A stretch of DNA of 51,402 nucleotides. It comes from a virus (lineage: Duplodnaviria > Caudoviricetes). Positions 1 to 51,402 of the stretch are shown piece after piece. Below the pieces are notes generated by a model, which made no database searches, was not told the DNA's origin, and saw nothing but the letters and a program-made list of their open reading frames with translations. The number at the start of each line of letters is the position of its first letter. The first letter of the stretch is position 1. The translations under genes were made by a program, and so were the position numbers. The stretch spans positions 1-51,402 of IMG/VR virus record IMGVR_UViG_3300012096_000008. One strand, written 5' to 3'.

Positions 1-353
1 AAGATGAAAGAATTGGCCTCGATTATCTCTCCACCCGACTCGAAATGATGGTTAAAGAACTAGACTTTGCTTTAATCATAGTGAGTCATGTCAATGACGA
101 AGGACTTACACGCGGAAGTAGAATCATCTCTAAGATTGCTGATATCCGCATTGATCTATTCAGAGATATTACAGCCACAGATCCTATCACTCGGCGTATC
201 ACAAAGCTCGTGGTCTCTAAGAATAGATTTTGTGGTAGAACAGGACCGGCAGGTGAGTTACTCTTTGATCCTGCAACCTACACTCTAACGGAGGATATGG
301 GCTATGCCATACCGGCTAACGATAACCGCAGAATTGAACAATTGGTGTCTTGA
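1..353 (+). CDS. C-terminal part of T7 gp4-like primase/helicase (continues from window end)
   Basis: DnaB-family motifs LIIVSHV, RGS and KNRFCGRTG. The frame reads DERIGLDYLSTRLEMMVK from nt 3, overlapping the peptide encoded at the window end. Confidence 0.92.
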   Translation, partial: DERIGLDYLSTRLEMMVKELDFALIIVSHVNDEGLTRGSRIISKIADIRIDLFRDITATDPITRRITKLVVSKNRFCGRTGPAGELLFDPATYTLTEDMGYAIPANDNRRIEQLVS

Positions 354-558
354 TGCTGAAAACAATAGTATTGTTGGTGTTATCCATAATAGTAATGATT
401 CAACTCTTCCCGATGGTTTACATTATTATATTCTAAACTTTAGGAGTATGACCCATTATCCCGCATTCAAAATCGATACCTTAGACCAAGAAGAACACTG
501 GCTAGTTTTAACCGCAGCTGGTCGTTACTTCGTATTATACAAGAGTCAAATGCAATGA
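304..558 (+). CDS. hypothetical protein
   Basis: 84-aa ORF filling the gap between helicase and UNG, with an ATGA overlap onto the UNG start. Confidence 0.6.
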   Translation: MPYRLTITAELNNWCLDAENNSIVGVIHNSNDSTLPDGLHYYILNFRSMTHYPAFKIDTLDQEEHWLVLTAAGRYFVLYKSQMQ

Positions 559-1364
559 TTTATCCGTGGAAATTAAACTACTGGCAATCTGGTGAATGGC
601 AGGTAGTAAATGAACGTCTCAAAGATATGGAGAAGGCTAATGTGGCTTTCAACCCCACGCGAAATAGCTTGTTCCGAGCTCTTCGAACAACATCGCTTGA
701 GGAAACGAGAGTTGCTATCTTTGGCCAAGACCCCTACCCAGATGGAAAATATGCGACAGGACTTGCTTTCTCTACCCCCGGTGAAATACAACGAGATGAT
801 TTCCCTCCTACCCTCAGCACCATCCTTAAAGAATACGTCTCTGATCTCGGATATCCCAATCCTAGTCACGGTTCACTTCTACGATGGGCGGAGCAAGGCG
901 TGCTTCTTTGGAATGTCATCCCTAGTTGCAAAGCAGGTAAATCACTATCTCACGACTGGAATGAATATTCCTATCTCACCAAAGAAATCACGCAGAAGCT
1001 TTCGGAAAAAGGGATCGTCTTCTGCTTCCTCGGAGCTGTTGCCAAAAGATATTTGGAAGAAGTAGACTTAACTAAGAATGAGGTAATCTTAACCTCACAT
1101 CCATCCCCTAGGGGTATCAAGTTCGGTAAGAATCCGTTCGAAGGATCAAGGCTGTTCTCAACAATCAATGATAAACTAGTCTCTCAAGGCTTAGATCCAA
1201 TAGATTGGAAACTCCCAGATGTTCCAGATCGACCAGACCAAAGTAATCCGAAGGTTCTCAACAAACCTAATCGTATATGGAACAGTAACCGACATCTATC
1301 TTGGAACCAAGGGAATACGGTTAATGGAGTGCACCACCCCGGAAGGTTGGAAGTTCATGAGTGA
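555..1364 (+). CDS. ung: family-1 uracil-DNA glycosylase
   Basis: Motifs GQDPYP, GLAFS, WAEQGVLLWN, SHPSP, and PF.GS..FS.IN..L...G..PIDW. Confidence 0.95.
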   Translation: MIYPWKLNYWQSGEWQVVNERLKDMEKANVAFNPTRNSLFRALRTTSLEETRVAIFGQDPYPDGKYATGLAFSTPGEIQRDDFPPTLSTILKEYVSDLGYPNPSHGSLLRWAEQGVLLWNVIPSCKAGKSLSHDWNEYSYLTKEITQKLSEKGIVFCFLGAVAKRYLEEVDLTKNEVILTSHPSPRGIKFGKNPFEGSRLFSTINDKLVSQGLDPIDWKLPDVPDRPDQSNPKVLNKPNRIWNSNRHLSWNQGNTVNGVHHPGRLEVHE

Positions 1365-1413
1365 GGCTAAGCACTTGGAGATCGTCAATGCCAAGGAAAC
1401 AAAATCCTCTTAG
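1219..1413 (+). CDS. small hypothetical protein overlapping the UNG tail
   Basis: 64-aa ORF starting just after the conserved UNG end (PIDW), with globular beta-rich composition. Confidence 0.5.
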   Translation: MFQIDQTKVIRRFSTNLIVYGTVTDIYLGTKGIRLMECTTPEGWKFMSEAKHLEIVNAKETKSS

Positions 1414-1584
1414 ATAGCAAATATTAAAGCAAAACATCCCCTATTCTTCTGGAAAACCAAGAAGAGATATATCAAGTAAATAGAGAATATTTGTGGTAAC
1501 AAATATACATTATTATACGTATTAAAATTGTTCGGTAAATTTTGGGGGCAGTACACCAATAGCGATTTCTAATAGGAGCGAGAT

Positions 1585-1845
1585 ATGGGAAGTTCATTCA
1601 AATCCGATAAAGAAGCTCAGAAAAAATGGGCTGACGCCGAAGAGAAACGTGTTACTTCTGAACGTATGGAGTTGGCTGCTAAGATCATCTTGGCTGTGGT
1701 AGATAAAATTTCTAATGATATAATTCGTCCCGGACCTAAGCCAGAAGAACGCGAATGTTATATCATGGCTCAAGAACTTCGAAATCATAGTTCGGAACTT
1801 CAAGAATTAGTTTCAAATATTCTTGAGGTAGAAGAGAAGAATTAA
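1585..1845 (+). CDS. hypothetical protein
   Basis: AGGAG RBS upstream of an 86-aa helical ORF. Confidence 0.75.
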   Translation: MGSSFKSDKEAQKKWADAEEKRVTSERMELAAKIILAVVDKISNDIIRPGPKPEERECYIMAQELRNHSSELQELVSNILEVEEKN

Positions 1846-1875
1846 TACGTATTTTCTTGTAAATGAACTCTCCCC

Positions 1876-1908
1876 GGTACCCCAGTACCCGGAAACAATT
1901 TAAACGCA
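1876..1908. repeat. dispersed intergenic motif, inverted copy of 42585-42617
   Basis: The reverse complement matches 42585-42617 at 25/33 nt. GCCTTCCTAG occurs at 1915-1924 and at 42644-42653. Confidence 0.7.
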
Positions 1909-1957
1909 CCACGGGCCTTCCTAGGGCCGTACAGACCCTATCTAGAACAGGTGGAGC

Positions 1958-2287
1958 ATGCTCAAACTAGTGGTTGATAACAAACCGGAAGAGGAAGAAC
2001 TACCTCAGCCACTGCTCAAGCCTGATTGGATGGGACCGAAGGATGGAGACTGGCTGAGCAAGATGAAATGTGGTACTGAGTTCTTAGTCAGAGCTAAGAC
2101 TGGTGAAGCACCACGTTGGTTGTTGCATGAGTTCACACATGGTGGTAAGATACATGGTAATGTATTGATCTGTCCTACTTCTACCTTGAATGATCCGAGG
2201 ACTTGGAAGTGGGTTGATCCTCTAGAGTTTTGTAAGTCATTTGAACTGAGGGGTATACTGGAAGAACCGAAGGATGACGATAATTAA
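1958..2287 (+). CDS. hypothetical protein (N-terminal LKLVVDN motif)
   Basis: GGTGGAG RBS and a 109-aa ORF. Confidence 0.75.
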   Translation: MLKLVVDNKPEEEELPQPLLKPDWMGPKDGDWLSKMKCGTEFLVRAKTGEAPRWLLHEFTHGGKIHGNVLICPTSTLNDPRTWKWVDPLEFCKSFELRGILEEPKDDDN

Positions 2288-2438
2288 TATACCTGAACAA
2301 GGTACATTCTGGACTATGAATACGTTAAAGAAATCTATAGCACATATGCAGAAGAAGAATACTGAAGGACAATATGACATTGCTATATTAAAAGAACAAA
2401 ATATACTTAGGTCCTTCTTTGAGACCATAGCAGCATGA
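2274..2438 (+). CDS. small hypothetical protein (54 aa, ends ETIAA)
   Basis: Translated by hand (MTIINIPEQG...FFETIAA). It overlaps the previous stop and fills the gap. Confidence 0.55.
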   Translation: MTIINIPEQGTFWTMNTLKKSIAHMQKKNTEGQYDIAILKEQNILRSFFETIAA

Positions 2439-2447
2439 GGAGCCTAC

Positions 2448-2594
2448 ATGGATATGATTAAGGAAACCATCATTGTGGTGGCAGCTTTCGTTGTCATCGT
2501 TGGTGGTGCCATCTACATCAGTACCCATATGTCCGCGGGTTGTGTGGACTTATTTTTCTACAAGAGTTGTGGCATCGTTACTCACCCGAACTAA
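2448..2594 (+). CDS. small membrane protein (48 aa)
   Basis: GAGGAG RBS, and MDMIKETIIVVAAFVVIVGGAIYIS forms one hydrophobic helix. Confidence 0.65.
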   Translation: MDMIKETIIVVAAFVVIVGGAIYISTHMSAGCVDLFFYKSCGIVTHPN

Positions 2595-2603
2595 CACAGA
2601 GAT

Positions 2604-2637
2604 AACCGACGAGGGTTCCTCTCTCCCCTCGTCGGTT
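2604..2637 (+). promoter_or_regulatory. 12-bp stem-loop with CU-rich loop upstream of DNA polymerase
   Basis: AACCGACGAGGG-ttcctctctc-CCCTCGTCGGTT is a perfect inverted repeat. Confidence 0.6.
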
Positions 2638-2653
2638 TACTTTAGGAATACTA

Positions 2654-4588
2654 TTGAACGTAGTCATTGACATAGAATGTAATTCCTTAAACAATCCTAG
2701 CCAGATATGGTTGATTGTATGTAAGGATATAGATACTAATGAATACTATATATTTAGGAATGTACTAGATGAACCAGAACGATTTATTTCTTTCGCTGCT
2801 AGCGTCAAACAATTTATTGGACATAATTATCTTGGTTATGATAAGCCTGTTTTGGAGAGACTTCTACAGATGGAGTTATGTCAGCAGTCCATCGACACGC
2901 TTATTTTATCTAAACTAATAGACTACCCAAGACAAGGACATAGCATTGAGGCTTATGGATTAGAGTTCGGTGAACCTAAGATAAAGTTCAACGATTGGAC
3001 TAAATGGTCTCAAGAGATGGAGGACTACTGTGTCAGGGATGTTGATATATGCCATCGCATATACCTTAAGTTTAGAAGGTATATTACTGATGTTAATCAT
3101 CAGCCAAGCATTCAGCTTGAACAAAGATTCCAACTGGTCGTCAATCTACTTCACGATGTTGGCTTTGCTTTCAATTCTAGTAAGGCATCTAGTCTTCTCC
3201 GACGGATTGAAGACGAGCTTGCAGTTCTCGACAAATCTATACTAGAAGCCTTCCCCCCTAGGTTGAAGTTGATCAGAGAAGTAATGCCGAAGGAGACTAA
3301 GTATGGTACTATTAGCCTTACTTCCATTCCTAAAGAAATGCGTAAAGATATCTCTGATCTCAGTATCAATGCTCCTTTTTGTTACTGTACTTGGTCTGAC
3401 TTCAATCCTAGCTCTCATAAACAAATTATCACTATACTTAATGAAGCTGGCTGGAGACCTATAGAAAAGACTGGCACTCACATAGAGACTGAGAGGGAGC
3501 TAAGCAGATTAAAGTATACTAAAAGAAATACTGAGGTTGACTTAAAACTAAAAGAATTATATATTAAGTTAGAATTAATGAAGAAGGCTGGATGGAAGGT
3601 CAACGAGGCTAACCTCGATACCTTACCAGCAACAGCCCCTCCCCCTGCACGCTTTCTCGCGAAGCGTATCCTGCTTGAGTCCAGACGTCGTACCCTCACT
3701 GAATGGTTATCCCTAGCTCAGCCCGATAACCGTATTCACGGAAAATTCTACGGCATCGGTGCCTGGACTCATCGTATGGCACACCAATCCCCCAATACTG
3801 CAAACATACCTCTTGAGTTTGATGCCAACGGTAAGAAGAAATTATATGGTAAAGAACTCAGAGCATTGTGGTGCGCACCTAAGAACCGATTACTAGTCGG
3901 CGTGGATGCAGAAGGTATCCAGTTGCGCATCTTTGCCCATTACATTGATGATCCAGAGTTTACCCAAGCCCTAGTCAATGGAAAGAAGGAGGACGGCAGT
4001 GATCCACATTCGCTCAACCGAAGAATTCTTGGCTCAGTTTGTAGGACCAGGCAATCAGCCAAACGCTTTGTGTACGCTCTCCTTCTCGGAGCCGGTAATT
4101 CTAAACTCGCTGAGATATTGGAATGTTCCCTACCAGAAGCAGAACTGGCTCTTGACAATCTTCTTACACGATACCAAGGTTTTGCTTATCTCAAAGAGAA
4201 TGTTATACCGAAGGATGCTAGACGAGGCTGGTTTGTCGGCCTCGATGGGCGTAAGGTTACAATCCCAGGAGATACCTACGGGATGCGCAGGCATCTATGT
4301 ATGTCTGGGTACCTACAGAATGGTGAAGCTGTCGTAATGAAGTCAGCCACTCTCAAATGGCACGATAAACTTAATGACTTCGGCGCTCAGTTAGTCAATC
4401 TAGTTCACGATGAATGGCAAACTGAGTGTCCGAACAACATGGAGATAGCACTAAGTATAGCAAGGATGCAATCAGATAGCCTACGTATAGTAGGAGAGGA
4501 ATTAAAACTTAAGTGTCCTCTAGCAGGTTCCTATGGAAATAATTTAGAGGATTACACTATTGCTACTAATTGGAGTAAAACACATTGA
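2654..4588 (+). CDS. polA: T7-like family A DNA polymerase with 3'-5' exonuclease
   Basis: ExoI DIE, ExoII HNYLGYD, ExoIII YCVRDV; motif A DAEGIQLR, motif B RQSAKRFVYALLLG, motif C VHDE. TTG start after AGGA. Confidence 0.97.
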   Translation: MNVVIDIECNSLNNPSQIWLIVCKDIDTNEYYIFRNVLDEPERFISFAASVKQFIGHNYLGYDKPVLERLLQMELCQQSIDTLILSKLIDYPRQGHSIEAYGLEFGEPKIKFNDWTKWSQEMEDYCVRDVDICHRIYLKFRRYITDVNHQPSIQLEQRFQLVVNLLHDVGFAFNSSKASSLLRRIEDELAVLDKSILEAFPPRLKLIREVMPKETKYGTISLTSIPKEMRKDISDLSINAPFCYCTWSDFNPSSHKQIITILNEAGWRPIEKTGTHIETERELSRLKYTKRNTEVDLKLKELYIKLELMKKAGWKVNEANLDTLPATAPPPARFLAKRILLESRRRTLTEWLSLAQPDNRIHGKFYGIGAWTHRMAHQSPNTANIPLEFDANGKKKLYGKELRALWCAPKNRLLVGVDAEGIQLRIFAHYIDDPEFTQALVNGKKEDGSDPHSLNRRILGSVCRTRQSAKRFVYALLLGAGNSKLAEILECSLPEAELALDNLLTRYQGFAYLKENVIPKDARRGWFVGLDGRKVTIPGDTYGMRRHLCMSGYLQNGEAVVMKSATLKWHDKLNDFGAQLVNLVHDEWQTECPNNMEIALSIARMQSDSLRIVGEELKLKCPLAGSYGNNLEDYTIATNWSKTH

Positions 4589-4725
4589 ATACTGAAGCAA
4601 TTGATGAACTCATTCAGTACTTAGATACTGAAATTAAAATGGATCATAAGTATGATCTAGATAGAACTGAGATCGATTTGATTATTGATGCTTTAACATT
4701 CTACAAGGAGATGCAAGTAATATAA
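4585..4725 (+). CDS. small acidic hypothetical protein (46 aa)
   Basis: TTG start overlaps the pol stop (TTGA), and its TAA overlaps the SSB ATG (TAATG). Confidence 0.45.
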   Translation: MNTEAIDELIQYLDTEIKMDHKYDLDRTEIDLIIDALTFYKEMQVI

Positions 4726-5213
4726 TGGTTAAGGGTAAAACAGAATTTAAATATGTACAAGGTAAGGTAGCTTGGTTTAGACCGGATGTTCCTAATAAAT
4801 GGAATAGATACTCTTGCCAATTGCATCCTGATACTAAGAGCTTGGAAACAATTCGGGAGTTACAAGCACAGGGTTTAAAGAATAACTTAAAGAAAGATGA
4901 AGATGGATACTTCATTAACTTCACCAGACCTATAGCTAAGACATTCACATCTGGCAAGACTATAGCCTTCGGTCCAGTAGAAGTGTTTGATAAAGAAGGT
5001 GTTCCTTTTCATGGAGCTGTAGGTAATGGCTCTGATGTTACTTTGAAACTTGAAATCTACTCCTTCGAGTTTGAAGGAGTCAAAGGCATCGGCGCTCGTT
5101 GGGTTAGTGCTCGGATAGATAACTTAGTACCTTTCAGTTCTGATACAGATATGACTGAGAAAGAGTCAGAGGCTGCTTCAGGATTACTAGACAGACCAGA
5201 GCAGTGGAGTTAA
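4725..5213 (+). CDS. ssDNA-binding protein (T7 gp2.5-like)
   Basis: Position after pol, G...W..PD and VGNGS.V motifs, and an acidic C-terminal tail with a near-terminal aromatic residue. Confidence 0.75.
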   Translation: MVKGKTEFKYVQGKVAWFRPDVPNKWNRYSCQLHPDTKSLETIRELQAQGLKNNLKKDEDGYFINFTRPIAKTFTSGKTIAFGPVEVFDKEGVPFHGAVGNGSDVTLKLEIYSFEFEGVKGIGARWVSARIDNLVPFSSDTDMTEKESEAASGLLDRPEQWS

Positions 5214-5762
5214 TCTGCTGCTCAGCGGTGCAGTGGCGCGCCAGCGAAGAACTGCACCCTGCTCCCCGTTAGGGAGAGCCTGTGGGATGCGCCTCCGCGA
5301 CAGGCAGAAACATATGCAGTGTGAACCCTTATCGCTCAGCGGACACCCCACCCTCCGCACCACCTTCAGGAAGTGGGCTGCAGTGGCCGCCTTGTATAGC
5401 TAGGCGGGAATCCTAAGCGTTATCCGAGTTCCCCAAGCGTCTGGCTGAGTATCCAGAGGAGGTGACTCCAAAACTTCTGCTCGCAATAACCGTGTAAGAC
5501 TGGTGTGACTCCAGTTCAGGTCTACTATCTATTAGTGGTTAAAATGCCTGACCTAGAAGTGGGAAACGGTGAGCAAAATAGCATGGTACTACTCTGAGCG
5601 CACCAACATGGGGTCTCATTAACCTCGAATTGTTGGAGATCAAATAGATGTCGCGCATGCTAGGGTCGGTAGTGACCGACGCTATAACCTCTATAGAGGG
5701 CGCGTATGAGGGTAAAGGTCTTGGCAACCTAAGGATTTGGAAAGCCTAATGATCTGAAGCGG

Positions 5763-5846
5763 TATGAGGTGGCGGAATAAAGGAAATCTTCTCTTAACCA
5801 ACTCTTGTTGGTGACACCGGTTGGTTCGATCCCAACCCTCCGAGCA
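5763..5846 (+). pseudogene. degenerate tRNA-like element (long variable-arm type)
   Basis: 5' GAGG-TGGCGGAAT, hairpin CCAAC-tctt-GTTGG, T-arm GTTGG-TTCGATC-CCAAC, then CCTC able to pair with GAGG. D-stem and anticodon stem are not intact. Confidence 0.35.
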
Positions 5847-5971
5847 CTAGGCGGAGACTGGCGACTAGAGCGTTGAGCCCAAAGGAAGCTAAGTGCTGGT
5901 TCGATCCCAGCTGATCTGAAGGTAGAACAGAGCTTCTGATTACTTTGACGTAGTAGCTATGAAAGATTTCT

Positions 5972-6027
5972 GAGGTACGCAGTGGATTGCAACCCCACCT
6001 ATGCTGGTTCGAGTCCAGCCCGATTAT
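5972..6027 (+). pseudogene. 3' two-thirds of a tRNA-Cys(GCA)-like sequence
   Basis: GGTACGCA, anticodon arm GTGGA-TTGCAAC-CCCAC, CTAT, then T-arm GCTGG-TTCGAGT-CCAGC. No adjacent 5' acceptor strand. Confidence 0.55.
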
Positions 6028-6717
6028 CGTAATGTAGTAGGATCATGATAAAAGCGAGACCCGAACCGGGAACACCATCGGAGATTGGTGTAGCGTTAAT
6101 CCTAAGTGTTCACCCCTCAACTACACTGACGGAACTGTTTCCACTGTTAGAGCAAGCTGCATAACTTGAACTCAGCCCAGACTACCCTGTGGAGCTGGTC
6201 GCGTAGAAGCAGCATCTAGAGTACTGCACAGCGGACACCGTTAACCTCCGTGCCTTCGGGTAGTATGTGCGAAGAGCGGAAGCCATAGATGTGGATCGGC
6301 GGCTGTTAACCGTAGGATCATATAGACTGCCTACATTGGCAGGGATGCGATTGGCGCGTAAAGATCACCGTGAGCCTGCATCAAGCAACAGACTACTATG
6401 ACTAGGCGCAACGCTAAACTGAATCAATTAAGCATGCGCTGAATGGGTAGCTAAGACGCCTCTCACTGTTCCTTACATGAATGGGGTGAGCCGCAAGCCG
6501 GTCTAGCAAGTCCATGTAAATTCCTATTGCTTGATTTCACCTTGCGTGAAATCAGCATCGAAGACAGACCCATGATGGCCATCTGTCTCTACAAGACGTA
6601 GGAGGTGCCGATGCGTGACTTTCACCAAAGTGCCCAGCCTCCTTAATATTCAAGAAGAAGGGTAACGGAGTGGGCCTTGTTAGAGCCCACTCCTGAACCA
6701 CGGAAGGAGTAACTACC

Positions 6718-7047
6718 ATGAGTAAGTACAGCGAATTGCTGGCTATTATGGAGTTCGCCAAGAATACCAGCAAGGATAAAGAACCTAAACGTTGGCGTAA
6801 GAAGAAGGAACCTGACTTCATAAATCAGTTAGTAGACTATCAGGATAAGGTAGAGAAGTTTAACAAATGGTTGAAGACGCAGGAGAAAGAAGATAAGAAG
6901 AAAGATCACAGTCTATTTAAGGATTGGACTGTAGGACAGAAGACCGCTTTCTTTACTATACTCGGGCCACCAATGGGTATAGCTTACATATTCTGTATCG
7001 TCTTATTGGTACGAGGCTTGGCTACATTCGTAGTAGGAGGTCATTGA
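6718..7047 (+). CDS. hypothetical protein with C-terminal transmembrane helix
   Basis: AAGGAG RBS, Lys-rich coil followed by a hydrophobic segment. Confidence 0.8.
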   Translation: MSKYSELLAIMEFAKNTSKDKEPKRWRKKKEPDFINQLVDYQDKVEKFNKWLKTQEKEDKKKDHSLFKDWTVGQKTAFFTILGPPMGIAYIFCIVLLVRGLATFVVGGH

Positions 7048-7259
7048 TGTCAACGCAAAGAGAACGTTGGGAAAGTTGGACTGCGCCTGAATCTCTTGAA
7101 GACTGCGTTAAGCTGTTCTTCGAAATTCTTGACATCACTGAAACATCAGACAGTGGAGTAGATTTTAAACCTAACTGTATTAGGAGTTGTCGTGTATGGG
7201 ACACTCACCGTCTCGAAAGAATTATCATTAAAATGAAAGAGTTAGCTATACGTGTCTAA
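7047..7259 (+). CDS. hypothetical protein (MSTQRERW...)
   Basis: TGATG coupling to the upstream stop. The track start at 6924 is probably too long. Confidence 0.65.
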   Translation: MSTQRERWESWTAPESLEDCVKLFFEILDITETSDSGVDFKPNCIRSCRVWDTHRLERIIIKMKELAIRV

Positions 7260-8115
7260 TATACAAACATTAATACCAGATATATACAAACTAGTAGGAG
7301 GCCAAGATAACTGGCTCAGAGAAGATATTGCAACCCAATTTACGGCTGAACTCACTCTTAAACTCCAAGAATCCCTCGGAGAAAGAGCAAGCCCTACTCT
7401 TCGTCTCTCAGGTATGGGCTTACGCTGCCCGTGTAGCCTGTGGCACTCGATACATACCCCACTGGATGCAGAGCCACTCCCACCTTGGGCCAGAATCAAA
7501 TACACTTACGGACACATACTTGAAAGCCTTGTGATCGCCATGGCTAAGGCAGCCGGGCATGAAGTAACAGGAGAACAAGATGCTGTATCTGTTGATGGGA
7601 TCGTCGGCCATAGAGATTGTGTCATTGACGGGTGTATCGTTGATGTTAAATCTACTACTAGCCGTGGCTTCATCAAGTTCAAAGAAGGTTCAATCGCATC
7701 CGATGATACTTTTGGTTACTTGGATCAACTTGATGGGTATCTTGTGGGCTCCCTTCACGACCCACTTGTTCGGGATAAATATCGGGCTTACTTATTAGCA
7801 ATAGATAAACAATTAGGACATATGTGTTTATATGAGCATACTGCGCGCGAGAAAAGCATTAGAGAAAGAATTCGAGATTATAGAGATGTCGTCGCTCTTG
7901 ATAGAGCTCCGCCATGCACTTGCGAAGAAGTTCCCGAAGGAAAATCCGGAAACATTAGACTGGGCGTTAGAGCAAGCTATAATGCGTTTAAGTACCAGTG
8001 TCACCCACAGCTTCGAACCTTCCTCTATTCAACTGGACCAGTCTACTTAACTAAAGTGGTGAGGAAGCCTGATGTAATAGAGATAGATAGATATGGTAAG
8101 ATAGTTTACAATTAG
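7252..8115 (+). CDS. PD-(D/E)XK (Cas4-like) exonuclease
   Basis: LRLS.MG..C, YGH..E, GHRDCVIDG..VDVKS and Q...Y motifs typical of SIO1-like phage exonucleases. Confidence 0.85.
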   Translation: MSNIQTLIPDIYKLVGGQDNWLREDIATQFTAELTLKLQESLGERASPTLRLSGMGLRCPCSLWHSIHTPLDAEPLPPWARIKYTYGHILESLVIAMAKAAGHEVTGEQDAVSVDGIVGHRDCVIDGCIVDVKSTTSRGFIKFKEGSIASDDTFGYLDQLDGYLVGSLHDPLVRDKYRAYLLAIDKQLGHMCLYEHTAREKSIRERIRDYRDVVALDRAPPCTCEEVPEGKSGNIRLGVRASYNAFKYQCHPQLRTFLYSTGPVYLTKVVRKPDVIEIDRYGKIVYN

Positions 8116-8212
8116 TATTTACTTTTACCTCAAAATATGATACCCTAGTATCTTCTTTCCTTTAGCCCACTACGGTGGGGGTTTCCTTTCTTACTTTGAT
8201 ATACACACCAGC

Positions 8213-8545
8213 ATGACTAGAAATAAGTTTGAGGCTAGAATCTATGCCAGCCTCAAAGCCAAGAAGATTAGGTTTAAATATGAGTCCGAGAAAATCCCCT
8301 ACCTTATCTCAGGACACTACACTCCTGATTTCATTGTCACCACACGTAGCGGAAAGATTTATGTTGAGACTAAGGGCCACTTTAGACCTGAAGCTAAGCG
8401 AAAGATGGTTGCGGTCAAGAAGCTTAACCCCAAACTTGATATCAGAATACTCTTCTACTCATACAATAAATCTAATGAGAAGTGGTGCATCAAGAATGGT
8501 TTTCCCTTTGCTATAGGAGATATACCGGAGGATTGGTTAAGCTGA
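8213..8545 (+). CDS. endonuclease I / Holliday junction resolvase (T7 gp3-like)
   Basis: R..FE, YE, YTPDF, ETKG, DIR..F and WC.KNGF motifs. Confidence 0.92.
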   Translation: MTRNKFEARIYASLKAKKIRFKYESEKIPYLISGHYTPDFIVTTRSGKIYVETKGHFRPEAKRKMVAVKKLNPKLDIRILFYSYNKSNEKWCIKNGFPFAIGDIPEDWLS

Positions 8546-8691
8546 CTATCTATGCTACTCTATTGGAAGTATATACCTTGGAAGAAATACTTGAACTAAA
8601 CGATAAGACTGAAGAAGATTGCTTAGAGTTTCTAGTTGAAGAGAAGTTTGTAGATCTACCTAAAATCAAACCACTAGACTTCGATGATTAA
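8482..8691 (+). CDS. small acidic hypothetical protein
   Basis: ORF with Y.LEEILE.ND composition. The true start is probably later (near TTG 8533). Confidence 0.6.
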   Translation: MVHQEWFSLCYRRYTGGLVKLTIYATLLEVYTLEEILELNDKTEEDCLEFLVEEKFVDLPKIKPLDFDD

Positions 8692-8848
8692 ACATCCACA
8701 CACACGAGCCGAAAGGCTACGTCTTAAATATTTAAAGGACACCTTTGATAATAAATCAGGAGATCGCGCAGCCCGTAGAATACGGAGGGAAGCGATCAAG
8801 GCAAAGGAACTCGAAGATGAGCTTAGGCAGCAAGTACTTGGCTCGTAA
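8684..8848 (+). CDS. small basic hypothetical protein (54 aa)
   Basis: Translated by hand (MIKHPHTRAERLRLK...QVLGS). It overlaps both neighbours. Confidence 0.55.
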   Translation: MIKHPHTRAERLRLKYLKDTFDNKSGDRAARRIRREAIKAKELEDELRQQVLGS

Positions 8849-9056
8849 GAGAAAGCAATCATCTCAGCCGATTAAGTCTGAGATATCCTTGGGTAACCTG
8901 AGTGGTGGTATTGTTCCGTTACTTCACACTCTAAATGTAATCCAACCCAGAGATGAGATCATTGAAATAGATTTCGACTGGCACAACATCAAGGACGATA
9001 TCTGTCCTATAACAATCTATGTGAGAAAGGAGAAGTCTAAGACCAATGAAGGCTAG
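8817..9056 (+). CDS. hypothetical protein
   Basis: ATG at 8817 after AAGGA, within track ORF 8745..9056. Confidence 0.6.
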   Translation: MSLGSKYLARKRKQSSQPIKSEISLGNLSGGIVPLLHTLNVIQPRDEIIEIDFDWHNIKDDICPITIYVRKEKSKTNEG

Positions 9057-9282
9057 AAACTACCCCGCGGAGACTGCCTATGAAGACCGTCCTGCTCAAG
9101 TTCAAAGAAGAGAAGCTCGTAATAGAGCCAGACTCAAGGCAGCCAAAGCAGGTAAAGTACGCAAAGGAGACCAACTCGAAGTTGACCACCTTGGATACCA
9201 TAGGACTGGCAGCCTTGCTCACGTGCGGACTGCTGTTGTCTCTCAGCATGCGAATAGAATTAGACAACCGAAACGACATTGA
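9046..9282 (+). CDS. small HNH-like protein
   Basis: RNY..E, R..RNRAR, G.V.KGD..EVDH and S.HANR pattern of the small phage HNH family. AGGAG RBS. Confidence 0.7.
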   Translation: MKARNYPAETAYEDRPAQVQRREARNRARLKAAKAGKVRKGDQLEVDHLGYHRTGSLAHVRTAVVSQHANRIRQPKRH

Positions 9283-9340
9283 TGCTTGATTTCATCCTGA
9301 AATCAGCTTTAGGCTATTACAGCCCAACAAAGGAAACAAC

Positions 9341-9490
9341 ATGAATGAAGTTACCCACGTGGCTGACCAGGCTCTGGAAGCCGAGAAGTACGTCCTCATC
9401 ATTGACCCGGAGACAGGTGAAGAAATCAAGGTCCAGCGTCTCGACGAGTTCTCCCAAGAAACCGAGGGTGATGAAACGACGATCCACTAA
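9341..9490 (+). CDS. small acidic protein (49 aa)
   Basis: AAGGA RBS, MNEVTHVADQ...EGDETTIH. Confidence 0.6.
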   Translation: MNEVTHVADQALEAEKYVLIIDPETGEEIKVQRLDEFSQETEGDETTIH

Positions 9491-9626
9491 CATCCCGCCA
9501 TGGGAAGAATGTGACTTCTAATAGATGTCAACAGACATCAACTCCAGGGGTTCCACACGCCTTGGCTCCTGGTAAACTTAGGGAGGGTTGCTGCAAAACT
9601 CCCTCCCTATTCTTTTGAGGTATACT

Positions 9627-10277
9627 ATGTTTAAATGGACTAAAGATTGGGAATGTGAATACTTAGCACCTACTACCTGCACGTCTACTGAGGTGCCGTG
9701 CATCGAACATTCGGTATGGACTCTCCATTCTGATGGAAGGTACTATTCGGATCAAAAAGAAGAAGGGAATAATCCCATGTTTGCCCATGAATGTGTTGCC
9801 TATGACCAGTCCCAGTCTTTGAAACCTAAGAATGCTTCGGGTGCTGGCGCAGTTGCGTCAGTAGTCCTTAGTGCTGCTCCTGATACAGAACAGGGTCAGC
9901 GTAAGTATCTCGAATCTCGTGCTCGCGATGTGATGTATATCAAGCGCGATGAGATTATCAAGATCTTCTTCATCGAAGAGCCGGAAGGTCCGAAGACTGC
10001 TAAGGAATTGAAACAGCGTCTGGCCAAGGGCCTCTACACCGTCGCTATTCCTAAGGATATTGATGATGACGAAGATGAAGATTTCGGCTACTTCCATTGG
10101 CGTGATGCCTTCTCTTGGCGTACGCCTGATACCCAGCCCGACAGGAAAGGCTATAAGATTGCCCAGGATGCACTCCAGAAGTTCTACGTAGAACAGCTGG
10201 ACATCATTAAGATAGTGTCCCCTGTTGAAGGTTTGGTTGCTCTGAAGGCTCTGCAGGATTGGAAGCCTAAGAAGTAA
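9627..10277 (+). CDS. hypothetical protein
   Basis: GAGG RBS before ATG 9627 within track ORF 9588..10277. It is the last gene of the + arm. Confidence 0.75.
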   Translation: MFKWTKDWECEYLAPTTCTSTEVPCIEHSVWTLHSDGRYYSDQKEEGNNPMFAHECVAYDQSQSLKPKNASGAGAVASVVLSAAPDTEQGQRKYLESRARDVMYIKRDEIIKIFFIEEPEGPKTAKELKQRLAKGLYTVAIPKDIDDDEDEDFGYFHWRDAFSWRTPDTQPDRKGYKIAQDALQKFYVEQLDIIKIVSPVEGLVALKALQDWKPKK

Positions 10278-10341
10278 TGTAGAGTTTGGTTCCATGTCTG
10301 TCACGACTATGGATTAAATCACAGTAGGTTGTGGTCCAAAG

Positions 10342-10380
10342 AAAAAACCCCGTAGGGATTGTTCCTTACGGGGTTTTTTT
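10342..10380. terminator. bidirectional intrinsic terminator between convergent arms
   Basis: AAAAAA-CCCCGTAGGG-attgtt-CCTTACGGGG-TTTTTTT. Confidence 0.92.
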
Positions 10381-10406
10381 GTGTCTTTTATCCTGTTATG
10401 ATAGGT

Positions 10407-12071
10407 TTAAGTACCTTCTTCAATGTCTGTACGTTGTTGACGTAGCTTCTTAAGCTTGGCTTTATCGAACTCAGTATGAGGATATTTCTTCATAAGCTCA
10501 TCAATCTGTCTGTGTATTGGTTCTAATTTATCTTGTCTTTCCCTAAGCCTTTTCCACGCAGCATCGATAGCATCATCAGCTTCTTTACTACCAATCATAT
10601 TAGGTTCCCTAACATTATAGGGTCTGTCTGGGTGACCCTCAGAGAAATTATCATTAGCTGCACGTCTAAAGTTCTCTACAGATTTAGAGATCTTTCCAGT
10701 TGAATCTCTTACACCGTAGGCAGTAGTCATAGTGACCTCATCAATAGGGATCTGATGCTGAGTAGCAATATCTTGGGTATACCACGGAGGACTATTACGA
10801 CGTTCTTGTTCAAGCATAAGCAAACGCGTGTCTGTATTCCTAGCCTCAGTCTCCCCAGCAAGTCTCATGTAATATTCATAGGCTGCTTTATCCGCAGCTG
10901 CATGATATTCATTATACTTCTGCGCCACCTGTTTTAAATACATAGCTCTAAGATTCTCTTCAGGGGTTAAAACTCCCCCAGCTTCAGCCTTCTCATAAAG
11001 TTTTTTAGCTTCAGGGACTAAAGCCCTTACAAAGGGAGTATATTTTAATTGATAATCTTTGCTTGCTTCCCCTGGATAACCTCCTTTAGCAAAGCCTTCT
11101 TCATCTTGAATAGCATGTTGTACTTCATGCATTAAAACCCCTTGATTAGTAGCATATTTGGGATTCATCCTTATAGTCTTATGACCTACACTCCACTCCG
11201 CCGCTCCATTGTAATAAGGATCTCTTATAACCCTAATATCCTGTAACTTAGGATAAGCCTTATATAATTCAGGATGATCTAGAACCCTAGGTAAAGCAGC
11301 GATATCTTCTCCAGTGAAACCATGACGAGCAGAATCAAACCATTGTCTATCGAAATTAGATTTACTATCGTCTATCTCGTAACGCCATCTATTATCAGCA
11401 CCACGAAAGAATCCTGTCTTCTGGAATATCTCATCAGGATGAGCAGCATTAGATTCTAGTACTTGAGCATGACCTAAGTCAGCCATCTTCTCCTTTATTC
11501 CAGCACTCTTAACACCAGCAAAGGAACCCAAAGTACCATCAGCCAACTTAGCAGCTACAGGAGCCGGAGCTCCTACCATAGTCATAGCTAAATCAGCAGT
11601 CTTTTGAATACCTTCCTCAGACATTGGATTTACTTCACCGGATTTAACATCTCCGGGAAAAGAGAAAATCTTTAGTGCACCCTTAATACTATCCATAAAA
11701 TTCTGCGGCAGATTCTTGACTGCTTCTTCTGATCCAGCAGCCATTCCACGCACAGCATTTAGTATGGATGCTCTGGCCGGTGTAGGAGTAAGGCCCTCTG
11801 ATTTAAACTCACCAGCGGGCTCCGTAGGGCTTCCTGGAGGCATTGTAGAAGAGGTGGTAGGATCATAATCCAGCTGTCTAAGAGGTTTATATTCAGCAGG
11901 ATTGAATCTATTCTGAAAGCTTCCTGCTAGTTCATTCTCCTTAATCTCAGCAGCATCTCTAGCTGGCTTATCCTGACCTACAGGTCTAATGCTAATGGCA
12001 TTCTCATGCATAGCTGTAGCATGAGCATACTCATCTTCATAATAGTTACCATCGCTAGTTCCAATAGGCAT
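10407..12071 (-). CDS. LPD23 plus zincin (HExxH) polyvalent-type protein
   Basis: TGFFRGADNRWRYEIDD, LDHPELYKAYP.L, LMHEVQHAIQ..EGFA.GG and Y.RLAGE.EAR motifs. Confidence 0.75.
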   Translation of the reverse strand: MPIGTSDGNYYEDEYAHATAMHENAISIRPVGQDKPARDAAEIKENELAGSFQNRFNPAEYKPLRQLDYDPTTSSTMPPGSPTEPAGEFKSEGLTPTPARASILNAVRGMAAGSEEAVKNLPQNFMDSIKGALKIFSFPGDVKSGEVNPMSEEGIQKTADLAMTMVGAPAPVAAKLADGTLGSFAGVKSAGIKEKMADLGHAQVLESNAAHPDEIFQKTGFFRGADNRWRYEIDDSKSNFDRQWFDSARHGFTGEDIAALPRVLDHPELYKAYPKLQDIRVIRDPYYNGAAEWSVGHKTIRMNPKYATNQGVLMHEVQHAIQDEEGFAKGGYPGEASKDYQLKYTPFVRALVPEAKKLYEKAEAGGVLTPEENLRAMYLKQVAQKYNEYHAAADKAAYEYYMRLAGETEARNTDTRLLMLEQERRNSPPWYTQDIATQHQIPIDEVTMTTAYGVRDSTGKISKSVENFRRAANDNFSEGHPDRPYNVREPNMIGSKEADDAIDAAWKRLRERQDKLEPIHRQIDELMKKYPHTEFDKAKLKKLRQQRTDIEEGT

Positions 12072-14179
12072 TATTTAGACACCGGAGGTTTGATTGTGCT
12101 ATCTATCGGGGGAATTCCCGGCTTCCTATTAGCATTCAAGAGAGCGTCCATCATCTTAGTGGGTATGCCTTCGACATTATTCCTGAAGTCAAAGCCACTA
12201 TGCGAAAGTACTCCAACAAGATAACTATTAATATCTCCACTGGCTGACTTCTCTACATGACCTAGATTCTTAAGACCTTCGTTGATCTTATCTATTACTG
12301 AAGTAACAGGGCGTGCATAAGTTTGTTGAACTTGAGACAAAGTACTATTATCCCTATTCAGTAACACAAACTGACCTTCTGTAGTATTCCAACCCATGTG
12401 GTAGCTTTGTAGATATCTTTGATCTTTAATCCTAGATAGATCTGCAATAGAATCTCTAGCTAAAATACCACCCCATGTTTTCTCAACCCAATTACGATAT
12501 TCAGTCTGAGTTTTCTGTGGTAGTTTAGCCATGAAGTCTGTAACCTTAGGATCAGTCATAGCTACAAAAGCTGTCTGACGATCTGCAGGATTGGGAAACT
12601 TATCCAAAGAACCAATATTCTTAAGATTGAATGCAAAGGTAGCTGCATTAATTTTACCTTGATCTTTAACCTCTGGATTAGCAATGACCTTAGCTACATC
12701 TACCATAGCCTTATAGACACCAGGATCGGAGATCTTCTTACTACGTGCATTATCCATGGCATCAGTCATAGTAGTGGGAGTAGGATTAGGTTGACCTAAG
12801 GCTTCCTTCTTCATACCGCCTACATAGTCAGAGTACTTCTTATCGAAGCCACCGACAATAGCATCCTGTAATAGGATAGCACCAGTCTGAGGACCGACAG
12901 CAGTAGTAACTGCCTGCATCTTCCTAGTCATCTCACCTACAGTTTCATCGGCATACAACTCATTAGTAGCTTTATTCTGGATGGCAGTATTCTGATTGAG
13001 AGTAAAGTAGACCCCCATATAATCTTTATCTTTTACCCGCTGAATGATATTATCATAGAGACTAAGTTGTTCATTGATCTCATTCTTTAGATTACTAAGA
13101 CCTCCGACATTACTGGCATAAGAATTGCCTTTCTCATCTCTACGTAAAGCAATAGATCTTAAGTGCGCAGCTGCAGCATCTCGTTGTGTAGCTAGGTTAG
13201 TCAACCACATTCTATTCTGTTCTTCACCCATTTGAGGTATCTGACCAGTAGCTTGACCCTGGAAATAATCAGATAGCTCTTTGGGTGTTTGTACATCAGT
13301 AGCCATTCGTTGAATATTGAAGGCATTGTCAATAGCTCCCCCGGCTTCTTTAGAAAAGTCCGCCTTAGTTCTCTGTACCGTTAATTCACCCTGACTCTTA
13401 GCTGCAGCTCTTTCTGCTTCAGCAGCCTTCTGATTAATTGTTAATGCAGACTGCTTAGCTACATAGTTTCTTAAACCTTCACTATCTATAGCGCCCCGGT
13501 CATACTTCTGTCTTATTAAATCCATGCCAGGAATACTATCAATGTATCTATCTATGAAAGCATGATCCTTATCTTGTACAGATTTACCAGCAGCTAAATT
13601 ACGATTAATATCTTGTAATAAGTTCTCATAGAAAGCATTGGCAGGGTTCTTACCACTGACCTTAGCAATCTGCTCATCAATAAAATCCTTGGAACCTGGA
13701 TATTGATTACGTAAATTCTTAGCTAGAGAGTTCAAAGCACCGGTGTATAGAGTATCATTAGCTTTACCAGCACCACCGTTCTGAGCCATAGCTGTACCTA
13801 GAGCCTGTGCTCTAGCAATACCTTGCTGTAGACCGCCGGGGATCTCTTGCGGAACTTCTTCAGCTAAGGTTGAACCGCTAATACCAGCAGAATGAAGTGA
13901 TTCAGGACTAGGTGCAACTCCACCTTGAGTTTGATTCCATACATTCTTTAAGGCTGCGGTATAATTATCTCTTAATCCTTCTACTCCAGTTCTAACCTTC
14001 TCCTTGATTATATCGGATTGTATCTCATTACCAAGACCTACAGCGCTGGTTAATCCTTCGCCTATAGTAGAAAGAGTCTTACCTAAAGAAGTATCAGACT
14101 CAGGTTGAGGTATAGTATGGGATACTCTAGTCCAATCTTGAGGATTTATCTGCGGAGGTTGAACGTCAAATGAGACCAT
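12071..14179 (-). CDS. probable internal virion (ejection) protein
   Basis: 702-aa helical protein in the block after the nozzle gene. Call is by synteny only. Confidence 0.6.
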   Translation of the reverse strand: MVSFDVQPPQINPQDWTRVSHTIPQPESDTSLGKTLSTIGEGLTSAVGLGNEIQSDIIKEKVRTGVEGLRDNYTAALKNVWNQTQGGVAPSPESLHSAGISGSTLAEEVPQEIPGGLQQGIARAQALGTAMAQNGGAGKANDTLYTGALNSLAKNLRNQYPGSKDFIDEQIAKVSGKNPANAFYENLLQDINRNLAAGKSVQDKDHAFIDRYIDSIPGMDLIRQKYDRGAIDSEGLRNYVAKQSALTINQKAAEAERAAAKSQGELTVQRTKADFSKEAGGAIDNAFNIQRMATDVQTPKELSDYFQGQATGQIPQMGEEQNRMWLTNLATQRDAAAAHLRSIALRRDEKGNSYASNVGGLSNLKNEINEQLSLYDNIIQRVKDKDYMGVYFTLNQNTAIQNKATNELYADETVGEMTRKMQAVTTAVGPQTGAILLQDAIVGGFDKKYSDYVGGMKKEALGQPNPTPTTMTDAMDNARSKKISDPGVYKAMVDVAKVIANPEVKDQGKINAATFAFNLKNIGSLDKFPNPADRQTAFVAMTDPKVTDFMAKLPQKTQTEYRNWVEKTWGGILARDSIADLSRIKDQRYLQSYHMGWNTTEGQFVLLNRDNSTLSQVQQTYARPVTSVIDKINEGLKNLGHVEKSASGDINSYLVGVLSHSGFDFRNNVEGIPTKMMDALLNANRKPGIPPIDSTIKPPVSK

Positions 14180-17100
14180 TATTGGGTGCCTTGTGTCTGT
14201 TGTAATTGTTTAGTTCGAACGAAAGCATCCTTACGTCTTTCTCTTACGTCTGTTGGAATATCTCTGCCTAAGTAGAAGTCATAATTAGACCGATCAATAG
14301 AATCTCCCTTACTCTTAGCAGCCTGAGCTATAGCAGCTAATACTCTATCGTAAGTAAAGCCAGCTAGATGTAAAGTAGCAAAAGCATTCCTATGGTAAGT
14401 CTCAGCCTGTTGTGGATCATTAGCTTTAGCAGCCATATCAGCTCTATGCATATCTTCTATGAAACTCTTTAAAGCATCCTTCTGTAAGTCTTTCTCTTGC
14501 CTACGAATATCTCCCTTAAGCCAAGCATCAGTCTGTTCAGTAGGACCTAATCCAGTAGTAGCCATGAAGATAGCATTAGCCTTAGATACATCCATAACCG
14601 GAACATCATTGGTAGCTATCCACTTACCCATAGTGGTGCCAATGTATCCCTTTCTAAATTGATTAACAGAAGATATCTGTAGAGCAGGTTTAATCAGATC
14701 ATCAAAGGTAAACTTAAATCTCTTCTCTGCTGGATCTTGTCTAGCAAAGGATATCATAGATTTATACCAACCATCGAAACCGGAGAGGAACTTATAAAGG
14801 TTATCAAAACCCGCGCCACCTACTATTTGCATCCAAGTCTTATCTGATCTAAGTAAATCAGTAAGAGTGGTCATACCCTTAGTCCCCCACTTACCTCCTA
14901 CATCGTAGTTGTTACCCCCAGTAGCTTTATTTAAAAATAGAGCGGGCCAGCCTTCCATTATTGCTGTACTATACCAGTGTTCTCCGGGTATATAACCAAA
15001 GTTATCTAAAGCATACTTACGTGCCTTATCTCCTAAAGGGAGACCGGTAACGCCAACAGCACTAGGGATACCGTACATAGCTCCGTAAGTAGCCATAAGC
15101 CGAGCACGGGCTAGAGCACGATCCCCCGCTGTTGAACCAATCTCCTTACCAAAGAAGGTTTCACCAAGACGATAAGTATAGTTTAGGAACTGCATAGGCA
15201 GAGATAAAACTCCTTCATTCAACATTGAAGCAGAAGCTCTAGTCATGTTATTAGTTAAGATATTAGCGTGACGTAGAATCTGTTGTCTATCTAATTCAGT
15301 TAAAGCTTTAAAAGGATTATCTTCTCTGAAGTTTCTAAAGGCAGTATAGTATGCAGGGATACGGGCAGCCTTCTCACCCCAATTAAAGAACTGTCGACCA
15401 CCTCTACGAAACCCAGACATACCTTGAACTACAGAACTGTTATTAAAGACATTGTCTAAGTCAGCCATCTCACCACCTACGTTTAGGAAGCCAGAACGGA
15501 TTAGCTCTTGTCTACCTTCTAGAAATTCACCCGGACGCCAACGACTACTACCCAGAGTAAGCTTGGCCGCATCTATTTTAGTAGCATAATTATCTAAGGC
15601 TTTAAGTACCTCAGGAGTATTATTCACTGAAGCCCAACTGTGAAGTAGAGAAGCATAAGTACCTGCAGCGCCGGCTCTAGGCTCTAGAGCCACGGTTGTA
15701 GTCCAGCTATTGAATTGAGTTAGAATCTGGGGTAGAGAGTATAGTCCTAGTTTAAAATCATAAGCCATAGATCTAATGGCAGCCACAGGCTCTGCATGGT
15801 ATGGCAATAGCCAATGAGGAACTAATAGTGCACCACGCTTAAATGGATTAGCAGACTCATACATAGTATCCGCTATCTGCTGTGTTAATTGATACATAGT
15901 AGTGTCAAACTTACTAGGTAGACCTATGAATTCTCTAGCCTTATATCTATTAGATAGTAAATTAGACTTCTTCATTAAGTCTACACTATTCAATCCTGTA
16001 CTCCATTCTGGAGTTACGAAATTAGAGAATGGAGCTGACCTAAGTTCAGATTCTTTAGTCTTTAGATATGGAGCTGCTTCACGTAACCAATGCTCAACAG
16101 TATAGATCTTGTAATCGTCCATGAAAGTACTATTAACCATTCTATTGAATGATCTATTAAATGCAGCCATTGGGTCAACCATACTTGCAGGTTGATATTC
16201 GAAGTCAGGACGATCTGCTTTACCTCTAGCATTAATGGCATAGACACGATCTTCAGCACGTTCTCTATTATAATCTACCTGGAATTGTTTAGAAAGATCT
16301 CCGGAACGAGTACCATCTCGCCAAGTACCTGCATATTTAGTTTGTAAGTCTTTACCTACAGGTAGATCAGCTATCTGCATTCCTTTAGGAACTACTTCAA
16401 ACTTCTCTTTAGTGGAGTAACGAGGTAGTACAGTTTTTCCATTCTCATCTTTAGTAGCTTCGAAAAATCCTTTAAAATGATCCCACTCCATAGGAAGTTC
16501 ATGCTCTAGGAATTTAGCCTTAGCTTCATCCATTTTACGAGCATCCATCAACGCTACGACATCATTCATCCTACGAGCGAAGTCTCTGCCTTGCGCTCTA
16601 TTGTCTGCTAGTGCAAAGGTACGATCCCCCTCGTAGAGATGTTCTACCTTAGCACCACGTTTATCTGAAGCTACGCTACCCGGTTGAGTTGGAGTTATAA
16701 TAGGTTGTTTAATAGCATGATCATAATCAAAATCAAAATGGCCACCGGCACGACGATTGACATGTTCATACCCCAACTCTTTAGTTTCAATATTATTAGC
16801 GAAGACATAGACAACACGTTCATTACCTGCAATCTTACTGAAGTTTGCTAAAGGACGTTGTCCTGAAGCATAGACTTGAATTACTCTACCTTGACCTTTG
16901 CTGACTTGATCTGATAACTTCTCTCTAAGTTTAGTAGGTAAAGCATCAGTTCTATATATACGCTCATCCCCAGCCTTATCTCCTAGTACTAGTATATTTT
17001 CACTACCACCGGGGAGAGACTTACGATCTACACCATCTACGAAGCCAGAATTTATCTTAGTATTATTAGGACCATCAAACCAGAACTGATGTTGTTCTAC

Positions 17101-19404
17101 ACCTAGACGACTGCGATACTTATATTCGGAGATCTCCATCAATACACGCTCAGCCTCTACCATCTTGACGAAGGAGAAGTAAGCATTAGCTTCATTGAAG
17201 CTAGGAGGACGATCAAAGTTTATTAGATAATGATTCTCTAGTTCACCTAATGTCTTAAAGAAATAACCAGGTTCTCCATTATTATGAGGATCAGGGGCAT
17301 CCTGGGCATACTTTAATGTTCTAGTGAATTGTTCCTTTACTTCATCTTTAGTAAGCTTACCTGTAATAGATCTAGGAGCACTCCGATACCAAGGAATAGG
17401 CTCTCCAGCTACTTCGTCATTACGCACTACACCCCTAGCAATATCGACTAGAGATTGTCCTTCTTGCTTAGCCCAATTACGTAAACCTGAAGTAGAGAAG
17501 GTGGCAGCATTACGCTGCATCATTTCATTCTTAGATAGAGTTTGATTAGCCCCCCGTACCCAACCGAAGATACCATTTCTAATATTCTCGAAACCAGAGG
17601 CACTAGAAGTACCTACAGCATCCGGAATTATATTACCTGCTACATCTCTGATCATAAGATTCTTGACCAGAGGATCTCCTTCATTAAATGGAATAGTTCT
17701 CTCTACGTAAAAACCAATACCTCTTTGCTTAATAGCGGCAGTAGGGAAGATAGCTTCATTCTTTACCTTACCTTCAGCTTGACCTAATTTGTAGGCTGTG
17801 GGTGCTAGTTTAAGTTCTTGTCTAGCAAAATTATTGGCTAGCTCTGCAGAAGAGAATAGACCCCCATCGTAATTACCATACCTAATAGGCCATTCATGGG
17901 TATTGGTAATCTTATTAGGAATAGGATCACCTACATCTAATAAAGTATTTTTAGGCCCTCTATAGTCAGCGGCAATCTTATTCTTTAGGGCTTCTACATT
18001 CTCAGGTACAGTCAGAGCAAGTGGAGTACGTTGAACCTTAGACATAGCCTCGGCTTCGTTGAGTAGAGTTTCTCCTCCACGAATAATACCATCTTGTATT
18101 CTAACTACAGCTTCACGAGAGAAGCTGCCTGTATTATTAGCTAGCAGTTCAGCATCTTGTCTGAACCCAGTCATCAAGGCTTCCCTACCAATCTTAGTAG
18201 GATTTAGAGTTCCATCATTACCTTTAATTATATTATCAGCTACGGTAAGAATAGCAGATCTATCTGTATTACCTACATTCTCAGCTATAGTAGCTTGAGT
18301 AGGATGTTCTACTTCTAGAGACTTAGCTATATCGCGATAACCTCTACGAGTATTGTTTAATAGATTAACTTTAGTTAATAGCTTCTTAGTTACATTAACA
18401 CCGGTAGCAATATCCAATGGAGCTAGTACAGTATAGATATTATTTAAATACTTATCTGAGGTTGTAGAACCTAGAATAGTCTGAGCAAACATCAGAGCCA
18501 GGGTAGGATTATTACTCAATCCATCTAATATTCTAGTAACCTCGGATCTAAACTGAGGTCCAGGTAAAGCCATCAAAGCATCCACTGTACTCTCTAAGTT
18601 AGTTCCTAGTAAGACACCACCAGAGAGTTTACCCACCTCCTGCATCAGACCTCTAAGTTTATATTCAGAGTAGGGTTGTGCTATTAGAGCTAATTGATCC
18701 GTAGTCCAACCAATCCAACCTTGTTTATCTATTTCATCCTGTAAGTTCTCAGCCTTTGTATGAACGAATTCACGCATGGCTGCAAGAGTACTAGTCTTAG
18801 ATACATTGTCATCTACTTGATCCGGGATCTCTCCTTTAGCTTTATCCAGAAAGTTATCTGGCATATAACTAGCAGCTGTATTAGCAGCACTCACATAACT
18901 AGTTGCATAAGCTCTTTCAATTACTTCATTAGGATCAGCAGCATGATTAACTGGAGCGAAAGGATCTAAGATTTGTTTAACTTCATTAGGATCTAATGGA
19001 CCGCCTTTACTAACAGAAGCTTGTATAATCTTCTGCTGCTGTGTCATAGCTCTATTATAATCTATCTTAGCAGCAGCTTCCCTACGTATCCAGTCTTCTT
19101 GTCCCGCGGCTATGGAAGATCTAACGCCATTCTCATCCATGCCTAATAGATCAGCCAGACCACCATAATTAATCTTAAATGTTCTTTTATCTACCGTAGC
19201 TTCAGAAGGATTAGGAGAAGCGGTATTAGGTCCCGGAAGAGTTGGTTGAGGTAAACCATCATCAGCCTTACCTGGAAGTCCTATTACTACACCTTGATCT
19301 TGAGGTGAAACTAACTCCTGAGGTTGATCCAACTGAGCAGGTTGAGAGAAACTTATTCCCTCTTGTCCCTCATTCTCATCTGGAATGGGTAATGATTGGG
19401 CCAT
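14179..19404 (-). CDS. large internal virion (ejection) protein
   Basis: 1741 aa, with size and position of a podovirus ejection protein. Confidence 0.7.
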   Translation of the reverse strand: MAQSLPIPDENEGQEGISFSQPAQLDQPQELVSPQDQGVVIGLPGKADDGLPQPTLPGPNTASPNPSEATVDKRTFKINYGGLADLLGMDENGVRSSIAAGQEDWIRREAAAKIDYNRAMTQQQKIIQASVSKGGPLDPNEVKQILDPFAPVNHAADPNEVIERAYATSYVSAANTAASYMPDNFLDKAKGEIPDQVDDNVSKTSTLAAMREFVHTKAENLQDEIDKQGWIGWTTDQLALIAQPYSEYKLRGLMQEVGKLSGGVLLGTNLESTVDALMALPGPQFRSEVTRILDGLSNNPTLALMFAQTILGSTTSDKYLNNIYTVLAPLDIATGVNVTKKLLTKVNLLNNTRRGYRDIAKSLEVEHPTQATIAENVGNTDRSAILTVADNIIKGNDGTLNPTKIGREALMTGFRQDAELLANNTGSFSREAVVRIQDGIIRGGETLLNEAEAMSKVQRTPLALTVPENVEALKNKIAADYRGPKNTLLDVGDPIPNKITNTHEWPIRYGNYDGGLFSSAELANNFARQELKLAPTAYKLGQAEGKVKNEAIFPTAAIKQRGIGFYVERTIPFNEGDPLVKNLMIRDVAGNIIPDAVGTSSASGFENIRNGIFGWVRGANQTLSKNEMMQRNAATFSTSGLRNWAKQEGQSLVDIARGVVRNDEVAGEPIPWYRSAPRSITGKLTKDEVKEQFTRTLKYAQDAPDPHNNGEPGYFFKTLGELENHYLINFDRPPSFNEANAYFSFVKMVEAERVLMEISEYKYRSRLGVEQHQFWFDGPNNTKINSGFVDGVDRKSLPGGSENILVLGDKAGDERIYRTDALPTKLREKLSDQVSKGQGRVIQVYASGQRPLANFSKIAGNERVVYVFANNIETKELGYEHVNRRAGGHFDFDYDHAIKQPIITPTQPGSVASDKRGAKVEHLYEGDRTFALADNRAQGRDFARRMNDVVALMDARKMDEAKAKFLEHELPMEWDHFKGFFEATKDENGKTVLPRYSTKEKFEVVPKGMQIADLPVGKDLQTKYAGTWRDGTRSGDLSKQFQVDYNRERAEDRVYAINARGKADRPDFEYQPASMVDPMAAFNRSFNRMVNSTFMDDYKIYTVEHWLREAAPYLKTKESELRSAPFSNFVTPEWSTGLNSVDLMKKSNLLSNRYKAREFIGLPSKFDTTMYQLTQQIADTMYESANPFKRGALLVPHWLLPYHAEPVAAIRSMAYDFKLGLYSLPQILTQFNSWTTTVALEPRAGAAGTYASLLHSWASVNNTPEVLKALDNYATKIDAAKLTLGSSRWRPGEFLEGRQELIRSGFLNVGGEMADLDNVFNNSSVVQGMSGFRRGGRQFFNWGEKAARIPAYYTAFRNFREDNPFKALTELDRQQILRHANILTNNMTRASASMLNEGVLSLPMQFLNYTYRLGETFFGKEIGSTAGDRALARARLMATYGAMYGIPSAVGVTGLPLGDKARKYALDNFGYIPGEHWYSTAIMEGWPALFLNKATGGNNYDVGGKWGTKGMTTLTDLLRSDKTWMQIVGGAGFDNLYKFLSGFDGWYKSMISFARQDPAEKRFKFTFDDLIKPALQISSVNQFRKGYIGTTMGKWIATNDVPVMDVSKANAIFMATTGLGPTEQTDAWLKGDIRRQEKDLQKDALKSFIEDMHRADMAAKANDPQQAETYHRNAFATLHLAGFTYDRVLAAIAQAAKSKGDSIDRSNYDFYLGRDIPTDVRERRKDAFVRTKQLQQTQGTQ

Positions 19405-19940
19405 TAAACGTATGGACCTCCCGGATTAGATCCGAATCCTGCCCCTATATTCCTAGCAAAGGATCCGATAATTGGACCTGCCCTAAGGGTTGCACCACCG
19501 AGAGAGGCTATACCTTGATCAGTAGCAGCTTGACCTCCTAGACCAGCTAATTGAATTTTCTTACCGCTAACATCATTATTTAGACCAAAGATATTTTGAC
19601 CAATCTGTAAGTTCTGACTAATGCCTAAGGCATTAACTCCACCTTGATCTGAAGCAGCAGCTTGCGCACCTGCCAATCCTGATCCGAACTGAGCTCCGCC
19701 AGCAGTAGCTACTTCTAATCCCTTAGCTCTAGCTTGCTGAACATTACGAAGATTCTGTAGTTGAGCCCGTGAAGCTTCTAATTGCATCTGTTGTTGCTTT
19801 TGCGCATTGATCTGCATTTCATCCGCAGCAATTCCTGCACTAACTTGTGCAGTCTGTTTAGCTACATTGGCTGCGCCGAGACCTCCAAAAATCTGCATTC
19901 CTAAACCAGCTATACCCAAACCTATTGATATTGGATCCAT
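19404..19940 (-). CDS. internal virion protein (T7 gp14-like)
   Basis: MDPISIGLGIAGLG hydrophobic N-terminus, Gly/Ala/Gln-rich, directly after the nozzle. Confidence 0.75.
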   Translation of the reverse strand: MDPISIGLGIAGLGMQIFGGLGAANVAKQTAQVSAGIAADEMQINAQKQQQMQLEASRAQLQNLRNVQQARAKGLEVATAGGAQFGSGLAGAQAAASDQGGVNALGISQNLQIGQNIFGLNNDVSGKKIQLAGLGGQAATDQGIASLGGATLRAGPIIGSFARNIGAGFGSNPGGPYV

Positions 19941-22309
19941 TATGGCCCCTGATTAACTGTTTCATAGAGAGACCAACCCATTAAATCAAATGGTTGTTTA
20001 TCTACTGATGTTATTTTAAGTTGCAATACTAAACCCCACCCTCTAAGTCTATGTCTTTTAAAGATCATTCCATAGTTAGTACTATTAATATTTACGTACT
20101 GCTGGATACTCCATCTCCCGGAATTAGGATTCAATGCATAGTCCCATAGACTTTGTATGTAATATGCAACAGGTAATCCATTTGTTCTGGAATACAAATA
20201 AACATAGGGGATTTGGAAACGTCGTTCAGCTTGTCCATGTAATTTATAACCAGTGGTAAATGTACTGACAAAGTTATTAGATACATTGGCACTTGCCCAA
20301 TCTACATATGTAAAATCTTTTTCTTCTGCAAATGTAATGCCAGTGAATGTAGAAGTTACATATTTAATTACAGAGGAAGGGGTATTCAATCCACCAGGGC
20401 TTTGAACATAAATAATACCATTTATAGTGGGCGGATTATTTGTTGTTATATCAAAGGAATAAGGATAGAAAGCTTTATTATGATTATTGAAATTTAATAC
20501 ACTGTCATATGTATATCTATCTGTTACACTTACTTCATTATTACTTTTATAAATCCATTGCACAATGTAATTAATAGGATCATAGACTCCTCGAACATAC
20601 TTCTTACTTTGTAAGGGAATGTCATCATAGAATGTTTGTATTGTTCCGACTGTAAGTGGAATAACTTCAAGAGGATTGACGTGCAAAGGACTATTAAGAA
20701 GACTTGTTCCTTGTTTAGCAGGCTCTACTTGATAGATACCCTCTTCATTCCAAAACATAGGAAGACCGTTAATATCTACGAAAGATGTACTAGATATACT
20801 ACGAACTGCTGAGAGTTTAACTATTGAATAATCATCAGCAGCAAAACCAATCCCAGCGCTTCCGGATATATACCAAACACCATTAGCTGCAAAGACAAGT
20901 AAAGCATTCAGGAGTGGAAAAAGTTTATAAATACTTCCGCTGCCTTGTATTTGAATTACACCTCCATCTGAGGGTAATAGATTAAATAGAGTCTGTGAAG
21001 TAGGATCATTATCTTGATAACATAAACCAAAATCATTTGAAGTTTGGACTATTTTAGAAAAGTATATACTCTCTGTCCAAGTGTAATAAGGTTCATCCCC
21101 GAGAGGTGGTTGTTGAGCATCTACTCCGGTATACCAAACACGTCCTTGAAACCAACATCCAGTCCGTGGACGAACTGTAGTAACAATGTCAGTTATATTA
21201 GATGTACCACTCACAAGTCCTCTCTGCTGATTAAAAGCATTGAGGATGTAATGTCCTTGCGGAGCATTAGATGTAGATAAAGTTACATTGGCTGCAGTTG
21301 TGGTTGGATTAAAGACATTGGCAGTATCTTTAAAGTACCACCACACATCTGCATTACTTGGATAATTTCCTACTGCAGTATGCCAGGTTGATATATGACC
21401 TTGATTTGTCTGTGTTAATTGCCACTTAGCAAAAGTACCTAAAGCAAAGGTTCCTCCATAAGCATATGTAATAGTTACCGTTATTGAAACATTAGCCACA
21501 AAACTAGATACAGTTCCTGACATAGCAGGAGATCCAGCAGGAGGAGGATTATAAAAAAATTGAAGAGGATCTGTACAATATATGTTGACCGTATCACCCC
21601 CAGTTACTCCCGCAGTAGAAGAGACTGCAAAAGTTATCGAAGAATGAACTACTGAGGTTGAAGTAGTTGAAGAAAAACTCCAAGCACCACCTGAGGTCCA
21701 TCCTTGATTAGTTAAATTATAATTATGTTCATTAGTTAATACATTAGGTCTCGTCGTTATTCCAACAGTCTCTGGAATACCGTTAAAATCTCTGACCTGA
21801 ACATTTATCTTATTACCACCAATTACTCCTGAAGTATATGTGCAGTAAAATGGATCACAACTAGGATGATAAACAAATAGATAACCATTGCCATCAGAGA
21901 ATTGACACTCTTTAGCTGCATCAAATACTCCTCCATTAGCAACAAATGATGTTACGTTAATAAAAGAAGATACTGGTTGTTTAGAAAGCGGGAGGGATAC
22001 AGTAGCAGAACTACTTTTATAAAATAGAAGAAAAGTTCCTATTTGAACAACTACTAATTGAGTTAAACCATCACCGCCTACATTATTCCACTTATAAGTA
22101 TTAATGGCAGAGTCCGATCTATTAATGATACTATATTGAAAATTAGCCTCGTAATCAAATCCTGCACGTCTAATAACATCGCCCACCAGAGTATAAACAC
22201 AATTAGAAGTACTAGTGGCTGCATTCTCCGGGAAGTTTAACCCAGTGAATTCAGTTAATAATCCTTTGGTGAAGTTATTTTCAACACTATTTAGAACTTG
22301 TTGAGGCAA
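19940..22309 (-). CDS. tail tubular protein B (nozzle)
   Basis: 789 aa, N-terminal NNF.KGL.TE...LNFPE, beta-propeller-like composition, C-terminal LRG.G..LQL. Confidence 0.85.
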   Translation of the reverse strand: MPQQVLNSVENNFTKGLLTEFTGLNFPENAATSTSNCVYTLVGDVIRRAGFDYEANFQYSIINRSDSAINTYKWNNVGGDGLTQLVVVQIGTFLLFYKSSSATVSLPLSKQPVSSFINVTSFVANGGVFDAAKECQFSDGNGYLFVYHPSCDPFYCTYTSGVIGGNKINVQVRDFNGIPETVGITTRPNVLTNEHNYNLTNQGWTSGGAWSFSSTTSTSVVHSSITFAVSSTAGVTGGDTVNIYCTDPLQFFYNPPPAGSPAMSGTVSSFVANVSITVTITYAYGGTFALGTFAKWQLTQTNQGHISTWHTAVGNYPSNADVWWYFKDTANVFNPTTTAANVTLSTSNAPQGHYILNAFNQQRGLVSGTSNITDIVTTVRPRTGCWFQGRVWYTGVDAQQPPLGDEPYYTWTESIYFSKIVQTSNDFGLCYQDNDPTSQTLFNLLPSDGGVIQIQGSGSIYKLFPLLNALLVFAANGVWYISGSAGIGFAADDYSIVKLSAVRSISSTSFVDINGLPMFWNEEGIYQVEPAKQGTSLLNSPLHVNPLEVIPLTVGTIQTFYDDIPLQSKKYVRGVYDPINYIVQWIYKSNNEVSVTDRYTYDSVLNFNNHNKAFYPYSFDITTNNPPTINGIIYVQSPGGLNTPSSVIKYVTSTFTGITFAEEKDFTYVDWASANVSNNFVSTFTTGYKLHGQAERRFQIPYVYLYSRTNGLPVAYYIQSLWDYALNPNSGRWSIQQYVNINSTNYGMIFKRHRLRGWGLVLQLKITSVDKQPFDLMGWSLYETVNQGP

Positions 22310-22615
22310 TTAATCCACTACTTCCTTAATTGCTATATTTCTAGTTTTGAAATAAGTATCGGCGTATTTTTTCAAGGATGGGAAACTGGTGAACTTAGCT
22401 TTCAGAGATTGTGGCAATATCCCATTCTCATATTGGAAATACCAGAAACAGGTGTCTGGCTCCATCTTGGCAAATAATTTATTACCGCCGGTAAAGAGTT
22501 TAGTATCCATTAATCCTGTGGCACCTTTAACAGTTTTATCTATTACATCTAGAACAAGTTCTCTATCTTTAGCTCTCATCTTAGTAGTATCTGGCAAATA
22601 TTGAATTTCAGCCAT
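22310..22615 (-). CDS. hypothetical protein between adaptor and nozzle
   Basis: Coupled ORF containing G.LP..LK.KFTS. Confidence 0.75.
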   Translation of the reverse strand: MAEIQYLPDTTKMRAKDRELVLDVIDKTVKGATGLMDTKLFTGGNKLFAKMEPDTCFWYFQYENGILPQSLKAKFTSFPSLKKYADTYFKTRNIAIKEVVD

Positions 22616-23747
22616 TGGAAGAATCCCATCCTCTTAATTTAAATTGACTAGCCCTACTTGTAACCATACCGCCGCGTCTACCATAATCAGCTAGCTCATT
22701 AAAATAAGTCGGTCTATTAACTACCGCCTTATTTTTTTGCACTGTACTCCACCCGCGTTTAATTTCCTGTTCAGCTTTAGGGTGAATAGATTGTTTTAAT
22801 TCAAAATATGCTAAGGCCTTAGCTTCATTCAAGAGAAGAGTAAATTGCTCATCATCTAAATTAGGAATGAAACTATCTACCATTTGCCATTTAGGAAATA
22901 CTCTAGCCCAACACATAGTCTTATTAGCTTGAAGAGTTGAGTCCTGAGTATTATCAAAAGCATCAAAAATGACGTTGAAGTTACTTAGAATACAACAATA
23001 GGACGGTTGCCTATCTGTCTTATAATAGAAGGTATAATTACCGGGAAAACCATTAATATTATTAGTAAATTGAAAACTTCTTACATTAATCTCAGAGGGA
23101 TTAAAGGTATTAACACGATCTATGAATTGATCTATCGGAAGAATAGTAACATACTGATAACCGGGAACAGCTTGGTTATTAGTTGAAATGGCATTGATAA
23201 TCCAAGAATTAAAAGTACCTGATCCTTGTTTTGAAGTTATATTTATTACTAGAGTAGTACTTGAATAGGAAGTTACATTACCTGTTACACTATTACTTCC
23301 CGAAGTAGCCGTAGCTTGTTGCCCAACCTTAATAGATAATGCAGCAGAAGATACTATAAATGTTAATGAACCTAGTCCAATTGTATTAGTGGTGGAAGAT
23401 GTAGTGGACCATAGAATAGTCGGTTTAATATCTACGTTAACACCATGTGTAGCTGTGGTAGTATTAACATTATTAAATATATTAGTATTAAAATATTTAA
23501 TCCATTTAATACCAGTTACATCATCAGGAACTAACATCTCTACTGGAGTTATAGCGCTGAGAGAAGGTTCTAATTGAATTAATTGACTATGCTCGGGTAA
23601 TTCAGTACGATTAACAATATCATAGTATTTATTCTTTAATATAAGAGCTATCTGTTGAGATTCGACATTATCCCCAATACTATTAACTTCATCTGAGGAT
23701 AAAGAACTCAGAACATTCTGAGTCATATCAAGTAAAGTCATGGACAT
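22608..23747 (-). CDS. tail tubular protein A (adaptor) with inserted beta domain
   Basis: MTLLD.TQ.VLS...SDEVNSIGD..ES.Q.A N-terminus, D.FIP.L and LL.EAK...AEQ motifs. Confidence 0.85.
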   Translation of the reverse strand: MSMTLLDMTQNVLSSLSSDEVNSIGDNVESQQIALILKNKYYDIVNRTELPEHSQLIQLEPSLSAITPVEMLVPDDVTGIKWIKYFNTNIFNNVNTTTATHGVNVDIKPTILWSTTSSTTNTIGLGSLTFIVSSAALSIKVGQQATATSGSNSVTGNVTSYSSTTLVINITSKQGSGTFNSWIINAISTNNQAVPGYQYVTILPIDQFIDRVNTFNPSEINVRSFQFTNNINGFPGNYTFYYKTDRQPSYCCILSNFNVIFDAFDNTQDSTLQANKTMCWARVFPKWQMVDSFIPNLDDEQFTLLLNEAKALAYFELKQSIHPKAEQEIKRGWSTVQKNKAVVNRPTYFNELADYGRRGGMVTSRASQFKLRGWDSSNG

Positions 23748-23750
23748 TTA

Positions 23751-24113
23751 TTAGCGTCTCCAAATACTCATTGCAGTAATACCAAATAGAAATACCATGA
23801 CTGCATAAGGTAGTTCAACAAGAGAGGGTGGATAAGCAGCCACCGTCCAAACCAATTCAGGATGCCTGTAAACTACGATGTTATTCCAAGTTACAAAACC
23901 CATCCAAACAGCAACAGGGAATAAAATTAGATCTCTAGCCAATCTTACTCCTAGATCATCGTGGAAAGCAGTAGTAACGGTGGTACTACCCTGAACAATA
24001 GACTTATCTAAATCTACATTAGCTTGATGTATGCCAAGTTGAACATCTTTAGCCTTGACAAATATAGAAACGATCCCCTGTATTATTGGCCCTATTATTG
24101 GAATCCAGAACAT
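23751..24113 (-). CDS. putative holin
   Basis: Several hydrophobic helices and a basic C-terminus, in the lysis cassette. Confidence 0.55.
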   Translation of the reverse strand: MFWIPIIGPIIQGIVSIFVKAKDVQLGIHQANVDLDKSIVQGSTTVTTAFHDDLGVRLARDLILFPVAVWMGFVTWNNIVVYRHPELVWTVAAYPPSLVELPYAVMVFLFGITAMSIWRR

Positions 24114-24347
24114 TTAATCCTTTTCTCTTCCATGTGCTAACCAAGTTATAATACCTAGAATAGCTAAGCCAATAGTAATTTCCTTAGGAATATCAAGCTC
24201 ACCTAAATAACTTTTAAAAGTAGGATCTGAGATATAACTATGCAATTCACCTAAAGCAAAGAGAGTTGCACCTATAGTAGTTTGAGTATAACCTAAGAAT
24301 TTAGTCCAACTCTTATACCATATAGTTTTAAAGGGCTGGGATAGCAC
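24114..24347 (-). CDS. small membrane protein (holin-like)
   Basis: Two hydrophobic segments, next to the endolysin. Confidence 0.55.
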   Translation of the reverse strand: MLSQPFKTIWYKSWTKFLGYTQTTIGATLFALGELHSYISDPTFKSYLGELDIPKEITIGLAILGIITWLAHGREKD

Positions 24348-24546
24348 TGGTCACCGCAGCCTTAGCTGTAGCAATATCAGCTGTAACAGTAGCAGTTGCC
24401 TTAGGGCCAAACCACCAGCCGAGTCCGCCACCAACTAGTAAGGCAACGACGGAAGAAATAATTGCAGTCATATAAGAAACTCCTGTGGGGATTGAATGAT
24501 AAACATGTTGGACAGTATGAGTTGCTGCTTGGGCTAGATTAGCCAT
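24328..24546 (-). CDS. small membrane protein
   Basis: TM segment AIISSVVALLVGGGLGWWFG, coupled to the endolysin stop. Confidence 0.6.
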   Translation of the reverse strand: MANLAQAATHTVQHVYHSIPTGVSYMTAIISSVVALLVGGGLGWWFGPKATATVTADIATAKAAVTSAIPAL

Positions 24547-25187
24547 TAAAATTTTCCTTTATTTTTATAGAGATGGATTATAGCACCCACAATTATCGCC
24601 AATACTATAGAGCCAATGATGATGGCAGTTTGATGGGTATGGAAGTAACTGGTAGACCCAACCGCTATGGCTACTGTCCCTGCGCCTACTGCAGGCCCTG
24701 TTGTATTATCCTTGGTAGCATTATCAGACAGAAACTTACTATAAGCACGCACACGAGATACCCGAGACAACCAACCTCTAAGAAACTTCGCATTCTTGCC
24801 CCCTGCAATAGACTTTAGGAAGACCGTACGTTCGTCATTGATAGCGTCTATTAGTTTAGTATCTTTAAGTAATTTAAACTTCTGTAGAGCCTTCCTAGGA
24901 CGTTGTAGACCACTATTAACTCCATAGTCAAAGCAAGTATAATCTACACCAGATGGAAGATCATCACAACCCAAAGCATCCCAATATCTAGTTTTATAAA
25001 TAATCTTAGCTTGAGCTTTAGTCATGTTCTTTACATCTATAGCAGATCCACTAGAGTCAATGTACCTGCGATAATCGCCCAAAGTGACGCCAAAATTAGT
25101 AGGACCACCACTGTCACTCGGATCATCTCCATAACCTCCTTCTTCTTTTAAAACTCTCATTAAACAGTTATTATAATTATCTTTCAT
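24546..25187 (-). CDS. GH108 endolysin with C-terminal hydrophobic helices
   Basis: EGGY..DP.D.GG.TNFG, Y...YW, D.LP.G.D...FD.GVNSG and F.RGW..R motifs. Confidence 0.93.
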   Translation of the reverse strand: MKDNYNNCLMRVLKEEGGYGDDPSDSGGPTNFGVTLGDYRRYIDSSGSAIDVKNMTKAQAKIIYKTRYWDALGCDDLPSGVDYTCFDYGVNSGLQRPRKALQKFKLLKDTKLIDAINDERTVFLKSIAGGKNAKFLRGWLSRVSRVRAYSKFLSDNATKDNTTGPAVGAGTVAIAVGSTSYFHTHQTAIIIGSIVLAIIVGAIIHLYKNKGKF

Positions 25188-26338
25188 TACCGTTCCCTTC
25201 TAGCCCGTAGAATACCAAAAGCAGCTTCAGTACTTACTGTGAAATTACAGAAAGCTACTAAATATATAGTAGTAGTTGTAGATAGACTAAATCTAGCTCG
25301 TCCTAAATGAATGTTTTGAGTAGGGGCTGATCCCAAAACAATACCTGAGCTAGAATACGCTAATTCATCAAAACGATCATTAGAAAAATCTAATGTACTG
25401 GAAGTAAGTGAAAGACTTCCTGCATAAAGAGTTACATTAGTCGTTGCTGCTCCTTGAAATAATAGATTTGCTTCTATATCCCAATCTCCTGCTGTAAGGG
25501 AGATAGTAGTTATATTAGTTGCTGTCGCCGTTGTTAAGGATATAGCCGATCCTGCGGATATATTAGATGAAATATATTCGCCAATTTCACCGGATAATGC
25601 TGAGCCAGTACTTGGTTCACCGCTATAATGTCCTGGTGAAATAGTACTCGCATTTATGGAAGTAGCTGTAGCTGATCCAAGAACAGGAGCAATTAAAGTA
25701 GGTGCAGTTGCAAATGTAGCGTTACCAGTTCCTGTTTTAGTTGTCAAGGCTAGTAGAAGATTAGATGAAGACGGAGTTGCTAAAAATGTAGATACCCCTG
25801 TCCCAAGCCCAGTAACCCCACTGATCGGAAGTCCAGTGGCATTAGTTAAAATAGCTAGTGAAGGTGTATCTAAATTAGGTGTTACTAAAGTGGGAGAAGT
25901 AAGAGTTTTATTAGTAAGAGTTTGAGTATCTGTCGTACCTACTAAAATACCACTTGCAGGAAAAGTTTCAGTAGTAGCTCCTATTGTAAGATTTGTAAAT
26001 GTTGGAGTAGTTGTAGTAGATACTGTAACTGGATTAGATCCAGTTAATGCAATATTTGTTCCAGCATTTACCACAGGAACTACAATAGAACCTCCTCCAA
26101 TAAAAGTATTTAAATCTTGTAATCTAAGGGGGGAATTAGTAGTAGCCGGAGATGGTAGATTTAAAATCTGATTGCCATTCAGATCTAAATTAGAATTCAT
26201 AGTATTGGGCTGCGTTCCATCTCTAGACAAAGTATTATCAAATGCAGTTTGGATGGTAGCAGAATTATTATTTATTGTAGTAGCAGCTGTTACAGGTTGA
26301 GTAAGATCAGCTACATTAGGGAGAGTTATCTTAGACAT
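25187..26338 (-). CDS. tail fibre protein
   Basis: N-terminal anchor shared with 26347..28179, [12 protein letters not shown] fibre repeats, and C-terminal ISLTAGDWD...RARR domain. Confidence 0.85.
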
Positions 26339-26346
26339 AAAATACC

Positions 26347-28179
26347 TTATGGATTAAGAGCATACCAAGCCCATGCTGGTGTAGATGTATAGGTCATTGA
26401 AATAGTATCCCCCGGTCTAACGGTTGTACTAAAACCATTAGTGATTGCGATGGGAATACTATTTACTTGATATTGAGTTATAGCTGAACTTGATGCATAA
26501 ACAACCACTGGAAATGGATTATTATTTGTAATCGCATTTCCGCTTGTAGGTACGGTCGGAGTAACTAGAGTTGGGAGGGAAGGGGTTGAAAGATTATCTA
26601 CATTACCAGATGTTCTAATATTATTTACGGTTGAATAAGTAGTACTGGGAAAGAAGAAGGCTGCATTTCCTGCTATACCACTTGCGATAGAATTTCCTGA
26701 TATCGTAGCGCTTGCAACACCTCCGAATATAATACCATATTGTGATAAAGAACTTCCATATAATAGTGTATTACCAGTTATATTTACATTACTAACCCAA
26801 ATGGGATTAATAATTCCCGTGGCAAATTGAATGCAAGCTGTGGTGGCAAAAAGCTGATTGCCTGATATAACTACTTGATCGCATTGACCCTGAGTAGTAG
26901 GAGCAGGATTGAAAGAAATACCTATTGGAGAACCTTCTATTGTATTTCCAGTAATAATTAAAGGTTCCATAAAGAATGCATGACTACCTGTGACGGGATC
27001 AGTATAAGCCTGAGGTGATATTAAGATGCCAGCAGTTTGTGAAATACCGAATACATTATTACAGATACGATATCCTCCTCCATTATTCATGACTATATGG
27101 TAGGGACCAGCGCAATTAAAAAAATTGCAATTATGAATAATCGAATCCCCGAAACTAGCCGAGTTCACAGATCCAGTAAAGTTTACAGAACTTCCTGCTT
27201 GTAAACTAAGTCCTAAATTCTTAGAATCCAGAAAAATAATATTATCCATTGTAAACTGCATGCAGTTAGTAGCTTTAATAGCTATATCTGCTCCTGTTAT
27301 ACAAAGATCGCGTAGAACACTGAAGGTATTGGTCCCGTTATTAGCTGCCGCAGCATTCATAGAAATGCCCACCGTACCTGAAGTAGGCGGAACTGGATAA
27401 AATACTTCGAAACTTTCTAGGGTAACTGATTTATTTGTTTGAAAGTTAATTGCAGGTACATTACTCATTACAAGAGTACTACCTTTCCACCCAGTAGTCT
27501 TAGTAGGTAATGCAGCAGGAACTCCATTAAAACCGTAGATGAAACCATTATCTCCTTCATAACCAACACCACGAATAGTTATTCTATCTGTAATATTCAA
27601 AGTACTGGATATATTATAATTGCCTCCAGGAATATGGACTATTCCTACTGCAATTTGAGCTTGATTTATACAATTCTGAAAAGCAACAGTAGAATCTGCA
27701 ATTCCTGTTGGATCAGCCCCAAAATCAATTACACTATAATAATCACCTTGTAATTTAGCATTAATAGTAGTAGCTACAGCTCCGGTACCTGTTTGAGTAA
27801 AGGCAATAGAAGGTAAGGAAACTGTACCACTAAAAGTATTACTACCGCTAAAAGTATTATTACCTGAAAATGTATTATTAGCATTTAAAAGAGGAACAGT
27901 ACCTCCTGATGTTCCTATAGGAGGGACAGTAATTGTAGGATTGTTTGCCACATCTATTAACCTTGCAGGAGAATTCATAGTAGCGGGGGATGGTAAATTA
28001 AGTATCTGATTATTATTCATATCCAGATTGGCACCCATAGTATTAGGTTGAGTGCCATCTCTAGACAAAGTATTGTCAATACCGAGTTCTATGATCTCGT
28101 TATTAGTATTGATCGCGTTAACCGCAGTAGTTTGATTTGTTAAGTTAACCAGATCAGTTAACGTGATTTTATTTGCCAT
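26347..28179 (-). CDS. tailspike with pectate-lyase-like beta-helix (probable depolymerase)
   Basis: [23 protein letters not shown] and repeated I.GN.I rungs. Confidence 0.88.
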
Positions 28180-28712
28180 TATGTAAACAATACATATGCT
28201 TCAGAGCCAGGAGTTACATTAGTAAGTCTGATAAATAAATATCTAGAAGTACCTACCGCAATTACCGGAGCTGTTTGATTTGCATCGAAAGTTCCACCAG
28301 AACCATTGACGATGGTGATTGTACCACCAGCACCAGAACCTGTACTATTGATTACTAGACAAGAGATATAATCTCCTACCTGAGCCCCAGAACTTATATT
28401 ATTGACAGTGGCTACCATATTAGCAGCACTATCAAGAGTCATATTACTTGTAGCAGTATTAGAATTCTTCCAAGTAATAATACCTGTTAAAAGATCCGCG
28501 GATAAAGCAATAAAGTTAGTTGCAGATGTTCCACTCCTAGGGGGACCAAATCCAGCAATCCAATTAGTTCCTTGTGGATTAGTAGTATATGCAGAACCTA
28601 GACCAACAGTGCCAATGAGCGTGATGGGAACGCGAGTAGCCCTCGTCCGCTCATTAGTGACTACTTCGTCATCGCCTGCCATGTCAACTTGTTGAGCGAC
28701 ATTAAGAGCCAT
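28179..28712 (-). CDS. putative capsid decoration or minor structural protein
   Basis: AGGA RBS, Gly/Thr-rich beta protein with LSA.LL.GII...TL..A motif, downstream of the capsid gene. Confidence 0.6.
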   Translation of the reverse strand: MALNVAQQVDMAGDDEVVTNERTRATRVPITLIGTVGLGSAYTTNPQGTNWIAGFGPPRSGTSATNFIALSADLLTGIITWKNSNTATSNMTLDSAANMVATVNNISSGAQVGDYISCLVINSTGSGAGGTITIVNGSGGTFDANQTAPVIAVGTSRYLFIRLTNVTPGSEAYVLFT

Positions 28713-28734
28713 ATTTTATTTCCTTTCTATGATA

Positions 28735-28754
28735 CTGGGGACCGTAGTCCCCAG
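28735..28754 (-). promoter_or_regulatory. C(UACG)G tetraloop hairpin in the late transcript
   Basis: On the - strand, CTGGGGAC-TACG-GTCCCCAG with no U-tract, so more likely a stability element or weak attenuator. Confidence 0.55.
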
Positions 28755-28765
28755 AACCACATTAA

Positions 28766-29488
28766 TTATTGACTGATAGAACCATACATCGTGTATCTAA
28801 CACGTAGCTTTATCAATCCGTTGGTGAATGCACCTGTAGCGATCGCCGAAATATACGCCTTCGAAGGAAGGGGTGTAAGTGCGTTAGTCACTAGAGGAAC
28901 AGATCCCAACCATGTAGCATTACTGCCTGCCACCGCAGTACCAGAAGCATCCCATGCTAAACCGGTAGTTGCGCCGGGAATAGTATAAGTTGTTCTCTGA
29001 CCTGAAGTAGTCATACGAGCAATTGGGAACGCATTAAGTAATTGCGTACCCGCGTTGGGTGTTACCTGTACAAATGTACTTGACGGAGTACCTGGGCTAA
29101 CAGCCGCAAGTCCTACTGAGAGACTCGTACCACCAGTAGCACCTATAATTGTCTCAACTTCCACAGACTCAAAAAAGAGCTGCATGGTTGTGAAATTTAG
29201 GATACCACCAGAGACCGTAGTCACCGGAGTAATTTGTAAGGGAACAATGTCAGTTAAAGATTGAATACCTGCCGCAATCGGGAAGCCTGTACCAACGAAC
29301 GATGTCGGTGGGGCAGGAACCTGAATAGTAGTGCCAGAGCCAATAGCCATGGGTACTAACGGAATAAGTTGTTCAATCTCGCGAGTTTCGCCGTAGACGA
29401 GATAATCGCCTCCGACTTCTTCGATAGCCTTCTGCGTACCAAACTGTAGCGGAAGTCCATCTTGGTTAAGCCAAAAACCTGCTACCAT
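28766..29488 (-). CDS. putative capsid cement/decoration protein
   Basis: W.N.DGL...FG start and C-terminal FT.G..KLRV.Y, immediately after the capsid gene. AGGAG RBS. Confidence 0.65.
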   Translation of the reverse strand: MVAGFWLNQDGLPLQFGTQKAIEEVGGDYLVYGETREIEQLIPLVPMAIGSGTTIQVPAPPTSFVGTGFPIAAGIQSLTDIVPLQITPVTTVSGGILNFTTMQLFFESVEVETIIGATGGTSLSVGLAAVSPGTPSSTFVQVTPNAGTQLLNAFPIARMTTSGQRTTYTIPGATTGLAWDASGTAVAGSNATWLGSVPLVTNALTPLPSKAYISAIATGAFTNGLIKLRVRYTMYGSISQ

Positions 29489-29499
29489 TTCATATCTCC

Positions 29500-30459
29500 T
29501 TAACTTGGAACTGCACTGGTGGCGGTAATTACTGTAACCATGTTTTCAGGCCGATAAAGCTTGAAACCATACTCAGCAATGGTGAGGTATTCTTCTTGCT
29601 GTAAGTCCTTGTTAAACTCACTGTAGACTGTGGGCATCTGTCTGAAGCCACCAATCCAAGGTGTAGTGTCACCCGGAGTCGCAGAGAAGAAATAGTTAGT
29701 TACGCCGCCAGTTACCGCAACGCCATTGATCGTTTCTGATGCAATGGGAGGAAGATAATTAGAAACGTAAATATCAAACCCATAGACATTAAAACGGAAT
29801 TTGAAGCCCGTCATAATGCCATCGCGAGTTACATCGCCCCACATTTGCATGGGAGAGAGTAAATTCACGAGATTTGTTTGAGTTTGTAGTGTATATGCAA
29901 CTGAAGGATCAATCACGGCACATAGATTAACCAAAGGCACGTTAGCCTTGAATAATGCATATTGTGCACGAGCGAAGTCAGGCAATGTGATTGACTGACC
30001 TGTGCCGCCTGCCACCCAACGGTGGTCGGCGAGATTGATGATGTTGGGATTGCCAGCAGTTTGTCCATTGTTCGCTTGAGCGAAAATGCGAGTCTCCACT
30101 GCTTCCATCAAGGCACGATGTTGACGCGGCACGAATGCAGCGATAACGTCGGCTTGGTAAAAGCTATCTCTCTTGAACTTTTCGCTGATTGCATGAGCAG
30201 AATACTTGTACTGATCAAATGAGAACTGGAAGTTACCAGTATCCATTGCGTTGTACTTGACCGCTTGATTTTCTGTGAAATCTAGCGTTTCTGCTTCACC
30301 AATAGACGGAATGTTGATTGTATAGCCATCGGGGAAGTCTTGGATAATCTTGACAAACTTCATAGCATTCAATTCATCAAGTAGAAGTTCCTTGATCTGA
30401 CGTGACCAAAGTTGACTTCTAATGAGATATTGATTATTGGCGTCGTTAAAACCAGCCAT
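29500..30459 (-). CDS. major capsid protein
   Basis: LIR..LWS..IKE.L.D, FPDG....IPSIG and YG.KLYRPEN motifs. AAGGAG RBS, follows the scaffold gene. Confidence 0.93.
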   Translation of the reverse strand: MAGFNDANNQYLIRSQLWSRQIKELLLDELNAMKFVKIIQDFPDGYTINIPSIGEAETLDFTENQAVKYNAMDTGNFQFSFDQYKYSAHAISEKFKRDSFYQADVIAAFVPRQHRALMEAVETRIFAQANNGQTAGNPNIINLADHRWVAGGTGQSITLPDFARAQYALFKANVPLVNLCAVIDPSVAYTLQTQTNLVNLLSPMQMWGDVTRDGIMTGFKFRFNVYGFDIYVSNYLPPIASETINGVAVTGGVTNYFFSATPGDTTPWIGGFRQMPTVYSEFNKDLQQEEYLTIAEYGFKLYRPENMVTVITATSAVPS

Positions 30460-30481
30460 AATGAAGTCTCCTTAGATTAAA

Positions 30482-31222
30482 TTAATTCTCAGGCATACCG
30501 AATGCAGCACCTAATTCGATGGCATCGTTATGCATTTGAATAGCGATTTTAGGATCCAGATAGGCTCGGGGATCTCTTTTATTTAACTCTTGATAATAAT
30601 TCCAATCTCGTTTCTGAACCGTTGGTGCGAACTGGTTTTGTCGCTGGCTTGAACGGGGTGGAGCAATATCAGTAGATTGACGGGCTTCATCTAATCCAAA
30701 GGTCTTTAGAAAGACATTGGGATGAGTCTTAGCCAGATCGTCGGTAAAAGCTTGATCTAAGCCTAGTGTATCCATACGTTGCTTAAGAACTTCTGAAGCT
30801 TTATCTCCAAAGTGTTCTTTAAGCTTTGCCTTAATTATATTGAAGTTTTCAGTCTGTTTAGTCAGCTTCTCACGTTGAGTGAGCTTCTGTTCCAGAATGG
30901 AGTCAATATCTTCAGGCTTAATCGATGGCTTGGTTTCTTCCGTTTGGGTGATTACGGGTTTGTCCGGGTTGGCAAGAAGTTTCTCTTGTCGAGCTATTAA
31001 TTCTTTCAACGAGGCCGTCGTAGTAGCTTCTTCTCTTAACTTAAGATAGTCTTCCCGGATATTGTCAAAGCGGGCATTTTGTGTCTTAATGAAAAGATCA
31101 GATTCTATCTTTGCTGCGAGGATCTCTTCCTTGGATTTGTCTTTCCATTTATTGAGTATAACCTCACGTTCGTTAGTATTATCCGGGATCACCGGTTCAA
31201 CATCTAATAGGCTGTCAGCCAT
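30482..31222 (-). CDS. capsid scaffolding protein
   Basis: Acidic coiled-coil protein with SD.FI..., directly upstream of the capsid gene. Confidence 0.8.
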   Translation of the reverse strand: MADSLLDVEPVIPDNTNEREVILNKWKDKSKEEILAAKIESDLFIKTQNARFDNIREDYLKLREEATTTASLKELIARQEKLLANPDKPVITQTEETKPSIKPEDIDSILEQKLTQREKLTKQTENFNIIKAKLKEHFGDKASEVLKQRMDTLGLDQAFTDDLAKTHPNVFLKTFGLDEARQSTDIAPPRSSQRQNQFAPTVQKRDWNYYQELNKRDPRAYLDPKIAIQMHNDAIELGAAFGMPEN

Positions 31223-31481
31223 GTTTCTTCTCCTGGTCGAAGGTTATTAGTTTAGACACCATCTTCAAAGCAGCTCTAAAACCATTGTTATGAGCTTGCT
31301 TATAGTCCCAATTAGGTGTCTCATATATCTTAGGACTTATCTCTGCGGCATCGAGGCCGGCTTTCTCTTCATCTAAAAGTTCTTGCAATCGATCTAAAAT
31401 ATATCGAGAGGCTTTTAAACTTCTAGTAAATTTTTCCTTATCTTCCTCAGTCTTTAAATGCTTGGTCCAAGCAGTAATCAT
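31215..31481 (-). CDS. conserved small head-module protein
   Basis: M.T.W and Y..PNW.YKQA..NG pattern, located between portal and scaffold. Confidence 0.75.
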   Translation of the reverse strand: MITAWTKHLKTEEDKEKFTRSLKASRYILDRLQELLDEEKAGLDAAEISPKIYETPNWDYKQAHNNGFRAALKMVSKLITFDQEKKHG

Positions 31482-31585
31482 AAACGATCCTTAAGAAGTA
31501 TAACGAATATCCAACCTATTAAAGCCAAGGCTGCTGCAAATACCATGATTGTAGTTACAATACCTAGTATTTCTTGAGCAGACAT
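31478..31585 (-). CDS. small single-TM protein (35 aa)
   Basis: AGGAG RBS, MSAQEILGIVTTIMVFAAALALIGWIFVILLKDRL, with ATGA coupling. Confidence 0.55.
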   Translation of the reverse strand: MSAQEILGIVTTIMVFAAALALIGWIFVILLKDRL

Positions 31586-31602
31586 TTAATAATTATCTCC
31601 TA

Positions 31603-31779
31603 TTAGATAGTGCCTTTATTAATACTTTCCTTAGCACCATCACCTGCACCACTACCGCCATATCCAGCTAAATTAGGATCTTCATGAGTGACGTTATGTA
31701 AATGTTTCAAATGAGGAGTATGCGCATTATCTTGACTAGAAGGGAAGGATGGATGCATATAAGCTTTGTGATCGGCCAT
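31603..31779 (-). CDS. small His-rich protein (58 aa)
   Basis: TAATG coupling to the portal stop, MADHKAYMHPSF...KGTI. Confidence 0.5.
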   Translation of the reverse strand: MADHKAYMHPSFPSSQDNAHTPHLKHLHNVTHEDPNLAGYGGSGAGDGAKESINKGTI

Positions 31780-33653
31780 TATTGTGTTCCTAATGTTCCT
31801 GCAGGAGTTGCGTTAGCAGGAGGATTACGCTTCAACCCAAACCCAGGTTGAGGGGGAGGCGGTGGAGGGGCATACTGTCCAGTCTGAGGATGGACATCGT
31901 AATCTTGTCCTATTCCTGTAGCTGTACCAGCTTCTTGATGTAGTTGTTCTTGCAGAGATTGGATCATTCTTTGACCATCAGCCTGTTCTGCCAAAGATAT
32001 GAATGGAGTAACCGCTGCATAATCTTTTAGATCGAACACTGTTTCAAGTATCTTTGCTAATACTATTCCACTGAAATGAGGCTGGACTGTGGGCCAGAGA
32101 CCGGACCCGGTGAGAGCAGTAAGATTTTGGACAAGTTCTGCTTGTTCAGCAAAATGTCGAGCACCAATTGGCTTAATCCTTCCAACTCCTGTAATGTCAT
32201 CAACAGTGAGAGTTTGGAAGGTTGTAGCATTGAGGTCATTATCAAATACTCTTATTGTAAGAGCTCCAGATAGATTTCTACGTGCTAATTCTAACATGTA
32301 ATTAAGCAACATCTCTAAGACTTGTTCAGAGAATTGATTGATTTTATTCTGAAATAGCCGGGAACTGGCATTCTCTAGACGTTGTACTTCGTACTTTGTC
32401 TTTTCACCCGGAGACCGAATGCCCATAGCCTCTCTGGGAGCTCCCGCCATTTCTTCCATCTGAGTAGTCAGTTTCTCAATCTTCATGTCAGCTTGTAAGA
32501 TCTGAACATCAGGTTGAACTAGTTCTACATCTCCTTCATCTGAGACAAAGATCTTTTCACCTGGCTGCCAGACATACTCTTCTACGAAGCCTTTAACCTT
32601 TTGGACAGGATAAGTCGATAAATCCCAGATATCTGCAGCCATATTCTCTATATGATCTACACGATATTGCATACCAACAAGATTAGCTAAAGGACCCATG
32701 CCCCATAGATTATCTTGTTTGCGTCTCCACGGAGAATGAACGATTGGAGGATAGCCAAAGAAAGACGGATTAGATTTGTTATTGATCAATTTATGACGAT
32801 CTACAATCGTAATAACACGATTCTTTTCAAAGGTATCTGTATAAGGATCGTACCAATCCCCGTAGAAAGTTAGTACTTCAACGAAGTCAGATAATAGGTA
32901 AGCTCTGAAATTAGTGAAGCCATCCATGGCATAGAGACGATCCTTCTGGATCCAGTCTCCTTGAAATTGCCTAGCATGGAATCTAATTTCTTTTAAGTAT
33001 ATAAAGAGTTTCTCGTAATCTTCCTGATTCTCATCATTAGATAAACGTTCCATTAAATCTTTCAATTCACCCATAGAAATTAGAGAACGAATCATCTTTG
33101 GAGATTGAATGAAATTTTCTGCTGTTGGATTAAAAACTATGTCCAAAGGACTAATACGACGAACTGCGGGACCGACATAGCCGGCCTGGGTTTTATCTAT
33201 TTGTTCTACTCTTTGATCCACCCATTCTACTGTTGCAAAGCAATTACCGAAGTCTATGTAATCTTGTATGATCTTTTCCATTTCAGATTTGAACGTTGGT
33301 TGTTCAATAGTCCAAGTCATATAGTTTACAATTGAGTCTCGCTTTTCAACGGAAGCTTGATTCTCAGGTTCCCATTCAAGCCATTTACGCTTGGGGAATA
33401 ACGTGGCGATGTAGTTCGCGAACAAGTTATCTCTGATTTGGCAGAGTTTAGGAACTGTAGTCTTATTCTTCCAGGGCAATGAAGAGTTGGAAGTCTGGGT
33501 AGTATCTGTGGCATATACATAACGTCTAACCTCTTCCCAATCATTCTTAGCGACTTGTCGGAGAGTATCCCATTGTATCCATCGTTCTGTAAGTCTAGTA
33601 GCAAGTAAATCCGGAGAAATGATATTCTCCAGAGCCATGACTTTACCAGTCAT
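31779..33653 (-). CDS. portal protein
   Basis: W.E.R.Y.YATDT, PWKN.TT.PKL.QIRDNL, DYIDFGN.F, RISPLDIVF.P.A, MGPL.NL.GMQY and EEMAGAPREAMG.R.PGEKT motifs. GGAGGAG RBS and ATGA overlap favour start 33653. Confidence 0.93.
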   Translation of the reverse strand: MTGKVMALENIISPDLLATRLTERWIQWDTLRQVAKNDWEEVRRYVYATDTTQTSNSSLPWKNKTTVPKLCQIRDNLFANYIATLFPKRKWLEWEPENQASVEKRDSIVNYMTWTIEQPTFKSEMEKIIQDYIDFGNCFATVEWVDQRVEQIDKTQAGYVGPAVRRISPLDIVFNPTAENFIQSPKMIRSLISMGELKDLMERLSNDENQEDYEKLFIYLKEIRFHARQFQGDWIQKDRLYAMDGFTNFRAYLLSDFVEVLTFYGDWYDPYTDTFEKNRVITIVDRHKLINNKSNPSFFGYPPIVHSPWRRKQDNLWGMGPLANLVGMQYRVDHIENMAADIWDLSTYPVQKVKGFVEEYVWQPGEKIFVSDEGDVELVQPDVQILQADMKIEKLTTQMEEMAGAPREAMGIRSPGEKTKYEVQRLENASSRLFQNKINQFSEQVLEMLLNYMLELARRNLSGALTIRVFDNDLNATTFQTLTVDDITGVGRIKPIGARHFAEQAELVQNLTALTGSGLWPTVQPHFSGIVLAKILETVFDLKDYAAVTPFISLAEQADGQRMIQSLQEQLHQEAGTATGIGQDYDVHPQTGQYAPPPPPPQPGFGLKRNPPANATPAGTLGTQ

Positions 33654-35221
33654 GCTACTCCTCCCCAACGGGAGTTAAAGATATATTCAGGTTCTTTGTT
33701 CTTTCGCATTCTATAATAATCCAGAGGTGGTACTGCAAAATCTATCGCAGAAGCTAAGGCATCCTTAACATCGTCATGCGCTGGATTGCTGTAAATTAAT
33801 TCTTCTTCTAAAACCTGGCAATTACCGCTGGAATAGTGCCATATCTGTCTATTAGCATATCTAGGTTCTAATATAGAGAAGATACGTTCTTCCTTAGAAC
33901 CTGTCCACCGTGAAGGTCTAAACTCATCTACAGATAAGGATAAACCATTCTTACGGATGTAATTCTCCTTTAGATCTTCGACTATAACTTTCTGAGCTAC
34001 GCTTACTTCACAACGAATCTTTCTGAAGCCCCATTTGTCATATAGTTTTAAGATATGGTTAAAATATTCAGATACCCGATCTGTTTTAAAGCGATCTATT
34101 TCAAGAATATAGTAATTGTTAAGACCGTCAGCACCAAGGACCACAATAGAAGTGAAGTCAGCCTTCTTTCCAGTAGAGTAGGCGAAGTCGACAGAGGCAC
34201 AGATGTTAAGACGTTCTCGTTTGAAGAACCAGTGGTGGTCTCTTTTGGTGAGATAGTTTTGATCGTAGTACTGGAACAAGTCTCGTTGGATGGGGGAATT
34301 ATCCACGTCGTGTGGGTCGTTGTAGTACTGGGCTCTAAAGTGAATTTTGTTAAGGTATTGAGCTCTTTTAGTCGCAAGAATATCCGGGTCGAAGCCAAAC
34401 CATTTACCATCGGATCTACGTTGTCTAGGCCAGAGAAATTGTCCGGAACCATCTCCGGCGGTTTCGACTGGATATTCTTTGCTTTCAAAAAGCGAAACGG
34501 AAGCTTCTTTGTTTCCTTCGTCATCGTATTCATCTATTTCCATTTCTAATAGACTTGAGTATAAATCTTTAGGATGATACCTAGTACCAACTACCCATTC
34601 ACGCGCATTGACAGTTTCAATAGAAGATAGATAAGAATATTGATCTATTACTTTTTGTCGTCCTTCTTCGAGGTACGCATTGCTCTGGACAACAACATCG
34701 TCAAGCACAGCGATATCGCAATGCATGCCAACAATGTTAGAAGTAAGCCCAGCGGTGAATATAGATGGATCACGTATCGATTCTTCCTTCCTCTTAGGAT
34801 GGTCTAGTGATATTTCTCTCTCAGTCCACTTCTCACGTTTAGCTTCTTCTGGTACGACCATATCAGGCCAATAGAGGCGATATACATCATCTGTGAATAT
34901 ATCTTTAATAAACTTCAATTGCTTAGTAGCTAAGTTAGAAGTAGATGAAATATAGAGAACCCGAAGCGTGGGATCTTTAGTAAGTTCCCATGCTACACGA
35001 TAAGCGACTAGAGCACTCTTCATGTGGTCTCTTGGCAAGAGTAGTAATTGATGAGATCTACTTCCATCAGAAGTCCACCAAGATATAACCTCACGATGGA
35101 TATTACCGAGCAATCTTTTAGGATGAACTAATTTGATGAACTCTTCTAGGGAGCTTTCAGCTAGCTTACGCCGATCGTCTCGGGTCTTTTGTAGGTCTGA
35201 TTTCTTTTTTCGGCCTGCCAC
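33650..35221 (-). CDS. terL: terminase large subunit
   Basis: Walker A-like PRDHMKS, Walker B IAVLDD, VGTRY, nuclease DFA...D.T and HDD.KDA. Confidence 0.95.
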   Translation of the reverse strand: MAGRKKKSDLQKTRDDRRKLAESSLEEFIKLVHPKRLLGNIHREVISWWTSDGSRSHQLLLLPRDHMKSALVAYRVAWELTKDPTLRVLYISSTSNLATKQLKFIKDIFTDDVYRLYWPDMVVPEEAKREKWTEREISLDHPKRKEESIRDPSIFTAGLTSNIVGMHCDIAVLDDVVVQSNAYLEEGRQKVIDQYSYLSSIETVNAREWVVGTRYHPKDLYSSLLEMEIDEYDDEGNKEASVSLFESKEYPVETAGDGSGQFLWPRQRRSDGKWFGFDPDILATKRAQYLNKIHFRAQYYNDPHDVDNSPIQRDLFQYYDQNYLTKRDHHWFFKRERLNICASVDFAYSTGKKADFTSIVVLGADGLNNYYILEIDRFKTDRVSEYFNHILKLYDKWGFRKIRCEVSVAQKVIVEDLKENYIRKNGLSLSVDEFRPSRWTGSKEERIFSILEPRYANRQIWHYSSGNCQVLEEELIYSNPAHDDVKDALASAIDFAVPPLDYYRMRKNKEPEYIFNSRWGGVA

Positions 35222-35271
35222 CTAATTTTCCTAATGTTTTAGCATGTTTACTGATGCTTGCTGGTTTCATT

Positions 35272-37815
35272 CTATTTCCACCGTATGCTTGCTGCTTTTG
35301 AAGCTATAGCAGATCTTTGCTTGCTGGTTAGGGATTTGGCCCTGGCTTGACCGCCGAGGCTAGAAAGCACAGCAGCAGCTTTCTTAATATCTTCAGAATG
35401 GACTTTATGTCCCTCTGCAATCTGTTCTATACCCTCTAACCATCTCCACTTCTTACCACCACCATGAACTTCTGCTGGAGGAGGAGGTGGAGTAACATAT
35501 AGTACAAGATTGGGAAGATTATCTTGATCCGGTATGAGTATTACCGGTTGTTTAGTCTTACCCCAATCGGTCCAAGAAAAGATACCTAATGGAGTACTTA
35601 ACTGAGTGGGATTAAGTACTACAATATTCGGAAGATTACTTTGATCCGAAACTATCGGTCTAACTGGATAATAGTAGGTCCAATCAGATTTATTAAATGG
35701 TATTGTATTAGTATTTAGATTTATATTCAGAGCCATGCCTGAAGGAGGCTGAGGTACTGAAGGTAAGAATTGAGTCTTAGAGAAATCTTGTGTATAGAAG
35801 GGATTAACAACTACTGCAAGGGTAGTCAGTAAAAGGTTCGTCGGATCGACCGGACCAGCCTTGGCCCGACTTGGAAAAAAAAAGGCTGATGTCGTCCAAT
35901 CAAAGGGTCCGAATGGTATCGGATTAGTATAAAGATTTAGGTTTACCGATTGTACATCAGGCTTTGCAAGCGTGGAGACAAAAGGCTTAGAAAAGTCCTG
36001 AATAAAGAAAGGATTAACTATTACTACAGGAGTACTAAGTAAAGCTACATTCGGAAAATCATTTTGACTTAAAGGTCTAGGTTTATGCGGGAAAGGCACA
36101 TACCAATCAAATGGCCCGAATGGTATATTATTACTTAGAACTAAGTTGGGAAGATTGTTCTGATTAGAAACAATAGACTTAATCGAATAAGCAATTCCGA
36201 AATCTTGTAAATAGAAAGGATTACCTACTACTACTGGATTTAGAAGAACAATATTAGGATATTGCGTAAAAGGTACCGACGGAATATCGAAACCTTTAGA
36301 CCAATCAAACTGAGCGAATGGAATTGGATTGGTGTATATATTTACATTATACGCTTGTTGATCAGGCTTTGCCGGTCCAAGAGCGAATGGCTTAGAGAAA
36401 TCCTGTGTAGAGAAAGGAGTGGAGAAATTCTGTAGTACTAAATTAGGATATTGCGGAGAAGGCAACCAATCCGGTAATATATGAGTTGTGGAATAATCCG
36501 AAGGAAGAAACGGATTTGCGACTACAACTGTGTTAAGTAATACTATATTCGGATATTGAGGGGGCGGTAACCAATCATATAATGAATTTAATGGAAAATT
36601 AAACTCATTAAGATTAGGTATCGGATTTTTGTAGATACCTATATTATACGGAGTAGCCTGAGGAGGAGAAGAGACTACTGTTTTAGGAAATGTTACAGAT
36701 TGACTGACACTAAATGGTATTGGATTGGGATAGAAATTTATATCAGTGTGTGGTTGATCAGGTTGATATCGTATAGTCGGATGAATTCTAGGCCAATCTG
36801 TTTGAGAGAATGGAATAGGATTATTGAATAAATTTAAATTTAGGGAAGATTGTTGGGCAGGAAGGCCTGGTATATCGAATATACGGCCAAAATCTTGAGT
36901 GTGGAAAGGATTATTACCTACCGGAGTATAGGTTAGAACAAGGACACCTTGAGCCCCCAACCCTGCTGTACTACCAGCGCCACCGCCGCCACCATAGCTT
37001 CCACCGTTACCGCCAACGCCTTGAATCCCAGTTCCGGTAAAACCGCCACCACCTGCACCACCGCCCCCTGGTCCAGCCGCCCCAACAAGAAATCCGCTTC
37101 CACTTACAGCGCCAGTCCAAACCGAATCTTGGCTGCCCGCTCCGCCCACGCCGCCATTGGCCGTTACGGTACCCTTAGAACCGCCGCCGCCGCCGCCGCC
37201 ACTTGATCCGTCACCGCCGGCAGCGCCGCTTGTGCCTGTGCCTGCAGTACCGCCACCAGCCGATAGACGATTGTTGCCGCCTGTGCCACCATCGGTAAGA
37301 TTGGCATTGGCGTCGCTGCCAGCGCTGCCTCCATTAGCTCCGCCTCCCCCACCACCACCGAAGGTAAGGCTTACATTTGATCCGCCAGCGCCGCCTACGC
37401 CATTCGGCCCGCCAGCGCCTCCGCCACCGGCATTAGCGTTACCGGGAGCAGTGCCTCCAGTGCCGCCATTATTATTGCCATTAGCACCAGTGCCACCAGT
37501 TCCTCCAGCGCCGCCAGTAGCACCACCATTGCCAAATCCGCCACCTACAGCGATCACTGTATTGGTATTAAATGTCGTATTGGTTCCAGCTACACCATTG
37601 CCGCCACCAGCACCGATTACATAATTAAAGGCTGTAGTGCCGGGAGTGGCTACGGAAAAGTTATTGCTTCTGCGATATTCACCGCCGCCGCCGCCATCAC
37701 CCGTAGAGGCGTGACCGCCACCACCGGCACCAATAGCCTCAACCGAATTATTAGCGTTATTCCAATCGGAAGGGCTGGTAGAAGTCGTGCCAGATATGAT
37801 GACAATGACTGTCAC
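35272..37815 (-). CDS. Gly-rich plus NPF-repeat protein with basic C-terminal module (probable virion appendage)
   Basis: N-terminal ~300 aa Gly-rich domain, ~30-35-aa repeats NP(I)PF...D[FW]S, and C-terminal GGQARAKSLT..QRS.IA.KAA..RW. Confidence 0.75.
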   Translation of the reverse strand: MTVIVIISGTTSTSPSDWNNANNSVEAIGAGGGGHASTGDGGGGGEYRRSNNFSVATPGTTAFNYVIGAGGGNGVAGTNTTFNTNTVIAVGGGFGNGGATGGAGGTGGTGANGNNNGGTGGTAPGNANAGGGGAGGPNGVGGAGGSNVSLTFGGGGGGGANGGSAGSDANANLTDGGTGGNNRLSAGGGTAGTGTSGAAGGDGSSGGGGGGGSKGTVTANGGVGGAGSQDSVWTGAVSGSGFLVGAAGPGGGGAGGGGFTGTGIQGVGGNGGSYGGGGGAGSTAGLGAQGVLVLTYTPVGNNPFHTQDFGRIFDIPGLPAQQSSLNLNLFNNPIPFSQTDWPRIHPTIRYQPDQPHTDINFYPNPIPFSVSQSVTFPKTVVSSPPQATPYNIGIYKNPIPNLNEFNFPLNSLYDWLPPPQYPNIVLLNTVVVANPFLPSDYSTTHILPDWLPSPQYPNLVLQNFSTPFSTQDFSKPFALGPAKPDQQAYNVNIYTNPIPFAQFDWSKGFDIPSVPFTQYPNIVLLNPVVVGNPFYLQDFGIAYSIKSIVSNQNNLPNLVLSNNIPFGPFDWYVPFPHKPRPLSQNDFPNVALLSTPVVIVNPFFIQDFSKPFVSTLAKPDVQSVNLNLYTNPIPFGPFDWTTSAFFFPSRAKAGPVDPTNLLLTTLAVVVNPFYTQDFSKTQFLPSVPQPPSGMALNINLNTNTIPFNKSDWTYYYPVRPIVSDQSNLPNIVVLNPTQLSTPLGIFSWTDWGKTKQPVILIPDQDNLPNLVLYVTPPPPPAEVHGGGKKWRWLEGIEQIAEGHKVHSEDIKKAAAVLSSLGGQARAKSLTSKQRSAIASKAASIRWK

Positions 37816-38015
37816 GTCAGCATTTTACCAGTTCGACGTCGGACAATGGCATTGATTTCTGGTATCCCAATGGGACCGGTCTGAGTTTCTATGTGGAGGA
37901 TTTCATCGAATGCCACGTTAGAATGTGCAGCAAGTTGATAATCTTCATCAGGGATAATGAGACGTCGAACCTGTCCTGTAGTTATATCATAGACAATGCC
38001 AATTTTAGTGCGCAC
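37812..38015 (-). CDS. hypothetical protein
   Basis: Probable GTG start at 38015 within track ORF 37812..38075, coupled to the next gene. Confidence 0.6.
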   Translation of the reverse strand: MRTKIGIVYDITTGQVRRLIIPDEDYQLAAHSNVAFDEILHIETQTGPIGIPEINAIVRRRTGKMLT

Positions 38016-38019
38016 ATTA

Positions 38020-38394
38020 TCAATTCCCGGGAGTACGGAAAAACGAATTAAAGTTACTAGAAATTGCAGTATCAATGTGTGGGTCAGTAACTAATGCAGC
38101 TTGTGTAGCAACATTACCGCTTGTTAAAGGAGTGGCCCCAACCACCGTAGCATCACTAATAACATTGGCATTTGTAGCGACTGAATTGGTAATCATGATC
38201 TTGAATATATCCGGCTGGTTCATTACTGCCACAAGAAATGTTTCTCTTTCACGATGAAAAGCAACCGTAGTTGATGATTCTGACTTAATTGCAAGACAAG
38301 CGGCAATTAGAGATTGTCTTACTCTATTTTGAAATGTTGGATCGGAGGCAAGCAATTGCTGATCATTGTAATTTGGAGATGGTGTTGCAGCCAT
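38020..38394 (-). CDS. hypothetical protein
   Basis: 124-aa ORF with RBS, containing LA.D..FQ.RV. Confidence 0.75.
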   Translation of the reverse strand: MAATPSPNYNDQQLLASDPTFQNRVRQSLIAACLAIKSESSTTVAFHRERETFLVAVMNQPDIFKIMITNSVATNANVISDATVVGATPLTSGNVATQAALVTDPHIDTAISSNFNSFFRTPGN

Positions 38395-38403
38395 AATATT
38401 CCC

Positions 38404-39807
38404 TTAATTGATTCTATAAATGTGAACTGTCCATGCATTAGCAAATGTATCGACAAACTTTGTTCCACCATTGGTAATGGGGATGGTACGATTTTCGTTA
38501 ATAACAGTTACAGTAGTAGCCCCTGTATTTACGATATTGAAAGTGGCGCTAAGATTGGTAGTAGATTCGGATTCACGAGTTGTAGCTATAATATAGAAGT
38601 TGGTTCCATTCCATTTGGCAACAGCCTCAACCCCACCATTAAGCCAGTTTGTCTCAACAGTCGGGAAAATATAACCATGTGGAGTTATCGAAGTCAGATA
38701 TCCCAAAGCAGCTGGAGAGTTGATAACCGAAGCCATGGTTTTGATTAAGGCATTGGTGGCCTTGGCTTGATTATAAATAGAGATAGACTGACCGCTATAG
38801 ATAGCCGTATTAAAGCCAGAACCATGCGCAGCGAAATCAGTATAGGTAAAATAATCTATGCCGCGAGCACCATGAATGATCGATGACCATACCGCCCAGT
38901 TCAACTCTGTTGGTTGAATAATATATGGGGTTGGAGTCCACAAACCATCATAGTTCTCTGGCAGAGACCACATGGGAATGCGACCTGTCGCACCATTGGT
39001 TCCAACGGCGCTATTGCCATTACCACCCACATTTTGACCATTAACATATGAACGATAAATATCGATCATGTTGCCGTAGTGACTACCACGGCGGATTTGA
39101 TCAGTAGTTGCAGGAGTAGAACTAAAACTCATGGGCACAGATAAGACGTTACCGCCGGCCTGTAATCCATTGGAATTGCCTGAATAAGCAAACCAGTAAA
39201 TATCTGCACTGAACGAATCGGTGGAACGGTTTCCACCTCCCGGAGCAGTCCAGTTATTCTTGGCTAGTAAAGTAGATATAGGAGTACCACCAAGATCGCC
39301 TGCAATGATGTAGTTAATGGTCCCAGTCAAATCGAACATGCGACCAGTCCACTGTGCAGCAGTATAACCGCTAATGAAGGTTTGAATGGCGGCTACTGTA
39401 GCTGGTTCATCCAGATGCATACCGACTTCCCAGTCGGTTCCATAGGGGCCGGAACCATTACTGAAAGCCTGAAGTTGAGCGGGAATCATACCGGAGTAAT
39501 CACTGGTTCCAGTGACGGCAACCGCGACGTTCAAACCAAGATCAACCATCTCTGATTCATCTGCTGGATAAACACCAAAGAAGACACCGAGAGGGAAGAA
39601 GTTCGGATCATCCCAATTGACCGTAGGAAAAGATGGATTGGCTGAAGTAGCTTTAGTAAAATTATTACCTGAATAATAGCTATGGCTCATCACTGTGGGG
39701 GTGAGCATAGTTTCACCATCAATAGCCTGTAGAGTTACCCCAATCGGTAGTTGTACTACCGATGAGGGAACAAAAATCTTGCCTCTAGAACCTAGAAATA
39801 AACCCAT
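38404..39807 (-). CDS. putative glycoside-hydrolase-like (TIM barrel plus beta-sandwich) protein
   Basis: FFP.GV, DEP, S.D.YW, P.W...E, ELNWAVWSSIIHGARGIDYF and C-terminal V.VINENRTI...F.D.F...VHIY. Confidence 0.55.
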   Translation of the reverse strand: MGLFLGSRGKIFVPSSVVQLPIGVTLQAIDGETMLTPTVMSHSYYSGNNFTKATSANPSFPTVNWDDPNFFPLGVFFGVYPADESEMVDLGLNVAVAVTGTSDYSGMIPAQLQAFSNGSGPYGTDWEVGMHLDEPATVAAIQTFISGYTAAQWTGRMFDLTGTINYIIAGDLGGTPISTLLAKNNWTAPGGGNRSTDSFSADIYWFAYSGNSNGLQAGGNVLSVPMSFSSTPATTDQIRRGSHYGNMIDIYRSYVNGQNVGGNGNSAVGTNGATGRIPMWSLPENYDGLWTPTPYIIQPTELNWAVWSSIIHGARGIDYFTYTDFAAHGSGFNTAIYSGQSISIYNQAKATNALIKTMASVINSPAALGYLTSITPHGYIFPTVETNWLNGGVEAVAKWNGTNFYIIATTRESESTTNLSATFNIVNTGATTVTVINENRTIPITNGGTKFVDTFANAWTVHIYRIN

Positions 39808-39813
39808 TAGATA

Positions 39814-40329
39814 TTACAGAACTTCGTAGAAGATATTAGCTCCTATTGCGCCTGCTGTACCTGTATTAGCTGAAGATAGTACTGTCTCAGAGTTAGACGT
39901 GGTAGCTGTACCAACCGAAACCCATTCCTCTTCTGAACCTGGGTTTGTCTGCCATTGGATAATTCCACCAAAAGCATTAAACGTCAAATTAAGACGTGGA
40001 ATAGTGACCGCTGGAGAACGTGTTGGGGCAGTTGTAGCTGCTACATAAGCAACAGGTAATGTTGTCGCTGCTGTTGCCGCAATGTTGACGTAACCATCAG
40101 TATTTGGAAGTGCTAGAGCAGTTGGAGTAGCACCAAGTGTTGAGGATCGTGCCAGCATAGTTGCTGTGACAGCGCTGGAAGACGCCTGGCCTTCTAGCAG
40201 TACTTTACCGATCTTTAAGATATCGGTTGCAGAACCAGCCTTAAGAGCGGCGAAAGAACCGGCGGCTAATACGCCGTCAGCCTGTGCAGTAGGAGTAAAA
40301 GTAGAAACCTGGAATATTCTTTTTGACAT
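39814..40329 (-). CDS. hypothetical, probably structural, protein
   Basis: AAGGA RBS, Ala/Thr-rich beta protein containing FNA.GG...W. Confidence 0.7.
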   Translation of the reverse strand: MSKRIFQVSTFTPTAQADGVLAAGSFAALKAGSATDILKIGKVLLEGQASSSAVTATMLARSSTLGATPTALALPNTDGYVNIAATAATTLPVAYVAATTAPTRSPAVTIPRLNLTFNAFGGIIQWQTNPGSEEEWVSVGTATTSNSETVLSSANTGTAGAIGANIFYEVL

Positions 40330-40343
40330 TTAATTATTTTCCT

Positions 40344-40682
40344 TTATTGGGAAGTTAGCAGGTTAGTGGGACTTCCCAATGCCGCCTGCTTTAGGGTTAA
40401 ATCTATATATTTGGAGAAAGGCATATGGACATCCTGAGTCTTAGCTTTGACAGCACAGACATCACATATGTAGTGATCGCATTCATAACAATGCGGGCGA
40501 TCGCGAGTACGTAATGGATTCTTAACTACTACGCTCTTGCAATGAGAACAGGTCATGGTATCCGCCTCGTATACCTTACCTTCACCAGCTAGACGGGGAT
40601 CATAGCCAGCTAATAGAGCTTCTTGTGGAGTTAGACCAGGAGATGCACTATGGTCTACTTTTAGATATCCCATCTGCTTCAT
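40344..40682 (-). CDS. zinc-finger protein
   Basis: CSHC...CYECDHYICDVC. Confidence 0.75.
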   Translation of the reverse strand: MKQMGYLKVDHSASPGLTPQEALLAGYDPRLAGEGKVYEADTMTCSHCKSVVVKNPLRTRDRPHCYECDHYICDVCAVKAKTQDVHMPFSKYIDLTLKQAALGSPTNLLTSQ

Positions 40683-40684
40683 GG

Positions 40685-40999
40685 TTACAACGTTGTGGTA
40701 ATAACGGCAACCTTAAGACCGGAGCCTAGAGGGACTAGAAAATCTGAAGTTTGTCCTGCAGACATACGCAAACTGCTATTAGCTAAAGCAGTGGGATTAG
40801 TTCCAAATAAAATGGAAGCTGGTGCGCTACTATCTACAGCAACTCTAACTACTTTAGTATTGTTTTTAAATGCAGCGGATTGTGCAGAAGTCGCAGATAT
40901 AGTTACAGGAGCTTGGTCTGTACCAGGTTCTACTGGAATAGGCAGACCTCCAGTTAAAAGACCAGAATCAGGATACTCCCTGATATACATAATAGACAT
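40685..40999 (-). CDS. hypothetical, probably structural, protein
   Basis: SAQSAAF...T..VRV...FG.NPTA...RM.AG motif. Confidence 0.75.
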   Translation of the reverse strand: MSIMYIREYPDSGLLTGGLPIPVEPGTDQAPVTISATSAQSAAFKNNTKVVRVAVDSSAPASILFGTNPTALANSSLRMSAGQTSDFLVPLGSGLKVAVITTTL

Positions 41000-41196
41000 T
41001 AAATTTTAGTTCCTTGTTTTAATCCCCTGGCGAATTCAATTTCACCGGTTGCTTTGATTAATGCAGCATTGAGACCATTGGTCTGATGTTTAATTTCATT
41101 ACACTGTTTAACTATGAAATGTGCTTGGACTGTATTATATAATAAGACTAGAGCAGACACAGCTAAACCGATGTCCCCTAACGTCGGCTCAATCAT
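40999..41196 (-). CDS. small membrane protein
   Basis: N-terminal TM helix, then EI..QTNG. Coupled to the next gene. Confidence 0.65.
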   Translation of the reverse strand: MIEPTLGDIGLAVSALVLLYNTVQAHFIVKQCNEIKHQTNGLNAALIKATGEIEFARGLKQGTKI

Positions 41197-41203
41197 ATTC
41201 TAA

Positions 41204-41834
41204 TTACAAGACACGATCAGATAGAGCTAAGAATCCCTGACGGGGAGGAATCTCCTTGGGAATATCTTGTCCACTCTTGTGGACTGTCTTAGGTTTCATA
41301 TTAGCTTTGTCGTCTTTAGTACCTTTGTTACCTTTACTCATGGTCCTATTGCTTCCAATCCTAATTGTTTCTTAGTACGAGGGGGTTTACCCATAACAGG
41401 GTGAGATTCAACGTCCATAGGGGTCCCCATAGTGACGCCATAGTCTACATTGGGGTTGAGGTCTAAACTGGTATGCTCCATTAGGTAGCTACCTCAGGTA
41501 CTACAGGAGCAGTAGGTTCTGGATGCTTATGTTCTATCAAAGCTTCTAACTTCTTAATTTCTTCCTTAACTTCTTCAATTAAGTCCATGTTATTTAAAAC
41601 CTTTCTTTCTATCTTTAAGTTTATCTCTCTTAGAACCTTCTTTGATTCCTAATTTCTTATCTTTAGCCATATCGGCTTTCTTAGCTGTAGACATTGCCAT
41701 TACTTAGACCCTCTTGTTACTGGATTCTTCTTATGTTTACTATTATAGATCTTAGCAGCTCTAGTCTTAGCTTCTTTAGAAGACATACCTTGTTTCTTAA
41801 ACTTATCTCTTATAGCTTCATATTGTTTAGGCAT
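41204..41834 (-). other. chain of five tightly packed micro-ORFs (41834-41700, 41700-41590, 41588-41481, 41481-41338, 41341-41204)
   Basis: Translated by hand at 44, 36, 35, 47 and 45 aa, joined by TAATG, TAAcATG, TAATG and ATGA junctions. Confidence 0.65.
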
Positions 41835-42003
41835 TAGAATCTATTACCTTAGTCTTCTTAGTTTCAGATAGAAGTTTCATAGCTTGTTGTCCTAGTAATA
41901 CCTGAAGTACTAAGAGACCTCTTTGATCTAGGTCTTCTATTAGTTTCTCTAATGTTAGAGGATTAGTAGATCTATTACGTAGATCAGCTACCTTGTTGGA
42001 CAT
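41827..42003 (-). CDS. hypothetical protein (MSNKVADLR...)
   Basis: ATG at 42003 within track ORF 41827..42039, overlapping both neighbours. Confidence 0.55.
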   Translation of the reverse strand: MSNKVADLRNRSTNPLTLEKLIEDLDQRGLLVLQVLLGQQAMKLLSETKKTKVIDSNA

Positions 42004-42283
42004 ATATACACATTGGACTAGTATAGTCATTGTAACCATGCATTATACAAACATGACAATGATTATCTTGGGAAGGATGAATCTTATCTTTAGTAAACTC
42101 TATTCCATTCCAAACTACACCTTTAGCAGTCTCTAGGATTTCTGAACAAGAATCAATTGGATGGCAATGAGTATTACCACAACAGGCAAGGGAATACCAA
42201 TCGTGAGGAAAGGCCTGTAGAGTTCCGAATAGTAGAACAACACATAGAGTTCCTAAGAATATTAGTTTTCTTGATATTGACAT
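41984..42283 (-). CDS. secreted Cys-rich protein
   Basis: Signal-peptide-like N-terminus and HDWY..ACC...HC.P...S.D...HVC...C.YV pattern. Probably a leaderless start at 42283. Confidence 0.75.
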   Translation of the reverse strand: MSISRKLIFLGTLCVVLLFGTLQAFPHDWYSLACCGNTHCHPIDSCSEILETAKGVVWNGIEFTKDKIHPSQDNHCHVCIMHGYNDYTSPMCIYVQQGS

Positions 42284-42289
42284 AGACAT

Positions 42290-42318
42290 ATTATACGCTT
42301 ATAATCAACTATTGTCAA
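42290..42318 (-). promoter_or_regulatory. consensus sigma70 promoter at the head of the - arm
   Basis: TTGACA (42318-42313), 17 nt spacer, TATAAT (42295-42290). Confidence 0.85.
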
Positions 42319-42334
42319 CATATAAGGAAATACC

Positions 42335-42550
42335 GTGAGTAAACACTATGGATTGTCAGATACCTACTGGAAAGACGATAAATTGTATTTTCATAAGAAA
42401 GATACCAAACTTAAGATAATTCCCTCAGAAAATGAACTATTTAGGATAGAATGGCCAGATAGGGTTAAATCAGCAGATTTCTATAATTTTACTAGAGCTA
42501 GGGAAGCTGCAAAGCTGTATGTGCTTAAACACGTCAAGGAATTCTTTTAA
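42335..42550 (+). CDS. hypothetical protein
   Basis: AAGGA RBS, GTG start, RI.WPD...S.D..N.TRA.EAA motif. Confidence 0.7.
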   Translation: MSKHYGLSDTYWKDDKLYFHKKDTKLKIIPSENELFRIEWPDRVKSADFYNFTRAREAAKLYVLKHVKEFF

Positions 42551-43200
42551 ACAGCGGGGGAGAAGCTCGCGCAAGGGTCTAGGATGCGTTTAAATTTAAA
42601 TCAGGTAGTAGGGTACCACCCAGGGTATAAATTGATCTCCTGAGCCTTCCTAGCAGATACGTATTAAATTTCTAGTGCGATATATTTTAGGTGTAGTTCA
42701 GCGCCGCGTGAAGACCCCCCGACCCCCTTGGGAGGGTTTTTAGGTTATATTAGTAGCTCATATGGTTAAATTATCTTACTTAGTAACGTAAGAAACTTAT
42801 AAGACTCTTACATCGTAGTTACTTATATTATTAACTAAGACTCTTAAATTAGATGATATAGAAACAGAAGAAGATACTGTGATTAGATCATGTAATATCT
42901 TAAGATGACTTAGTTCTCTTAGTAACTAAGCTTAGTTCTAAATAAGACATAAATATATTATAGAATAACATTAATAACTAAGCTGTTTAAATATACTTAG
43001 TTACTTAGAGGAGCAAGCTGTAATGTAGATGAATATAGCGCTTTATTCATGTCTATGGCTAAATTATGTCCATCAATAATATCAATAGCTTAAGGTACTA
43101 TGAAATGAATATTATCATTCATTGTTTAATGTATTTGTTGATTGCATCTTGCAATCTGTTGATATTAAGGCAATAAGAACATGAAATGACTTTGAAATTC
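42551..43200. other. non-coding divergence region, probable genome termini and/or origin
   Basis: Lies between the divergent arms. C-rich/G-rich hairpin at 42711-42741, AT-rich tract with many CTAAG/CTTAG words, and TAAGACTCTTA twice (42800-42810, 42836-42846). Confidence 0.55.
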
Positions 43201-43222
43201 ACAAAGATGTGAATACACTGCC

Positions 43223-43251
43223 TTGACATAGCCACAATTAGGGATTAGTCT
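43223..43251 (+). promoter_or_regulatory. sigma70-like early promoter
   Basis: TTGACA, 17 nt spacer, TAGTCT, upstream of the first + arm gene. Confidence 0.6.
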
Positions 43252-43392
43252 AATCATGGTGCTAAAAGCACTAGAGCGGGGAAGTTCGTCAAAGATGACA
43301 ACAAATCCGCCTGTTGTATGACATTGTGAATAGAAATCAGCGCTCCAAGGCATTGTGCTTTGGGGGCGATATCGCATGAGAGAGAACCTATC

Positions 43393-44526
43393 ATGGTAAA
43401 AGCTTTACTCAATCCCAAGACTAAGGAAGATGTACCATCCAATGGTCTGCTCTATGAGATCGGCAGAACAATGGATATCAAAGCTCAAGAGACAGCCGCA
43501 AAGTGTGGCTATCTCACTGGCACAATCAATACTATTGCCAAGGCTAAACAAGACTATGAAGGCGGACCATTCGCCGTCATGTTCAAGGTTATGGGACAAA
43601 TGGAAGAGGAAGAGGTAGACGCTTTGCCTATTCCCAACACTGACAGTGGCAACAATCCTGCTCTCTATAAGATCAGGACTATCAATGCCAAGGGCAAACC
43701 AACGGTAAAAGAACATAACTTTTATAAGGTTATGTCTGATCGCTTGCCTTGCAATGTTGCGAAGCAACAACGGATTGACATGTTGGAACTAAGCATGAAA
43801 GATCCGGTTCAATTCAATGTCTCAAGTGTACCTCAAGATATCAAAGACATGGATCAAGATCGGCGCAACGCTGAGATATCTCGCCTCAATGGTGAGCTAT
43901 CAACTTCACGTGTCAATCTGGTAGGGGCATTTGAACTATGGTTCCATATCAGAGCAGCCAATGCACTTAAAGGTGTTACTGTTAGCATCATGTATGCATT
44001 GGACAAGGAGGGTAAGGAACTTGATGGACAAGAAGGACGTGATTGGATTGTCGAGAATACCAAGACGCCAATCCTTATCACTACTACCGTTGAAGGCAGG
44101 AAGGCCAAGGATACAACACAACTAGGTGTTGGATCATTCAAGAAACTACGTCCTGCCATTGCTCGTGAACATGGTGAAACTTACACTGCACTTATGGATA
44201 GTGCACCTACTGTGAAGCGTGGAACTAAGAGTGAAGAAGAACCAGGCGGTGAAAAGCCATTGGCTATCAACACCAAAGAAACATTCTACGCTAGAATGGT
44301 GGATGTTCATGACTATATGGATACCATCACAACTGACAGTAAGCAAACAGTGGTGGCTTCAATCATCGGCGATCTGAGCCGTAAAACTGGCAGTGATGAT
44401 GCTTTGGTTACATTCACTGAAACACGCGATATGCTGACTGATATACTGGAGAAGGTATTCAAGGCCGGCGATCGGTACATCAAGATCAAGGCCGCCGAGA
44501 AAGAAGCGGAAGAGAAAGCCGCTTAA
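43393..44526 (+). CDS. first early gene, unknown function (~377 aa, ends EEKAA)
   Basis: Long ORF with its own promoter and terminator. ATG 43393 follows GAGAG (track start 43360). Confidence 0.85.
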   Translation: MVKALLNPKTKEDVPSNGLLYEIGRTMDIKAQETAAKCGYLTGTINTIAKAKQDYEGGPFAVMFKVMGQMEEEEVDALPIPNTDSGNNPALYKIRTINAKGKPTVKEHNFYKVMSDRLPCNVAKQQRIDMLELSMKDPVQFNVSSVPQDIKDMDQDRRNAEISRLNGELSTSRVNLVGAFELWFHIRAANALKGVTVSIMYALDKEGKELDGQEGRDWIVENTKTPILITTTVEGRKAKDTTQLGVGSFKKLRPAIAREHGETYTALMDSAPTVKRGTKSEEEPGGEKPLAINTKETFYARMVDVHDYMDTITTDSKQTVVASIIGDLSRKTGSDDALVTFTETRDMLTDILEKVFKAGDRYIKIKAAEKEAEEKAA

Positions 44527-44564
44527 CAGATTGTAATAACAATCAATACCTGACTAACTAATAT

Positions 44565-44597
44565 AACCCCTGTGCCTCGCGGCATGGGGGTTTTTTA
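44565..44597 (+). terminator. intrinsic terminator
   Basis: CCCCTGTGCC-tcgc-GGCATGGGGG followed by TTTTTT. Confidence 0.85.
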
Positions 44598-44665
44598 TTG
44601 TGATAGGAATATAACACATATGATCTGTTGATCGTGTTTACGATCTGTTAAGCTATTTAGCTAAC

Positions 44666-44693
44666 TTGACTTAATCAAATATAAGTTTATAAT
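44666..44693 (+). promoter_or_regulatory. sigma70-like early promoter
   Basis: TTGACT, 16 nt spacer, TATAAT, just after the terminator. Confidence 0.7.
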
Positions 44694-44739
44694 GATAATA
44701 GGGCGAGGGGATTTAGCAGCAGACGAAAGGGGAAGTGTT

Positions 44740-44907
44740 ATGTCCAAGTATTCACTGATCTTCGCACCAACTCCCAACTATATCATCACACGTCCGAAGG
44801 GTAATATCCCTTGGTGTAAACCTGCGGTAGATGTATTCCGCATTGACGAAGAGGATAAGATTACCATACACAATCCATGTACGCCGTGGATCAAACCATA
44901 CGGTTAG
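44740..44907 (+). CDS. hypothetical protein
   Basis: AAGGGG RBS before ATG 44740 within track ORF 44692..44907. Confidence 0.55.
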   Translation: MSKYSLIFAPTPNYIITRPKGNIPWCKPAVDVFRIDEEDKITIHNPCTPWIKPYG

Positions 44908-44993
44908 TTAGGTTACGTCAACCCAAATGACGGAAACACCTGGACATGTGGATAAACTGTCCATTACTTTTGTCTAAATGAGGGAGAGATACC

Positions 44994-45380
44994 ATGTACT
45001 ATTGTAGAGGCGAGGCATCGGGTTTCTATAATCACTGTTCACAACATAAGTACCCAGCTACTGAACAATGTCATTACTGTAAATGGTATGAAGCAGGTAA
45101 TGGGTTACCTCATTATCCTGTACCTGCAATCAAGCTAATCATTGAAGTATGTCCTGAGTGTGAGGATAGCCCATTCCACAATTCAGTTGTATTGTGGGAG
45201 TGTAGGGTTCAATGTTCATGTTGTGATGCGTACATCTGGACTATCGCCTGTATATGGGACTTCGATTTCAACCGAACTACAGACTTTAATTACGAATGCG
45301 GAGTTTATGTTAACTCCCGTCAAATAGAGGAAGGTATTGAACTATATCATCGTTACGGAAAGGCAGGAGGTCATGCCTAA
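44994..45380 (+). CDS. Cys-rich putative zinc-binding protein
   Basis: GGGAG RBS; CHYC, CPEC and CSCC motifs. Confidence 0.65.
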   Translation: MYYCRGEASGFYNHCSQHKYPATEQCHYCKWYEAGNGLPHYPVPAIKLIIEVCPECEDSPFHNSVVLWECRVQCSCCDAYIWTIACIWDFDFNRTTDFNYECGVYVNSRQIEEGIELYHRYGKAGGHA

Positions 45381-45543
45381 GTTCGGTATACTTATATCAC
45401 AAGATGACTACGGTTGGTGGAAGTACAGCCTAATTATCAATTGGAAGATAGCTATTACTTCCACACCATATGAGTCAGCTCCAACTGCATTTAGAGCTGC
45501 GTTAGCTGAAGCTAATATACGTGGACATTATAGAGGGGAATGA
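45373..45543 (+). CDS. hypothetical protein
   Basis: AGGAGG RBS before ATG 45373. Confidence 0.7.
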   Translation: MPKFGILISQDDYGWWKYSLIINWKIAITSTPYESAPTAFRAALAEANIRGHYRGE

Positions 45544-45544
45544 T

Positions 45545-45760
45545 ATGCAAGTCCAATTCGTGTTTCGTGAATACAACCATTTCGGTAGATGCACACTGGA
45601 ATGGGAAGGTATGACCGAGGATATGGCTACCTACTATGAAAAATACTTTCTGTTCATATCGAACAGAGATAGAGATACAGTACGATTGACTGCTGATACA
45701 GCACTAGAGAATGGTATTGAAATACACCGTTCCTATGTCACACTCAGGAGGGCTAGATGA
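45545..45760 (+). CDS. hypothetical protein
   Basis: GAGGGG RBS before ATG 45545, with ATGA coupling to the NYN gene. Confidence 0.65.
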   Translation: MQVQFVFREYNHFGRCTLEWEGMTEDMATYYEKYFLFISNRDRDTVRLTADTALENGIEIHRSYVTLRRAR

Positions 45761-46320
45761 AACGTATTGGTATCTTCATTGATGGTTCTAATCTATACAT
45801 GTCTGCTAAGGCATTAGGATTTAGGATCGACTTCACTAAATTAAAGCAATATTACCAGACTCAAGGTGATGTTGCTCAAGCTATGTACTTCACTGCTCTA
45901 CCTCCTAAAGATGTTGAATCTCCATTACGTAGGATGGTGGATTATGTTGAGTTCAATGGTTTCACTGTAATACAAAAAGAGACCAAGGAATATCTAGACG
46001 TAGACAATAAGAAAAGATTGAAAGGGAATATGGATGTGGAGATTGCTGTCTACATGGGAGAAGTTGCTAATAGCCTCACTGATATCATTCTGTTTAGCGG
46101 GGACGGTGACTTTCGCTGTCTTATTGAGTCATGTCAGCGTGCTGGCGTTCATTGTACTGTTGTGTCTGCTCGTAGTCTTGTGGCTGATGTTCTAAGACGT
46201 CAGGCTAATGAATATGTTGACTTGTCTACTCTTAAAGATAAGTTAATGCATGAGGAAGCCAAACAACAAGAAGTTGAAGAAAAGCGTAGTAAACGCTTTA
46301 ACTTCTTGGATAAAGGTTAA
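45757..46320 (+). CDS. NYN-domain (LabA/DUF88, PIN-like) ribonuclease
   Basis: IFIDGSNL, KGNMDVEIAV, LFSGDGDF and LRRQA...VDL. All acidic catalytic positions are present. Confidence 0.93.
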   Translation: MKRIGIFIDGSNLYMSAKALGFRIDFTKLKQYYQTQGDVAQAMYFTALPPKDVESPLRRMVDYVEFNGFTVIQKETKEYLDVDNKKRLKGNMDVEIAVYMGEVANSLTDIILFSGDGDFRCLIESCQRAGVHCTVVSARSLVADVLRRQANEYVDLSTLKDKLMHEEAKQQEVEEKRSKRFNFLDKG

Positions 46321-46344
46321 TCCTATCACACATGAAAGTCCGCC

Positions 46345-46821
46345 ATGTCCAATCGAACAATGAAGCAAAAGGCTAATAAGCTACGGCGACAGCGTAGAGC
46401 GTGGGCTAAGTCATATTCTAGACCCAGTGGTATTACCGTTAATCGTGGTGTGCTACAGGAATACAAAGAACGTGCTTGTGGATTAGGTATATCTGAGTTT
46501 GAGGTAGATGAGACAATCCGCATTCTATACAACCGTGAGCCCATTGCTGGTGTTACAGCAGGACGTACAGAAATTTTCGAGATGTTAAGGGAATTGAAGA
46601 AACGCGTACCGGAGTTAGCATACTTCAGTGTTGTAGATACACCTTACCATCGGGTATTGTGTTACTACAATTCAACTCATACTAGTTATACAATAACACA
46701 TACTGACATCAGAAAGCAGATACTACGTACTTCAATTGAGTACGGTAGTAAACAGCGTGCTCTATATGTCTGGCAACAAGATAAGGTTACTTGGATCAGT
46801 CAGGTTCCAGCCCCTCCCTGA
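46345..46821 (+). CDS. hypothetical protein with basic N-terminus
   Basis: 158-aa ORF in the early operon. Confidence 0.75.
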   Translation: MSNRTMKQKANKLRRQRRAWAKSYSRPSGITVNRGVLQEYKERACGLGISEFEVDETIRILYNREPIAGVTAGRTEIFEMLRELKKRVPELAYFSVVDTPYHRVLCYYNSTHTSYTITHTDIRKQILRTSIEYGSKQRALYVWQQDKVTWISQVPAPP

Positions 46822-46828
46822 CTGTTAG

Positions 46829-46898
46829 GATGCAGCCGCACTGCATCTGCATAGCCCACTGTGCATGGCTCCCCTCCGTGCACGGTGGGCATTTCTTT
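46829..46898 (+). terminator. twin hairpin, the second followed by a U-rich tract
   Basis: GATGCAG-ccgca-CTGCATC, then GCCCACTGTGCATGG-ctcccct-CCGTGCACGGTGGGC-ATTTCTTT. Confidence 0.6.
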
Positions 46899-46928
46899 GG
46901 CAATTTTGCCTAGCCAAGGAGATACTAA

Positions 46929-47132
46929 ATGAAGAGGTACATCGCATTCCATAATCAGCAGAACAGCGGTATCATTGATCAGGCCAAAGCTCAGGAATGG
47001 GCTTTGAATTACCTGACCAAGAATATGAACGTCACAAAGGTTCATATCGCCGAAGTCCTTCTGGTTGTTGAACGGGCTGCCCCTCCAATTGCTGTGAATG
47101 AATTCTTCTGTCAACTCGACGAATCTGCATAG
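46929..47132 (+). CDS. hypothetical protein
   Basis: AAGGAG RBS, 67 aa. Confidence 0.75.
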   Translation: MKRYIAFHNQQNSGIIDQAKAQEWALNYLTKNMNVTKVHIAEVLLVVERAAPPIAVNEFFCQLDESA

Positions 47133-47187
47133 TATTATGGCGTGGGCTACGGCCCACGTCGTTTGCTTATTGAAAGAGGAGAGAGAT

Positions 47188-47751
47188 GTGAATGGAACAT
47201 GGGAAAGTAATGCAGTGGATTGGATATATCTCTACCAACCTGAAATAACTCTACTCACCGGCTTAATCCTATTGTTGTGCGGTATGACAATGGGTGTGCG
47301 GTACCTATGGCGGTACTATTTCTCGCAGCAACTAAAGGATATGGGTTATTGGGTATACAAAACATTACTACGTAATCCGTGGCAATGGCTCAGCCGTCCA
47401 TTCCGAAGACTGCACCGTCGATGGTCCGAGAAGAATTTGAGGGCTAAGATGGCTAAGTTCGAGGAAAGGATAATAGCCGACAAGATTCTTGACGTTCTGT
47501 ATGATGAGGTGGAAGCAGGACGTATCTCCAAAGCTAGATTTCGTCGTATGCAAACAGAGATGGGAAACTTCTTTAACATCCCTGATCTGTGTCGTCGTAA
47601 GCTGCATCCCGAAGCCATCAAGAATATGCGCAAGAAGGAGAAGCTTGCAGGACCGAAAGGTAAGATACCTGGAGGTAAGCCGGGCGAAGATGTAATCCCT
47701 TTGTATGAGGCATTGGGTCATAAGTATCTGAAAAAGAAGGGGGCAGCATGA
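47188..47751 (+). CDS. membrane-anchored hypothetical protein (ends KKGAA)
   Basis: GAGGAG RBS before GTG 47188 (track start 47098), TM segment ITLLTGLILLLCGMTMGV. Confidence 0.7.
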   Translation: MNGTWESNAVDWIYLYQPEITLLTGLILLLCGMTMGVRYLWRYYFSQQLKDMGYWVYKTLLRNPWQWLSRPFRRLHRRWSEKNLRAKMAKFEERIIADKILDVLYDEVEAGRISKARFRRMQTEMGNFFNIPDLCRRKLHPEAIKNMRKKEKLAGPKGKIPGGKPGEDVIPLYEALGHKYLKKKGAA

Positions 47752-47903
47752 GGAAGCTAACCAAATCACAGAGGCGAAAGATGCGACGATTGCCTCGTGA
47801 GAAACGTCGTCGTGCTCGTACATCTAAGATGCGTCTCAGACGTATAGTTATGGGACTTCGTCGTATGAGAATTAGAATCAGCAGAGAGGAAGTGAAGTCA
47901 TGA
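47748..47903 (+). CDS. Arg-rich peptide (51 aa)
   Basis: MRKLTKSQRRKMRRLPREKRRRARTSKMRLRRIVMGLRRMRIRISREEVKS, with ATGA overlaps at both ends. Confidence 0.7.
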   Translation: MRKLTKSQRRKMRRLPREKRRRARTSKMRLRRIVMGLRRMRIRISREEVKS

Positions 47904-49444
47904 CATTAGCAACCAATCAACCACAAACCATCATCCGTAAGAAGGCCGGACATTTGATGGATAAGGAGTTCTTAGAGACAGCGCTTAGGCACTGTCCCAC
48001 AGTCTCAGGCTATGCTATCCGAGATGCCACCGATGGTAAGACTACGTTGGAGACAGATCAATACGATAGATCAGTCACCATAGAAAACTTGATGACGCTC
48101 AACGAGCAGGCCATGGAATACGATGCGGTACTCTACATGGCCAACATCACGCAGAGTGGGTTGACCAATCTCAAGGATGATATCCAACCATTCGTGCTAC
48201 AAATGAAGGATGCCGATGACCCGGATGGCGAAGGAATATCCATTGTTTCATTCTTTGTGGAAGGTGACTTTCCCAAGTATACTGACTCAAAGTCAGGTCA
48301 TACTGATGAATATAACTTCGCCCATGATGTCATCATACCATTACTCGAAGAGATTTTCGAAGATGTCGAAGGTGATATTGGTAAGTTCACTGCCAAGTTA
48401 CATAAACCTTCATTCGAAAAGACTCTCACCGCCTACGTTGGCCATAGGGCTGCGTTCGTCTTCCTCCCTCTTGAAGGCGATCCCATCGAATTCGGGACCA
48501 ATCCCTTGGGTACTACATTCGAATGGGGCACAGCTTCCCAGCAGCACGGTTTTGAGACTAGCGAGAACCAAGATCCTATCACAAAACCAAGCGTCACGAC
48601 ACCAGCTAAGAAGAAATTCGATCCATTTGGTAAGAACAAAGCAACAATCACCACGGACGATAAGGGAGTACATCATGTAGGTAATACAACATACAGTGGT
48701 GACAAGGCAGCCATAGATAAATTGAAAGACGGTGCTTCGCATCGAAATAAAACCAGTGTTAGTCCACCACCTAAGCTGGATGGTACAGCAAGGAATAGAT
48801 GGATTAGGTTATTCAATAATAACAAGCTTCCCGAAAATCACCTTGCCAAGAACCTGGCTCTATGGGTTGATCCTGATGTGGCTCCTTTTGCTCAGCGTCA
48901 GGTTACTACAATAATGGAAGTAAAGAATTTAGAAGATGAGATGCGAACCGGAAATAAAGCACCGCCTCTCAAAGATATGGGCGGCAGTATGAAACAGGCT
49001 CATCAAGAGATTGCTCTAGTCAATGCTGCTAAGTCTGCGGCTGATTATCTTCCTACTTTAACGGATGCAGAGATGACTGAAGCTACTGGTATCTTGGCTG
49101 GTTTTATTGATCGAGATAAAGTTCCAAGTGCTTTGGAAATCCAGAAGATGGAAGCACCTTGGGCTATGTTCTCCGAAAAGATGGGCATTCCATTTAGCGA
49201 TACTATGAGATGGCGGGTAGGGGATGAATTAAAGGCTGTCTTTAAAGGTAATAAGATAGCTGAGATGCTGTACATTGAATTACGTCGCAGGTATATTGAA
49301 TTACTAGGCACAGATAAACTAATAGAATTGGTCGGTAAGGATTTGGTCAAGAAGGAAACCGACAAACATGTGGAAGCTAAGGAAACTTTGAAGCCTTCTG
49401 GCACAAGCAAACGTAATCTCCTATTTGGTAAGAAATCAGCTTGA
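47900..49444 (+). CDS. degenerate class-II (Ntn) glutamine amidotransferase-like domain plus unknown C-terminal region
   Basis: N-terminal spacing II.K.AG...P..SGYA...QPF...EG...TD..F...I.PL resembles phage GATase-II proteins, but Cys1 and HNG are absent. Confidence 0.5.
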   Translation: MTLATNQPQTIIRKKAGHLMDKEFLETALRHCPTVSGYAIRDATDGKTTLETDQYDRSVTIENLMTLNEQAMEYDAVLYMANITQSGLTNLKDDIQPFVLQMKDADDPDGEGISIVSFFVEGDFPKYTDSKSGHTDEYNFAHDVIIPLLEEIFEDVEGDIGKFTAKLHKPSFEKTLTAYVGHRAAFVFLPLEGDPIEFGTNPLGTTFEWGTASQQHGFETSENQDPITKPSVTTPAKKKFDPFGKNKATITTDDKGVHHVGNTTYSGDKAAIDKLKDGASHRNKTSVSPPPKLDGTARNRWIRLFNNNKLPENHLAKNLALWVDPDVAPFAQRQVTTIMEVKNLEDEMRTGNKAPPLKDMGGSMKQAHQEIALVNAAKSAADYLPTLTDAEMTEATGILAGFIDRDKVPSALEIQKMEAPWAMFSEKMGIPFSDTMRWRVGDELKAVFKGNKIAEMLYIELRRRYIELLGTDKLIELVGKDLVKKETDKHVEAKETLKPSGTSKRNLLFGKKSA

Positions 49445-49514
49445 CACTGAGGTTTTCCTCCCACTCAGTGTTGAGGGGACGGTGGTGTTCAATCCCCCGA
49501 CATCACCGTCTCTT
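49442..49514 (+). promoter_or_regulatory. twin hairpin with C-rich loops
   Basis: GACACTGAG-gttttcctccca-CTCAGTGTT and GGGACGGTGGTG-ttcaatcccccga-CATCACCGTCTC. Confidence 0.55.
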
Positions 49515-49530
49515 CGAATAGGAGAGAACA

Positions 49531-50166
49531 ATGTTTTGGAAAACACCGTACAAGTTTGACTTATCTGAAACAAGATTTACCCCAGACATCGCAAGACTAG
49601 AATTATCGCAATTCCAATTGCTATTCGTCTGTGATGATCTGATGCGAGCCGGTAAGAATTATAATATAATAGCTGACAGCTCGGCCTCAGTAGCCAGAGG
49701 TTTCACTCTTCATGGTTATAACTTCTATAAGAAGAGAACTGATGGAATTCCTGTAGTAATGGCTGCTAAGCAAGCAGATAACAGATATAGTTTCTCTTGT
49801 TTGAAGATTAAGGGAGAAATTCACGCAGTTGAGTCAAAAGCCTTCATAAAGCTTGACACCCACTACCTGAATGGAGTACAATACCGTCGAATTAGGACTA
49901 AGATCCTGTATCCCACTCGCCAGCATGGCGTAGTCGTTAACCACGATAATGAAGGTAAGCTCTTACCTCCTGCCCTGCAAGGCAATAAACATTTCCTCCT
50001 CCCAGAACGGGTAGATATTATCTCGGCTTGGATGTACATTGGTGCGTCTAACTATTGGAATGATCTACTTGATGGGGGGTTTGCTTTTGAACCTGTACGT
50101 ATTGTAGAACCGAAAGAACAGAAGAATTGGTTAATCAAATATTACCACTGGCAAAACCAACCATAA
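49531..50166 (+). CDS. gamma-glutamylcyclotransferase (AIG2/GGACT)-like protein, degenerate
   Basis: LFV...L.R...N, I.GE...V, LD....G..Y.R and AW.Y pattern. AGGAG RBS. Confidence 0.7.
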   Translation: MFWKTPYKFDLSETRFTPDIARLELSQFQLLFVCDDLMRAGKNYNIIADSSASVARGFTLHGYNFYKKRTDGIPVVMAAKQADNRYSFSCLKIKGEIHAVESKAFIKLDTHYLNGVQYRRIRTKILYPTRQHGVVVNHDNEGKLLPPALQGNKHFLLPERVDIISAWMYIGASNYWNDLLDGGFAFEPVRIVEPKEQKNWLIKYYHWQNQP

Positions 50167-51402
50167 TTGAACGTCATATTGCTTGTGATGATTGCGGATC
50201 ATCCGATGCTAAATGTACTTACTCAGATGGTCACAGCTATTGTTTCAGTTGTTTAACTTATACTCCACCTTTAGATAAACAGGAATTTAGTTATGAATTT
50301 CTCGGAACAAGAGGAATTGCTAAAGAAGTTTTTCAATTCTTTGACACAAAGACAAAAATTGATGTTAATGGAAAGCCGACTTCTATTGGATTTCCCTACC
50401 CTAACGGTAGTTTTAAAATAAGAACTTTAGATAAGAAAGGTTTCTATTCTCAAGGTGATATAAGCAAAGCTGGTTTATTTGGTCGTAATAAGTTTGCGGC
50501 TAGTAGTCACAAGACCGTGACTATAACAGAGGGAGAGTTGGATGCTCTATCGCTTTATCAGGTTGTACGCAGTCCTGTCGTCTCTGTTCACAGCGCTGCT
50601 AGTGCTGGAACTGACGTTAGCCTGGACCGATCCTGGGTTAATTCGTTCGAAAGAATTCTACTCGCATTTGATGGTGATGAAGCAGGACGTGAAGCAGCAT
50701 CTAAAGTTGCAAAGCTGTTTGATTACAACAAAGTTTTCATGGTGTCGTTCCCAGGCGGAACGCGTAAAGACGCCAATGACTACCTTCGAAACGGTGAACG
50801 GGACGAACTAGCAACTCTGTGGTACAACGCCAAGAAGTTTCTTCCTGAAACTATCGTCTCTTCGTTTCATGAGTTCGATAAGATCATTAAGGAAAAGCCT
50901 AAGGCTGGTGTACTATATCCGTTCCCTACCTTGAACTATATGACCTACGGTATCCGCACCGGTGAGTCCGTGTTAATCACGGCTCAAGAAGGTGTCGGTA
51001 AAACGGAGATGATGCATGCAATCGAACATCAACTTCTTAAAGAAACATTGGATAATATTGGCGCTATCTTTCTTGAGGAACCGAAGCGACGACACCTTCA
51101 GGCTATTGCAGGTATTCATCTTGGACGTCCTGCGCACCTACCCGATAGTGGTGTCACAGATACGGAAATTTTCCAAGCCGTACAAGACGTGGTTAGGATG
51201 GACGAGCGCCTTCACATCTATTCTCATTTTGGATCAGATGATCCTGAGGTCATTCTTGATACCATTAGATTTTTGGTATCCGCACGTGGTTGCCGTTACA
51301 TTCTTCTCGACCACATCACTATGGTTGTTAGTGGTCTCGGAGGCAAAGACGAAAGAACTACTCTCGATTATCTTTCGACGCGACTCGAAATGATGGTCAA
51401 AG
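50127..51402 (+). CDS. T7 gp4-like primase/helicase, N-terminal part (missing from the ORF track because it runs off the end)
   Basis: Zinc finger H..C..CGSSDA...DGH.YCFSC, TOPRIM ITEGELDA and FDGDEAG, KDAND, Walker A GVGKT, LDHI. Start uncertain (TTG 50127 or CTG 50148). Confidence 0.95.
   Translation, partial: MVNQILPLAKPTIIERHIACDDCGSSDAKCTYSDGHSYCFSCLTYTPPLDKQEFSYEFLGTRGIAKEVFQFFDTKTKIDVNGKPTSIGFPYPNGSFKIRTLDKKGFYSQGDISKAGLFGRNKFAASSHKTVTITEGELDALSLYQVVRSPVVSVHSAASAGTDVSLDRSWVNSFERILLAFDGDEAGREAASKVAKLFDYNKVFMVSFPGGTRKDANDYLRNGERDELATLWYNAKKFLPETIVSSFHEFDKIIKEKPKAGVLYPFPTLNYMTYGIRTGESVLITAQEGVGKTEMMHAIEHQLLKETLDNIGAIFLEEPKRRHLQAIAGIHLGRPAHLPDSGVTDTEIFQAVQDVVRMDERLHIYSHFGSDDPEVILDTIRFLVSARGCRYILLDHITMVVSGLGGKDERTTLDYLSTRLEMMVK

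What the first reader, a model, noticed from the sequence alone, without database searches (positions are those of the whole stretch)
5401..6019. Array of at least five T-loop arms without complete tRNAs (possible tRNA-elbow mimics)
Seen: three canonical T-arms, GTTGG-TTCGATC-CCAAC (5820-5836), GCTGG-TTCGATC-CCAGC (5895-5911) and GCTGG-TTCGAGT-CCAGC (6003-6019). There are also two G-C-closed 7-nt T-loop variants, TAGG-CGGGAAT-CCTA (5401-5415) and ACTGG-TGTGACT-CCAGT (5499-5515). None sits in an intact cloverleaf, yet the stems are unbroken. Known: T-loops build the tRNA elbow, and in T-box RNAs, RNase P and the L1 stalk they recognise it; bacterial Y RNAs are tRNA mimics. Inference: the arms are retained as tertiary modules, processing signals or decoys for tRNA-targeting defence nucleases, rather than being decayed tRNA genes.
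Basis: partly seen in the sequence, partly recalled or inferred. Interest (0 to 1): 0.72.

Follow-up and report, generated by a model that had tools for sequence, protein, structure and literature searches.

The report
Giant phage RNA with tRNA-like modules
The three orphan T-arms are neither tRNA genes nor their wrecks but conserved, rewired tRNA look-alike modules at the centre of a previously undescribed 1.4-kb structured non-coding RNA carried by a family of uncultured soil phages.

Summary
The three canonical T-arms (5820-5836, 5895-5911, 6003-6019) are real and non-random: 3 motif hits against 0.09 expected. No tRNA is called.

They lie in an ORF-free, GC-rich block, about 5316-6693 on the + strand, between an SSB-like gene and an exonuclease gene of a complete 51-kb podophage. 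Seven close relatives align over about 1-1.3 kb at 61-73% identity. The consensus fold has 257 pairs, 90% of cells paired. 122 pairs show compensatory changes, against 27-33 when partners are slid.

T-arm 1 is followed at once by a loop-capped acceptor-like stem and a tRNA-Leu-type D strand. This T-AS-D order is that of the YrlA Y-RNA tRNA mimic. A covariance model finds it in 34 of 74 related sources, 98 of 99 hits on the + strand. Rfam's best sub-threshold hit in relatives is YrlA. No Ro60 gene was found in 6 of 6 complete genomes.

T-arm 3 keeps normal tRNA order, with the other modules nested inside it.

Verdict: a new large structured phage RNA built around tRNA-derived elbow modules. Its function is inferred, not shown.

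The parts
5316..6693 (+). Whole conserved structured non-coding RNA block (about 1.38 kb). True transcript ends are unknown.
   Evidence: ORF-free. GC about 0.50 against about 0.40 around it. Aligned to 7 relatives at 61-73% identity. 257 consensus pairs, 122 with compensatory changes. GU/UG cells 202 against AC/CA 56, which points to a + strand RNA.
5316..5405 (+). 5' domain: helices 5316-5320/5377-5381, 5338-5342/5355-5359 and 5360-5365/5370-5376, plus hairpin 5389-5395/5399-5405.
   Evidence: helices 2, 4, 5 and 6 (84.8-100% paired, 3-5 compensatory pairs each). Coordinates.
5417..5601 (+). Domain closed by long-range helices 5417-5430/5590-5601 and 5448-5453/5577-5582.
   Evidence: helices 8, 9 and 11. 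helix 2 (85% paired; present in 4 of 8 sequences).
5710..5722 (+). 5' strand of the helix that closes the tRNA-like domain. It pairs with 6052-6062.
   Evidence: helices 22/23: 100% paired, mostly invariant, with one G-C to A-U compensatory change in 2 of 8 sequences. Coordinates.
5749..5769 (+). 5' strands of the outer helix (5749-5755 with 6040-6046) and of the acceptor-like stem of module 3 (5759-5763 with 6026-6030; 5768-5769 with 6020-6021). The conserved GAA at 5756-5758 faces 6031-6039.
   Evidence: helix 1 is 98.6% paired with 5 of 7 pairs compensatory; helix 2 is 94% paired with 4 of 5 compensatory; helix 3 is only 60% paired (weak).
5770..5783 (+). D-arm-like strand after the acceptor-like 5' strand. 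Its first 10-11 nt are identical to the D-arm start of the phage family's own true tRNA-Leu.
   Evidence: compared with the tRNA-Leu(UAA) at L081 279-361.
5798..5811 (+). Extra hairpin just 5' of T-arm 1, in the position of a long variable arm. Found in the window only.
   Evidence: an insertion absent from the other 9 aligned sequences.
5819..5837 (+). T-arm 1 (6-bp stem, loop TTCGATC).
   Evidence: helix 29: 100% paired, 5 of 6 pairs compensatory. Present in 8 of 10 close-clade sequences.
5838..5856 (+). Capped acceptor-like stem (AS1) directly after T-arm 1: 5838-5842 pairs with 5852-5856.
   Evidence: helix 30: 100% paired, 3 of 5 pairs compensatory. Family-wide statistics.
5859..5873 (+). 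D-like strand after AS1. The start is invariant in the close clade; the window's copy is degenerate in the loop.
   Evidence: Covariance-model hit 5808-5888, 44.6 bits (this sequence was in the training set).
5895..5911 (+). T-arm 2.
   Evidence: helix 6: 82.5% paired, 3 compensatory pairs. Module absent in 2 of 10 close-clade sequences (L010, L006).
5912..5946 (+). Structured element after T-arm 2 (a second capped stem or a pseudoknot). Pairing not resolved.
   Evidence: Searches give different solutions. By eye, 5912-5921 can pair with 5933-5942 in the window (9 of 10 positions).
5981..6000 (+). Anticodon-arm-like hairpin 3 nt before T-arm 3. The loop is of the conserved (G/U)UGNA(A/U) type, not a conserved anticodon loop.
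   Evidence: helix 34: 83% paired, 5 of 6 pairs compensatory; such a hairpin precedes 11 of 89 T-arms against 0.56% of random positions.
6003..6019 (+). T-arm 3.
   Evidence: helix 8: 100% paired, 3 compensatory pairs. Present in 10 of 10 close-clade sequences.
6020..6062 (+). 3' strands of the acceptor-like stem, outer helix and closing helix, with the invariant loop 6031-6039 and the invariant stretch 6047-6062.
   Evidence: The core motif occurs in 9 IMG/VR contigs and in 0 bacterial or archaeal genomes.
6100..6439 (+). 3' domains: 6100-6109/6123-6132; 6140-6144/6189-6193; 6195-6206/6393-6405 enclosing 6212-6217/6288-6292, 6225-6235/6247-6271, 6294-6319, 6327-6342 and 6344-6347/6379-6382; then 6406-6415/6431-6439.
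   Evidence: helices 37-51. Coordinates.
6639..6709 (+). Anti-Shine-Dalgarno-like stretch (6639-6644), stable hairpin (6667-6677/6682-6693) and the Shine-Dalgarno sequence (6704-6709) of the next ORF (6718-7047).
   Evidence: helix 53 is 91.7% paired without covariation; helix 55 is 93.3% paired with 8 of 11 pairs compensatory. The motif ACCTCCYTA occurs in 13 of 68 related intervals on the + strand and 1 on the - strand; shuffle mean 0.81.

Best explanation
The three T-arms belong to three tRNA-derived modules of tRNA-Leu type. These modules form the central domain (about 5710-6062) of one large, highly structured non-coding RNA of about 1.4 kb (about 5316-6693, + strand). The RNA lies in the replication module of a family of uncultured ~50-kb soil podophages.

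Shown:
- The block is conserved, ORF-free and full of compensatory base-pair changes.
- Module 1 is wired T-arm, then a loop-capped acceptor-like stem, then a D-arm-like strand. This is the circularly permuted order of the tRNA-like domain of YrlA Y RNAs.
- Module 3 keeps the normal tRNA order: acceptor-like 5' strand, D-like strand, anticodon-like hairpin, T-arm, acceptor-like 3' strand. Modules 1 and 2 are nested inside it.
- The acceptor-like stems are capped or continue into other helices, so there is no free CCA end.

Inferred:
- Each module folds into a tRNA-like L whose elbow is made by the T-loop docking on the D-like GG strand.
- The RNA therefore displays two or three tRNA elbows on a rigid scaffold. 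These either engage a factor that recognises tRNA elbows (host or phage) or serve as corner pieces of the RNA's own architecture.
- The 3' end carries an anti-Shine-Dalgarno element that could tie the RNA's fold to translation of the next ORF.

The modules are not translatable tRNAs and not pseudogenes.
For: Non-randomness and no tRNA.

Conservation: 61-73% nucleotide identity over about 1-1.3 kb in the close relatives (alignment).

Structure of the whole block:
- 257 consensus pairs with 90.0% of cells paired.
- 122 pairs with changes on both sides, against 27-33 in six slid controls and 60.8 in shuffles (0 of 500 shuffles reach the observed value).
- 202 GU/UG cells against 56 AC/CA cells, which fits a + strand RNA.

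tRNA-like domain: the outer helix is 98.6% paired with 5 of 7 pairs compensatory. The acceptor-like helix is 94% paired with 4 of 5 compensatory. T-arms 1 and 3 are 91.5-100% paired.

Family-wide module:
- 35 of 89 T-arms in 68 unique SSB-to-exonuclease intervals have TGGYG within 45 nt downstream, against 9.8% of random windows.
- 20 of the 28 intervening segments of 10 nt or more close with at least 5 terminal pairs, against 4.4% of shuffles. Their sequences all differ.
- Model R1 gives 99 hits at E<=1 in 74 sources, 98 of them on the + strand. 33 hits have E<=1e-5, and 13 of those were not in the training set.
- On those 33 hits, 89.9% of cells are paired and the covariation score is 0.531 against 0.172 (0 of 500 shuffles).

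YrlA likeness: the order T, AS, D is described in PMC4201824 (passages). Rfam's YrlA tRNA-like domain, including the closing stem, is the top sub-threshold hit in L068 (29.4 bits, E 0.025) and also hits L052 (22.4 bits).

tRNA-Leu origin: the D-like strand starts exactly like the D-arm of the family's own true tRNA-Leu in L081. In IMG/VR the same D-arm pattern after a T-loop is an ordinary 'tRNA-X then tRNA-Leu' pair in 97 of 118 hits.

Synteny: most of the 68 intervals hold an ORF-free stretch with 1-4 T-arms. An outgroup with a 300-nt gap (L100) has a single tRNA-like gene there.
Against: - No expression data: no RNA run holds the stretch, so transcript ends, processing and even transcription are unproven.
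- Promoter-like and terminator-like sites are not enriched: 4 against 4.2 expected, and 1 against 1.9 expected.
- The minimum free energy of 5700-6080 alone is no better than shuffles (z = 0.19).
- The consensus structure was derived from the same 8 sequences on which the pairs were counted, which inflates paired cells. The slid controls and the compensatory counts offset this only in part.
- No well-supported helix ties the 5' domain, the tRNA-like domain and the 3' domains together, so they could be several adjacent RNAs.
- Beyond the close clade (7 intervals; 10 contigs by core motif) the intervals share no blastn similarity. Homology of the whole RNA across the family is therefore not shown. 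Only the modules and the synteny are shared.
- The window's own D-like strand 2 is degenerate, and the window itself gives no YrlA hit at E<=10.
- The D-loop to T-loop docking and any partner are inference only.
Confidence: 0.6

Rival explanations
1. Decayed tRNA genes: a former three-tRNA cluster rotting in an intergenic region, with the T-arms surviving by chance.
For: Lax ARAGORN settings draw degenerate cloverleaves at 5753-5845 and 5839-5920. The D-like strands are of tRNA-Leu type. A distant relative has a real tRNA in the same space, and an outgroup has a tRNA-like gene there.
Against: The whole 1.4 kb is conserved and covaries. The canonical intramolecular acceptor pairing is not maintained in relatives. 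The non-tRNA pairing (strand after T-arm 1 with the strand before the D-like element) covaries instead and is found family-wide. T-arm stems change by compensatory substitutions, which means selection.
Confidence: 0.03
2. Functional but non-canonical tRNAs: permuted or split tRNA genes that are cut in the capping loops, and perhaps re-joined, to give decoding tRNAs.
For: The order 3' half before 5' half is that of permuted tRNA genes (recalled). M. smegmatis YrlA is cleaved by RNase P in its acceptor-like stem-loop and receives CCA (PMC4201824, passage). The window's hairpin 5981-6000 happens to have a 7-nt loop with U at position 33 and a purine at position 37.
Against: The capping loops are only 3-5 nt in most close relatives. 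The anticodon-like loop is a (G/U)UGNA(A/U) hexaloop of varying length in relatives, so no anticodon is conserved. The acceptor-like stem of module 3 runs on into further helices without free ends. There is no ARAGORN or Rfam tRNA call.
Confidence: 0.05
3. A true Y RNA (or several) that binds the host's Ro60/Rsr, as YrlA does, with the large RNA as its precursor or carrier.
For: Same T-AS-D wiring. YrlA is the best sub-threshold Rfam hit in two relatives. YrlA RNAs are known from phages (PMC4201824, abstract and passages).
Against: The scores are far below the YrlA cut-off (29.4 and 22.4 against 69 bits) and cover only the tRNA-like part, model positions 23-89 of 114. The Ro-binding motif GNCGAAN0-1G occurs 0 times in 5290-6700, with 0.8 expected. 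There is no TROVE gene in 6 of 6 complete genomes of the family. The host is unknown, so a host Ro60 cannot be excluded.
Confidence: 0.08
4. Mainly a giant cis-acting leader: the structured block is the 5' untranslated region that controls translation of the small ORF at 6718-7047, with the tRNA-like modules as a sensor (for example of a tRNA-binding factor).
For: An anti-SD-like stretch, a stable hairpin and then the SD and start codon close the block (helices 53 and 55). ACCTCCYTA is found on the + strand in 13 of 68 related intervals against a mean of 0.81 in shuffles, usually upstream of an ORF start.
Against: The anti-SD/SD pairing shows no covariation; both strands are constrained anyway. 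1.3 kb is far more than any known leader needs. The downstream ORF of the window differs from that of its relatives. This reading is compatible with the best explanation rather than exclusive of it.
Confidence: 0.12
5. A self-assembling RNA-only particle like GOLLD or ROOL, with the tRNA-like modules displayed or enclosed.
For: GOLLD and ROOL are large, ornate, phage-borne RNAs, often next to tRNA islands. tRNAs sometimes sit in the GOLLD linker (PMC12286853, passages). The present RNA is likewise large, ornate, phage-borne and tRNA-related.
Against: There is no similarity to the Rfam GOLLD or ROOL models at E<=10. Nothing here tests oligomerisation.
Confidence: 0.1

Closest known systems
YrlA (Y RNA-like A, Rfam RF02553), the tRNA-like domain of bacterial and phage Y RNAs
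   Same: The order is T-arm, stem-loop in the place of the acceptor stem, then D-arm, closed by a connector helix. The T-loop has the tRNA consensus and the D-loop carries GG. There is no chargeable end. YrlA is the best sub-threshold Rfam hit in relatives L068 and L052 (paper passages).
   Different: The modules here are embedded, two or three at a time, in a 1.4-kb RNA instead of a 100-150-nt RNA. There is no Ro-binding stem or GNCGAAN0-1G motif. There is no neighbouring or phage-encoded Ro60. Scores are far below the family cut-off. One module has the unpermuted order.
GOLLD and ROOL large ornate phage RNAs
   Same: They are phage-encoded, very large, densely structured and of unknown function. 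They are associated with tRNA genes, and tRNAs are sometimes embedded in GOLLD (PMC12286853 passages).
   Different: No sequence or structure similarity was detectable. Here the tRNA-derived parts are rewired, non-functional as tRNAs and an integral part of the conserved core. The RNA is larger (about 1.4 kb). The setting is the replication module of T7-like-replication soil podophages.
tmRNA tRNA-like domain, including two-piece (permuted) tmRNA genes
   Same: A T-arm with a D-loop-like strand lacking a full D-stem. In permuted genes the T-arm and 3' acceptor strand come before the 5' acceptor strand (recalled).
   Different: There is no ARAGORN or Rfam tmRNA call at normal thresholds. The capping loops are too short to be an excised spacer. 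There is no CCA-type end. The only tag-like frame is not conserved as a peptide, while its bases covary as RNA helices.
Ordinary phage tRNA arrays and dimeric tRNAs
   Same: The T-loop and the tRNA-Leu-type D-arm sequences are the same. A tandem tRNA pair is the likely evolutionary source.
   Different: In 97 of 118 IMG/VR pattern hits both flanking tRNAs are called by ARAGORN, and in 94 of those the segment between them does not pair with itself. In the present family no tRNA is called and the segment closes into a covarying stem.

Membership tests
tRNA (RF00005 / ARAGORN) | Complete cloverleaf scoring above the family cut-off. | tested here: not met
   ARAGORN finds 0 genes. Rfam at gathering thresholds finds 0. 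The best match is 16.9 bits against 29.
tRNA (RF00005 / ARAGORN) | 5' and 3' ends of one unit pair to form a 7-bp acceptor stem with a free 3' end. | tested here: not met
   The strand after T-arm 1 pairs with the following strand (capped stem). The stem of module 3 continues into further helices.
tRNA (RF00005 / ARAGORN) | T-arm with the GTTCRANYC consensus, and a D-loop with GG. | tested here: met
YrlA (RF02553) | tRNA-like domain wired T-arm, acceptor-like stem-loop, D-arm. | tested here: met
   Definition taken from passages of PMC4201824.
YrlA (RF02553) | Score at or above the Rfam gathering cut-off (69 bits). | tested here: not met
   The window gives no hit at E<=10. Relatives score 29.4 and 22.4 bits.
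YrlA (RF02553) | Ro60-binding helix with the GNCGAAN0-1G motif. | tested here: not met
   0 occurrences in 5290-6700, with 0.8 expected. The Rfam hits cover only model positions 23-89.
YrlA (RF02553) | Encoded next to a Ro60 (TROVE) gene. | tested here: not met
   PF05731 is found in 0 of 6 complete phage genomes of the family. The host genome is unknown.
tmRNA | Detected by the ARAGORN or Rfam tmRNA models, with a conserved tag reading frame. | tested here: not met
   Only -ps80 gives 'tmRNAp' calls. The tag-like frame varies as a peptide while its bases covary as helices.
GOLLD / ROOL | Match to the Rfam covariance models. | tested here: not met
   No hit at E<=10 in 4900-7000, and none at gathering thresholds in the window or in 26 related or control loci.
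GOLLD / ROOL | Homo-oligomeric nanocage. | not testable with these tools
   Needs cryo-EM or native gels.
RNase P RNA | Rfam models, and a P4 helix between CR-I-like and CR-V-like strands. | tested here: not met
   No Rfam hit. The P4-like pairing 5716-5721/6635-6640 has 8 of 42 cells broken and 1 compensatory pair. The alternative partner 6052-6062 is 100% paired with a compensatory change.

The most novel reading that the evidence does not exclude
This is a new class of giant phage RNA. Two or three tRNA-Leu-derived L-shapes are fused, partly circularly permuted and nested within one another. They form a covalently linked, multivalent tRNA-elbow display on a 1.4-kb scaffold. During infection it would capture or mislead machinery that reads tRNA elbows, such as RNase P, T-box leaders, the ribosomal E-site/L1 region, modification enzymes or tRNA-directed defence nucleases. 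Alternatively it would assemble into a higher-order RNA particle. In either case it would be the first case of tRNA mimicry built into an ornate large RNA.
Probability: 0.3. Interest if true: 0.85.

Novelty: new variant of a known kind. Interest (0 to 1): 0.78.

Why it matters
Large 'ornate' RNAs of phages (GOLLD, ROOL) and tRNA-mimicking Y RNAs are two unsolved puzzles that have so far been treated separately. This RNA joins them. It is a 1.4-kb, richly covarying phage RNA whose conserved heart is made of rewired tRNA parts in the YrlA topology, yet without any Ro60 gene.

It gives a concrete, sizeable target for cryo-EM, which suits an RNA of this size. It also offers a way to ask what tRNA elbows are used for outside translation.

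It shows how tandem tRNA genes can be exapted into new RNA architecture. An outgroup has a single tRNA-like gene at the locus, and one relative has a real tRNA there.

It also warns annotators: 'orphan T-arms' that tRNA finders skip can mark large unannotated RNAs. In this phage family, most of the 68 distinct intervals examined hold such an ORF-free stretch.

Tried and rejected
Similar DNA in cultured phages: blastn of 5200-6560 against 50,697 phage records found nothing. The DNA polymerase is at most 41% identical to that of any cultured phage, the nearest being Roseobacter and Lentibacter podophages. No annotated reference exists.

tmRNA: rejected (see the membership test).

RNase P RNA: CR-I-like and CR-V-like strings caught my eye, but there is no Rfam hit and the P4-like pairing is not supported.

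Group I or II intron, riboswitch or any other Rfam family: no hit.

Expression: no RNA holder is listed for the stretch.

Single-sequence folding energy of 5700-6080: z = 0.19, uninformative.

Promoter and terminator scans: no enrichment.

Host search through the core motif: 0 hits in genome contigs.

NYN-domain RNase as a dedicated partner: it is present in the window and in 3 of 5 tested genomes, all close clade. It is absent from 2 genomes that have the modules and from 5 others. It is therefore not linked to the RNA.

T7-type RNA polymerase (PF00940): no hit in the window, but the control rang nowhere, so this is uninformative.

Homology of the whole RNA across the family: all-against-all blastn of the 68 intervals joins only 7 into the window's clade and leaves most as singletons. 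I therefore claim only module-level and syntenic conservation outside the close clade.

Pairing after T-arm 2: two fold runs disagree. Left unresolved.

Connector ('anticodon-stem') helices of module 1 in the close clade: read by eye only, because the alignment is not in register there. Given as tentative in the full report.

Literature: four full-text searches found no description of this RNA. The term 'T-large' that I recalled had 0 occurrences. The supplementary tables of PMC10690425 list about 8,500 short candidate RNAs from IMG/VR.
Full report
THE OBSERVATION

The sequence at 5820-5836, 5895-5911 and 6003-6019 reads as three textbook T-arms. The motif GGTTCGANYCC occurs three times in the 51,402-base window, all in this 200-base stretch and all on the + strand. 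The shuffle mean is 0.09, and 0 of 100 shuffles reach three.

No tRNA is called:
- ARAGORN at default settings finds no gene in the window.
- Rfam at gathering thresholds finds nothing.
- The Rfam tRNA model finds nothing in the record.
- At E<=10 the best tRNA match is 16.9 bits against a cut-off of 29.
- Only a very lax ARAGORN threshold draws degenerate cloverleaves.

Of the two 'T-loop variants', 5401-5415 is not supported: 53.6% of cells paired in 8 relatives, and it overlaps a conserved, covarying hairpin at 5389-5405. The hairpin 5499-5515 is real but present in only 4 of 8 relatives, inside a variable insert.

CONTEXT

The window is a whole IMG/VR virus record, rated 100% complete. The + strand carries a T7-like replication module:
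- primase/helicase, wrapping around the record ends
- uracil-DNA glycosylase, 555-1364
- family A DNA polymerase, 2654-4588
- an SSB-like ORF, 4725-5213
- a Cas4-like exonuclease, 7252-8115
- endonuclease I, 8213-8545

The structural genes lie on the - strand.

Between the SSB-like gene and a small ORF at 6718 lie 1.5 kb without ORFs, at about 50% GC in a 40% GC genome. No cultured phage is close: the polymerase is at most 41% identical, and there is no DNA match.

RELATIVES

Searches with the exonuclease and polymerase proteins brought 110 loci from IMG/VR, mostly ~50-kb soil phages. They give 68 distinct SSB-to-exonuclease intervals.

Most intervals hold an ORF-free stretch with one to four canonical T-arms, 89 in all. 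ARAGORN called only 8 tRNAs in all 110 loci, and four of these lie elsewhere, upstream of the polymerase.

Seven intervals form the window's close clade. By a core motif, ten contigs including the window belong to it. These align to the window over about 1-1.3 kb at 61-73% identity.

A LARGE STRUCTURED RNA

RNAalifold on the 8-sequence alignment gives 257 pairs in 55 helices. Counted on that alignment:
- 90.0% of cells form standard pairs (shuffled 78.6%; slid controls 37-40%).
- 122 pairs carry changes on both sides (slid 27-33; shuffled 60.8).
- 0 of 500 shuffles reach any of the five measures.

The structure was derived from the same sequences, which favours it. The fourfold excess of compensatory pairs over the slid controls is hard to explain otherwise.

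GU/UG cells outnumber AC/CA cells 202 to 56, as expected for a + strand transcript. The block runs from about 5316 to the hairpin at 6667-6693.

Points against, or left open:
- The folding energy of 5700-6080 alone is not better than shuffles (z = 0.19).
- No promoter or terminator enrichment was found.
- No RNA-seq run holds the sequence, so the transcript itself is inferred.
- No well-supported helix links the 5' domain, the central domain and the 3' domains. 'One RNA' rests on contiguity, shared strand and co-conservation.

ANATOMY OF THE tRNA-LIKE DOMAIN (5710-6062)

Three nested helices close the domain:
- 5710-5722 with 6052-6062: 100% paired, with one G-C to A-U compensatory change.
- 5749-5755 with 6040-6046: 98.6% paired, 5 of 7 pairs compensatory.
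- 5759-5763 with 6026-6030: 94% paired, 4 of 5 pairs compensatory.

Between the last two lies an invariant asymmetric loop, GAA opposite a 9-nt strand containing AGUA. From memory this resembles a sarcin-ricin or loop E motif; I did not test it.

The innermost helix continues, through a few non-standard positions, to 5768-5769 with 6020-6021. That contact is weak (60% paired) and abuts T-arm 3.

Read from 5759, module 3 has the normal tRNA order:
- an acceptor-like 5' strand
- a U, then a D-like strand (5770-5783)
- much later, an anticodon-arm-like hairpin (5981-6000; 83% paired, 5 of 6 pairs compensatory)
- three bases
- T-arm 3
- the acceptor-like 3' strand

The first 10-11 nt of the D-like strand equal the D-arm start of the family's own true tRNA-Leu(UAA), which is found in L081 (61.9 bits).

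The hairpin's loop is not a conserved anticodon loop. It is a (G/U)UGNA(A/U) hexaloop. Such a hairpin sits directly 5' of 11 of 89 T-arms, against 0.56% of random positions, also in distant relatives.

Modules 1 and 2 are nested inside module 3.

T-arm 1 (100% paired, 5 of 6 pairs compensatory) is followed without a gap by a capped stem, 5838-5842 with 5852-5856 (100% paired, 3 of 5 compensatory). Then comes an invariant strand that begins like the tRNA-Leu D-arm.

The canonical tRNA pairing, between the strand before the D-like element of the same unit and the strand after its T-arm, is possible in the window at 5 of 7 positions. By my reading of the alignment it is not kept in L003 or L010, whereas the capped stem covaries.

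A short connector helix seems to join the strand 5' of T-arm 1 to the strand 3' of the D-like element. In the window this is 5791-5794 with 5867-5870, with different complementary tetramers in L004, L003, L010 and L036. I read this by eye only, because the alignment is out of register there. It is tentative.

The window alone has an extra hairpin (5798-5811) in the position of a long variable arm.

T-arm 2 (82.5% paired) is followed by a structured element whose pairing I could not settle. Module 2 is absent in L010 and L006, so the number of modules is two or three.

THE MODULE IS FAMILY-WIDE

Outside the close clade the intervals have diverged beyond blastn recognition, and the close clade's sequence motifs are missing. 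The wiring is still there:
- 35 of 89 T-arms have TGGYG within 45 nt downstream, against 9.8% of random windows.
- Of the 28 intervening segments of at least 10 nt, 20 close with at least 5 terminal pairs, against 4.4% of shuffles. Their sequences are all different.
- By eye, several distant relatives show clear connector helices of 7-8 bp around the module: L084, L076 and L096.

A covariance model of T-arm, capped stem and D-stem was built from 20 such modules (R1). Its results:
- 99 matches at E<=1 in 74 sources, 98 of them on the + strand.
- 34 of 74 sources have a match at E<=1e-3.
- 33 matches reach E<=1e-5, of which 13 were not in the training set.
- On those 33, 89.9% of cells pair. All 5 pairs of the capped stem and 4 of 5 T-stem pairs show compensatory changes. 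The covariation score is 0.531 against 0.172 in shuffles (0 of 500) and 0.05-0.13 when slid. That alignment was fitted to the model, which favours it.

In the window the model hits 5808-5888 (44.6 bits; a training sequence) and, weakly, 5991-6057 (22.9 bits).

COMPARISON WITH KNOWN FAMILIES

The order T-arm, stem-loop in the place of the acceptor stem, then D-arm is what Chen et al. describe for YrlA Y RNAs. Those RNAs are modified by TruB and DusA, and in M. smegmatis YrlA is cut by RNase P (PMC4201824, passages read).

An E-value scan of five distant relatives against all of Rfam gave YrlA as the best hit. In L068 it scores 29.4 bits (E 0.025) over model positions 23-89, which comprise the connector, T-arm, capped stem and D-arm. 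In L052 it scores 22.4 bits. The family cut-off is 69 bits.

Membership fails on every other defining feature:
- The window itself has no YrlA hit at E<=10.
- The Ro-binding motif is absent.
- No TROVE gene is present in 6 of 6 complete genomes.

So the module works like the YrlA tRNA-like domain, but the RNA is not a YrlA.

GOLLD and ROOL are the nearest analogues for the whole: large, ornate, phage-borne, next to tRNA islands, with tRNAs sometimes inside GOLLD (PMC12286853, passages). There is no model match to them. The tmRNA and RNase P readings were examined and rejected (see Tried and rejected).

ORIGIN

A pattern of a T-loop followed by the tRNA-Leu-type D-arm was scanned across IMG/VR. 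The scan stopped at 118 hits. Sorting them with ARAGORN:
- 97 are two adjacent tRNAs called by ARAGORN, and in 94 of these the segment between them does not pair with itself.
- 11 have no tRNA call.
- 6 of those 11 close into a stem of at least 5 bp. Three of the six come from this phage family.

The module therefore looks like the middle of a tandem tRNA pair that has been kept while the outer halves were replaced.

At the same locus an outgroup phage, whose gap is only about 300 nt, has a single tRNA-like gene with a 6-nt anticodon loop (L100, 39.5 bits). One relative has a plausible tRNA-Ile (L043, 46 bits). This supports a tRNA origin of the locus.

THE 3' END

The block ends with an anti-Shine-Dalgarno-like stretch (6639-6644), a stable covarying hairpin (6667-6693; 8 of 11 pairs compensatory) and the Shine-Dalgarno sequence of the ORF at 6718.

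ACCTCCYTA occurs on the + strand in 13 of 68 intervals, against 1 on the - strand and a mean of 0.81 in shuffles. It mostly lies shortly before an ORF start. A link between the RNA's fold and translation of the next gene is plausible but untested.

HOW IT MOST LIKELY WORKS

Shown: a conserved, covarying, + strand-oriented structure with tRNA-derived modules that have no free acceptor end and no conserved anticodon.

Inferred:
- Each module folds as a tRNA-like L with a T-loop/D-loop elbow.
- The RNA presents two or three such elbows.

I put about 0.9 on 'conserved structured RNA with tRNA-like modules'. I put about 0.35 on 'the elbows are there to be recognised by a tRNA-elbow reader'. The main alternative is that they are architectural corner pieces, possibly of a higher-order assembly.

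NOVELTY AND SCORE

I found no description in four literature searches. There was no Rfam match in the window or in 26 related or control loci.

I rate it a new variant of known kinds, namely large ornate phage RNAs and tRNA-mimicking Y-RNA modules. Interest 0.78.

Noticed in passing
window 45757-46320 (+): ORF with an NYN-domain (PIN-like RNase) match, E 4e-24. It is present in three close-clade genomes but absent from two genomes that also carry the tRNA-like modules, so it is not tied to the RNA.
   Followed up: partly
window 35272-37815 (-), especially 36900-37815: The N-terminal ~300 residues of an 847-aa structural-region protein are extremely glycine-rich. This causes a local GC peak (0.57 in 37001-38000). 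No tandem DNA repeat and no Pfam or PHROG match.
   Followed up: partly
window 49531-50166 (+): ORF with a weak AIG2-like gamma-glutamyl cyclotransferase (GGACT) match, 23.5 bits against a cut-off of 22.8.
   Followed up: no
window 50127-51401 and 3-353 (+): The primase/helicase gene runs off the end of the record and continues at its start, so the record is a circular permutation of the genome.
   Followed up: no
L100 8692-8765: An outgroup phage has only about 300 nt between the SSB-like and exonuclease genes. That gap holds one tRNA-like gene with a 6-nt anticodon loop (Rfam 39.5 bits over model positions 5-66).
   Followed up: partly
L203 234-288; L221 5192-5244; L135 3214-3266: Unrelated large viral contigs also carry a T-arm, a self-pairing 7-9-bp capped stem and a tRNA-Leu-type D-arm without an ARAGORN tRNA call. 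In L203 and L221 these lie inside long arrays of true tRNAs. They may be further YrlA-like mimics or fused tRNA remnants.
   Followed up: partly
L081 325-441: Directly after a true tRNA-Leu(UAA), the module model R1 scores 25.9 bits. The tRNA's T-arm seems to be followed by another capped stem and a D-like strand.
   Followed up: no
window 5724-5746: A hairpin whose stem covaries (GTC/GAC, GCC/GGC and GGC/GCC types) lies within a short frame that lax ARAGORN settings read as a tmRNA tag. The peptide is not conserved.
   Followed up: partly
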